The notes under the pieces are model-generated. The model was not told where the DNA came from, searched no databases, and worked only from the letters and a program-made list of their open reading frames with translations. Of a DNA stretch of 64,000 nt, positions 1-64,000 are shown piece after piece. Each line of letters starts with the position of its first letter. Positions within the stretch are counted from its first letter, which is position 1. Source of the stretch: Paraspadella gotoi. Its lineage: Eukaryota; Animalia; Chaetognatha. The translations under genes and the position numbers were made by a program. The stretch lies in contig CM119264.1 in assembly GCA_051294375.1 (NCBI GenBank), positions 2,435,631-2,499,630 of the forward strand, written 5' to 3'.

Positions 1-199
1 TAAAGACCCGCCTGGCATAACCTTTTGGGGAGAGACGGAGAATGGAGGGGATTGGGGTGGGGGCGTGTGATTCGTGAATGGGGAGAATTCGGAGAAAGGA
101 AGGAGAGAAATATCGAAGAATGGTGAACTGACAATTGTGACAGATCATTGTGAATTAAAATTGCGTGACTAAATTGTAATGAGGTTTTATGAAAATCTT

Positions 200-1449
<1,250 letters not shown>

Positions 1450-2214
1450 TTGTATCGCGGCGGGGGGGGGCGGTGGTTTGGATTGGGGGGATAGGACAAG
1501 CTAAAGGAAGGGCCGTGGGGGAAAGGCGAAGGGGCAATTGGCCGGGAGAAATAAGGGTTGGGGCGGGGCGAAAGGCACAATGGGGAGTAACGAAGAGAGT
1601 TACTGCTTTTGAGCTTTTGATTTCTGGTCGAGTATCATATGGAAGGCACTTGCACGGAAGGCAGAGGTTTCGTCCATCAAATGGAGAAAAAGTAAATTCA
1701 ATACGTTCCCGTTTACATGGTGAAAAACGTTTGCGCGTTTGGTTCTTTAGGCACAGTGGGATTTTGTTTGTTTTTTAGTTCTTTTCTAAGCAAAAATACA
1801 TTAAAAATGAGCATTGAAGTAATCTCAGAAACAGGAGATCGAGCGAGTTGTGCCCGAGGATTATAGCGCGAGGAACAACGGGTTTAATAATCGACAGAGA
1901 CTAAAAATGGAACGGACTCATCTCGCGATAAAAGTAAAAGTACGTTTTTGGTTACTTAGCTGGAGAAACGTTCATAATGAACTAATCACATCGTAGATAG
2001 ACGATAGCCTTAGAATAAGGCTTCAACAGGTCTACAACAAAATCTCGTTGGCAACCACGTTACTCCAACGAAAGAAGAAAACAACAAAAATGGCACAAAA
2101 AAAAGAGAGATACGCAGTAACTTGGTTAAAGTCAAGAAAGAGCAATAAAAAACAAGAAAAGGGACGTTCGGAAAGCCGAGAGCAAAGAGCACTTCCCCCC
2201 CTCACGTGTCCTCT

Positions 2215-8320
<6,106 letters not shown>

Positions 8321-9458
8321 TTACTAATATTTTTGTTCGGATTGTAAATCTAATGTTTCATATCATGTTAAAAAACAATTATATTAACAATAAAACGTTT
8401 TTTTAATTAAAGCCTTGCAAAGATTATTTCCTTCCAGGGAAAAACAGTTCGGAAAACTTTTTAAATCAAAATGCGTACTTTGTAGCTGTTTATCACACGA
8501 AGCGATAAACTAGAACTTAGTCATTCGATGATTCATTTTTCTCCCCGTGACTCGTAGCGATAATCGCGGAGAAGTAGGTCAAACCGATTCGATATCAATT
8601 TAATAGTTCGTAATTAACCAAAATTTCCCACACCCACACGACAAAAAAGGGGAAATGTTATCGAGATTCTCTGACCATCATCTCAGCTCGCGTCGCTTTT
8701 GCCAGAGACAGCCTTGTTCTCTTTTCAATCGGGATTCGGGAGTGCCATCCTGCTCCTGCGCTGCCGGGACGAGAGCGGCGGGAGCGGAGGGCTTCACCGA
8801 AGCGGGCCTCTTCAAACCCTGTGGAAGGCCAAGGCGGAGCGACGACCGGCTTCGTCGTCGTCGTTCCCCTCTCTCGCTCTCGTTCCAAGCAGCAGTAAAA
8901 TCATCATCGTCGTCGTCGACGTCCTCTTCCCTAATTGCTTCTGGTTTTACCGTGGGTCGTAAAGAAACCAGTGTCACTCTCACGACGATTTAATTGTTAT
9001 TAGCGAGGCAATGCTGGAAGCGAGTCTCCATCGGTGAGATTCCCTGCCAAAATTAAAGAGCGAAGTCAACGATAGAAATGAAAAGAAAATTATAAAAAAC
9101 GATAAACGAAAAGGTTGCGAATAAACGAATGCCATAACAAAAGTTGACGAGGATTTTTCTCGTTTAATTTCTTCTTTTAATCACGACTGCCTTGTCGGGA
9201 CTAATTTACTTGGTTCAGATTTCTTTAGCCCATTACGTAATTCGATTAGAAAATCATTAAAAAGTGAAAAATGATAATAATAATAAAAAATAAAAAAACA
9301 CCTATCGGTTCGTAAATATCTAGTATATGGACTAATCTAGTTTAAAAGCGATAGTACCACTGTTTTCCTAACAGCTTTGGAAACGCAAAAAATATTTCAA
9401 GGCACACAAATTCTTTTCTTTACAGACTAGAAAATGTTACCGGTCGCAGGGAAACGAC

Positions 9459-10274
9459 TCAGGTATCATCTTCTGCAAAGCGAGCAACGACTTCCGACAC
9501 CAACTCTGGTACATTCGCCACCTCTGCCCAGCCTTTGGTTTTCATGACGGCCTTGGCGTTTTCCACGAAGAAATCCAAGCACTTCTCCTTCAACTCTTCG
9601 CACTCGAAGAGATGAGCAGCGCGAAGAAAGTCGCAAATGTTAGACGTTGATATCTTTCGGGTCATCGTATCCACGCAAACGCCCCTCAACTCCATGAGCC
9701 GCATCTCGTCGGCTTTGCCCAAAACCTCCGGGGCGTGGGTCTCGATGGCCTCGTCGACAATTCCCGAGTAAATAAATTTGAGGATGATCGCGAAGGCCTC
9801 CTCGCTGACTCCGGTGATTTCAACTTGACCCGTAGTATCTTCGGACATTCTGCTCGCAAACATTTTGGCAAAATAGGCGCTTCGGGTCTTTAGGACGGTG
9901 CGGTGAGCCTTAAACTCTTTTCCTTCGACAATGATGACGACGTCAGAATCCTTTTCGGAAATGAGTAGAGAGGTAAAGTCGGAGGAGAGGCTTTCGATGC
10001 TACACGGAAACTGACGAAGCAGCGCGTTTGAAAAGGTAAGTTCAATGCGAACTTTAGTTGACGAATCAATTGGGATCTCTGAGAGCGAATACAAATTAGC
10101 CACGTGGGTGAATCCATGAGTATTAGTGTGGGTAAAGTCGGTGGGTTTGTGTATCGCTGAACGTTGATTTTTGAGGTAAGTGAATATTCTGCCTTTAACG
10201 CTGGTCGATCGTGGAAATTGGAAGACAAAGTTTAGGATGTCCTCTCTAGAAGCCTGCATATCAAATTTAATCAT
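9459..10274 (-). CDS. Intronless BTB/POZ (SPOP-like BTB-BACK) protein
   Basis: SDVVIIVEGKEFKAHRTVLKTRSAYFAKMF...AFAIILKFIYSG...LKEKCLDFF is a canonical SPOP-type BTB/BACK. The start codon is either 10274 or 10259. Confidence 0.9.
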   Translation of the reverse strand: MIKFDMQASREDILNFVFQFPRSTSVKGRIFTYLKNQRSAIHKPTDFTHTNTHGFTHVANLYSLSEIPIDSSTKVRIELTFSNALLRQFPCSIESLSSDFTSLLISEKDSDVVIIVEGKEFKAHRTVLKTRSAYFAKMFASRMSEDTTGQVEITGVSEEAFAIILKFIYSGIVDEAIETHAPEVLGKADEMRLMELRGVCVDTMTRKISTSNICDFLRAAHLFECEELKEKCLDFFVENAKAVMKTKGWAEVANVPELVSEVVARFAEDDT

Positions 10275-10319
10275 TATTCGAAAAATTCCACCCAACAGTT
10301 ATGTTTATGTTTTATTCTA

Positions 10320-10808
10320 CAGGGAGGTCCAGCTCTTATGGGACTAACTTCAAGTGTTTACAGCACAAAAACGGTTTATCACTTTATTTGTAAACTAGGT
10401 TAAATTTTTTTTCAATCGATATCAAAAACGTTTGAAAAATCCAACGGCTTTTTGAGTGACATGCCAAAAATCTTCGCGCAGCTTCCTTACAAATTTTTGA
10501 TAAATTTTGCTAAAAATCAAGATGAAGGATGGTGACTGCTAACTTTTTTCCTATGCATCCCCTATAAAACTGTCGACTTTCTGACAGCAAGAATAGTGAC
10601 AAAAATGACAGCATTCCCTACTGGCGCGGTCGAATATATGCCGCCTTCACTGAACTTTTGGAGAAGGTCATGGTTGCCTAAGGGAAATCTTTTTAATTGA
10701 TTGTTTTACTATTACAATTTTTTACAAAATTATTTCATAAGTTTATCTTTTTATTCACCCGTCCAAACAGTTTTTTAAAGTGAGTCCCAAAAGAGCTGGA
10801 CCTCCCTG
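10320..10808. mobile_element. Tc1/mariner-type MITE, about 489 bp
   Basis: 31-bp TIRs CAGGGAGGTCCAGCTCTT(A/T)TGGGACT(A/C)ACTT with 2 mismatches, TA on both sides, no long ORF. Confidence 0.9.
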
Positions 10809-11249
10809 TACAGTGTCTCAAGCGTACTGGCACATTACAAATGAACGCTGTGTCAAATTGGTAAGGAGAATGAAAAATTTGAAAGAACTACCGAAAAGAT
10901 AAGTCCATAGAGTTTATTTTTGTACTTTCATTATCAAATTAATTTGCATTTTTATTCATACAATGCGAGGTTTAAATGAGGGCGGATTTTCGTTTTAACA
11001 ATCGCTCAAAAAATTTCGGTTATATCAAATTTGAATAGTTATCTCGCTTTGGATTAAAAAAATTAGCGTGAATGTTTGAACGATAATGATGTTTTCAGAA
11101 GAGAAGATACAAAGAAAGATTGTAAAGAAAATTTGTTTTCATGGGTGTTGATTAAGTTTATCTTCAGGAAATTGATAAATGCTGCAAAATTAGTAAAGAA
11201 TGCATTCATCATATGATGTAAGATGCATAACGTACTTTTTACCGTAAAA

Positions 11250-11700
11250 ACTATTTCCAAGCAGACTGCAGCTCATATACATTGCTAATGTAATTGTCTG
11301 TCAAACTATCTGCATATCCGTAACTTTCTCTCAAATCTTATGGGTAGTTACAAAAATTGTAAAAATGTAAAACTAAAGATTTCTGAATCAGTAAATCCAT
11401 TTTTTTAATGACTGTATTCATTTGTAAAGTGACAGCACGATGGAGAAACTCTTGAAAAACAAAAACTGTGAACCGTTAAATTATTACCAGCTTAGTACGT
11501 GAGATCAAGACCTGGCCCAAAGAAGCAGTTTTATCCATGTTATATAGAGATTTTTTAAGACATTCACATTGCGATTCCACTACAGTTCCTTCAGGAAAGG
11601 TTGGAATGTTACCGTCATTCAGCGAAAATTCGGCGAAACAGCTTTTCTCCATTGCGACTACTTGACGACGACGGGGTAAATCGAAGAGAGAGAAGTCAGC
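11250..11700 (-). CDS. Possible small spliced gene of unknown function
   Basis: Open exon-like segments (DFSLFDLPRRRQVV...SRTKL; EFLHRAVTLQMNTV; DLRESYGYADSLTDNY...WK*) with plausible splice sites; no recognisable domain. Confidence 0.25.
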
Positions 11701-11852
11701 TTTCAATAAATATAAATATAAATATAGATACTGAATAGTTTTTATGCCATTTAATAATATTAAAAGTAATGGGATTTATTACATTCTAGTCATTAGTTGA
11801 AATCAGGTCATAAATGGGAATCAAGTCTTCGAGTAAGAAAACTTTCAATGGT

Positions 11853-12076
11853 TAGATTCGGTAAGTATTTCTTTATGATGTTACCTGTGCAAAAGCAAAA
11901 TATTTTTTTTGCCAAATATTTCGACATGTATTTTCATATCATAAGCCACTGATGATGATATGAAAATATATGTCGAAATATTTGGCAAAACAATTATTTT
12001 ACTTTTGCACAGATAACCTCAAAGAAATACTTAGCGAATCTAATCACGCTTACTGTGCTTGTAATGACGTTACAAC
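11853..12076 (+). mobile_element. Fold-back insert with a minimal hammerhead ribozyme (Penelope-like element relic)
   Basis: About 90-bp inverted arms; 13-bp direct repeat AACTTTCAATGGT at 11840-11852 and 12077-12089; hammerhead at 11945-11986. Confidence 0.75.
11945..11986 (+). ncRNA. Minimal type I hammerhead ribozyme
   Basis: Stem I GCCA/TGGC, core CTGATGA, stem II GATAT/ATGTC, GAA, palindromic stem III ATAT, then the H nucleotide. Confidence 0.65.
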
Positions 12077-12564
12077 AACTTTCAATGGTAAAATTCAGGT
12101 TTGAAAACCGGGCGAGACGCGCTCAGGACGCATGGATCGTGGGTTCCTACAATCGGCGACTAAAGAGGAAAGTGGCCGAATCAATAACTGTTGGGCGGAT
12201 CGGTGGCGGCAATAACGGAGCAAACTGAAACACTAGCTAGGATCAGAAAGATTCGATGGAACCAAATCAAGTCGAAAAATTCGGCTGTCTTAAAATCGTC
12301 CCGCAAACCAATTTTTAATTATTGAATTCTGGACAAAAAAAAATCCGTATTTTTTTTCCAAAATAATTTTTTTTTATAATTAATAAACTTTGACTAGTAA
12401 AATTTTAAAAAAACTATACAAGAAAAAAGTGACAAATCTTTCCTCTTACCCTTCTTACACGATCAATTTAAACAACGTATCCAGGAACTAAGTTAAGAAT
12501 AAAGCATTAAAAAGCGAATGATGACAGAAGGATTCGTATGCAGAGAGAGAGAGAATATATTTTT

Positions 12565-15500
12565 TCATTCATTCGCGATTTCAGTTGATTGTTGAGAAGA
12601 TGCGATCAGATTTTCAGTTTGAGACTCGATCTGTGCTTCGTCCGGCGCCACCGCCATCCCGGTCGTCGCCGCCGGAATGGGAACCGGAAAAACGGGAATC
12701 GCCGAGGCGGTTGGAAGCGCCGGCGCCGCCGAAGCCGCTGTTGGAGACGTCATCGATTTCGGCGCCGTCACGGCAGCGATCGCAGCGTCGTTGTGCGCCG
12801 CCGCCGCCGCTGGAACCTTGACGTCCGAGGGAAACTGGGGCATCATGAAAGGAAGTGGAGCTGAGGAGAAACAGAGGATAAATATTATTTATTAAATAAT
12901 GATATAAGAACGCAAACTAAATAAATTCTGACCGGGAGGATTGGCGCCCATCGCGGACCCCAACGTAGCAGCCGGCATGGGAACGTTGAAAGGCGGTAAA
13001 CCGGGCATAGGGAAGTTCGTTTGACCCAAAGGAGGAATGACTCCGTTCGCTTGAAAAAAATGTACAAAGGTACAATATTTTTTACCATTAAATATTATTA
13101 GAGCGAGTCAATAAAAGTTTATTAATAATTGGATTACCCGCTAAAGTCGGATTCATGAAACTAAAGTTGGGCATCGTCGGCGCCGGAAGTTGAATTCCTG
13201 GGGCGACTGGAATCGTTCCGCCGACCCCGGCCACCGTCGTCGACATCATCAAAGGCATCGAAAGGGGAACTTAAAATTGAAATTAATTAGAATGTAACGT
13301 TTCTACTCTCTCTCCCGTCAATTGAAATTCAATTGAAATTCAATTAAATTCAGATTAAATTCAATTCAAATTCAATTCAATTCAAATTCAATTCAAATTA
13401 AATTAAATCAAATCCAGTTCAAATCAAATTCAATTCAAATTCAATATTAATACACAAACCAGATGAGGGTAGAACCGGAATCGTCGGCGCGCCCGATATC
13501 AAAGGAGAAGGAGTCACGGGCGCCTGAAAAGGAAAAAGAGAGTCGATCGTGAGCGAAGAGTTGGGACGCCAAGTGTCGCGTCAACTGCGTCTCGAAATCG
13601 AAGACTAAAAAAAAAAAAAGAAAAAATATGAAAAGACCTTTGGTAATTGGTAGCCGGTGGAGGCCACCGCCGCCAACGCCGCCGAGATGGCCGGGTCCGA
13701 CGTCGCCTTTCCAATGTCGATGCCTAAACGTTGAGAAGGAAGACGCGAGTCCCTCGAGTTAATTATTAAAGTTGATAATTTAGTGAATATGATATCGACT
13801 CACCGTTGACTCCGCCGGCCAGGGCGTCGATCGGTTCACGATTGATGACCTTCGCCGGTGAATCCGTGAGACTCACCTGAGTGGAAATAAAACGAGGAAC
13901 TCGATACAGGCATAATTAGTCGCTCCCTTGCCCACCCATCCCTTCGCCACCATTACATCCGAGAATCCGTCTTTATGCTTTTCGACATCGGGAAGTCTCG
14001 GCGGTCCGTCGGGGACGCCTTCGTCGCCGGAATCGTCGTCCCGAGAAGGAATGCGGTGGAGATAACCGTAGCCGATCCCGGCGCCGATAGATCCTTCGCC
14101 GCCCCAGGCCGAGTTAGGGACGATCGTCACTTCCCGGCATCTATCGCTGGAAGAGTGAGAAGGATAGGGGAAGAGAGAACAAGTTGGGGAAGTGGTTATT
14201 AATAGAAAAGTGGAAGGATGAAAATAAAAGATAATAAATGATAATCCTCTTAAAATTATCTAGGAATTGTTAGGGTAACAACAATTTAATCTTTAATTCT
14301 TTTTAATATTCTGGTCGCGTTACCTGTCGAAGTTGTAGACGTAGAGCTTTAACGGTTTCCCTTCGTGAGACTCGATTAGAGAGAACAAATCTTCGGACTG
14401 AAAAAAAAAGAGGCGGAATAAAATTCAAATAAACTTACCTATAATTTGTTTAACATTAACAAACACCGTCGTCCTAACTTAAGCAGAATGATGGTTTACG
14501 GGATGAAAATTGTTTCCCCTCCATTGATCTATGTACTAATAATACTCTCTTGTACGCGAACTTATGTAAAGTTCCCCGAAATAAGCCTGAACCGAATCTT
14601 ACGTCCTCTAAAATCTGGAAAGCTTTTCCGGGAACGCCGCCGCTCTCTTTCTTCTTGGGATTTAGGGATCGGAAGAGAAAAAGGTAAGGAAATTGTGGAA
14701 ATTGGTAAGGTTGACTCGGCCACTCATAACTGACGAATAAGGTCAAAGTAGAATTTTTAATGTAGAATAGAGATCGTCTATATTACAGTTAAAATTTACT
14801 TCGTAATATTTACTGTAAAAGAAACAATTTAAAAAAAGATAAAAGGGGGAGCGGAATGTTTTTCCCCATAAAGAAGAATCGGGCAAAAACGGGAAAAACT
14901 GCAACGGACTCGTCCTCACCTCGTGCAAGATGGAATCCGCGCCGATGATGTAGTCCGTGTTGGAGATGAGACCCGCTTGGCTGGCGGGACTGTTCTGTTG
15001 AACGTCCTGGAGAATGATATAAATAAATGAGATCGAATAAATAAAGGGAATAAAATAGAAAAGAAAGACGGGGGCGGTGCCCTTGCCTTCCCCTCACCAG
15101 AACGTGCCAGACGTTCTCATTGGCGCCCTCGAAGGAGCAGAAGCGAATGGAGATGCCGAGAAGACCCTGACCGCCCCAACTCGTCGACGGGGTGATGCTG
15201 ATCTCTCTCACGTTTTGATTCTTCGACGAGTAAATCGTCATCCTCACTGGTTTGTCAACGTTGGCTGAAGAAGAAGGAAAATGGGTGATGTTGCTGGAGA
15301 GAAAGCTGCTGAGGGAGGCTGGGGTCTTTTGGCTGGGTCTGACACCGAGTTTTTATGGGTTGGGAAAAGATCGAGCTGACTCGCATAAGTGCTGCTGATT
15401 CTCTGAGTAGCGGAGTATGAATTACTACCGCTACAACAGTAACAATAAAGCATTATATATAAAATAATATATATAAACTATCACAACGATTATTCCGATA

Positions 15501-15906
15501 CTCGTCAAACCACATCCGGAAATCAAGAAATTAATTAATTAATGCCCCAAGCACCCGAATCACAGAAGAGAAGGGAATGACAGAAGGAATGATTTTCAAA
15601 TGATAATCACTAAACTCTTTCCGCCAAAGAGATGTAATAGTCGGAAGGTCTCACCCTTGAGCAACTCTCGAAAGGTGTCGTTGTCGACGTCGAGTCTCGA
15701 GGATCCGATGGCGACGATAAAGTCGAAGAAAGGCTCAAGCCCCGCCTTCGATCCGGGAGACCCGTCTTGGACCTGAGGGAAGGAGAGATCGAGGCTGACC
15801 GCAAAGATCCGAGGACGCATTAGACCCAACGTGACCAACTCACCCTGAGCACGTGATATCCTTCGGTTCCGCCGCCGGGGATGGGCGCGCTGGCGGAGCC
15901 ACCCAT
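12565..15906 (-). CDS. GORASP2: Golgi reassembly-stacking protein (GRASP55/65), multi-exon
   Basis: [21 protein letters not shown]|[20 protein letters not shown]...[27 protein letters not shown]...[20 protein letters not shown], followed by a Pro/Ser-rich tail. Confidence 0.93.
13320..13445. repeat. (AATTC/AAATT)n satellite-like tract in a GRASP intron
   Basis: Degenerate 5-6 bp tandem repeats. Confidence 0.8.
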
Positions 15907-18900
15907 CTCAGAAGAGTCGGGAGAGACAAAGGCTGAAGAAGAGAACGAAGAGAGAGTAGAGATGAAAAGGAAGCGAACGGTTTTAAAGGAGGATAATTGA
16001 GTTATTTTCCTTATTTGATTCAAGAAAGACGCGACCCAAATATACTTAATAAAAAAACATATTTTTATTCTAATAAAGGCAGAGTTTTGGATGGCTAATT
16101 TTGGAGATTCTGATGAATATAACGTTTATAGAACTTTTTTTTTAGATTTCCCATTACCATGACCTAATCCTAAGCCGGTAGAAAATAAACACGGAAAAAG
16201 ACATTTTAATAGATAACTAATGAATCAATAAGATAGTCGATGAGTTTCAATTTGGCGATGAATTGCAAATTCCGAAGGAACAACTTGACGAAGGCTTAAA
16301 TCTCCATAATAGTTGTATCAATTTATAAAAAGATGATTTAAACATTGTTCAAAGAAAAACTCGACACGATTTTTCCCCAAGCAAAATATAGGTTAAGTTG
16401 AAAACCTTTTTAATATATCAAAGGAAACATCTAAATAACGTTAAGTAAAGAGATATACATACGTTAAACGTGGAAGTGGGCGTGGAGTTGGGCACACGCA
16501 AAACAAGACGACTTCACCACAGATTGGGTCGACTGTCGGAGATTTAGATTGAGAGAGAGAGAGAGAAACTCTGTCCTTTTGTTCGAGACTCGAAAGGATT
16601 TTTTGGTTTAGTATTAATCAAGGAAGTAGTACTAATAGGAAAAGCAATATTTCAATCAATTCATTTCTTTAGAAGGCTGGCTGTAAAGTAGTTAAATTGT
16701 TTCCTTAAACTTTCTCTCCCAATTGTTTTACTTTTCATTCTTGATAAAAAATTGTCTTACGAATCTTACTCATGTCAGAAAAGTAAAATTACTATTTCTA
16801 TTTCGTAGGCCCCAAAATTCTGAAAACCAAGAAGCTTTATCCGATTCTCCAATATATACAATTTAGACTTTGGGCCTGTCCGTAGTGAGGGAAAGATAGC
16901 TAATTGAGTGAAAGAATAGATAATTTTTATACTGATTGCACCGATTTCAAGCAATTAGGACAATAGAAAAATCATTGTTATTAACTATGCAATTACCTGA
17001 CTATCTTTCACTCTTTCGTAAAAGAAATTTAAGTATTATAATGTAAAGTTAATAATGATAAAAATAGAATACAAACCAGAAAAAAAAATCAATAAATAAA
17101 ATAATAAAAAAGATGCAAACCAACTAAATGAATAATTTTTCTAAAATTCTTTTCGAAAATGGTCCACTGGAGTCTTGAGTTAGATAAAACGCAAAAACTT
17201 CTTTCAAAATTATGAAGTAAGTTTTAAAAAGCAGGATTAAAGGGAAGGATAGATGATGTCAAATATAAATTATAATTATAATAACGTTATCGACTTTTCC
17301 GGCGCATGCGCGAGAGTTGAGATCGAGTTTCGCTTCGACAGCCAATGTTCAATGTTCAATGTTCATGTCGGGTTCACATTTTGAAGATGATCTCGGCGAC
17401 ATCCTCTTCGCCTCCCTTTGCTTTGGCTTTGCATTCCTAAAAGTAGAAAACAGAGGAAGATTTAGGCTTTTAGCTTGCCCTCCCATTCTCCCCTTGCTCT
17501 TCCTCTTTTTTCATCCTCCTCCTGCCCCTCCGTATGTTTTGTCTCGCGATACATTATCTCCTTTCTACTCTTTCCCTCTATTTCCTCACGCCTTCAATAG
17601 CCCTCAAGGAAAAAAATTTCATTAGTAATTAATGCGTATCAGTAAATCATGACTACGGTAAATGAACAAATTCACGACTCTCTAGTTTTTAGGTGTGCCA
17701 GCAACTCCACGAGACACTTGGGTCTCGGTCGTTAATGATTGACCATTTAGTGGAAAGGCGAATTTCAATTGATAGATTTTACCACCTTTTTTGATTGCTT
17801 TTTTACAATTTTTAGATTTTTTTCTTTTGTAAACTGTTTACTTACCGACAAAGCAGAAAATCCGCCCAGAAGAAAAATAACTACAAATGAGTTCCGATTC
17901 GACCTCGTAGTTAAACTTTTAATTGTATCTTCATAGTTTGCTAAGCAACACTGTTTGATGCTCAATGATAACGTTGAACGTAGAGGAATCTTTAAAAAAA
18001 AAACGCGTGATTGTTGAAAATATTAAAAGACAAAATATTATTGCCTTTGCTTGTAATCAGTGCTTAGATGAATAAAAAAATATGAATAAAAACAATTTTA
18101 AACGTCGTTTGGAAATTGTATACATTGTCAATGGAACCGGATATACGAAGAAAGGAGTCGGGGTACAGACAAAAAAAAAACTGAGCCGGATCCACAAATT
18201 CAAAATGGGCGTCAAAATAATAAAATGAAAACGACGCTTCTTTGATTCAAGAAAACGAGAATGAGGGGGCGGGGCGGTGAGGGGCAGATGGGAAGGGCTG
18301 AGCGAGTAAGGGGAAAAGGGACAAAGCGAATCAGTTATCGAAGCGCCACGGCTCAACAATTTTCCAGGTGGATATGAAAGTGGAAAGTCAAAAGAGAACC
18401 GAAGTACTTATAAAGACACGAAAGGAAACTTGTATAAACAAAAAATGTCTAATAAGTTATTTCCAAAATTAAAAAGTTTTATTTCACAGCGAGACCCCCG
18501 CCGACGACGAAAACCAAATCATAAAATAGATTCATGTCATTCCGATTCGAAAAGCAATTCTAATAATGAAAAGAAATTATGCGTTAAATTAGAACCATAT
18601 TCCCCACACTTAACGATCGCAGAGCAAGCTTACTCCAAAGAAAAATGAAATGAAAATTAAGGACCGAGGGAGTCCTTAAACCACCAAAGCGTGTCCAATG
18701 TCAGGGGCAAGATAGTGTGGACGAGACAATAGCTCATTTATTAAATGAATGGATAACTTTATATTGGTTATACCAATTTTATATAATATAAAGTATCTTA
18801 AGATCAAATATTATTGTACTACTTGTCCTACAAGTTTTATTTTTTACAATTTAAATCATATAGGAAGCTTATTTTGTGAATGCTATTGACTTCAAATTAT

Positions 18901-19200
18901 AATAAAATCTTTAAACAATAAATACATATAACCTCACGAATAACATTTTGTGGAATCAAAATAATCTTAATAATTAATTAGAACCAAGAAGGACTGTTTT
19001 TTTTTCTTCTCCTTATAACATCTTTCTCTTCCAAATTCTCTTTAACAATTACTCTTATAATTACAATAAAAAGGCTTCAGTGATGCCCAAACTTATTTTA
19101 AAAGTCAATTTTAATCATAAAAAAAAAAAAAAAAATTTAAACCGTTTTTTCTTTAACCGTCGGTCTAGAAAAAGAAAAAAAAGAAAGAGTTTGTTGGAAT

Positions 19201-22200
19201 TCAAGTTGAAGGTTTTGACTCGTCGCTAGTCTCGACGATGGTCCTCTCCTTGGCCTTGACCACATTGTAGAGCCACTTGATCACCCGCGCGTTTCGTTCT
19301 ATAACGGAAACATCCCTCGAGTTTCGTCCGATTAGCGGGTGGCCGCGACCCAAGGCGCCGCCCTCTCCGTCTTCGTCGTCGCCGAAGTCGCTTCCGGTCG
19401 ATCTGACGTCGCCGGGGAAAAATTCAACTATTTTTATTATGGATTTAAAAAGTACGAAACGGATTTAAAATGTATAAAAGGGTTAATAACAAGTGAGAAA
19501 AGCTTTCATGGAAGTTTAATTTTATTATTTTTTGGATACTCTTGATAAGGTTTGATAATAAATTAGTTTTCCAAATAATATTTAGGAGTTTCATAGTAGT
19601 ATTGTATAAAAATTTTGCTATAGGCCCCTACTATATCCTTACCGAATTCGATCGCTTCCAGTTCGCGGAAAAGAGTCGAGGGAGGATCCAGAGTCTCCCA
19701 AAGCATTTCCGGAACTCCCGCCGTTGCCGGCGCCGAGTGCGCCTGCTCCTTCGTCAGCCCCGCCGCCACCGCCGTCGCCACCGCCGCCGCCGCCGCCTAA
19801 CGCGTCCCAGTCAACGCTTTCCGAAGTGGAAAACAAAACGCTCTGATCGATTCCCATGGAATCAAAGAACCGGTCCAAATCCGGAGAATGTTTCTGAGAA
19901 ATTCAATTGTTATCGATTTAGGTATTATTAAAATAAATTATTAACTAATAACCGATTAAAGACCTGTTGTAGAAGAGTAGCGAATTGTCCGCTGTTATTA
20001 GCCTTTTGTCCTGCGTCCGATTTGGACCTTTGAACGACAATACCTTTTCCGGGAGAACTTCCGTTTGAGTTTTCGCGTGATTTCTGAGAAAAAGTGAAAA
20101 AGTGAAAAAATGAAAATAATAAACCTTATAAACCTTGAAACGGTAGAATAATCCTCACCAAACTTACCCATTTTGTTTCACGGGGTGATGATTCTAATTG
20201 GTCCCTGGATCCAGTCAACTGATAGCTTGATCTATTTCTCGGCGTTATTTTGTCGGGACTGTTGTTGGCATCCTTGCATTCGTTATTATCTAATTCAAAG
20301 AAAAGACAAAACTTTCAGTTAAACTTAAAGGCATTCAAAAATAAAGTCAAACTGACAGTCACACCTGAAATGTTGGAATGAAGGTTTTTTTCGCGCACAT
20401 CTGCAATTCCGCCTGGAAAGGGGAGATTGAGTTTCAATGAGATGTTTTTATTCATATCAAATTATCATACAAACATATACATTAACAGCGAAATATTTTA
20501 CAACGGAAAAAAAAAAGCAATTTAGGTAATAACTAATCAAGACATTGTATCGAATTAATTTTAATAAAACTGTGTGAACAAAGACTAACTTATGTGGCAG
20601 AAGTTGTAAATGTGGGGTACCCAGGGGATTCCCTAAGTGTTCCAATACTTTGTCATCTATTTCATCCAAAGATTTATTTGACACAATTTGAAGCTAAATT
20701 TAGTTTGTTCATGTCTTTGAATAAAATTCTTACACTTCACATCCATATATCAGCAGTAACACGCAGTTGCTGTAAAAAATCTACAAAAGTACAGTACAGT
20801 GTCCGTAATTTAGTCAGAAAATTTTTAAAAATTAAATAAAGAGCAAATAACTAGGCTTCGGTACAAGAAACTTGTTTTTTGGACCATTTAAACTTAAACT
20901 TTATAACTTCGTTTTTACTTATTTTTTCTAAACAAATTCTCTTTTTATATCCGAGATAGAATAAGAAAGGAGTTCGGCGATGGATGGATCGATATTCACC
21001 GGGACATCAACGAGTGAAGCTTGAAGAGTAACGACTTTGCATCAGGCTCGCCATGTCGATGAAGGGCACGCTTGCTTTTTCTTTCTTTCTTTCTTTCTTT
21101 CTTTCTCTCTCTCTCTCCTTCTCAAAGTCAACTCTGCGTTGTCGTTTAACCTTTCGCGTTTCTCCGCCTTCACCCTCCGATAAATCATTGTCCTTAGGCC
21201 AGAAAACAACGATTATCTCCGTTCTCGAGACTGCAAGAATCAATATTGCTGTTAAAACGAACTGAGAGGGAAAAGACTCTCGCAAGATCTCACCCAATTG
21301 TGCTCGAACAAGAAGAGGCGGGGAAAAACCTCAAAATCACTTCCGAATTCCTCATCGCCTCATTTTTAATTTAACAAAATTTTAAAGGATGAAAGATCGA
21401 AAGGATTTTTGTATTCGAACCAAAACATCAAAACTTTTCAACCTTTTGATGGCGTACCAGATAATCTGCGTTTGTTTGCGATCGCGATCTTTTGCTTCTA
21501 ATCCCAATAACATTCGAACGCGAGGCACGACCAGTGAAATTTTTCTCCGACTAAACTCCAGCGGCGCGCATTATACATTTGCAGATTTTCGCCAGACGCA
21601 ACGCGGCCACAAATCGCTAACAAAGACGAGAGAAATTAGAAAAATAAGATCCGTTCCGCCGAATGGCATCGCATTTTCATTCCAAAGAATTGTGCTTCAA
21701 GGAGAGAATGTTTATTTGTCGTGTGCAATGAGGGAACCAATTGCCTGGTTGAAGAATGATTACATCATCTTCATGGAAAATCTCCAAATGTTCGACGAAT
21801 ACAAATTTGGGAAAGGTATACATAGAAAATAATGAAAATCCTATATGGAGTAAATTCATACATATTATCGGCAGTAAAAAATTAATTTTAGGGAAGTTTA
21901 AACTGGATGCAAATAGATCGAAAAGCAGATATTCTTTACTCATACGATCTGTGAGACTAGAGGATGCTGGCGCGTACTTTTGTCAAAATAAAGAAGGTTT
22001 GCGGACGAGATTATCAATAACGGTAAGATAAGAGAAAAATTAAAACAAACATTTTTTGAATTATAACATTGAATTTAATTATCTTTGGAGGTTGCTGAAC
22101 AACCGCAATGTTTCAAAGGAATTACCGCATTAAATGAAGGAGATGTAACAACTTACGAATGTGTAGTGAAAATCAGAGGCGAGAACGCTGCCGATGCTCA

Positions 22201-25200
22201 AATTGGATGGAACAAGGAAAAAATAGTAAAATCATTCAAACAAAACTATTCGTCATCAACAATAATTTCCTCTCAAATTGAATACAGGTGAAGACTTAGG
22301 GATAATTTATTTCAAGGTTTATTAAAAACGTACATACAAGTATTTTTTAAAATCATAAATAGGGCACAATTTATGGACAACCTGGATCAAGTTATGTGCT
22401 TTGTTAACAACCCTATATGGAATAGAACTTCGCCTCGACTCAATTGTTCTATTGGTGCATTATCCATAAAATTTAAACCAAAACTTATGTGCAGTGGAAC
22501 GCAAACATTTAAACTGGTATCATATAAATGATAAAAAAATAACAGCTGGGCATAATTAAATTTTTCAATTGATATGTGGTAACAGGGAATGTATCAAGTC
22601 TCGTGTGATTGTATTTCAAACCCAACGGTGGCTCCTAAACAGCTTCATTGGTATATTTTGTTCGGCCAAAAACAACTTGAAATAAACAAAATTGAAAACG
22701 TAACAAGAATGGACAGCAAAATACCCCACGGGTGAATTTAAAACTACTAAATCTTAAAAATTAATCATTTACATGGCTTTAAAAATCATATAAATTCTTC
22801 CCAATACAGTTTTCGATCAAGAATCGAGATACCGTCTTGCTTGGTAGAAGGTCATGGAAGAACTGTGGAAATATTCGTAAAAGTTTTACAAGGGGAAGAA
22901 GAAATTTGGAAATCAATAAAACTGATAGGCAACACAACCCAAACAACCCTGTAAGTAGTTTAAAAATTAAGATTTAGTCACTAATTTCTTCATATACATT
23001 ATACATAAATATATACATTTACACTTTATCTACTACATTTAATTATTAACTTACTATATTAATACAGTTTGATAACAGCCTTGGCTGCCACAACTGTCAC
23101 CATCCTCATATTATCGTCAATCGCATGCATTTTCTATCGATTCCACTATAATACCATAAGCAACTATAGACACGGGGAAAGCATTTCATCTTCAAACGTC
23201 GTTCAGGATGTCTACCACTTTGAAAGTAACACAGGCTGTCTACATTCAAAAACAGAAGAGCTCAATAATACAAAACCGACCTCAGGGAGGCGAGAAGTTT
23301 CCTTTAAAAACAATTTCTGAAAAAGACAATTGAATAAATAATTGTGATATTCGCCTAAAAAACTACTGGTTTCTGTGATAATTTCAGCTCAACTTAAGCT
23401 CATTTTAAATTTAGGTAAAATATAACAAAAACCCATAAAAATGCGTCGTCATAGAACGGAAAGAGAGCGAGCCGCACTCAATTTCTTAAAAAACATTTCC
23501 TTTGATGGCAATAGAAGCACAGACTTTCGTCAATTTAACTATTGCCAAGAAAAACGTTGCGATTGTCTGATATGTCAACACAGCTTAGTATCCAACGACA
23601 GATTTTATAACGACAGCCAAAAACCATCGTCGAAATATGAAATTGGCCTCAGTGACAAAACCAGCTCATCTACATCCGTTGAAACCATTCGAATAGATAC
23701 TTCAACGACGAATTACGAATTTAATTTAGAGAGAAGGTCAGTAATGAGATTAGTTATACAAATTTGATGGTCGTTGCTAGAATTAACTAACAAATATTTT
23801 TTCTTTGAAAAAAAGACTGTCCAATATCAAATCATTCAGATCAGACTCGGAGGAAAAAGAAAAACCGTCACAGAGGAACGTCTACTTCACGCCGTCTAGT
23901 GTGCTTACCAGCCAAGGGGTCAACAAGCGAATAATTTTCGTAGATGGTAAGATCAAGGAACATTTCCTTAATTAATTAACTTCGAGGGAAAAAGATATAA
24001 TACCGATCATCGCAGGACGACATCGAACGCCCATATCAGTCACGTCGGTTCTCCCTTGCCAAGAAATCCGGGCGACTAACCGAAAATCATCAGGGGACGA
24101 GTTGACCTCTGCCAAAAGTCCGCAACAGGGACGAAAAAAGGAAGTCACCGATCGAGAAGACGAGGACTCGATCCGAGATCAATCGTCCAACAGAAAACCA
24201 AAGCTGACGCTCGCGATAACGACGCCGTTGCGGGCGAAGACTTCAGGAGCGGCGGCCTCGACAACAAGCGCCGCGGTCAAAAAGACTGCGGCTCCGAAGC
24301 GCTCGAAAGCGATCGAACCGAAGCGGCGGGCGGTGCCGCTGATCAAAAGCCTGCTGCGCTCGCGCGGTCGCGGTGAGGCTTCGAGCGAAGTGTCTTTTCG
24401 AACTCTACTGGGAACGACGTCGACGTCGTCGGCCGCGACGACGGATAAATCAAAAACGGGATCCGAAAACGGCGCGACTGTTGGGGTCGAAGACGGAAGG
24501 AAAGACTCGGGAAGACCAGAGAGGCCCGTCGCCGATGAGTCGGAAAACAACGATCAACAACCAGAAGATCAAATCGACATCGGGATAGAAATTAATACCG
24601 GTAAGGAAATAAATATCTCAAGACTTAACTAAACCTGTCCGGCGCCTCGATTCAACGCCTTCGTTCGACAGATCTGAAAGAGAACCAAGCTCCCTACGAC
24701 CCTTGGACCCTCGACGATCCAGAATTGACGACGGGAAAATACAAGACGCTCATGACGCTGCCATCTTACGTCACATCCGTTCTTCACTACGCGAGCAGAG
24801 CCGATCTCAAGAGAGAATTGAACGATCAGTTTAAAAGAAGGTGATTTTGCTAATTAAATGATTACTTTTTTAAGCATTAAAGTTAAATCAACCTCAAGGT
24901 TTCCGGACATTGAGTTAACCCTCTCGAAACTGCGCAGCTTGAAACGAGAGATGAACCAAATCGGTGTCCGCTGCGATTTGGAAACAGCGACCGTCTCCGC
25001 GGCCTTTGTTTACTTTGAGAAACTCGTTCTTAAGAGATTCATCAACAAAAAAAATCGAAAGATCGTCGCGGGAAACTGCATCATCGTCGCGGCTAAATTG
25101 GACGACGTCAAAGGTTTAGGGTTGGGTGTTGTTGTTGTTGTTGTTTGAGGCACCAGCGGGTTTCGATTTAGTCTTACACTCATCTCAATGGCTGAGCAGT

Positions 25201-28200
25201 GAGCACGGAGCAGGCAAAATCAGTTCGTCACAACCGTGCGTCCCGGGTTCAACCCCTGGGTATACCCGTTCAGGCGAAAAAGTAAGGGGACAGGTTTAGA
25301 CATGCCAGTGACAGGAGCCGGTCCCTGAGGGTCCACGGCCCCTGCGAAAATTGGGGAGGTAATAATTCTAGAACATTTTTTATTTCAAAAACTTAAAAAG
25401 GCTAAGTCAGCGCGGCGAATGGGACACTCCTACCCCCCTAATTTTTTGTTTTTTTAAATTCAGGCGCCGAAATGGAGATTCTCATTTCCGACATAGAAGA
25501 GTCCTTGAGAATCGCGAAAAGAGATGTTCTCAAAATGGAAATCTTCGTTCTCGTCGCTCTAGAATTTTCTTTGAAGCTTCAAAGACACGAAGTCTTTCCG
25601 CATTATCAGCGATTAAAAACCGATTGTTATTAAAATTTGTTCGTTTTTTTCGTTTTTAACTTTTGGACAAATTACTTCCACATCATCGGACTTACCCGCG
25701 TTGCGGTTGTCGTCGCCGGCGGACAAAACGCGCTTCTTCGGTGGAACGGGTCGATGCGGAGATGGCGTCAGAGTCGGCAGTCTTATTAAATTAAAATAAA
25801 AGAATCACCATTAAGAATGTATTAAAAAGAGAAAGAACGCCAAAGGTCGAAGCGGTTAGATATTAAAGCTGGTTGGCAACGAACCTATTGGGGACGGACT
25901 TCCCTTCCCAGGCTCGATCGGGGCCGACGACTTCCAGAGTGCGAGAGAGATCAGAGGAATTGGGCGTCGGGACTGGTTGGTGCCGGGGTTTCTTTGGATG
26001 GTGACCTGAATGACGATACACAAATGGAATTAGGTCTTTCAAATCTCACATTTTTAGCGAGAAAGAGCGAGACTCACCTTCGCGCTTCCACTGCTCCTCG
26101 TCTGAGGTGGTGGACGCGTCGGAGACAATGGCGAGCTTCTTGGCGCTGGCGTGAAGACTTTCCGAGTCTGGTCAATGGAAAAAAAGATAATTAACGGTTT
26201 CATCGTGGCAACGACTGAATCATGGACAGAATCATGAAAAGGGTATCGGACAGAGTCATATTAATTTGTCGTCAAAAAAATGTTTTCAAGAATAAGTTTT
26301 TTTAAACAACAAAATATATTAATTTTTTTTTATCAAAGGATCTTAATCGACAAAATACGTTGTCAAGGACAAAGTCTCATAAGGGATAAGCCATATGGTC
26401 TAGCATCAAGCATAAGGACAAGGTTTAATGTCAAAGATAATCTTCTCCCTCACACCTTTACCGCTCATCGCCTGTCGCGCAGAAGGGACTGGGGCTTTCG
26501 ACGATGACACGGTCGACGGATGGGCGGGCTTTCCGTTGCGGCCTCGAGGTTTGAGCGCGGGGACAGGAGGTGCGACCGATGAAGGCGCCGACGGGACGGA
26601 CGCCGGCGCCGTGGAGAGACGCGATTGGCGGACGAGGAGATGAGAGACGACGGGACGGGGCGTGGAATTGGAGGAGGCGGCAGAGGGCGCGTGAGAGAAC
26701 TTGTCGAGGACGTCGTCACCCGTGCTCGGCGTCTCTCCGACCAGGTTTTCCCGAGAAGACGAGGACGACGACGGAGACGCCGTCGCGTCCAAGAGTTCGC
26801 CTACCGTTGTAGGGTGGGGGGGGGAGGGGGAAGATGGAGAGGGGGGAATGTTGAATAATACGTTATTTTCTTCATTGTTATTGTAGTGGACGACGCTCAT
26901 TGCACACAAGTCTCAGAAACTGCGGATCTGACTTTAGCGCCGCCAAACATTTTGAGGCAACTCATCGCCAACACGAAACCAATTAGGACGGGAGAAACTT
27001 CGTATTGCCTTCCGTTGTAATATCTGACGAGTCTCGGATAAGTGGAGACTCGGAGAGGTAAATTCACACTTCTTTTCGTTACATTGCCATCCCATACGTC
27101 ACACTCAAACGCCGTCACACCGCCCCCCTTCCACCCACCGGACGAAGAGGCCCGGATTTCCTTGAGTTTGAGGGCGCTGTGATGAACGAGGAGCGGCGTC
27201 GGAGTAAAAGCCAACGACGCCGGTTTGGTGTCACACGGCGCGGGTCCGTCGACGACGCCGCTGTCCGAAACGGAGCCGGCGTCGACGGCGTCGCGGTCAC
27301 GTCCGGCGTGAGACGCGGCGTCGCGAGTCAGACTGACCAACATGGTTGGATCTGCGGGGAGATAAAAGAGGGGAAAAAAACATTAACATAGCTGATGGGA
27401 TAATGAATTTTTAATCTAGTTTTACTGTTTCAAACCCATTCAATCAAACTTTTAGGGTCAAAAGTTTTAGTCAGCGATGGGATAAGTGCCTCACCGTTTG
27501 TACTAATTATCTATATTCACTATTCATCGATCTAATCATCTATCGTTTTACCACCAAGAGAGATCAAACTCCCGTCGTGAAATCAAAATAAGATCCAACT
27601 CTCACCCGCGTTATGACTAGTGACTCGCAAGACCCCAGAGAAATTGGGCTCCTGCTTCCGCTCTCTGACTTGAGCGGATTTGACGTAGAGAGACTTGGAT
27701 GCCTCGAGCAACTCCACTGCCGACTTCCCGCCCGTCGACGTTCGATTCCCGGGTTTCCCGCCGAAGATGCTCAATGAAAAACCGCCCGTCGAGGCTGAGA
27801 AGATAAGAGTGGGGAGGAGACGTGAGGAAAGGTGAGAAGTGAGACGGAAGTGAAAGGACTGAAATGCGAACAGTGCGGTTGAAAAGAAGTCGTCTAAAGT
27901 GGAAGATAAAACTATATTTATTTTGGGTTAAATGTTTTAATATTCATCCATAACTATTTTGTTTAGCAGTGTAAATAATTCATAAAAAAAAGTTTATTTT
28001 ACATGTTTCTAAAAGAATTTAAAAAAAAAACCAAACATTCTTCTGTATTTATCCAAAAATAGTTTTTAATCGGGCCTCAAACGACGAATCGCATCGGATC
28101 CCTTAATATCTAACCTCCTTCGGATCTCGAGTCCAAGACGCGGCTGGAAGATTTGCTCCTCAATCTCGCTCCCGAGGATTTTTGAGCTGCGGTAGTCCTT

Positions 28201-29217
28201 TGACCCTGGGTCGATCGCGACCCCATGACGCCAGCGTCGAAGGGAAAAGGTTTCGCGGTGCGGGACTCTCGGGGTCTGGGAGCGTCGAGAATTAAGGTTT
28301 GAATTAAAAGGTTCCGCACATTTACAGAGGAGATTTCTCGAAACTCTTGTCCTAGATGACAACATTTTTTAATTGTAAACACTAAAACACACTAAAAACT
28401 AAACACTGTTATAATTCACAAAACAAATTGTTTTTAATTTTATGTTTATTTCTACCCTCGAACCGAAACTCACTATTATAATTAACTGCGGAAGCAGAAT
28501 GAATGCGGGACACGCGCGAGGTATCGGGGCGACGAAACTCTGCGAGGAGAGAGAGAAGAAATAAAGTGAGGATCGAATGACAACTTTAACGGATCGATCA
28601 TGCAGGAAAATCTCACCCTCTAGCGTCGGTCCGCCGTCGGCGCCAGAATGGGCGTTCTCTTTGTCCAGGTTGTCCAGCGAGACGCCGCCGGCGAGGGACG
28701 ATTTCAGCTTCTTTACGCCCAGAGATGGGCGTGTCGGGGGGCTACCGCCATCTAGGGTCGAGGGGAATTGAAACGAATAGGATCACTTATACTTTAGTTA
28801 ACTCACACTGAGCACTTACCGGAATCGTAATGCGGAACTTGTATTTTATGTGCACTTTTGGGCGTCGTCTTCAGCTGTGGCGATAATCCTACATCGAGAG
28901 AGGAACATTAATGGTTTCAAACTAGTCGCGTCCCAAAATGGATCAGAGTTCACATTCGGGACTTTACCGGTTCGCGCGTAGATGGCGTCGGCGGCGAAGG
29001 TAGTGCGAGGTTTGGCCAAGATTTGGTTGATGAGTCCCAAGGAGGACGAAGAAGACTGAGCGCGTTTAGAATTTGGCGAAAGCAAATTATCATCGTAACC
29101 GGTTCGGGCTGGGAATTTAAAAAAGGTTGGGTAACTCGGATGATAATTAAAAGGATATTGGTTAACGAAAGGATTTCCAAATAATAAAAGTGACAACTCA
29201 CCAACTTTGGTTTCCAT
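19201..29217 (-). CDS. FAM110: FAM110-family protein, many exons, with a large intron spanning the Ig gene and CABLES
   Basis: N-terminal motif [20 protein letters not shown] (~27730-27670). C-terminal motifs [17 protein letters not shown] and [14 protein letters not shown] (~20020-19270). Exon phases are compatible across the donor at 25695; internal exon use is uncertain. Confidence 0.75.
21449..23320 (+). CDS. Single-pass membrane protein with about 3 Ig-like domains (AT-rich), nested antisense in FAM110
   Basis: GENVYLSC...[23 protein letters not shown] (V-set), further Cys/Trp Ig exons, [25 protein letters not shown]. The start codon is uncertain. Confidence 0.75.
23441..25633 (+). CDS. 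CABLES: CABLES (CDK5 and ABL substrate) cyclin-like protein, nested antisense in FAM110
   Basis: N-terminal [14 protein letters not shown]; C-terminal [11 protein letters not shown]...LKRELNDQF...[18 protein letters not shown]...FVYFEKL...AAKL...LVALEFSL...PHYQRL. Confidence 0.9.
25180..25350 (+). mobile_element. Decayed tRNA-headed SINE-like element with a degenerate twister core, in a CABLES intron
   Basis: A-box-like TGGCTGAGCAGTG, B-box-like GGTTCAACCC, and core ACATGCCAGTGAC...GTCCCTGAGGGTCCACGGCCCC homologous to the 48841, 49067 and 55758 copies. Confidence 0.6.
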
Positions 29218-30003
29218 GTTTGGGAGGGGAGAGAGAAACTGAGAGGGCGTCCGATGTCTCGGCGACCCGGCGTCAACTCCAAAAGGTCAAGAATCAGCGC
29301 CGTCATCCATCAAACACGGTTTATCTATTTATCAATCCGAGTTCGGGTGAGTTTGGGTAAGTCGTCTGGAAAATAGTCGTCCGTTTCAGGAGAGTAAAAC
29401 GAGTGTGAGGGCAGGAATATTTTTCACGAAGATATCACAGACGCAGTGTGGCTAAAGTTTCACGTTTTCGGCTTCCATCTCGATCGAAAAATAAGTTTTA
29501 AATAGGAATGGAATAAAAACTGGCGGTGGAAATCGTTACCTAATAGAAGAAAAAAAGTTATAAATATAACGGGAGAAAAGTAAACAAAATTCCCGCGAGT
29601 CGCGGGACGAAAAGTCGAAAAAAGAAAAAAACCTCGGAATGCGATGTTTAGTTTTTGTTTACTCAAAAAGAACTGATGTCGCGAACTAACGAATTAGGAC
29701 GTGAAATGTTTTTGGGAAGAGAAGGAAAAGGAAAGATGCATCTGGGTCGAGGAGAAAGATAAAAAAAACAACGTCTGGTCAATTTAACGGCGATGGCGAA
29801 AGGTTAAGGGAAAGCGGGTCATTCTCCGCGGAAAGATAACGTATAATAAAAATTTAACTTTTTTCTTCTTCTTTATTCACGGATAAAAAAAGGGATAAAA
29901 ACCCTTAATATAAGCGGCGGAACAATAATTAGACAAAACAGGGTGGAACAATACTCGCGTCGGGAAATAAAAATGGAGTTTGACGTGGAATCCTGAAGCT
30001 AAT

Positions 30004-31497
30004 TCAGCATCGACTGAAGGCGGTCTTGATCGAGATGCTCTTAGCGACGGCGAAATCGGGGTCTTGCCACAGCGAGTCCTCGACGCTCGCCGTCGCGCGA
30101 AAGCTCGTTCGTAGGCTGGAGTGACAAGGAGTTTAAACAAATAAAACAGAACAAAAAAACAAAGAGTAAAGACCTCGGCAATAGATGGCGCAGATATCTC
30201 CCGCTAAACCGGGTGAAGTCTGCGTCGTCGGTCCAAAGCTCGAGACGAAAGACGTCGCCCGTGACTACGATCTCGAGGCGACCCCGGTTGTTGTCGGGGA
30301 CGTTGACGGAGACCAGCGTAACATCCTGTCGACGGAAAATTAAGAGAACGTACGAAGCTTGTAACAATAAAAGAACGAATTTAGACTGACAATGACCGCA
30401 ACTGACAAGCACCAAAAATGTGACTTAATTTGGATAACGCCAAGGACAATTGGAAATCGGATTTAGACAATTATCCAAATCGGATTTGAACCCAAGACCA
30501 TAAGATTTTCTCCCCTTTTTAGATTTTCTTCGAAGTGGATGGAGCTTGTACGAATGGAGCTCCGTCATGGAGGCGCGGAGTCCGTAGCAGTCGTTGGGAC
30601 CGAACACCTGCGCCAATTGGCAAGGGACGAACCGTTCCGGAAACAGCAACAGCGACAAAAAAGAAAATCAGCCCAGTCAGCTCCAATACTCAACCGGGCT
30701 AAAGAGCAGGTGGAGCTGACAGAGATTCCTTAGGATCTTTTTGGCCTCGGACGAATCGGGGAGGTCCATGCTGGAGACGATGGCGTAGTCCACGGGCTGA
30801 GGGTGAACATCGATGACGACGAGACGCTTGAGAAGCAGGAATCGGTCGCACGGGCGGAAGGAGCGCCAAAAGGCGACGGGGATCGGAGGATCGAGAGGCG
30901 GAGAGCTAGAGAAGATTCTGAGTTGGGAGAGAGAGATAGATGAAGTCCATGAAAAATGACCAAAAATATCGAACTAAAAAGGGAAATCAAGTATCAAGCT
31001 GAAAAAAAAAAAGACAATATATGATTATAATAAAAAAGAAATGAATAAAAAAAGAAGAGAACGAAAAATAAATAATGATATAGAATGAGAGAGCAAGAAA
31101 AAGAAAGGAAGTCGTCTAACGACCTGCAAAAAAGCTGACGAGTCTTGAACAACTTTTCTGCAAAGACTTCCTCATCGAGAGACTCGAAGACGACGCCGGC
31201 GGACGACGCCGCCGCTTCGTCCCTGGTGCGGCGCCGCGGAGGCGAGTGAGCGTCTCCGGAAGACAAGATCGCGAACTCCTGACGCTGCGGGAATGAATGA
31301 TTGATTGAATGATTGATCGATCGACGAGCAAAGGAAAAAATTGCCTCGATGAAGCGAGGTTTCTCGGTCCAAGAGAAGAGACTAAAGCCGGAACTCCTCA
31401 GCGACGGAAGCGCCTGCGCTGCACCAGCCGCACCAGCCGCACCGCGCCTCGAACGCTTGCAGGTTTTCTTCACTCGAGTCGTCCCGTTTTTGAGTCC
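30004..31497 (-). CDS. Uncharacterised multi-exon gene (first exon not located)
   Basis: Open GC-rich exons with plausible splice sites (not all junctions resolved): PLDPPIPVAFWRSFRPCDRFLLLKRL...; DVTLVSVNVPDNNRGRLEIVVTGDVFRLELW...; SLRTSF...TAFSRC*. Confidence 0.5.
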
Positions 31498-33504
31498 TAG
31501 AAATTAGAATAGGAGATGGCGCCGCGGATTGGGGAATGGAAGGACTTTAAGGGATTTTCCTTTCGCGGACCGAGTGGGGGGGGGGAAAGGATGACCTTTT
31601 TGTTTCCCCGATCTGTCGTGATAATTGAGCCGATCGGGAGGACGAATGTCTCTCTTGTCCCGCAAAATAATCGAGAAAGAAGAATCTATTGGAAAATGGT
31701 GTTTTGAGGGGGATCAACTAGCAGTGGACAAGACATTTCCGGGCCATCTAGTGGCCAGAATTTGAACGATCACCCTTGGCGCGAGAAGGAGACTTTTCCG
31801 TTTCAGAAGACGAACTCCTTTTGCGTTTTCCCATTTTTTTTTTTTTTTTTTTTTTGAGTCGCGCGAATGAAGAGCGAGATTTTTTTTTGTCGTTACGAAA
31901 ATTTCGAGGGAGTGAAGAAAATGAAGAAACTTGGGGATAGAAGATAATTCTTATCTGAGATTTTATCTGAAGGTTATATTGCGAATTTCTACCCGTTTTA
32001 GCTCGACAACGCGTGTAAAATTAAAAAGGAATATGTGAACTTAGCTAGGATTTTATGGATAATTACCAATTAGTTGAAATTACTTGAATGAAATTACTTG
32101 ATTGGAACGTCACCAGCTGTGGATCTTTTATATAAGGTAAACGTGTGTCATCCCATTAAACACTTGAAGGCTTAAAGAGGGAGGACCTCTGCCGAGAAAA
32201 AGTTTGGGTAACGTCTTTTGTTCATAGAAAGAATATTTCCCCTCGCTACTCTTAATAGTACTTTAAAAAATGTTTCACAATAGCTAAATTCAATAGACAA
32301 ACCTTTCGAAATAAATTGCATGTTGCTTAGATGTACCTATAAATTTATCCAATGGCGAACACAAATACCTAAAATTATAATAAAGAAGTAGTTGCGCCGG
32401 CTTTCCCTGATTGCTTAGTTGCTTACCCCTTGTCTTAAGATAAACAACTCGGGTCTCGGGGGGGGGGGAAGGGTTCCTTCCCCAAATATTCGACCATCGC
32501 CGAAATATGCTTTTTCAAGCCTTGGTATTTTTCTGTTTAATTTGGTCGTTAAGTGGAGTAATTTCTATTCGTATATATATTGGTTGTATGGATTGTAGTA
32601 TGAAAGTTGTAAAATTACTTGTTTCACTATTTTTCCTTTTTTTTTTAGATTTAAAGTTGGCGCGATTATGTCCTTTATTTTTATTTCTTTTTTTACTGTT
32701 GCGGAATGCAATATGAATTTTTTAATTTCTAATTAATTCTAATTTCTTTTTAATTTTTAATTTCTCTAGCTCCTGACTTTATACAGGCTGTACGTAGTAC
32801 TATCAATCTTGATATCAAATAAAATACTCATAATATTAACATCCTTCCACAGTCCAAGCGAAGCTTCAAGTTAATTTACCATCTAATTTTTCCAGTTATT
32901 TTAATCAAGTTTTCATCATCTTCTAACTTGACTAATTGAAGAAGTGGCTAAATGATTTATGACGTGACGATTCCGACGTTTACTTTATCACCTCGGAAAA
33001 AATAAAGTTCTCTTTTCCTCCTTTTCATTTTGTTAGTCTTTTTTTTTTAACGATGACGTTTACGAAACTCGAGGAAATTAAAATCCTCGTTACTTTTATA
33101 ACGAGACAAAGTCCATCATTTCCCCGGATAGACTCTTCCCCCTTTTAATCTGCCCACTCGATGCGGTTGGGCCGTCGGCTGTCGGCAGGAGGTTCGTAAC
33201 CCTTAAAAGCTCTCACAATCACACAGAATCATCACGCACGCAAACTCAGGAGTTGAGAAGAGAGCAGCTAATCGTTCGACCCAGTCTTAGCGACTCATGG
33301 GTCGAGAATAAATCATCCGCCGAATTGCGTCCGGGTCGAAGGGGGTTTCGTGTAAATCCTCAAACGTCAAATAGTTTTAATGAAAAACGTAACGTAACCT
33401 ACTTTCACTTCCTCTCTCTCCCTCTCTGCCCACTCAAATGTCAAACTCCTTCCCCAAACTTTTTCATCTTCGATCACATTTCTTTTTCCCGGTGACGAAT
33501 GACG

Positions 33505-33514
33505 NNNNNNNNNN
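33505..33514. other. Assembly gap (10 N) flanked by a duplicated ~48 bp sequence
   Basis: aaactttttcatcttcga(t/c)cacat(t/g)tctttttcccggtgacgaatgacg occurs on both sides of the gap. Confidence 0.95.
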
Positions 33515-33741
33515 AAACTTTTTCATCTTCGACCACATGTCTTTTTCCCGGTGACGAATGACGACTTCAGCAACACGAAGATCGTTTAGACTTTCTTCAG
33601 TTCGACCCAAGTCTCTCAATCGACACCATCTTCGATTTGGAAAAAAAATAAAAATAAAATGAACAAATAAAACAAAGTCCCGATTAACATTTACAGATCA
33701 GGCGAACCCGAACGACGACCGAATTGATCCAAAACCCAAAC

Positions 33742-35316
33742 ATGAAGATCGAAACGGACAAAATCTTCCGCAATCTCAAACAGCTCATCCTCGGCGACGC
33801 CTTTTTCTTTTCCCTCACTCGACCCAGCGAGAAACAGATGCGCGCCCTCTTCGCCAGCGAGCGGCGTTGTCAAGGAATCCTTTACTGCGGCTTGACTCGT
33901 TCCGCCTGCTTTTTTCTCGCTTTTTTCTTCGCCGTTTCGGTCTTCGTTTTCCTAGGCTTTTTGCCCCGCAACGTCAGGCCGCTGATTCCGCCGCGCCCGG
34001 TGCCGCCGCCGCGAAATCTGACGGAAGAGCGGCGCCGTGCGAGGGCGAGGATCAAGACGTCAGACATCAACCCGACGATCGAGGGTCGATCCTTGGAAAA
34101 GAAACTGACAAATCCCTGTTGGTTCGAAGATGACGCCAGGTGGAGTCCGTACGAGGACAACCCATATGGCGTCCTCTCCAACTCAGCCAAGAAGACTTTC
34201 GATCGACTTCAACGTTCTTGGCGCGATCGTTTGCGGCGGCGAAGGCGCGAGGGAAGTGGAGGATCTCTCAGTCTCCGGCGACTACGATGCATGCCCTACT
34301 TTTACATCATCGGCATGCCAAAATGCGGGACGACGGATTTCTACTTTAAATTGGCTTCACACCCGCAAATCGTCACCGGCGTCATGAAGGAGCCACACTG
34401 GTGGACAAGGAAACGGTTCGGCGTCCTCCATCCTCGCGGCGTCTTCGATCGGGTCGTCGCCGCGACCGACGTTCGCCCGGCGACCTTCGCCGATTATCTG
34501 GACATCTACGACCCGGCTGCCGAGAAAATCCTGCAGGCATCGACGACCTCTTCCAGCGACGAGGCTCGGAGGATCAAGATCGTTGGTGATGCCTCAGTTT
34601 CCCTCATGTGGGACAACGACGGTTGGCTCAATTATCGTCAATGGCGCCTTGAAGGATCCTCGCCGCCTTCGCCCCTCATCGGCAGTCACGTGGCACGCCT
34701 AAATCCCGACGCCAGACTTATCGTGATGCTGCGCGATCCCGTCAGGCGTCTCTTCTCCGACTACCTCTATTTCCGCAACGGGGAAAACAAATCCGCGGAG
34801 ATTTTCCACGAGCGCGTCGTCGCCGCGATCGAGATCTTCGATAATTGCGCCAAAAATTATTCCCTCGAGTCTTGCGTCTACGCGCCAGAGATTAACGCCG
34901 CCGGCGCCGGTCGCATTTCGACGCCGGTTCGTCTGCGTCTCGGCGTCTATCACGTTTTTCTACGCGAATGGCTTCGGCGATTTCCGCGGCGCCGAATTCT
35001 TATTATGCGACTGGAAGACTACGCACTCGATGTGCGCGCGGCCACGGAGACGGCACGCCGGTTTCTCGGCTTAGAGGCGGACTTTGACAACAGCGACAGG
35101 GCGCCGGAAGAGATCGTGAATCGACGCTACGTCAACATCGGCCCCATGAAGACGGAGACGGCGGACGCATTGCGTAAATTTTACGCGCCGCACGTCGAGG
35201 CGCTGGCAGAACTATTGGGGGACGAGCGGTTCTTGTGGAAAGACATTGAAGAGAGAGAGGCTAAGATTTCGGAGTTGAGAAATAAATCAAAGGAAATTCG
35301 GTGGAAGCATCCTTGA
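33742..35316 (+). CDS. CHST15: Intronless carbohydrate sulfotransferase, CHST15 (GalNAc4S-6ST)-like
   Basis: Type II TM segment; NPCW; LRCMPYFYIIGMPKCGTTD (5'-PSB); KEPHWWTRKRFG; LRDPVRRLFSDYLYF (3'-PB). Confidence 0.88.
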   Translation: MKIETDKIFRNLKQLILGDAFFFSLTRPSEKQMRALFASERRCQGILYCGLTRSACFFLAFFFAVSVFVFLGFLPRNVRPLIPPRPVPPPRNLTEERRRARARIKTSDINPTIEGRSLEKKLTNPCWFEDDARWSPYEDNPYGVLSNSAKKTFDRLQRSWRDRLRRRRREGSGGSLSLRRLRCMPYFYIIGMPKCGTTDFYFKLASHPQIVTGVMKEPHWWTRKRFGVLHPRGVFDRVVAATDVRPATFADYLDIYDPAAEKILQASTTSSSDEARRIKIVGDASVSLMWDNDGWLNYRQWRLEGSSPPSPLIGSHVARLNPDARLIVMLRDPVRRLFSDYLYFRNGENKSAEIFHERVVAAIEIFDNCAKNYSLESCVYAPEINAAGAGRISTPVRLRLGVYHVFLREWLRRFPRRRILIMRLEDYALDVRAATETARRFLGLEADFDNSDRAPEEIVNRRYVNIGPMKTETADALRKFYAPHVEALAELLGDERFLWKDIEEREAKISELRNKSKEIRWKHP

Positions 35317-35761
35317 AATTGCCAGTAGCGAACAATCTAATGTCGCATTGCATCAGTGCGAAACACTTTTCTTTATTTAAAGATCATTTTACATTATTTT
35401 TTTCTTATAACTCCTGTGTTTTGCGGAAAATGTGAAAATATATGAATTCATATGACCCCAACATTTTTGTTTTGCAAAAAAACATTAAGACTTAAGTAAA
35501 TAAATAAATGTGTACTACGTAAGTGGTAAGTACAGAATAGTAGGATCTGAAAATATTAAAAAACCTATCACAACAAGCGCAACTGGCAAGATTGATTCAG
35601 TCTAAACATATAGCTTATTAAATATTATTTATATATATATATGTGGTGTGTATTACATATTCATCCACAACATATGACGTACATACAAAAATCAGATTCA
35701 TGGCATTACAACTTGAATAATGAATATGAAATCTGAGATTCAATAGAAATGTCTCCACGCA

Positions 35762-38700
35762 TCAGTTTTGACTCGAATCGCTTCGACTCTGCCAACTCTG
35801 CCACAGAGGTTTGTTCGCCGTGTTTTTCCGCGTCAATTTGTCGGTCGGGCGAAGCGGGCCCCATCCCGGCGCCGGACGAAGTAGCGTCCGAACGCGATGG
35901 AGGAACGGGCCGCGTTGACGGGCGAGTTGGACGAAGCCCACCACGGGGATGCAGGCCACCGACGTGAAGGAAAAGACGAACCCGAGTCGATCGATCAAAC
36001 CCGGGAAGGAGTAGTCGCGGTAGCTCGAGCCTTCGCGGGGAGGGGGTTGAATCGTTTCGTGAAAATAAGGATGGGTAGTTCAGGGTAGGGGAAAATAGAG
36101 ATGGGGGGGAATGGGGAATTCAGATATGAGGATGTGGGGAATGGAGATTTAAAAACGGGTAACTTAAAGAATGCTGATTGCTGATTTGAGGAATAAGGAA
36201 TGTGGTCTTCCTATAATGAAGGATTTGCGAAAGATTCAGGAAAATTTTATTAGAGGATTTGAGAAATAAAGAGTTGGCGAATTGTGTTTTGGAAGCGTAG
36301 ATTTGGAAAAGAAGTTAAGGATGGTCAGTAAAAATAAGGATACGATAACTAAAAGGATAAAGATAGACAAAGGTTTTTTGTTCTCAAGAAAAATATTGCT
36401 ATAGGGGAAAAGTCAAAGGAGGGATAAATAAAAAAAAAATAAATCGATAATTACATAGAAATAAAATGTCGATGTAATAATGAAAGAGCGAAAGAAAAAT
36501 AGGATGATTAGAAAAATAGGGAGAAAAAAAACGGGAAAAGAGAAAACGGAAAATGGCAATGGCGAGACCACGTGTGGGGGAAACGATCGAAGATTAAGTT
36601 ACGGCGTTTCGCTAGACACATTAACGAGAGCCTCTGTACTTAAGGTCTTGTAGTTGTACATTGTAAAAAAAAAGTAGCCGATATTTATGTTTCGTGACTC
36701 GTTACAAAACATCACAAAAATCGAAGAAAGAAAACTTTTGTTCGTTTTTTTCCCCCTCTGGCTCTTTTATGAATCTTTCTCCGATTCTTTCCTACTCTCC
36801 CTCCTTCGCCTCGATCGAAAAGTTCTCTCTTTCTCTTCCCCCCCCCCCATATGAGCTTCGCTCTTGCACTATTTCACTCTCTCGCTCTTTTTCCCGTCCT
36901 TCACCGAATCAAATTTGCTATCAGAGCGGAAGCCCATTTCACTTTTCAACCTCCAACCTTTCTCTCTCTTCCCACTATCCATATCAGACTTTCTCTTTTT
37001 CTCGTCCTTCTTTTCGTAATCAATCTAAATCAATCGCTCAGTTTTCACCCGGTCCCCGCGTCCCTCTCACAAATTTTGATGAATCGAGGTCCAATATGAC
37101 CAAAAATATTCCGTATGTAAATCAAAATGAATTTACTTTGACTAACGAATTCACTATTTGAAAAAATAAGTTGATTTAAACTTTGGGATTATCTCGATAG
37201 ATCATTCTTCCCTATCAAAAACGAAATTCCATCCGACGAGATATTCCCCCCCCCCGCTCTCTCCATATCTCCCTTTTCCACCCCCCCCCTCACCTTTGTG
37301 CTCTACGAAACTGAGAATGATGATGACGACGAGAATGAGCGGAGTGATGACGGCCCAAAAGGCGACCCAGACCGGCCAGGGACGGTAGCCGATCATGGAC
37401 TCGATGTCCGTCAAGAAGCGACGAGCGCCGTAAACGTAGCAGACGACGATACACTCGACGACGCAGATGATGAGGACGGACCAGGTGGCCACGTAGTTGT
37501 CCAGGAGCTGGGAAAGAAGGTGGCGGCGAGTGAGGGGGGCGAGGGAAAGATTTATTGGCGATGGTGAAGTAAATTGGTCGAAAAAAATTAAAAGCGATTA
37601 GACAGGAGACACGAGTCGGAATTTTTCCCCTGTAAAATTTTTAAACGACGTTTTCAAAGCGAAGATTCTTTTGAAATCACTAGAAACGGAGCAATGTCTC
37701 TTCTACTACCACACGACGATCAAATACCAATAACGTGAACGATGACCGACCTGCAGAATGTACATGCCGGCTCCGAGGCAGAGCGGCAGGCCGAGAAGAA
37801 AGCCTCCGACGCAGAGGGCGATGGTGACGAAGAGACGATAGCGATAGAGAAACTGACTCGAATCAGTCACCGTCGTCACGACGGTCGTCACCGTCGCGAT
37901 CTGAGTCCCGATGCCCAAAGCCAGGATCATCATGAAGAAAAGAAAGGACCTAAGGGCGAAGATATTGACCTCGAATTACAATCTATGGGTCTCGTCGGAC
38001 TCGAGTTTATCTTTATTTTAAAAACAAACTTGACTAGGGTAAGTTACTTACGGGAAACTCATAACTAACGTCTACTGAGCTATCCTTTTATTCGGACAAG
38101 AATTAAGATCACGAACAACGCAATTTCCTAAAAATATTTTCGAAGTTGTACATCAATATTTCAAATCGTTTTTTCCGATTTTTTTTTCTCTCTCTGTGTG
38201 AAAAAAGATTCTCCGTGAAAAGATTGGTGCAGATAACGATCGATTGCGCTCGCAAACAATGAGTTTAATCGCGATGTTTAAAATTAATATAATCATAAAG
38301 CTGATCGAAGAACCAATTTAAAACAGATTATGAAATGTAATGAGAGTAAAGGACTGTGGAGGGGCTTTTTGTTGTTGGCCAAGACTGTCAGAAAAGTCGT
38401 TTTGAAAAGTTTTTAGATTTTTTTTCTTTTTATAAACATTTCTTATTAGTAGTTAATTAATATTTTTTATTTTATATTTTGTGTAAAGGACTCTCTTTTC
38501 GTTGCGTTAAAATTAGGAGTAAACAAAAAACACGTTTGTTTTGGTTGTAACAACGGCAAAGTTTATTAGAAATAAACGGACATGTTTCGACTAAGTTGAT
38601 AGTCTTTTTTTTCTCCAAAAATTTTGTTCACGCCAAAATCTGTTTTGCGCTGATGAAGACTGTCAACTTAGTCGAAACATGTCCGTTTATTTCTAATAAA

Positions 38701-40855
38701 CTTTGCCGTTGTTACAACGAAAACAAACTTTATTTTTACTCTTTATTTTATATTTGGTCTTTTCCCCGAATACCAAAGTTTGACAAACTAATAGATCTAC
38801 TCGGATATCAGAACCCAACAGAAAAAACCACATTTCCTCAATTATCCCCTCATCCCCCTGGACCACCTGAGATACTTTCCCCCCCCCCTTCCTTGCTCTA
38901 CCACAACGGCGAAACGGGCATCGTGGTGACGGCTTCGGGATAAACGATGAAAGCGAGCCCAGCCCCTTGTGACGCCACTTCGTCCACCTCCACGCCCATC
39001 GCCTCCGCCATGACGCCCAAGACGGCGAAGATGACGAAACCGCAGAAGATGGCGGTGAAGGTGGTGATGCAGACGACCATGATGGAGTCGCGGACGACGT
39101 TGGTATTGTAGGCCTTGTAAGAGGCCAGAGTCAAGATGCCGCCCCAGCCGAGCGACAGGGAAAAGGCCACCTGGCAAAGTAGGCGTGGACTCGGCGCTCA
39201 TTTTTTCTTTCCAAGTTTTTTTTTGGGTTTTTTTTTAATTCATTGCTGGAATACCTGGACGGCCGCATCACCCCAAACGCTGGGATTTCCCAACATCGTC
39301 CAATTGGGAGTGATGAAGTAGTTAATGCCTGTCGGAGACAAAAATTTAACACTCGCACATAAAAAAAAAACAAATGAACATCAATAACTTTAAAAAAAAA
39401 AAGGGTAAATTGAAACTTAAGAACCACTATTGCTTACCCTTCATATGACCAGGAATGGTCAGGGCTCTGACAAGAAGAATGGTGAGTACGAGATAAGGAA
39501 ACAATGCCGTGAAGTAAGCCACCTGTGAAGTTTTGTGAAGGAGATTACACAATAGAAAACTAGAAAAATCATCAGAATAATCAAACATCATCGACCTTTC
39601 CCGACGATTTGGGCCCCCGAATGAGAACGAGGCAGGTGAGGACCCAAGCGACGAGCAGCGCCACCACCAGACGCCAGTTAATCGTCCCGAGGTCGTGAAA
39701 GCCGTCAGTGATGCTGACCACGTGATTGTGGAAGTACTCGTCGGCTGGGGAAATCTTGGCCGCGATGGCCGACGGGATCAGCGTCAGGTTGCACGCGTCG
39801 GGCGTCGAGTTGGAGAACGCGTCTGAAGTTATCTGGCGCCAAATTGGAAGGGATTCTTGCTTTAGGTTAAACATTAAAATACCTTATTGGCAAACGACTA
39901 TAAAACCAGTCAAAAACCCAGACCATGGAAAAGGTAATATTAAATATTATGAATGGAGGCCTTAGGCTTAGCACACCCTAGCTTATCCAAAGTCAGGAGG
40001 AAAGATATGAAGCTTATTTATTTAATGAATGTATATTATGTATAATTTTTATACTATTGGTTGTCAAAAATTATATTTAAAATAATCAGTTAAAAAAAAC
40101 CTCAGCGACAGCCACACATACTCAATATTTCCATTAAACACCGTAGAGTATCCATAAGTTTAACCAGATAATTCTGTGTCACCTGACAGTCTTCCGAGTT
40201 CCAGTGATTGCAGCAATGACTCCAGGGAAGAACGGAAGTGAAGGAACTGTAAAGAAAAACGAGCGCCCATCCGATGACCATGTTGTAATAAGGAGCTAGA
40301 AGGACGGAGACGATCATCATCCCGAAACCTACTCCTTTGAACAGAGGACACAGACGCCAAACCTGTCCAAGTATAGAGTAAGTTATTAGGGACACAAAAT
40401 CCATCTTTCTTCTTCAGCCCTTTTTCTTCGATTCCGAGTTTCCTCACCTTGATAAGACCCGAGGAGGAAAACTGACCCAGCGACATCTCTATGAGAAAGA
40501 GCGGAATCCCCGCCACCAGATTCATGGTGATGTAAGGAATGAGAAAGGCGCCGCCGCCGTTGCGATACACGAGGTAAGGAAAGCGCCAGAGGCTCCCCAG
40601 GCCCACGGCGAAGGAGAGGCAGGCCATGAGGAAATCGAGCTTACCATCCCACTGGTCGCGCTGCGGGACCTGGACCCCGGCCGAGGCGGGAGGCGGGAGG
40701 CGTGAGGAGAGGGGGGGGCGAGGGAAGAAAAAACTCACAGGATTTTTTAGATTTAGAATTTATAGTTCAAGTGAAACGCGAAGAGGGGAACTCACATTCT
40801 CGTCCAACTCCGTCTCTTCGTCGGGTTCTCGTTTCGTCTCCTTGGATTCCATCAT
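35762..40855 (-). CDS. SLC6 sodium:neurotransmitter symporter family, amino-acid branch (GlyT/PROT/NAT-like), about 10 exons
   Basis: [81 protein letters not shown], and a final exon ending ...PGWGP...SQN*. Confidence 0.92.
38517..38741 (+). mobile_element. Fold-back insert with a minimal hammerhead ribozyme (Penelope-like relic) in an SLC6 intron
   Basis: Inverted arms 38534-38606 and 38656-38728; AATAAA follows the ribozyme. Confidence 0.75.
38647..38686 (+). ncRNA. Minimal type I hammerhead ribozyme
   Basis: GCG-CTGATGA-A-GACT(gtcaactt)AGTC-GAA-ACATGT-C-CGT; GUC cleavage triplet ending at 38683; palindromic stem III. Confidence 0.8.
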
Positions 40856-42848
40856 CGATTTCCCGCGTTTATTTTTAATTGAAAAAAAAAGAAAAGGAGA
40901 CGAAAGCGGAAAACGTTTTTCTCATTCTTTTCCACCAACGATTCGGCGAAACTGCGCGTCTCTCTCTCACTTTTCTCCCCGAAATTCTTTTCCACCCAAG
41001 ATTTTTTTCAGAGGAGAGCGACGAAAAGTTTTGATGCGAGTTCGCACGATTATGTTGTGAGATTACAAAGCTCAGTATTGATATCACGAAGAGGGATCGC
41101 GCGGGACGACGACGACGACGACGACCGCGAAGATAACCCATTCAAAAAAATTATTTCGAGCACACGAGAGCCTATGGGGCCCTTTACTGGCTGAGGATTT
41201 TTTTTGCCCCCCTTTTTTTTTAAATTTGGAAACCGGGAGATGAAATTAGTGCAGGAAAGATGCGATCTGCGTAAAAATAGTTTAAAAAAATATAACTGGC
41301 AATCTAACTGGGAGCAATTAAACAATGTAGAATATATATTTAACACGAATTCGTTTTGCAGATATTATATTTGTTATCTTGTGTTTCAAAAGAATGATCT
41401 ATATCTTGTGGAAAAAAAATGATTAAATACGAAAGCCGACAGAGCATGGCACAAAAAACTAACTATCACTAGCAAATATTAACTATGAGTTAAATAATAA
41501 ATTTCGTTACCAATGATAAAACTTAATCATTAATCAATAACATTTTTTTGGTAAAAAAAGTAGCCAGATTCGCAGGAGCAAACAATTAGGATAAAATTTT
41601 GTTTCAGTTTCTTAAATTTAGTTACAAAAAAAAAACGAGTGAATGCAACAATGAGATCAAGTTAAAAAATGTTTAAGTAAACTGTAAAATGAATATTACA
41701 TATTTATAATATAAAATATATAATATATACATAATACTATTTGCATTTAAAAACAATAAAGAAAGAAGTAAATTGTTCACTAAATATTCAAATTATTAAT
41801 ATTTTCACTGAAAAACAGGAACGAAATTAGTAAAATTGAAAATAGCGCACTTAAGTTTGAAAAGTAGTTGTATTCGTTTAGTAGAGGACGGTTTGTTGGG
41901 GCAAAGCCAAATTAAAATGAGAGCTTTTTTTAAAATGTATTCATCATGATGTAAGAGGTCAAATTGTTTAATATATCCCGAATATTTCATTTCAAGGTTT
42001 TCAAATGTTTTACTTATGAGTTACAGAAGTAGATAAAATAAATTATTACGATAATGAGGAATAAGCAAGCGTTTTTATTCACGAAAACGGAATTGTTAGA
42101 ATTGTATGATTTCTGATTTCATTGAAATCCTTTTCAGTTAGGTTTTAATAATTTATTTATCAGTGACCAGGGCAAACTTATTAAAACAGATTAATATTCG
42201 TTCTGTGATTGTAATAAGGTCATATGTGAGTTTGCTTGTTGGAAAGTTGGATTTCCTCAAGTATTGGTAAAATTTTATGTATGTGTAATTAAAAAGAGCA
42301 ATACAACCAAAGGACTGAATTTCGTGAGATTCAAACGTGGGTGTGTATTGTGCGTATTGGTTCAGCTAAGTAAACGAGTGAGAGAATATAGTAGCATTAA
42401 AAAACTTTTTCTTTCCGATAAGGTTAAATAAAATAACAGCTACAACTTCCTGTAAACATACTATTATAAATTGAAGTCAGGTGCTAAGTTTTTATTAAGA
42501 GTACTGTTATGGCGATAATACGACCCGATGAGTTACGTTTCTTGCTCTTTTTGTTTGTTTTTTTACTTGTAAATTCTCGACTGCTCGGGGTGAAAAAGAG
42601 CTCAAATTTCCAGCCATAGTTTTTCAGTATAAGAAAGAAATCGATGCAAATACGAAACTCATGGTGAGGAAAAATCCACCGCTCAATAATTGGGCGGCGT
42701 CGCGCTCAGAGCCATCTGCGTCGCTCAACGCGAGGCCACCTTCCCTATCGGCGCGATGTTGACGCAGCAAGAAGAGATTCGGGTCAGTGACGGAAAGAGC
42801 CGAAGCTAAGTATCGGCCGAGAGACGTTTTTTTCACCCCGTCTCCTAG

Positions 42849-44906
42849 TCAGCAAGAGCAACTGCAACTCTTAAGAACCGGATAAGCGACGGGAATCCAA
42901 ACGCAAGACCTTTGCGCGACCACCTGACGTCGCGGACGACGGGAGTGAACTCGATATTCGCTTCCTGTTTTTCCAACTCCGTCGACTTCGATCTCGTCTA
43001 CGATGTTTTTCCGGCCAATTTTTTCCGGGGTAAGCGACTTTCGGCGTTGACTCGCCGAAGCAGGCGATGTCTTTTTTCCGGATGAGAACTTCTCTTCATT
43101 AATTTCGGATCGAAATAAATCCGTCAATTTCCTTTCATCCGGAAACATTTCTGCTTCCCCGTCATCCGTAACAGCGGCAATAACAGCATAACCTTTTTCA
43201 TCCTCGTTGATGACGTCATCTGACGTCTTTTTCTCGCCGATCTCTCCATCGCTCAGTATCTTTTTATCGGATCCTTCGTCAGTGGGTAAAATAACTTGGC
43301 CATTCTTTCCCGTGGTTACAGAAACCGTTTCTAGGGTATTTCTATTGGTGACGCCGTCCAAAGTGAAAAGATCATCTTTTCCAGCGACGAATACTGCGTC
43401 TTCTTCAACCTCCGATGGAGGCGATTCTTTTAAATATCGAATAGAGGCGGATCGATCCTCGTTGCTGTCGTGGAACTTCTCGCCGACGTCGCGGGAACCA
43501 ATGACGCGAAGAATGCTGGAGTGATGGAGGACAAATCTTTGAAATTTTTTTTTTTTACGTCTTGTGAACCGAAAAACTGAGCGCGAAATATTTACCCCAG
43601 TTACTAAAGCCACTTTTCGTCAATTAACTCATGAAAGGTATACGTAACACAATGTGAACACCGAATAGACTCACACATGATCCAATTAAGTTTGGACTCA
43701 CTTAGGATTGGCTTCGCAATAATAGCGTAGAAGAGTGACTTCGTGCTTTTCGTCTGCTTGGCAACGCATTCCAGGCGGAAAGGAGCACGAACGCTCTGTA
43801 ACGGGGGGGGGGAGAAATCATCCTGCAGCAAGCTCTATCCGCCCAAACGGAAAGATAGCCACTGTAGCCTACCTTTCTGTATAGGAAGCGGGGCGCATCT
43901 CCCCTCTCTAACGTATCTCGGCCAAAATCGCGGTCCCAAATCTTTCCAGGTGTAAGCGACGGGACAATGACTCATGTTCCACAGAAAATTCTGGACTTTT
44001 TTCTTGAGGTTTTTTCCGTATTTCGCTAGAGAATTTTTGTCCTGTGACTCGCGCAGATACTCGTTGACTGGAAGAGAGAGAGAAACAAAGGCAAAGAGAG
44101 AATAAATTTTCGACCCCGTTTCATTTTGTGCGAGGAAACTGAACAAAATAAATTCGAGCGATAACCTACCTTGTTGGCGAAAATAAAAGGGAAGTCTTTT
44201 AATATCGATCGGTTCTTGTTTGAGCAACTTGTTCTCCTTCCAAGTCGCGAATTTGTTGACCAAGTCTGCGGGATAAATCGTCGACTTTCCAAGTCCCCTC
44301 GAGAGAATCAATGATGAAATTCTGAGCCCCCAAGTCTATTCTGCCCCACCTTTCTCCCTCGGAGCGTTGATGGCCACGAAGCGCGCGTCGTAGTTGCGCC
44401 TTCCGAGGCGTCGGAGCATCGCGGTCGAGTCGCGCAACTCCTCCATCGGCGGGTCGAGGCGCGGATCGAGCGGCTCGTGGAGACTGAGGACAGGAAGATC
44501 GTCGGAGGGAGACGGACGAAGAGAAACGCGACTGGAAATTAGTCAAGGAATAGTAAAAAAAATTGGGTCAATTAGTCAAAACTTTAAAACAATTCATAAC
44601 TAATTAATACCAGTTTTTTACAATTTTTTTTACAGATAGTCAAGTACCTATGGCGAGATAACTGCGATTTGTCTTCCGACACGAGATGATCAAAATCCTT
44701 GACCTTGGCTAATGTGTCCGACGAATTTTTCGTGTCATCTTTTTCGAAAATAGTCAAATTAAAAAAAAAAAAATTCGGGTACATCATATATAAAATTGTA
44801 GTGACGATGCAAGTGGCTATAATTAATTACCTTCAAGTTGTCTCAAAATGGGTCCGCCGAAAACGATGAACGGAAAGACGGTTAATATGGCGACGGAACA
44901 ACGCAT
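42849..44906 (-). CDS. Noggin-like secreted cystine-knot protein, about 7 exons, with a large insertion between Cys5 and Cys6
   Basis: Signal peptide; clip RPSPSDDLPVLSLHEPLDP; FLWNMSHCPVAYTWKDLGPRFWPRYVREGRC; RSCSFPPGMRC...LLRYYC; terminal CVWIPVAYPVLKSCSCSC*. Confidence 0.9.
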
Positions 44907-45225
44907 GGTAACCAATGTCCAAACAATGACCAGAGAGCGAATAAAGAAAAACTGACGAAAACCCGGGAAAAGTTCCCAGTGACTGTATGAGCGATTTGAC
45001 GTAAAAGACATTCTCTGGAAACTTTCTCCGATTTATACTTGATCAGAGAAAGGAGGCGCGGCATCACTACTGTTGGGCAAGTTATGAAGCTTGCTTGCTA
45101 AAATGAATTACAAAATTAAAAACAGTTTTGAATTATTTTGATAGTCGAGTATTGGTAAATAGTTAACAACTTTACTCAAGTGAGTAATACTCATCAAATA
45201 ATTTTACAGTCGCGTTTATAAACTA

Positions 45226-45352
45226 CCGTGTGTCCCAATGGTACTGTCAGTTATCTTTTACATAGCATGTGGATTAAAATAAATATAAATTATTAGATCT
45301 GGCTTAAGAGCAGAAAGTTTTTATTAACAAACAGTACCTTTGGGACACACTG
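45226..45352. mobile_element. Small Tc1/mariner-type MITE, about 127 bp
   Basis: 22-bp TIRs C(C/A)GTGTGTCCCAA(T/A)GGTACTGT; TA on the left side. Confidence 0.7.
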
Positions 45353-45544
45353 AATTTATAACTAAAAAGCTTTAGTAGTTAGTTAAATAAGAACCCTTAA
45401 GTGTTTCCCTACAGCTGAAGTAACCTTCCAACAATTCTACCAATAATTCTGTAATAATCGGTTAATATCCCCAGTAATTACATAAAAAATCAAATAACTA
45501 AATATTCAAGACATTGTTCTCTCTGTAGTTCTCAACCGTAGTTC

Positions 45545-45700
45545 CGCGACGGCGCCAGAAAGACTGGCGCCTGTTGAGGCGTCAACGGCGCCACGCGGTC
45601 TAATTATGCATCTTCCGAGACGCTCGGCCAAAGGCCGCCTTCGCTCTCCGCGCGCGGCCGCCCCGCGGCGACCGAACTGGCGCCAAGACGTCGCGTCTGC
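45545..45700. promoter_or_regulatory. Candidate BMP/Smad-responsive enhancer upstream of the noggin-like gene
   Basis: GGCGCC-N5-GTCT at 45587-45601, plus GGCGCCA-N4-GACT (45551) and GGCGCCA-N4-GTCG (45679). Confidence 0.5.
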
Positions 45701-48337
45701 AAAGGAGCGATGGAGGCCGGAGCGGGGATTCTGAAACGCCCAAGCTTCACCCCCAAATCCCCCCTTTTTTTCGACCTGGAGACTCAAAACTGATGGACGA
45801 AACTACGGAAACTCTGGCGGAATCGAAGGATTCGATAATTTTTAGGATTCAGTTTTTATAAAATTAGGAAACTTTTTTTTAAATGCAAGCCATCCAAAAA
45901 ATCGATCCTAAGAGGCCCCCCTTTTTAAAGACGACCTGTTCATTGAACAGTGTTCAACCACCCACCATCCCATCTTCCACCATCCCGTCGCAACCGGGAC
46001 GAGACTCCCGTCTTCCTTCCCGAGCCGCGGCCCCGTGGCGCGAGTGGGACGGTTTTTTGATCGAGCGACGTTAATCAATTATTCATGGCGCTCATTCAAA
46101 ATCCCGCCTTCACTCTCTCCTATTTATAATCGATTCCCAGTCTGCCTCCTGAATTAATGAGCTCGAGAACAAGTGGGGATAGAGGATGAATTAATCGGGA
46201 GGGGTAAAGACTAAAAAGTCTGCAGGGTAAGTTGGGGAACTTTTTACTTTTTAAAGGTCGTGAGAAATTTAGGAATTATATAGTAATGTATAATTCAGAT
46301 AAGTATTTCAGTTTAAGTTGAATTGAATCTTCGAATTGTAACTTGTTAATTTAAATTGGCTTTTGCAATTTTATAATAATGAGGGCCATATTTCATCATA
46401 TAAAACAAGTCAATAGAAATCTTTTGTCCTTTTTTTAAATTCCAATTTTTAAAAACGAATTCTAATAATTTTTTAATTTTTTATGATAAATGGGTTAATA
46501 ATAACTTTTAATAAAAACATTAACAATATCTATACCGCACTTCTGCTAGTTTGTAAACTGTTCCGCTTTACTATATAGCTATTGCACACAGTTCAACATT
46601 AAAACAACTAATAAGCCGAAGACATAATTGATTTTACATTGTATAATATACTTATACTACATCTACATCCGAGATGTAATAGACAAGCAATCACCTTTCG
46701 CAACCCCCATATTTTTATCTTCTCTTTTGCTTTTCTCTTTTCTACTGTTCTGTTGTTACTCTACTCTGGGTTGTTTCGCTTTTTGGAGAAAAGCCGACTC
46801 AAAATGTTCGTGATAATTTTTTTATCTTTAAACTTTAATTACCATTTCAAGTAGGCTATCGATGGAAACATTTGAATTGTCAAAAATTATCTATACCTAA
46901 ATCAATTCGAATTTAAGCCTTTTGATCAGGGTTCAGACATATATTTAACCGAACAGTATCATCTTTACTAGGATATAGTTCTTGTGAATGTCAAAACTGC
47001 ATACAATACAATGTTATTAGGTGAAATGGAAGTAGCAGAAACAATTTACAACACATTTGGGGTCGTTGAAGTTGTAGTTCATTCATTATCAGAGCTTGTC
47101 TTTATCTTTCACTTACAAAGCTAACGAAGCTCTCTACAAACAACCTTAATGCCGCAATACAGAAATACTTATGAAATAAAAAAGCCCATGGAAAGGATTC
47201 AAGATGTTTTTGTCGTCTTCTCCTTGGACAATACCCCCCAGCATTGAAAAAAATCGAGAAATCTTTGCCACCAAATTAGAAGCAATCCCAAATAGTTCTA
47301 AAATGCATGCAAGTAAATAGACTGAAATGATTATGATGGCGTCATATTTGTACAAGGAAAATTATTCATGCAATCAGTGGAATGTAAATTCTCTTGAATG
47401 CATCCAATCGTTAAAATTTATTCAACACTAAAAGTTAGTTTCTTCATTCTTACAAATAATATTATTTAAAATAGATAAAAAATAACGTTTGTTAGGATCT
47501 GTAGAGACCATAATAAAATGCTAAAGTGCCTCAATGTTATAGTAAACAACGAACAGCCAATAAATATTATTTGTCTCCTGCTTTAAAGCGACAAAAAATC
47601 TTACTCCGGACTCCAGCATCAACCGTGATATAGTTACTAGTTTTAGAAACTTTGGAACCTGTCGGATACACGCCAATATTCATGACATCAAAATACAGGA
47701 TACTTGACGTCATGGCCGCTCGATTAATTTTCTTATGAAATCTTTCAGTTTTACAATGTAGCATAAAAGAGTAAAGGAAAATAGACGTCAACGTCGGAGA
47801 GCTTAATCATCACTAAGATCTGATTCATCTACTTTATAGGAGTACGATTTATGACAACTTTTGGGCCACATAGACATGGCCAAATACTAATCACAGTAGC
47901 GAAAATAGTCTAAAAATTTTAAATTCATAGTTTAATGTTCAAAAGAAGAATAAGAGGATGCGTTATGATGCCGACTTCAATAACATTTCATTCTCGTACG
48001 TTAATTTCAGAAAAATAAATGAGTAAAATTGGTCGAACAAGATTTATCAAAATCACGCCGGGTATATTTTTTTTGGGTTTGTTTTAGTTTCGATTTTATT
48101 AACTCAAGTTTTAACTTACTAATTTTTTCGAAGCTTCAAAAAGGAGTAAAAGACTAGATAAAGCATAGGAATTTTTTCTTTTTTTTTTTCGTTGGAGGGT
48201 GGGTGCGAGAACGGAGTGGCCCATTTCCATTGTGTCCATTCACTTGATGACTTTTTTATATGAATTTCATTACACTTCCCCAATCCCCACCCCCCAGATG
48301 ATCACGCGCGAACGCACCCATTAGAAAAATAAAGATT

Positions 48338-51300
48338 TCACGTGTCGACGGAGACGTGATTGATGCCTTCGGGCGTGGCCACGTGCGTTCCGTTTCCCGT
48401 CGGCGTCGCCGATCCGGACGAGATGTTTCCTCCGCCGCCGCCTGCTCCAACGAAGAGCGGCGAGGGCGTGCTGCTGCTGCTGCCGCCGTCTGCGGAGGGG
48501 GATTCGACTCGAAATATAGGAGGCTCGCAGCGACGCAGCGCGCGGCCGCGAGACTCACCCGCGTTCCTGCTGCCGGATTTCGAAGGGTGATGGCCGCTTC
48601 CCGCCGCGGCGTGCGTCAACATGTGGGAGGTGAGGTACTTGGCCAAAGAGAAACTCTTTCCGCAATCCATACAAGTGTGAACCTACGAAGAGAAGGAAGA
48701 AATTTTAATTAATACTTTGCGGCGGTATATTCACACCGCCTCACGTCCTCCATCGTTCAGCCAATACCATTGGTTCAGAGGGGGGAACACACCATCCCAA
48801 GCGTTGTGTTCCGTCTACAGTCCAAACGACTTCCCTCTGCGTTGGCAAAGCGATACCGTCCTAGGGTAACCGCGCCAGTGACTGGAGGCGTCACTAAGGG
48901 TCGGAAGCCCCCAAAGCCAACATTGAGATGCTCCATCCCAATGGGCATCACAGGCAACCCGGCTGTTGCCATAAATCGTGGGCCCAACTATCAAACACGC
49001 AACCTTCTCAAGGTACGCTACGACAAACGCCTATGCCCTACTGATTTCCTAACACCTTCCCTCTGCGTTGGCAAAGCGAGACCGTCCTAGGGTAACTGCG
49101 CCAGTGACTGGAGGCGTCACTGAGGGTCGGAAGCCCACAAAAAGCCAACAGTGAGATGCCCCATCCCAATGGGCATCACAGGCAACCCGGCTGTTGCCAT
49201 AACTTCTAATTGCTTAATACCTACACTTTAAAAACACGACCTGTTGCGCATGCGCAGAATTCGAGACGTGATGCGCGGCTCCATGCGGCGCGTGCGGAGT
49301 TCCCCCGGAAGACGACGAGGCCGAGGGTGAAGGGATCCCGCCGTGAATCACCTGAGAGGGGAGCGAAAAAGTTCAAGATCTTGCCGTATTCACGATATCA
49401 ATTTATACTTTATTTGGCAAACGTGCGTAAATATAGGGGTTAAGAGTTATCGACCTAGTAGTACCTCATATTTTTGCAGTTGTTGCAAGTGCTGTTGCTG
49501 CACGGCTGCTGCGACTACGGCGGCGGCGGTTTTGGAGTGACTGACGGTGGAATTAGAGGTGGAGGCGTTGTTTAGCTGGTGGGCGGCGGGGGAGGCGCTT
49601 CCCGAGATGATGGCGTAATGGGAGGAAGAAGAAGAGGACGGGGGATGAAGCACGGATCGGTGCCGCAGCAAATCCGTCCGAGAGGCAAACGCGATGTTAC
49701 ACTCTTCGCAAATGTTTTTCTCCGCTGATAAAAAGATAAAGAGTTGAAAAATTGAGACAATTCTCTTGATAGGGAAGATATTTTAGGGACGGGTTTTGGT
49801 TGATGATACGTCACCAATCGCCAAGAATATCACTTCAACAACTGTTTTCGAAGTAATATTACCAATCCGAAAATCATCACTAATTCCTAACCCCCACTCC
49901 ACCCTGTGATCCTATTTAATCACCTTTGACGACGGTCCTCTCTATCGGACCGGCGGCGTTGAGCACCAAATTAGCGCCGCTCGTCGAGGGCGCCCCGATA
50001 GCGGCGTTCTGCTGCGCGTGGGTCGCCGCGTGCTTCTTCAGCGTCTCTTTGTGGGCGAAGGCGCGCCCGCACTCTTGGCACACGTGACTTCTTTCTCCGC
50101 TGTGGGTCAGCATGTGACGAGTGAGGTCTCCCTTTTGCGAGAAGCCCTGATATTAAGTGGATAGGAAGCACTTGATTCAGGGCTAGTTGTCTGGAAGAAA
50201 CTTTCGTGAAGATTCATCATCGGACTTTTATTCATTTGAATAAATTGACAAATAAAACATTTCACTACGTGTGTATTGATTTATTATTCATTGCCTTTCC
50301 TTTTCGGCTATCATGAGTTATTAATGATTATAGGAGAGGTGTTGGGTTACTGATCGGTTTTGTGGTTCTTGATCATTGTGTTTCTCTTCTGATCTATAAC
50401 AGTGTAGAATCCATGGTGCACTGTCAATGCACGGCCGCCCGTGATCAATCATTCACTGGTTGGAGCGAGACTTTCTGCCACGCCTTGAATCTCGGTGACA
50501 CTCCTTTGGTAACCCACACTCATCATTACCCGTTAGGGGGTACGCAGGATTCGCCCCTTAACCTAGTGTTTTATGATTTTTTGGCTAATGCGAGGGCCTA
50601 ACAGGGATCTAAAACTCAGGATGCGAAGAGAAAAAAATAATAAACATAAATAAAAAATAAGGCCATCTTGATAAAACCGTAATTCCACTTGAACATTTGC
50701 GCCGTTTTTTTAAAAAGCTTTTTGAGATTTAAAGATAATCCTTTTAAAATTTAATGAGCCTAAGTACAAATGGCATGACCTTACCACCTGTTTGGTTGAC
50801 ATCGTTCGAAAGGAAGAACAACCCAAAAAAAAAAAAAAAAAAAATCGTACGATGAAAAGAGGATATAAAAACTGAAGTTTGGCAGTAATAAAGCATTTTG
50901 AAAGAAAACCCGCTCAAAACAAATAATGTTAACTCAAAATCTGATCGTATTTTTTTGCTGCGTCGTCGCTTTAGAAAGAAGCGTTGATGCCTTAAAAATC
51001 CACGACAATGTCAGCGAGACAAAACCACAAAAACGGGGATATCTTGAGGTGACTTGACAGAAATATTGGCAAAGTCCAAGCTTTTTTTGAATAATATCGT
51101 TCCAGTTGTTTCATTGCGCATTGCCGACCTTAAAATGATCTTTTTTATTCCAAGTTCATATTTCCTGGAACGAAATGGTGCGGACCGGGTGACGTCGCCA
51201 AAAGCTACGACGACTTGGGCGAACTCGAGGAGATCGACAAGTGCTGCCGTCAACACGACAATTGCCCCAAAGACATCGAGGCTTTCGAATTAAAGTATCA

Positions 51301-53932
51301 CTACTTCAATTACAGGTAAGGGCAAGCGAAACTTTCATCGCCGGAATCTTGTAAAAAGAAATAATTATCAAGAATTTCAACAAGAATTTCATCAAATATA
51401 AACTTTTTGTAAAAAGGCCTTTTACGGTGACGCACTGTACCTGCGACGAGATATTCTTCAACTGCCTCAAAAGCGTCAAAGGCCACGAAGCCAAATACAG
51501 CAACGAAATCGGAATGATTTTCTTCGCCGACGTACGGACTGACGGACTTTGACGATTAACCGACCCAAAACGCCGCACGATCATTTAGTAGATAAATAAT
51601 CACTTTTTAGGCGGAACTACCCTGCTTTCGCTTGGAGCCCGGCCAAACGTGCAAAAGATGGCAATTCATCTTCGATTGCGTGGAATACGCGCCGGCGGAA
51701 GTGGCCAAGATCTACACTTACTTGGAGGGACGTTGGAGACACGTCAACTCCACCTCCGACATTCCGAATAAACCCGACATGCAGAAAATCAATTGAAGTC
51801 TTATCTTTTGTCATTCCCGTTTGATAAATTATTTTAGTATTTCATATTTGTACAATACACTCACCTTCTGACAAACGCTGCAGACGTGAGGTTTTTGTCC
51901 TGAATGAGTTAACATGTGACGAGTCAAATCGCCTTTCTGCGAAAACGCTTTGGTGCATTCCTTGCAGATGTGAGGTCGTTCGCCGGTATGAGTCAAAAGA
52001 TGCCGTTTCAATGTCACCTTGAGCGAAATATGACAATAATAGAGTATATAATACGGAATAAAAACCAGAACTGGCAAGTTTAAAGCGTTGCCCCGCAATG
52101 ACTTTCTTTCATAAACGTATTTTCAAATGATCACGTGATTAGTATGAAACCTATCCGCAAGAAACATCTTGGGGCCAATTACTTTTCTGATAAGTATCAA
52201 GTCTAAAATAACTATTTTTTTAACAATACTGCATTAAATTTTTAGTTATATGATAGCTTTTTTAAGCGATCACGCGACTGTACAAATATGATGCATATGA
52301 AGATTAAAGTTCCTAACAAATACAAAATTAATTCATAAAATATTACTCGAATTATAAGCATTAAAAATGTAAGTGGGATAGACCAAACGACCAACAAGTT
52401 GCTCCGCGAGTTCTCGCAGCGCAACTAAGTTACTAATAAGATAAAGAAATTGGTCAAAAAAAAAAGATAAAAGAAAAAAAAGTGTTTGTTCGAACCTTAT
52501 GCGTGAAGGCTTTCCCGCACTCGGAGCACTTGTGAGGCTTGTGCCCTGAATGGATGAGCATGTGCCTCCTGAGGTCTCCCTTTTGAGAGAAGCCCCTCCC
52601 GCACTGGCGACAGATATGGTCCTTGGGATTCGCCGCGCCGGACGAGTTCGTCGTAGTCTTCCTTCCGGCGCCAGACGCCGTCGACGTCGCCTCCGAATCG
52701 TTGGACGACGATGTCACGACGAGGGCGCCGCCAGCAACAGAAGCGTTCGTCTGGTAGACGACGAGGGCGCCGCCGGTCGCCGCCACGGCCGCGTGGGCGT
52801 CGGGCGAAAGAACCGCCGCAGTCGCCGCCCCGCCGGAGGAAGAAGCGGAGGAGGCATTGCCGGTGGAGCCGACGGCGGCGCCGGCGTCGGCGGCGACGGA
52901 ACCGGACGCCACGTATGGAACCAGCGCCGGGGTTGGCGCCATGTGAAGAGGAGGAGGAGGCGGCGCTAGAGCGATGGTGGCAGTCTTGGACCCGACGCGG
53001 GAGGCGACGGCCTCGAGCGTCGTCACTTGCGGAGGCTCGCCGGGCGCCCCGGAAGTCAACACAAATTGCTGACCGGAAACGTGGGAGTCCTGGGGACGAG
53101 AAATAAATGAATTTTAAGTTCAGATATGAGCGAGAGAGAGAGAAAGATACTTACCGAAGCGCTGCCAGACGTCGCGGCTCCGTGGTGAACTAACGTGGAC
53201 ATTAACTTGGCGTCGAGGCGACCCAAATCGAGCTTACCCTGTCGTCATAGAATGACACGTTTTCATTAGGAAACAAAAAAAAAAAACTACTATGAAGACA
53301 AGGAATGAAATCCTTGGATATTTTCTCTACTCGCCTGAGTGACCGTGGGGGACGAGGACGGGTTGGGGTGAACGAGATTAACGTTGGCGGCGTTTGTTCC
53401 GTGACCCGTGGCCGACGCCATCGTGAAGGTCGCCATCTGCGACGTCGGAGCCAGTGATCCCAGTGAAACCACCGTCGTTCCCGGATGGTGAACCGTGGCG
53501 GAGGAAGCGGCGGAGGTGGCGTTCTGAGAATTAACGGCGGCGGCCATCGCCGCCATTTGCGAGGAAGTGGGAACCGTGACGCGGAGGTAGCCGCCGCTCG
53601 ACTCAGCTTTGATGAACTGATGACGAATAGCGTCGAAGATTAATCTTTAATTCTGAATGGAATTATGATTCTTATCGAAACCCCCCCCCCTCGCCTTTTG
53701 GGGGAGATAAAAGGCTAATGTGGGGGGGGGGGGTTTCGTATAGAGAATCGATGGTCGTTATCATCGATCATCACACTATAGTAGGGAAGTCGCACCTGCT
53801 GGGCGTTGAGTTCCGAGGAGGCGATGCCGAGCAGCGCCTCGTGGGGGATGCAGGCGATGAAGGATGTCGGGTTGTTTGGATTCTCAGAAGTCGACGACGT
53901 CGACGTCAACATCGACGATGAGACCAAACCAC

Positions 53933-53998
<66 letters not shown>

Positions 53999-56900
53999 AG
54001 GGCTTGTGAGAAGGCGGGAGATTGATCATTCAAAAGGGGAAAAATTACACCACAATCAAAATTTCTATTCTTGCTGTCTAATTGTTCCTAAAGCTCATCG
54101 ATTGTCTTTGTGAATATACTAAGTTTTAAACATAATTATTGTCCCGTTATAAATTATAAACATATTTTTCAGCAGTTGAAAATCATTTACATAATGATGT
54201 ACATAATCTACAACAAAATATTTTGGCCTCCGACCTGGAAGGCTCGTCAGGTTCCCGCCCACGATGGGATGAATCTGTGTGACTAGTCCCTGCAGCTGTT
54301 GTCCGTTGGCGCCGGGAGAGGCTTGCACGGAAATCGTCTGCGGCTGCTGCTGCTGCTGCGGGTGCGAGGCGCCGCCGCCCGGAAGGTAATTCTGCAGCAA
54401 CGCCTGCTGAATTCGCTCGACGCTTTCCTGCAGCAAACCCGTCGTCTCCATTCGGCCTTCGATCTGTTGCTTCAACCGTCGAAAAAGAAGATAACAAATA
54501 AACGACAAACATTTTTTAAAAGCTCAAAAATAAAATTGACTACACCCACCAAACTGTTGGGAATGCTTTGGTGATTCTCTTCGGACGTTTGATGCTCCGG
54601 CTGTTGATGCTGTTGTTGCTGCAAGTGTTGCAACTGTTGCGCTTGAACGGATATGGCGGTGGAGCGTTTCAAGGCGCGGCGCGGCCGGTTCTCCGTCGCC
54701 GCCGCCGCCGCCGCCGCCGCCGAGCCCGAGACGACCGTCGGCGATCGGGAATTCGTCATTGACTCGGGAAGATGAGTCGCTCGATCGAGAATCTATCAAC
54801 GTAAATATAAAACAAATTCATAAACTATGAAATTATAACGGAATATATAACTCAAATGACATTTAATTTTTTAACCTGCATCGACGGCTGGGGCGACGAA
54901 GCGTTGGAACTCGCCCTCCCTGAGTGGTGGGGGTGGTGATGATGATGATGGTGGTGACTGTTGACTTGCGGGGGTGACTGAACTACGAGCGGTAACACTC
55001 CGCCTCCCGAGGCGGAGGAGGGCGAAGGCCCGCCGACAGAGTGTGCGGGGGTGTTGTACTGGGCGGTAGAAGAGTGCGATCCCCCTGTGGCGTTGCCCGA
55101 GGAGTGACTCCCGTCCATGTGAATGCCGTGTAGACCGTGATGACCGTGGTAATGACTGAAGAGAGAAATTATTATAAAATGAAGATTGATTCATTCACCA
55201 AATTAGTACCCCGTCTAGACGGCGTCACTGACCTCGGAGGAGTCGACGCCGCCGGCGCGTGACTCGGCGTCAAATCTCCGGCGCGAATCACGTCTTCCGG
55301 ATGAAGTACTTGATTCCTGGCGCCGGGATTTCCCGAATCCGACTTGTGCGTGGAGGCGTGGGAGGGAGTAGGGGTAGAGACTGGGAGCGGCGCCAGAGCC
55401 AGCACCTCCGAAGGTCTGAGGTGGTGGTCGCCGTGGTGACTCGCCTGACGGATTCATATTTTGTGAAGATTAAATTATAACATTTTGGAAGACTAAGTTT
55501 CGCCCCAGATTTCAAGCGTTCCGTGCATCGTTGTGAATGGCCGCTTGAACCGCTTGGTCATTTCTCCGCTTGGGTTTTTTAAAGGCCTCTCTTAGCGATA
55601 ATCGGATTTTTATTTAAAACTTGTCATATGTCAATTGTGGCGAATCATAACTTCGCCTCCCGTATAGCTTGGTGAAACTCAGCTCGTCCCATTGGCTTGG
55701 ACAGCCGAGTACTCGTTCACCAACCGTGAGTTCCTGGTTCAAACCCCTCACGGTCACGCTGGTTAAAGTGTGATGGTGTCGGCATAAACACGCCAGTGAC
55801 ATGGGGTGGTCACTGCAGGTCCAAAGCCTTGAGCGCCAGCTGTCGGGAGATGCCTCACACCCCGGGCTTCACACATGTCTCCCCATTGCCATACAGTAAC
55901 CTTTAATATTAACTTCTCTCTTTTTCCTTGATCAGGTCTTCGATACGTAGCATTGCTAGGGAGGCCTTCAAAGCACACGCGTTAATGAGTTGGTAATTGC
56001 TTTCGTGACTGATTCGTGACGATAGAGCCAAACTTCGTCAATGGGGTGGGTCAGAAGTTTGATTTGGGAACCTTTCCAAATGAAACTTCATACATTTCTG
56101 AGAAAACTTTCAATGGAGCAAAATTTTCTAAAATGGCAAGAAGCATTAGTAATTAATTTTTTAATATTTATTTATAGATAGGAAATGTCAAAAATTTTTT
56201 TTTGAATTTTTATTTTTAAAAGCAGATTCAAATAGCTTATGAAAAGTTATCTACACAAAGTATAATTCTTTTTTCAATATTTTGATGATAAGTGGGTTTA
56301 AATTGAGAAAAACCTTAAAAAATCATCATCATCATCATCATCCGATGATTTTAGCAGTTTTTACTAATTTTTAGTAATAAAACATCAAAATTTTAAAAAG
56401 TTGTAATTATATTTTTTGCTTAACTTTTTAAGCTCTATCAGAATCAATTAAAAAACTTAAAATATCCAAAAAAAATTTTTGACATTATATAGCAATAAAA
56501 TAATATTAATTAGCAAATTACTCATGGTTCGGAACATTTTTGTAAAAAAATATTTTAACACAATAATTATACCAATAATGGATTAGTTTAATGCTGTTCC
56601 CATTAAAATTTGAATTTGGTCGGCTACCTCTAGTGACGATGACCCACAGATGTCGTGCCGCACTTACCACCGAAGCGGCCCGGTCGGCCGTGACCAAGTC
56701 GCGATGGAAATCGTGGACGGGAGAGAAAAGATGCGCCGCCGACTGAGACACCGTCCGCGCGTCGAGGCTGCGGATCTCCATTCGCTTTACGCGGGCGTCA
56801 AGTTCTGGAGGGAGGAGTGGGAGGTGAAGTGAATGAGAAGGGAAGAAAATGGAGGGAGAAAAAAGTGAGGAAAGGATAAAAAGAAGAATATAAGAAGAAT

Positions 56901-57249
56901 GCACACATTCCAACTTTGAACTAGGCTTTTTTTTTCTCCCGTTGATCTTTAGCAATCCCTTACCCAGCACGTATTTCTGAAGTAGAAGGAGCTGAGTCTC
57001 CAATTTGGTGTATTGCTCCATGAATTTGGTGGAGAGGGTCATCGCGCAGCCGCAGGGGCACGTTTGAGGGCCTTGGGTGCCGAGCGAGGGTTCCCCTCCC
57101 ACTGCAGGAAGGGTACAACAAAAAATAAGGGTTTGGAAGATGAAATTAGAATTAGTGAGAGATCGGGGAGAACCCTCCGATTAACGAAAGGTCACTCTCA
57201 CTCTCACTCACCCGCAGCCGTCGTCAACGCGTAAGCTGGCAACTCCATT
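48338..57249 (-). CDS. C2H2 zinc-finger transcription factor (about 6 fingers) with a long low-complexity N-terminus, many exons
   Basis: Exon 1 [12 protein letters not shown]. Fingers [46 protein letters not shown] and HTCMDC, with TGERP/SGQKP linkers. Confidence 0.88.
48841..48921 (+). ncRNA. Twister ribozyme (P5-permuted), with G>T at the conserved GA
   Basis: GTTGGC..GCGA-TA-CC-G-TCCTAGGG-TAA-CCGC-GCC-AGTGAC/GTCACT-AA-GGG-TCGGAAGC-CCC..GCCAAC. Confidence 0.65.
49067..49149 (+). ncRNA. Twister ribozyme (P5-permuted)
   Basis: GTTGGC..GCGA-GA-CC-G-TCCTAGGG-T^AA-CTGC-GCC-AGTGAC/GTCACT-GA-GGG-TCGGAAGC-CC..GCCAAC; the pseudoknot pairs GG with CC. Confidence 0.75.
50926..51796 (+). CDS. Group III (bee-venom-type) secreted phospholipase A2, 4 exons (50926-51048, 51155-51315, 51417-51531, 51611-51796), nested antisense in the zinc-finger gene
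   Basis: Signal peptide and propeptide ending KR; [13 protein letters not shown] (Ca loop); [10 protein letters not shown] (catalytic HD); [13 protein letters not shown]. All introns are GT-AG and in phase. Not present in the ORF track. Confidence 0.93.
53935..53992. repeat. (GA)n microsatellite at a zinc-finger gene 3' splice site
   Basis: On the minus strand (TC)n runs directly into CAG|GTGG. Confidence 0.95.
55655..55900 (+). mobile_element. tRNA-headed SINE-like element carrying a twister ribozyme
   Basis: A-box-like TAGCTTGGTG (55665), B-box GGTTCAAACC (55736); its 3' part GAGATGCC...GGGC.TCACA...TTGCCATA is shared with the 48830 and 49056 repeats. Confidence 0.7.
55758..55840 (+). ncRNA. 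Twister ribozyme (P5-permuted), apparently intact
   Basis: P5 GCTGG/CCAGC; P2 GTGT/ACAC; GA; pseudoknot TG/CA; P1 TGTCGGCA; T^AA at 55785/55786; GCC; P3 AGTGAC/GTCACT; loop TCCAAAGC. Confidence 0.82.
56022..56633 (+). mobile_element. AT-rich ~600 bp interspersed repeat, copy 1
   Basis: Aligns end to end with the reverse complement of 58368-58958. Confidence 0.85.
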
Positions 57250-57867
57250 GCGACGCAACGCCCCGCTCGATTCGAAACGCGCGCAGTTTGGCTTTAGAGC
57301 GGGTCAGAGGGTGGCCATGACGACGGTCCACACTTTTGGCCAAGGGACGACACTCTCGACTCGAGGACGAGCCCCTTTTTCCTTTGCTAGCGACTATCCT
57401 TCATCGTGGGAGAACGGGAGGAGTTTTTTCGTCACTAAGTTTCTTAATTTCGAGGCAGAAGGAGTCGACTTCATTTTCACATTCGAAAGAATAAAAACGA
57501 CGCGTATTTTGGTAGAGAAATTCGGGGCTTCTTCCTTCGTCTATTTCAACAGAGTCGTCGTCGGAGGCAGCCGATTTACTGATGCCATTTGGTCGGGAGG
57601 TTGATAGACGCGCCATCGTGCGAAGACGGGGAAAGACTGACCAATCAGAAGGCAGAATTTCAACGCGAGGACCTCAATGGCGCCATAAAAATTAGGAACG
57701 TCAAAACGTTCGATTCTCAATTCGAGGGGAAAAAAAGCGAGGGATTTTCAAATTTACTGACAACGACACTAAATTCGTGATTACTAATTGTAGAGATTAG
57801 TATTGAAGGGACAAAAGAAATATATCATCTAATATCGTGAAGAGAGTTTGGACCGAAATGAGGAAAT

Positions 57868-60800
57868 TCACTTTTTCTGTGATTTGTTCAACATCAGCTT
57901 TGATTTCTCCATGAACATGACCGAATTCCTCTTAAGTTCGGCGGCGTCGGAATTAACGGTGTCCAACCTGTTTTCCCTGACCTCGAGACCGGCTCTGGCC
58001 TGCGCCGCTTTGGCTGCCGTGCCGCTCGATCTGGCCGCGGCGCCGCTCGATCTGGCCGCGGCGCCGGTGGATTGCGGCGCTCCTCCGTTGGATTGCGCCG
58101 CGTTGCTCTTTTGGTTCATATCGTTCGGCTTGTTCTTCATGTAGTGGCTCGAGAATTCGAGTTCTTCCAATTGACGATTTTGTTCTCTTTGGTCTTTTGC
58201 CCTAAAAAATAAAACTCATTTTCTTTTTAAATACTAAATTCGATCAAAATCGGACAGCTTGGCTTTATATCTTTTAATTGTACTTTTTTTACTATTACAA
58301 CTATTATATTACATGATTACTATTATACTATTCAATTTTACTATCCCATAAAATCGCCTTCAATAATTAGCGGAAGCCGATCAAATTCAAATTTTAATGG
58401 GAACAGTATTAAACTAATCCATTATTGGTATTAATTATTGTGTTAAAATATTTTTTTGCAAAAATATTCCGAACCATGAGTAATTCGCTAATTAAAATTA
58501 TTGTATTGCTATATAATGTCAAAAATTTTTTTTGGATATTTTAAGTTTTTTTAATTTATTCTGATAAAGCTCAAAAAGTTAAGCAAAAAATGTAATTACA
58601 ACTTTTTGAAATTTTGACGTTTTATTACTGAAAATTAATAAAAACTGTTAAAATCATCAGATGATGACAATTTTTTAAAGGTTTTTCTCAATTTTAACCC
58701 ACTTATCAAAATATTGAAAAAAGAATTCTATTTTGTGTAGACTACTTTTCATAAGCTATCTGAATCTGCTTTTAAAAAGAAAATTTTTTTTGACATTTCT
58801 TATCTATAAATAGATATTAAAAAAATAATAACTAGTGCTTCTAGCAATTTTAAAAATTTTTGGTCCATTGAAATTTTTCACAGAAATGTATGAAGTTTCA
58901 TTTGGGAAGGTTCCCAAATCAAATTTCTGACCCACCCCATTGACAAAGATTGGCCCTAATAAGATTAATACAATCTCACACACTTTGTTTATCTAATGTA
59001 CGTATTGCAACTAAATTACTTTGAACGTTATTCTACAAAATAATTATTACATTGATTGCACTAATTACACACAACGACCGACAGAGAGTAATGAGTCGAC
59101 AGCCAAGATATCTCGACTTCTCAAGGCACTTTTCTCAACATCCAACCTCAAGAAACAATCAAACCAGTGGCTGCGCCAATAAATGTAAATCACTTTCAAG
59201 GGCTTAAACTGAACTGTTACTGGGGCACTAATATCATTTTATAAATTAAAACAATATTATTATGAAGTATAATTAGGAGTAGCCTAACTCAGTAAGGTGG
59301 GTAAGAAATTTGAATGAAGCACCTGCTCAAACAAAAATTTAAACATTTTTTAAAAAAATTGAATAGACAAAAAATTTTAATATTATTCTATACCCCACAT
59401 ATTAATTTTTTAATATTTATTTATAAATAGGAACGGTTAAAATTTTTTTAAAGATTTTTTTATTTTTAAGATAGGATTCATGTAGCTTGCAAAAAGTTGT
59501 GTGCACAAAGTATAATTCTTTTTTCGATATTTTGATCATAAGTGGGTGAAAAATGTGAAAAACTATTTATAATCATCATCATCATCATCTTTTGATAATT
59601 TTATTACTTTTTCTTAATTTTCACTAAGAAAAAATAAGAATCTTTGAAAGTTGTAGTTATATTTTTTATTTAACTTTTTATGCTCTATCAGAATCCATCA
59701 AAAAAGATAAGACTGATTAAATTTTTTTTTATTATTATATAGTATTATTGTAATTTTGATAGCAACAATAAAAGCATTAAAACCGAACTTTTCTAGTATA
59801 ATATATATGATTAAAATGCTTTTATAAAAACAGAATAAGAAATAGAATAAAATAAAATAAATAAGAAAAAAATACTTAATATTACAAAAATAATTTTTAA
59901 AAGATTTAAGATAATATAAATTTACAAATATAATTGCTATTTTGTTAAAGAGCAAGTGCAAGTGAAGATCTAGTGGGTGCAGCTAAAATTTATTTTAAAT
60001 GTTTGTCTTACAAAAAGCTTTTTTTAAAGCCTTCTAGTAGAATATGGTGAAAACACCAAAGAATTTTAATAAGATTATTCTTTTGTTTAAGAAAAAATAT
60101 TAAAACCTCTGGTAGATGTACTTAAATTAAATTTTATTGCTATTTTGTTTTTAAAAATACTTCTTCATTTAAACAGCCATCTGGTTTATTAAACCAAAAA
60201 CATATAAACATTTTCTATTTTGTATAAAGCAATGTAAGTAAAGATCTAGTGGGTGCAGACAGAAGAGCAAATTTCTATAGAACTTAAAGGGAAAATGCTC
60301 ATAGTAGAGAAAGTAAGAAACAAATCCTAGTAAGAGAAAAAAAGTTACAATAATAATTGAATAATTAAATATTTGTTATCACCTTTGTCATCGTGTCTTT
60401 ATTACCTTTGTCATTTAATAAAACTATTGTCAACCTAATATTGCCTTTACTTATTAATCACCCTAAACGATATTAACCAGGATTCACTAAACTAGCTTAA
60501 CCTGGTGAGGCTACACAGCACGATTTTCAGACAAGTTGGGTCCAGACTCGACATCGTTTTCTCGATACCTGACATCTTGAGTCTCTGTCTTTTCCCCTTT
60601 CGCTTTACTTTTTCTTTTTGAATTAAAGTCGACAGGTCGGCTACCCTCGCGTTCATTAATATTTCCCGCGTCATCTTTTGCCAAATTTTTGTTCGTTTCC
60701 AGTTTTCTGCGCCATCAAGGGGTCAAGAATAGGAATATGGATTTTTAAAAACATACATTATACTTAGTAACAGCAGAGATTAACAAAATAGCTTCACTAA

Positions 60801-60900
60801 CGACCGCCATTTACCTCGGAGCTTGGCGGCTAACTTCCTCAGCGTTCGCGTTTATTTCATCTCCATATGCGTCGCTCCTCGACAACAAACACCCCATCAT
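57868..60900 (-). CDS. Small N-acylated protein with a C-terminal tomosyn/amisyn-like R-SNARE motif, 3 exons (60900-60815, 60706-60569, 58201-57868)
   Basis: Both introns are phase 2 GT-AG and keep the frame. Starts (M)MGCLLS and ends ...AQARAGLEVRENRLDTVNSDAAELKRNSVMFMEKSKLMLNKSQKK*. Confidence 0.65.
58368..58958 (-). mobile_element. AT-rich ~600 bp interspersed repeat, copy 2 (inverted)
   Basis: Reverse complement of 56022-56633. Confidence 0.85.
59395..59705 (+). mobile_element. Diverged partial copy 3 of the same repeat
   Basis: Shares cacaaagtataattcttttttc, ataagtggg, (atc)n and gctctatcagaatc with copy 1. Confidence 0.7.
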
Positions 60901-61470
60901 TCCAAAAACAAATATCAAAACTTCATCTTTTCCCCCAAAAAAATATAAAGAAAGATATATATATATATAATTAGACTAAACCTTCAAAGATAAATAAGAA
61001 TTCTCCGACTAAAATTTTTAACCGTGGCTTTAAAGCAGCAGCTACAATAGGGATAGCGCGAAACTATCAATATAAAACAACGAAATATTATATTATCCCA
61101 AAACAATTATTTAAAATTAAATACCATTTAGGCTATCTTGACCGACAAAAAATAAAACTCGCGGTAGTAGGGGTGAACTGGAGGGGGATTGCGTATTTAT
61201 ATTTATTGCTCTTAATCTTGGATACAGTTCAGACCAATTGATCATCCGAGCTTGCATCAACTTTTTCGAATATGGAGGCGCCTGACCTGAGCGTTTTGGG
61301 GCATAGATTTTAAAATAATATAATAACAAAAATATCACTTCCAAACGAAAGGATTTACTAAATTCGACTGGGCCTGTGTTACTTAAAATGCTCTTCTCAG
61401 GTACATAGGAGATGAAGGAAGGAAGAGGCGCCAGAGTTTAGGATAACAACAACGACTACGACGCAGTTAT

Positions 61471-64000
61471 TTAGGGAGACGTCGGAATGGGCTCGAAGGC
61501 GACCATTGAAGCGTGGATTTCCGAGAGCGTGTCCACAGCCCGTTGGGATTCGTCGCGTCGAACGGTCGCCATGGAGACGAGCGCCGATTTGAGGGAGGCG
61601 ATTCGCGAGGCGCGCAAATGACGAAGCTCTTTCTTGGCCACAATCGTGCAATCGGCAAAAGCTTTCTCCGCTGGAATCAAAAACAATTAATAAATTTCAT
61701 CATTTTAAACCAATTTAAATGCCATGGTTTTTTACCAGCAATCATTGCCTCTTCCGCCGCCTTTTTCTTGGTAGGTTTCGCGCTCGTTACCCTGTTAACC
61801 GCGTCATTGTAACTGTGAAGCGGATATGAAATGAGACGATCAGTCGGTCACTCTCAATATTCAGAAAAAAGAAATTAAAACAAATCTAACTCGGCCAAAA
61901 GTCCGATGCGCTTCTGCATCATTTCTTTGGAGGCTTCCATGTATTTGCCAAAGACGGAAAGAGTGAGAAAAATGGATTCTTCGTTCTCGAAGCAAAGACG
62001 CTCCGTGATCTCCGACATCTTATCCGCGGTGCAAATGAACTTGTGCAGTAACTGATAACGAGAAACAACACCTTTATTGCGTGCAGCTGCTGCAAACTTT
62101 GCAGTCTTTGAAGCCGCCCAAAATGGCATTAGTACTTTATTATTGTAAGCGACGAGTCTGTCGCCGTTGGGCGCGTTGACGAGGATCCTCAAAGTCGTGG
62201 AGAGATGATCGAAGGCTTTGGAAATCTTCAGCTCGGATTGAAGCATCCGGTCGCAATCAGAACCCAGTTGCAGAAGACGAGGAAGATACATCGAAAGCCA
62301 GTCGCGTTCTTGTTGGAAATAGTTATCGCTGAAGAAGGAGGACGGAAAGAAAATCAATTATCCGTTTTGATGAAAAAATAAATTTCAACGCCCAACCTAT
62401 CCGGGTAGTAATCTCTCGATCCGCCGAAAGACGAATCCACCGCGAAGGAAATTTTGAAGAGAAGACCTGAAGAATAAGATCGCAACGCTTTTAAAATGAG
62501 TACATAATATAATATATATAATATATATAATAAAGAAAGAAATTAAAGAAAAGCGAGAAAAGGGAAATCCCAAACATTGGATCCGACCTTTCTTGAGTCT
62601 GACTCTCGGTACTGAATTGGGTTCAGTGACGAATTTGACGAGGGTCGAGTCGTCGGCGAGGACGGGATGAGAAAGGATAAGATTGAGGTAAGTTTGAAAG
62701 ACGCGACAATCGGCGGGAAGACGGCGATCGCTGCTCATCACCAGACTGGGGAGACTAGAGTCGGGGGAAGGCACCTGAGAAGAGGAGAGGACAAAGGATT
62801 ACATTTTGGGGACGTTTTTAAGTCCTCACACTTGACTTACTTTATCGATGGAGGAACGCCTACTGTTTCCCTGGGAGTCTTGATTCAACCTTTCCGAATT
62901 GGGCTTCCGAGGAAGCGGAGGGAAGATGAGGCCGGGGAAGTCGTTGGTCGTCGTCATGCAGTCGTGGAGCCACTCAAAGTCCTCGAAGGATCGATCCACT
63001 ACGAAGTCTTCGCCTGTAGGCGTGGGGGGGGGAGAGTTAGTTAATTTTAAACATTAAAATTATTTGTATATTCTTTTTTCTTCTCACCAGTGGCCTCGCG
63101 ACGGGAATGAAGCGCGAATCGAATCGAGTGGCCATCGAGAGCGACGTTGGTGCATCGAACCACGAGCGAAGGATAAGTTCTGTAAATTTAATCTTTAAAT
63201 AATAAATATCATTCTAAAAAAAATATTTTTCTAAAATTAACGATTAAACAAATCTTATCACTTTGGAAGACTTTGCGCACGCGCGGAGGCCTTTCGGTCC
63301 ACGTCGGATCCTTGTCGAGAAGGATCGGGGATTATCGCCGTTGACGACGAACGGGAATCTGAAAGACAAAAATAGAAAAATGAAAGAAACGCGAGATTTT
63401 CTACATCAAATAAAATAAGGACTTATTAAGGAGCGTTGACTGGCGGAAGCGTTACCCTCTGATTTCTCTTCATGCGAAGCTCGTTCCTTTTCTTCTTCTT
63501 TTCTTTCTTCCGTCGCTTCCGGTTCTTCGCGTCTCGCCTCCTCCTCATCTTCTCCGGCGGCAGAGTCGATGTTCTCCGCGATGACGACCAACCGCGGCGC
63601 TGGCGTCCCGGCCGAGTCTCCGTCGCCCACTCGATCGTCAAGAGAGTCAACTTCCGAGGACAATTCCGCCAAGGCTTCGTGGGGAGCGTCGTCCTCGACG
63701 GCATCGTCGGCGTCTTTTTCACCGCCAGCGAATCTCGCTCCGTCTTTTCGCCCGGGAGCGCGGGCCAAGACCTCCGTCGGACCGGAAGGTCCCTCTTCGT
63801 CCACCGGTTGCGGAGGATCGGCCTCGGCACCCTCGGCGTCGCCTCGGACGCCGGCGACGACCTCAGCCAAGTCGTCGGGGATTTTGGCGGGAGTCTCTAC
63901 CGAATGGTCGTCCTGGTTCGGGTGAGGAGTCGAGTTAGAGTCCTTGTCGACCGATACTGTATCGGTGGAAGCGGAAGCAGCGGCCGGAGGAAAGTCTTCA
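61471..64000 (-). CDS. PX-BAR sorting nexin (SNX5/6/32-like); the 5' end lies beyond the window
   Basis: PX: VDRSFEDFEWLHD...PGLIFPPLPRKP...YLNLILSHPVL. BAR: DNYFQQERDWL...AKKELRHLRASRIASLKSAL. Long acidic N-terminal region. Confidence 0.8.

Follow-up and report, generated by a model that had tools for sequence, protein, structure and literature searches.

A putative type-P5 twister ribozyme in the terminal units of a dispersed LTR-like non-coding element of Paraspadella gotoi

The stretch of Paraspadella gotoi DNA analysed here, which we call the window, is 64,000 nucleotides long and carries genes with short introns for a glutamate receptor, an SLC6 protein, Noggin, a C2H2 zinc-finger protein and a cyclin-box protein. 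Thirty-eight open reading frames of the window were scanned against Pfam, one round of the domain scan including 30 of the 48 frames of at least 130 aa, and no reverse transcriptase, integrase or endonuclease domain was found in them. The element that is the subject of this study (element A; Table 1) lies in an intron of the zinc-finger gene and is antisense to it, host transcription running on the opposite strand. Splicing of this intron restores a zinc finger with Pfam support. A contig of run X9, whose RNA nature is a guess, skips the intron, with 265 letters between its aligned pieces as compared to 266 from three predicted exons. Since the repeat is intronic, a coding role for it was rejected.

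Table 1. Positions of element A, its relatives B and C and the host intron, in window coordinates
Feature	Position	Strand	Remarks
Host intron	48683..49239	-	GT..AG; C2H2 zinc-finger gene; length 557 nt, or 69 nt once the element is removed
Left target-site duplication	48714..48717	.	ACTT; 4/4, chance 0.006 at local composition
Element A, LTR-like unit 1	48718..48973	+	256 bp, TG..TA; from contig ends and homology to B
Element A, promoter region	48771..48815	+	worn, tRNA-type; has a box A-like word (48771) and lacks an intact box B
Element A, twister copy 1	48841..48921	+	putative type P5; predicted cut 48867/48868
Element A, internal part	48974..49046	+	primer-site-like word from 48976, worn here
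Element A, second LTR-like unit	49047..49201	+	without first 103 bases; no polypurine tract upstream
Element A, twister copy 2	49067..49149	+	putative type P5; predicted cut 49093/49094; all conserved letters, P2 and P4 weakened
Right target-site duplication	49202..49205	.	ACTT
Element B, solo LTR-like	55636..55893	+	258 bp, TG..TA; flanks CAAT/CAGT
Element B, promoter words	55665, 55693; 55736	+	box A-like (first two); box B (third)
Element B, twister	55758-55840	+	intact, putative type P5; predicted cut 55785/55786
Element C, degenerate	25150..25365	+	box A 25189, box B 25246; ends undefined; broken twister core

Several other features of the window were recorded. An AT-rich, internally palindromic repeat of about 600 bp occurs in three copies (56023-56632, 58368-58958 and 59296-59705) that are 73-89% alike; two of these face each other about 1.7 kb apart, and the repeat is likely a MITE family. 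The only N run (33505-33514) is flanked by a 49-base direct repeat (33456-33563), a likely assembly overlap. A short minus-strand open reading frame at 57848-58170 contains 21-base tandem repeats, has a coiled-coil-like end and gave no Pfam match.

Element A is an insertion of 484 bp (48718-49201) that begins with TG and ends with TA, not CA, an ending for which precedents exist. It consists of two repeats, each with a twister motif, around a short non-coding part, the right repeat lacking 103 bases; the shared portions (48821-48974 and 49047-49202) form a direct repeat with 92.9% identity over 156 columns. Two full LTRs and a polypurine tract were looked for at this locus and are absent. When contigs were aligned on 48717-49202, two DNA runs gave 8293 and 6433 of them, as against single contigs over the flanks; the DNA runs X1 and X4 belong to one study and may be the source of the window. 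The alignments stop sharply at 48717/48721, 48973/48974 and 49201/49202, with unrelated AT-rich sequence beyond. Contigs of run X1 with such an unrelated flank numbered 42 and 58 on the left (about a hundred), and 42, 78 and 65 on the right, and the flank consensus across contigs was ATAT or ATAC on the left and CTAT or ATAT on the right. Summed contig depth over the element is some thousands of times the depth of the flanks, a ratio that is not a copy number. Run X10 yielded one matching contig, of depth 6, which may be carry-over. Element A is one decayed copy of a small element dispersed in this animal genome.

Two relatives lie in the same window. Element B is 58% identical to A, is homologous to it along the whole unit and shows a duplication at three of four letters (chance probability 0.07), so that the evidence for a target duplication comes from two loci, 4/4 in A and 3/4 in B. 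Element C has the same orientation as the plus-strand cyclin-box gene, lying in an intron of it (donor at 25114), and UAA, GA and the P4 loop are broken in its twister core; the cores of the antisense element A are near-intact. This difference, one case on each side, fits selection against cutting of the host pre-mRNA. Within the family at large, the sequence at 49012-49048, in the linker between the repeats, corresponds to a 37-base unit (range 31-38) that is in tandem in other copies with different spacers. Other contigs place diverged heads before the same repeat in place of 48718-48820, and these heads keep a hairpin with altered arms at about 48785-48812, a pattern that points to several subfamilies. 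A DNA transposon (MITE) reading of the element was dropped, as its ends are only loosely inverted and it leaves the conserved ribozyme motif and the primer-site-like word unexplained.

The head of the unit carries signs of a tRNA-type promoter. The worn promoter region of A aligns with the region of boxes A and B in element B, and elements B and C each hold one box B word, GGTTCRANNC, of which the plus strand of the window has no other. Both boxes lie upstream of the twister in B and C, and A keeps box A only. Neither Rfam nor ARAGORN reported a tRNA in the heads of A, B and C, and a T-run terminator (T4), searched for in A and B, is absent from them. Behind unit 1, a TGG follows after two bases in nearly all of the aligned contig depth. 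By eye, the first ten letters of this putative primer site agree at nine positions with the tRNA-Trp rows in Fig. S2 of PMC10886601.

The preliminary description of this locus held that each of the two repeats matches the twister layout, leaving the type unstated. Copy 2 does so in every block (P2' GCGA, GA-CC-G, UAA, GC, a P3 of 7 bp and the loop UC-GG-AAGC), and copy 1 is broken at two places, having TA where the class has GA (T for the catalytic G at 48854) and a C-A mismatch closing P3 (48896). At both of these positions 98% of the aligned contig depth of run X1 differs from the window. The order of the blocks is that of type P5: a P5 arm, P2', GA-NN-G, an 8-nt P1 segment, UAA, P2, GC, P3, P4 with the loop UC-NN-AAGC and the closing P5 arm, the arms being GTTGGC and GCCAAC. 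This geometry agrees with a published table (PMC8501958 Table 1) and was also set beside the layout in the available part of a ribozyme review (PMC5408937). The conserved letters UAA, GC, UC-NN-AAGC and GA-NN-G are all present in copy 2 and in B, and copy 1 lacks the G of GA. Both copies of A have C-A as the opening pair of P2, and P4 of copy 2 has a G-A mismatch. Minority contig variants touch stems at places that correspond to 49099 and 49135 in the numbering of copy 2, leaving a G-U in both cases.

The covariance models of Rfam recovered little of this. Across the 64 kb there was no match at the gathering score, and at element A the one weak match was of twister-P1 on copy 2 (21.6 bits, E 0.066, cut-off 67.2). 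Twister scores in the window ranged over 17-22 bits against that cut-off, twister-P5 was absent among the matches listed, and no hammerhead match was obtained. The Rfam matches Ms_AS-8, snoU54, NEAT1_1, NPPA-AS1_1 and psbNH (E 0.6-7.6) were dismissed as chance. A descriptor of the full P5 order had no occurrence in 300 shuffled windows and returned, blind, a third core at 55768-55830, which lies in element B; as the descriptor was drafted after viewing the locus, only this third core is unprompted. A model built from the three cores found a fourth, broken copy in element C (25266-25354; E 3e-06, 32.6 bits). A looser pattern gave 11 matches in prokaryotes, all of them apparently due to chance: one has the T1 pairing, and the best E is 0.61 with the model built on the three cores of this window. 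Twister pattern scans of metagenome contigs and viral contigs gave no match.

Comparison of A with B supplied covariation, in a set of three sequences from two lineages. Both partners are changed in five of 22 pairs, and the two variable pairs of the pseudoknot T1 are among these five; 90.9% of the cells are paired as compared to 29-44% in slid controls. Stems P1, P2 and P4 and two pseudoknots are supported in this way across the two lineages. Judged from these sequences, the motif in A and B is very probably a type-P5 twister, and its cleavage is predicted.

The copy in the window differs from the majority contig depth of run X1 at no fewer than 19 of its 484 places, in the head, both repeats and the linker, and by this comparison appears to be decaying; it is likely dead. 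The predicted U^A sites, 48867/68 and 49093/94, are indeed 226 nt apart, as had been described. This spacing would likely result from a local deletion, in which the right unit lost its first 103 bases and the internal part its end. An RNA cut at both sites of A would be without the left end of the element, so that this form would be unable to perpetuate itself.

It had also been proposed that the palindromic P1 of one copy pairs with that of the other, building one ribozyme across the repeats with the GA of copy 2. This holds: the duplex is present, with eight pairs including two G-U, and the cross-repeat core is sound and gives the best of three constrained folds of the two-copy stretch (-92.9 kcal/mol as against -85.8 and -81.7, for secondary structure only). 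The P1 8-mer at 48859-48866 on the plus strand recurs with identical letters at 49085-49092 and is self-complementary. On its own it can form a hairpin of only 2 bp, and with a second copy a duplex of eight pairs, in element A (-11.0 kcal/mol) as in element B (-9.5 kcal/mol). The 8-mers of A and B differ at four of eight letters, yet each is fully self-complementary; that of element C self-pairs at six of eight positions. Retention of a self-complementary P1 in both lineages suggests that cutting may occur in pairs.

Our preferred explanation, which we hold to be somewhat more probable than an even chance, is that A is a decayed and partly deleted copy of a dispersed family of LTR-type non-coding retroelements (TRIM, Helenus-like), with a P5 twister in a terminal unit of about 257 bp, which would multiply by being cut, circularised and reverse-transcribed by means of a helper that is likely of Gypsy type. 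In the left unit, RNA polymerase III would start ahead of the ribozyme and, meeting no T-run, read through into the right unit. The twister motifs in both terminal units would then cut the transcript to give the unit RNA. The two ribozymes may pair through their P1 8-mers, and such pairing would time the cuts, so that cutting becomes efficient only once the transcript is complete; the monomer circle, left with a P1 of 2 bp, would cut itself poorly and be spared. In vitro, according to the part of PMC5408937 available to us, twisters can cleave without P1, so paired cutting need not be required, and this is the weakest step of the mechanism. Because cuts in both units would leave a unit RNA without a terminal repeat, circularisation would be needed, an argument made for plant retrozymes (PMC4918200). 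A host ligase could close the unit RNA, a tRNA would prime at the site behind the left unit, the Gypsy-type helper would reverse-transcribe it, and, as in the proposal for the LTR retrozymes of plants, the circle would stand in for strand transfer.

The same LTR element with an active twister might instead use linear RNA and ordinary strand transfer, the ribozyme replacing the pol III terminator as a former of the 3' end. That A and B have no T4 run would agree with this role, as would the RNA of the validated relative Cassandra, described in PMC10886601 as linear with short terminal repeats, and the circle is only predicted here. However, the left ribozyme follows the promoter and would be transcribed too, the cross-repeat fold, in which the left ribozyme is cut, is the most stable of the constrained folds, and cutting both would remove the very terminal repeat needed for strand transfer (PMC4918200). 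We consider the linear route unlikely.

The tRNA-like heads of B and C bring to mind a tRNA-derived SINE, mobilised by a LINE and carrying the twister in its body, with locus A as a dimer. Many monomer insertions among the contigs, and the twisters already described from RTE LINEs, at their 5' ends (PMC8501958, PMC7761336), are in line with such an origin. Against this, the unit begins with a sharp TG 53 bases before box A and shows no A-rich or simple-repeat tail, and it has a 4-bp duplication and a primer-site-like word. In addition, daughter copies would all lose the promoter to an internal cut, and the twisters of RTE elements are of type P1, truncated at the cut. We rate a SINE as slightly less likely again than linear RNA.

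In the preliminary description the unit between the two cuts, 226 nt long, was itself the propagating circle, hairpin-rich and arranged in tandem, a twister version of the non-LTR retrozymes of animals. The spacing does fall within the 170-400 nt given for circles of those retrozymes (PMC7229834), the linker sequence is abundant among matching contigs, and the weak palindromic helix resembles the axolotl dimers. What this model does not accommodate is the head of 103 bp before the first repeat, which is unrelated to the linker and lies outside the 226-nt unit, yet within the target duplication that surrounds head and both repeats; a circle of 226 nt would lack the left end of the element, and the locus does not consist of one unit repeated head to tail with LTR signs absent. 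Nor does the monomer stand out in structure. As a circle it is 54% paired (z -0.74, 200 shuffles), as compared to more than 70% reported for such RNAs. Its release would need a second cut by a self-folded copy 2, in competition with the cross-repeat fold. Linker and repeat share a word of two letters at their joint, and other contigs instead return to the linker unit after 49039 or 49048. The twister identity and the retrozyme-like nature of the element are thus retained from that description, and the tandem of 226-nt monomers, which we regard as improbable, is not.

That the element moves without a ribozyme, the twister being an inactive passenger acquired in the distant past, is in our view the least probable of these alternatives, since the low Rfam scores, the C-A in P2 of family A and the wear at all three loci of the window are opposed by the retention of every conserved letter in lineages only 58% identical, by two-sided changes of pseudoknot and stem pairs between those lineages, and by the broken core of C, the single intronic copy in sense orientation.

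Among known systems, the LTR retrozymes of plants (Cervera, Urbina, de la Pena 2016, PMC4918200) come closest. As far as the available text of that paper goes, they too are non-coding, with a 4-bp duplication and solo units; their ribozyme in each terminal repeat and their primer site behind the left repeat would have counterparts in the two twister motifs and the primer-site-like word of A, and a circle route with a Gypsy helper was proposed for them as it is here. They differ in having a type III hammerhead and a plant host in place of a type-P5 twister and an animal host. The unit of about 257 bp with tRNA-type promoter boxes sets the present family apart as well, and circles and complete copies were not seen here. 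The family would work like an LTR retrozyme, yet is not a member as the group is defined, having no type III hammerhead.

Helenus/TRIMp3 (Kojima 2024, PMC10886601) shares other features. As described in the available sections of that paper, it has a short LTR with tRNA-type boxes A and B, as in elements B and C, and in animals a 4-bp duplication, likewise as here. Its Gypsy-like primer site, TGG, follows the LTR at a distance of a few bases, as the primer-site-like word of A follows unit 1; its range of LTR lengths includes the present unit, and some of its LTRs end in TA. The animal LTRs of Helenus in those sections end soon after box B and are mostly T-rich there, whereas here about 150 bases with the twister follow, without a T-run. 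Those sections of the paper mention no ribozyme, and none of 16 twister loop words was found in the parts of its sequence file that were covered, where line breaks can hide a word.

The non-LTR retrozymes of animals (PMC7229834; preprint 10.64898/2026.07.22.740005, both as available in part) are likewise small ribozyme repeats in animal genomes, and those of amphibians have a weak palindromic helix that does better as a dimer, like P1 here. Unlike the present element, they carry type I hammerheads in tandem arrays, without LTRs, primer site or purine tract. A twister within an animal retroelement is also found in the LINE Perere-3 (RTE) of Schistosoma (PMC8501958, available part). That twister is P1-type, stands at the extreme 5' end with its P1 completed by the target site and is followed by a coding LINE, unlike here. 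Close tandem twisters were reported from fungal totiviruses (PMC13725137, in the part available).

In the literature that was searched, parts of which were available as excerpts, retrozymes are defined by hammerheads, with an LTR form in plants and a non-LTR form in animals, and the only role described for a genomic twister is that at a LINE's 5' end. Neither an LTR with a twister nor a retrozyme based on one appeared in that literature; the supplements of the original twister paper (Roth 2014) and of the Penelope dimer paper (Lunse 2017) may list eukaryotic P5 twisters of this kind. It would be tempting to propose, though we place this somewhat below an even chance, that the family is a new animal retrozyme: a pol III-transcribed miniature LTR element in which the twisters of the two LTRs, paired through a palindromic P1, cut together to give a small circle for a Gypsy-type reverse transcriptase to copy, and which occupies thousands of sites in several old lineages.

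Since Rfam misses this twister, other families of the kind may have escaped notice. If an abundant animal element does carry a twister in its LTR, the circle route would be shown to be independent of the class of ribozyme. A natural type-P5 twister of eukaryotes would thereby gain a job, and TRIMp3 elements and retrozymes, so far described apart, would be joined.

Follow-up and report, generated by a model that had tools for sequence, protein, structure and literature searches.

The window analysed here, the whole stretch of 64,000 nucleotides from Paraspadella gotoi, carries the genes of an animal: a glutamate receptor, a transporter, and zinc-finger and cyclin-fold genes. The glutamate receptor (4361-7665) is of the kainate type and nearly intronless in an otherwise intron-rich window; its nearest listed relatives are 30-48% identical and are spread across many animal phyla. 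A sulfotransferase at 33688-35316 consists of a single exon. Two long palindromic elements (11849-12046 and 38508-38750, 86% and 81% self-complementary, respectively) are MITE-like. Three related AT-rich copies (56023-56632, 58368-58958 and 59296-59705), each partly palindromic and two of them forming an inverted pair of 610 bases (89%), probably represent a foldback or MITE family.

The repeat treated below lies at 55636-55893. An earlier note on this DNA had read it as a SINE with a tRNA-type promoter and a permuted twister ribozyme, starting at 55655. Its family is referred to here as family A, and that of its relative at 48.7-49.2 kb as family B. The unit and its ends are:

55632..55635, plus strand: left target duplication CAAT, three of its four letters identical to the right flank
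55636..55893, plus strand: unit of the family A repeat (258 bp), taken to be a solo LTR (depth step, loose contig ends)
55636..55643, plus strand: left terminus TGTGGCGA, an imperfect inverted repeat with the right end (six of eight bases complementary, the other two G-U)
55886..55893, plus strand: right terminus TTGCCATA, with three occurrences in the window, each ending one of these repeats
55894..55897, plus strand: right target duplication CAGT

Public contigs of four coded runs from three studies were aligned to the window, the best-matching run perhaps being the source of the window itself, and the ends of the repeat were taken from three DNA runs belonging to two of the studies. The fourth run, X9, which is RNA only by guess, has a depth ratio like that of DNA and was excluded from expression. 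In the three DNA runs the summed depth over 55650-55869 is about 3,000, 3,400 and 2,300 times that of the flank, a measure of abundance only and not of copy number. Among the loose contig ends listed, the best supported fall at 55634-55636 and 55893-55894, where the contigs run out into unrelated, AT-rich flanks; in the same runs 40-48 contigs come loose before 55636 and 64-82 behind 55893. These sharp ends fix the unit as 55636-55893, so that it starts upstream of the position given in the earlier note.

The termini are TG...TA with an inverted repeat of eight bases, imperfect, and the sharp end at 55893 has neither a poly-A nor a simple-repeat tail. The consensus of the flanks is mirror-symmetric in both families (ATAN before the repeat, NTAT behind it), as would fit a four-base duplication at a palindromic target. 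Such a duplication was seen directly in two copies, one of them with a mismatch, the contigs leaving the two flanks of a copy unpaired. Six places are listed at which the family A copy in the window departs from the majority, and at one more it departs from about half of the depth; in run X1 there are 10 places over 3%, seven of which are listed.

Relatives in the window and promoter-like boxes

The window holds two relatives of the repeat, and family A itself has two boxes resembling those of tRNA genes:

25179..25358, plus strand: truncated third relative; A box, B box as part of a T-arm, twister decayed (nhmmer E 4e-8, two-copy profile)
48714..48717, plus strand: family B left target duplication ACTT, identical to 49202-49205
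48718..48973, plus strand: family B first LTR, 256 bp, no B box; conserved G missing from its twister at 48854
48974..49046, plus strand: family B internal part, a degenerate primer-binding site and then one unit of a 38-base tandem repeat (depth, majority letters, back-joints)
49047..49201, plus strand: 3' part of the family B second LTR, 93% identical to 48821-48974; twister with G49080 kept and P4 weakened
49202..49205, plus strand: family B right target duplication ACTT
55693..55704, plus strand: A-box-like motif (TRGCY) by sequence, 43 bases before the B box
55736..55746, plus strand: B box GGTTCAAACCC, an exact match

The kinship between the repeat and the element at 48.7-49.2 kb, already asserted in the earlier note, extends over the whole unit: 48718-48973 is homologous to all of 55636-55893 (58% identity, z 11), and the likeness persists on both sides of the ribozyme (z 6.6 before it, z 4.7 after it). 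The 3' tail said to be shared is real insofar as both end in TTGCCATA, but it is the end of repeats that are homologous over their whole length. Nor is the element the tandem form it had been taken for. It is not arranged head to tail; behind a unit of 256 bases come 73 bases of other sequence and then a second copy of the unit's last 155 bases, with ACTT on both sides of the whole, which makes two LTRs around an internal part, the second LTR being partial. In the contigs, ends as sharp as those of family A and of the same pattern lie at 48717-48721, 48974 and 49201-49202, and other family B copies begin with TGT. The 73 internal bases, which are all the internal sequence of family B that was seen, reach a depth of about 0.36-0.69 million against 218-302 in the flanks (run X1). 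Majority letters of family B place TGG two bases behind the LTR, in the manner of a primer-binding site; by eye, 11 of 13 positions agree with the tRNA-Trp site of Gypsy-32_NVi and Helenus-2_SyJa as far as these are given in the accessible source, only the first six being contiguous, and the comparison is with these sites and not with the host's own tRNAs. The stretch 49012-49048 is one unit of a 38-base tandem repeat, and back-joints to 49012 show that other copies carry more units; both the loose ends and the back-joints of family B are among the best-supported rows listed. Neither a polypurine tract nor an intact two-LTR copy nor a partner element was seen in the window and contigs. As judged from its sequence, the locus is an LTR, a primer site, a deleted inside and a partial LTR.

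The third relative has an A-to-B spacing of 57 bases and an intact T-arm of 5 bp, and lacks the conserved G. A 24-base match at 36553-36576 (E 0.22) was considered as a further relative and rejected, as the profile fails to recover it. The primer site and internal part are found in family B only, and the B box in family A and the third copy only, so that no family has both; family B lacks a B box, has a C-A mismatch in its P2, and equals or exceeds family A in abundance. The two loci with well-kept twisters run opposite to the minus-strand zinc-finger gene region, and the third relative lies in the sense of the plus-strand cyclin-fold gene, just behind the exon 24858-25117, and is the one without the conserved G. 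This orientation is what an active ribozyme would leave, although three loci prove nothing.

Are the boxes of family A a promoter? The B box is exact, yet such matches are not above chance by themselves: the window has three against 1.15 expected, and 11 of 100 shuffles reach three. In two of the three cases a twister-like motif follows after 32-34 bases. The A box is weak and shares bases with what we take to be a reversed CCAAT motif; 55693-55704 may therefore be a Pol II element instead. ARAGORN and Rfam both called no tRNA in the window. The boxes stand some 50 bases inside the fixed 5' end of the family, and the repeat lacks an internal T4 stop, an absence that is not rare by chance (P 0.56). 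Of the Pol III boxes described in the earlier note, then, the B box stands as an exact match, and the A box is weak, with no tRNA called and no excess of matches. On these motifs, transcription of family A by Pol III is plausible, at odds a little better than even.

The twister and its covariation

The motif between the B box and the 3' end of the repeat has the following parts:

55758..55840, plus strand: type-P5 twister ribozyme motif (descriptor, pair inspection, Rfam consensus)
55758-55763/55835-55840, plus strand: P5, 6 bp, enclosing the motif
55768-55771/55788-55791, plus strand: P2, GTGT/ACAC, four of four pairs
55772-55773, plus strand: conserved G55772, then A55773
within the motif, plus strand: T1 pseudoknot TGG/CCA, three of three pairs
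55777..55784, plus strand: P1 segment, 8 bases, internal to the motif
55785-55787, plus strand: U-A-A site (TAA), predicted cut between 55785 and 55786
within the motif, plus strand: T2 pseudoknot GC/GC, two of two pairs
within the motif, plus strand: P3, 6 bp
within the motif, plus strand: P4, 4 bp (four of four pairs), with loop UCCAAAGC

Pairing is standard throughout all helices and both pseudoknots, and with the U-A-A site, the G-A and the L4 core GGTCCAAAGCC all the core bases are there. The numbering of the parts, which we take to be right, agrees with the Rfam consensus line. From 5' to 3' the order is P5, P2, G-A, T1, P1, UAA, P2, T2, P3, P4, P5. The chain is thus open at P5, with P1 closed, and by this order the motif is a type-P5 permutation (type names as used in the accessible text of PMC6765202). 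The earlier note had rightly recognised a permuted P5-type twister at this position and had placed the cut where U55785-A55786-A is indeed present. The motif is predicted to self-cleave the RNA of the element at U55785/A55786 and is quite probably active in the family.

A descriptor derived from the twister consensus matches the window only at 55768 and 49076, with no match in 100 dinucleotide shuffles, a lenient control because the descriptor was composed after the sequence had been seen. A stricter pattern with pairing rules is passed by both window copies, weakly by one of 89 metagenome loci, and by none of at least 120 viral loci. Generic short-P1 patterns gave three loose passes among these viral loci, none of them with a short P1, and one weak pass among the 89 metagenome loci, none of which is similar to the element by blastn. 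The sole weak passer of the short-P1 pairing rules in the metagenome set, L127:697 (minus strand of the locus), is probably due to chance. A family-specific pattern had no match in the metagenome contigs.

At the gathering score Rfam has no match in the whole window. The earlier note had proposed the Rfam twister-P5 model as a check; among the matches listed for narrowed scans (one lower clan match per scan being left out) there is only twister-P1, well below threshold at 17-22 bits against a cut-off of 67 (17.1 against 67.2, E 0.45, at 55758-55840), and twister-P5 is absent. A scan of 25150-25400 gave nothing relevant. P5-type twisters with a palindromic P1 score below the Rfam thresholds, and more of them may therefore hide in repeat libraries. 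Folding predictions disfavour the motif: nested folding, which leaves pseudoknots unscored, gives P2 and P4 a probability below 0.1 and the full repeat competing hairpins, and forcing the ribozyme fold costs 10-18 kcal/mol, pseudoknot credit excluded. An upstream hairpin (55753-55773) and a downstream antisense stretch (55850-55860) can pair with the P2/P1 side of the twister and may keep the ribozyme off in some contexts.

Covariation was scored on 25 pairs set beforehand from the twister consensus, the null being the same number of changes placed at random. Relative to the twister at 55758, the 48.8 kb copy keeps 23 of the 25 pairs (five changes compensatory, two one-sided, two broken) and the 49067 copy keeps 22 (four, three and three). 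For pairs kept the null gives P 3e-5 and 9e-5, respectively, and for compensatory changes P 0.0006 and 0.015. T1 and P2 covary: both variable pairs of T1 switch jointly between the families, and P2 shows one compensatory change and one broken pair. Two P4 pairs are also broken in the 49067 copy. The claim that P2, the pseudoknot, P5 and P1 all change in a compensatory way holds for the four or five compensatory changes and the flips in T1; not all changes are of this kind, because of the broken pair in P2 and the two in P4 of the 49067 copy. Likewise the covariation, called strong in the earlier note, clears the null at the probabilities given and is a single comparison of two lineages, not a deep alignment.

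All three LTR copies, and also the truncated relative, have the motif in the same position. Of the four copies in the window, three have damage to the core or P4, but none of the seven common differences listed for family A falls at a core base, and in family B 94% of the depth has the conserved G at the place of 48854 (run X1), the common variants listed inside the motif lying in the P3 loop or the linker or being private to the window copy. Two families only 58% alike have kept the core and both pseudoknots through compensatory changes; on these comparisons, the RNA-level structure of the twister is under selection.

The P1 sequences of the two families are TGTCGGCA and TCCTAGGG. P1 makes two pairs as a hairpin and eight of eight as a dimer, and is fully self-complementary in both families despite the difference in sequence; the dimer cofold of 55777-55784 has -9.5 kcal/mol, without a monomer fold. 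The inner palindrome has a chance of about 14% per family. A dimer through P1 is a tentative idea, drawn by analogy and somewhat short of even odds, because P1 can be dispensable, as it is in some twisters (PMC6154101, accessible part), while palindromic stems drive the dimer cleavage of Penelope-type hammerheads (PMC6765202, PMC7761336 and bioRxiv 10.64898/2026.07.22.740005, each in the part available). If the idea is true, this P5-type twister, with its palindromic P1 completing it in the dimer, would be an example of a dimeric twister found in nature.

Element class and proposed replication

What kind of element is this? The order of parts at 48.7-49.2 kb, with LTR, primer site, deleted inside and partial LTR, makes the repeat at 55636-55893 most likely a solo LTR, that of an abundant and likely non-coding animal LTR retrotransposon; that the families are LTR elements at all we hold to be very probable. 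On the sequence evidence, what the earlier note called a SINE-like form is a solo LTR, and its tandem form is a two-LTR copy with a deletion. The fixed ends without a tail, the TG terminal inverted repeat, the four-base duplication and the primer-site-like start of the internal part argue for insertion of an LTR element by integrase and against the LINE-driven SINE of the earlier note.

Our main reading, to which we give a probability of about 0.6, is a solo LTR whose twister cuts the RNA once per LTR, with formation of a circle and copying by a Gypsy-type partner. What we infer here is cleavage, circles, Pol III transcription, dimerisation through P1 and a partner element, and the steps would be as follows. 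The transcript would begin upstream of the ribozyme; for family A, Pol III acting through the tRNA-like boxes is the probable polymerase. The twister would then cut at U55785/A55786 and at the corresponding site of the second LTR; with the same ribozyme in both LTRs, the excised RNA would contain one LTR's worth of sequence and no terminal redundancy. A host ligase would join the 5'-OH to the cyclic phosphate to give a circle, a tRNA would prime behind the LTR, and copying round the circle by the partner would restore both LTRs. Integrase would insert the DNA with its four-base duplication, and solo LTRs would arise from LTR-LTR recombination or from short copies. More speculatively, through the self-complementary P1 two LTR ribozymes of one transcript could complete each other, in which case cutting would be favoured in the full-length RNA and disfavoured in a circle with one ribozyme. 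Circles are somewhat probable, by analogy, because plant LTR retrozymes solve the loss of the terminal repeat by circularisation and priming at the primer site; a Gypsy-type partner is proposed because the 4-bp duplications and primer sites of animal Helenus have been taken to point to one. If true, the scheme would offer a way for an LTR element whose tRNA-type promoter is internal to restore its ends. A wider version, in which animal LTR retrozymes are Pol III TRIMs with a swappable ribozyme (a permuted twister here, a type III hammerhead in wasp Helenus-2), circles and mutually activating P1 stems, is rather doubtful.

Other readings account for part of the data. Ginger-like transposons start with TGT and make four-base duplications, and a small DNA transposon of this sort carrying a ribozyme would explain the TGT start, the duplication and the short terminal inverted repeat. 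That inverted repeat, however, has only eight bases and is imperfect, two copies of the unit in the same orientation enclose an abundant internal part with a TGG start, and an RNA-level structure is under selection, so that we consider such a transposon very improbable. About as remote is a twister-bearing SINE with a tRNA head, which a LINE mobilises by way of the shared 3' tail and which has a tandem form. In its favour, the ribozyme is preceded by a B box and a weak A box, and the schistosome Sm-alpha SINE, in the sources available, combines a Pol III promoter with a hammerhead; but the fixed 5' end some 50 bases upstream of the tRNA-like part and the fixed, tail-less 3' end do not suit it, nor do the terminal inverted repeat and the primer-site-like internal part. 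Where a SINE would have a tail and a long duplication of variable length, the repeat has a sharp end at 55893 and a duplication of four bases. A bipartite SINE derived from an RTE element was dropped once the ends had been mapped.

Two alternatives grant the LTR and differ in the role of the ribozyme. The most serious competitor, although unlikely, is that the solo LTRs belong to a Gypsy-type element that is long or autonomous, or to a TRIM copied by ordinary strand transfer, and that the twister only trims one RNA end or is used without circles. The 73 internal bases seen leave room for a longer and coding internal part; family B has CCAAT-like motifs and no B box; and Cassandra-type TRIMs, in the literature accessible to us, form a short terminal repeat without any ribozyme. 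Against this, a ribozyme active in both identical LTRs would remove the redundancy that strand transfer needs (our reasoning, found also in the available text of PMC4918200), and the tRNA-like class of LTRs is short and non-coding in all published families according to the accessible part of PMC10886601. The twister could also be a passenger, captured in an ancestral LTR with a tRNA-headed SINE or the 5' end of an RTE element and no longer used. Twisters are known at RTE 5' ends (PMC8501958, in part), Helenus is thought to have been born by SINE insertion into an LTR (PMC10886601, in part), and the damage in three of the four window copies and the folding predictions point the same way. Yet the core and both pseudoknots have come through 58% divergence by compensatory changes, and the common variants listed for family B inside the motif fall in the P3 loop or the linker or belong to the window copy alone, which makes a passenger improbable.

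Known systems with LTRs or ribozymes

The preferred reading, an LTR cut by its own twister and copied by way of a circle, joins two known kinds of element: Helenus is the closest by anatomy and the plant LTR retrozyme the closest by mechanism, the circle route having so far been shown for plant hammerhead elements. Helenus TRIMs, or TRIMp3, have LTRs of 100-320 bp with tRNA-like A and B boxes, a TGG primer site that follows the LTR at 0-3 bases, numerous solo LTRs and, in animals, a 4-bp duplication and Gypsy-type primer sites (Kojima 2024, PMC10886601, as described in the accessible parts). The window repeats share with them the two direct LTRs around an internal part (48718-49201, the second cut short) beside a solo copy (55636-55893), the 4-bp duplications ACTT/ACTT and CAAT/CAGT, and the TRGCY and GGTTC boxes, which are present in family A and the third copy and absent from family B. 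Helenus-2_SyJa and -2_SyUm likewise have a TGTGG start, and their primer site is one for tRNA-Trp (PMC10886601, available part). Helenus has TG...CA ends where the window has TG...TA, although a few of the published Helenus LTRs seen there also end in TA; the tRNA-like part in the window is also more decayed and lies upstream of a twister, and there is a sister family without a B box.

Plant LTR retrozymes (Cervera et al. 2016, PMC4918200, as far as accessible) have a ribozyme in each LTR, a 4-bp duplication, a primer site, solo LTRs and a proposed Gypsy-type partner, and their circles, which lack an R domain, have been shown. They differ in having a type III hammerhead, a tRNA-Met primer and no tRNA-type promoter, and for the window element circles are only proposed. 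The window LTR would work like a retrozyme, yet we do not file it as a member because its ribozyme is a twister and not a type III hammerhead. The twister variants of Perere-3, an RTE element, have the same core and pseudoknots and a short P1 in an animal retroelement; that element has no LTRs and carries a ribozyme of the P1 type at its 5' end, adjoining the duplication (Liu et al. 2021, PMC8501958, part available), whereas the window twister is internal to the LTR, open at P5, and has P1 closed by an 8-base palindrome. Animal non-LTR retrozymes, Penelope-like hammerheads and Sm-alpha are likewise small repeats with a ribozyme and a palindromic short stem, Sm-alpha also having a Pol III promoter before its ribozyme; they differ in their type I hammerheads and head-to-tail arrays, and have no LTR, primer site or 4-bp duplication (PMC7761336, PMC6765202 and bioRxiv 10.64898/2026.07.22.740005, in the parts available).

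In the literature searched (subscription papers, bioRxiv supplements and Repbase notes lie outside it) no LTR is described as carrying a twister and no animal TRIM as carrying a ribozyme, and in its accessible part a 2026 preprint describes LTR retrozymes as mainly of plants and hammerhead-based, and animal retrozymes as non-LTR. If true, a twister selected inside an animal LTR extends LTR retrozymes to a second kingdom and a second ribozyme, and gives eukaryotic twisters a second defined job beside the processing of RTE 5' ends. The main text of the Helenus paper, as available, mentions no ribozyme; six twister-core words have no match in its supplement, where line breaks may hide some, and by eye no twister core is seen in the animal Helenus consensus sequences given there (PMC10886601). 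The same supplement does hold ribozymes of another kind. By eye, Helenus-2_SyJa-LTR and Helenus-2_SyUm-LTR, both from wasps (PMC10886601, DataS1), have a complete type III hammerhead behind the B box: stem I has 7 bp, both core strands and a GUC site are present, and loops I and II are complementary over 12 bases. These hammerheads, unmentioned in the accessible text of that paper, sit at the same place in the LTR as the window twister, and with two such wasp LTRs at hand, ribozyme-bearing animal LTRs may recur.
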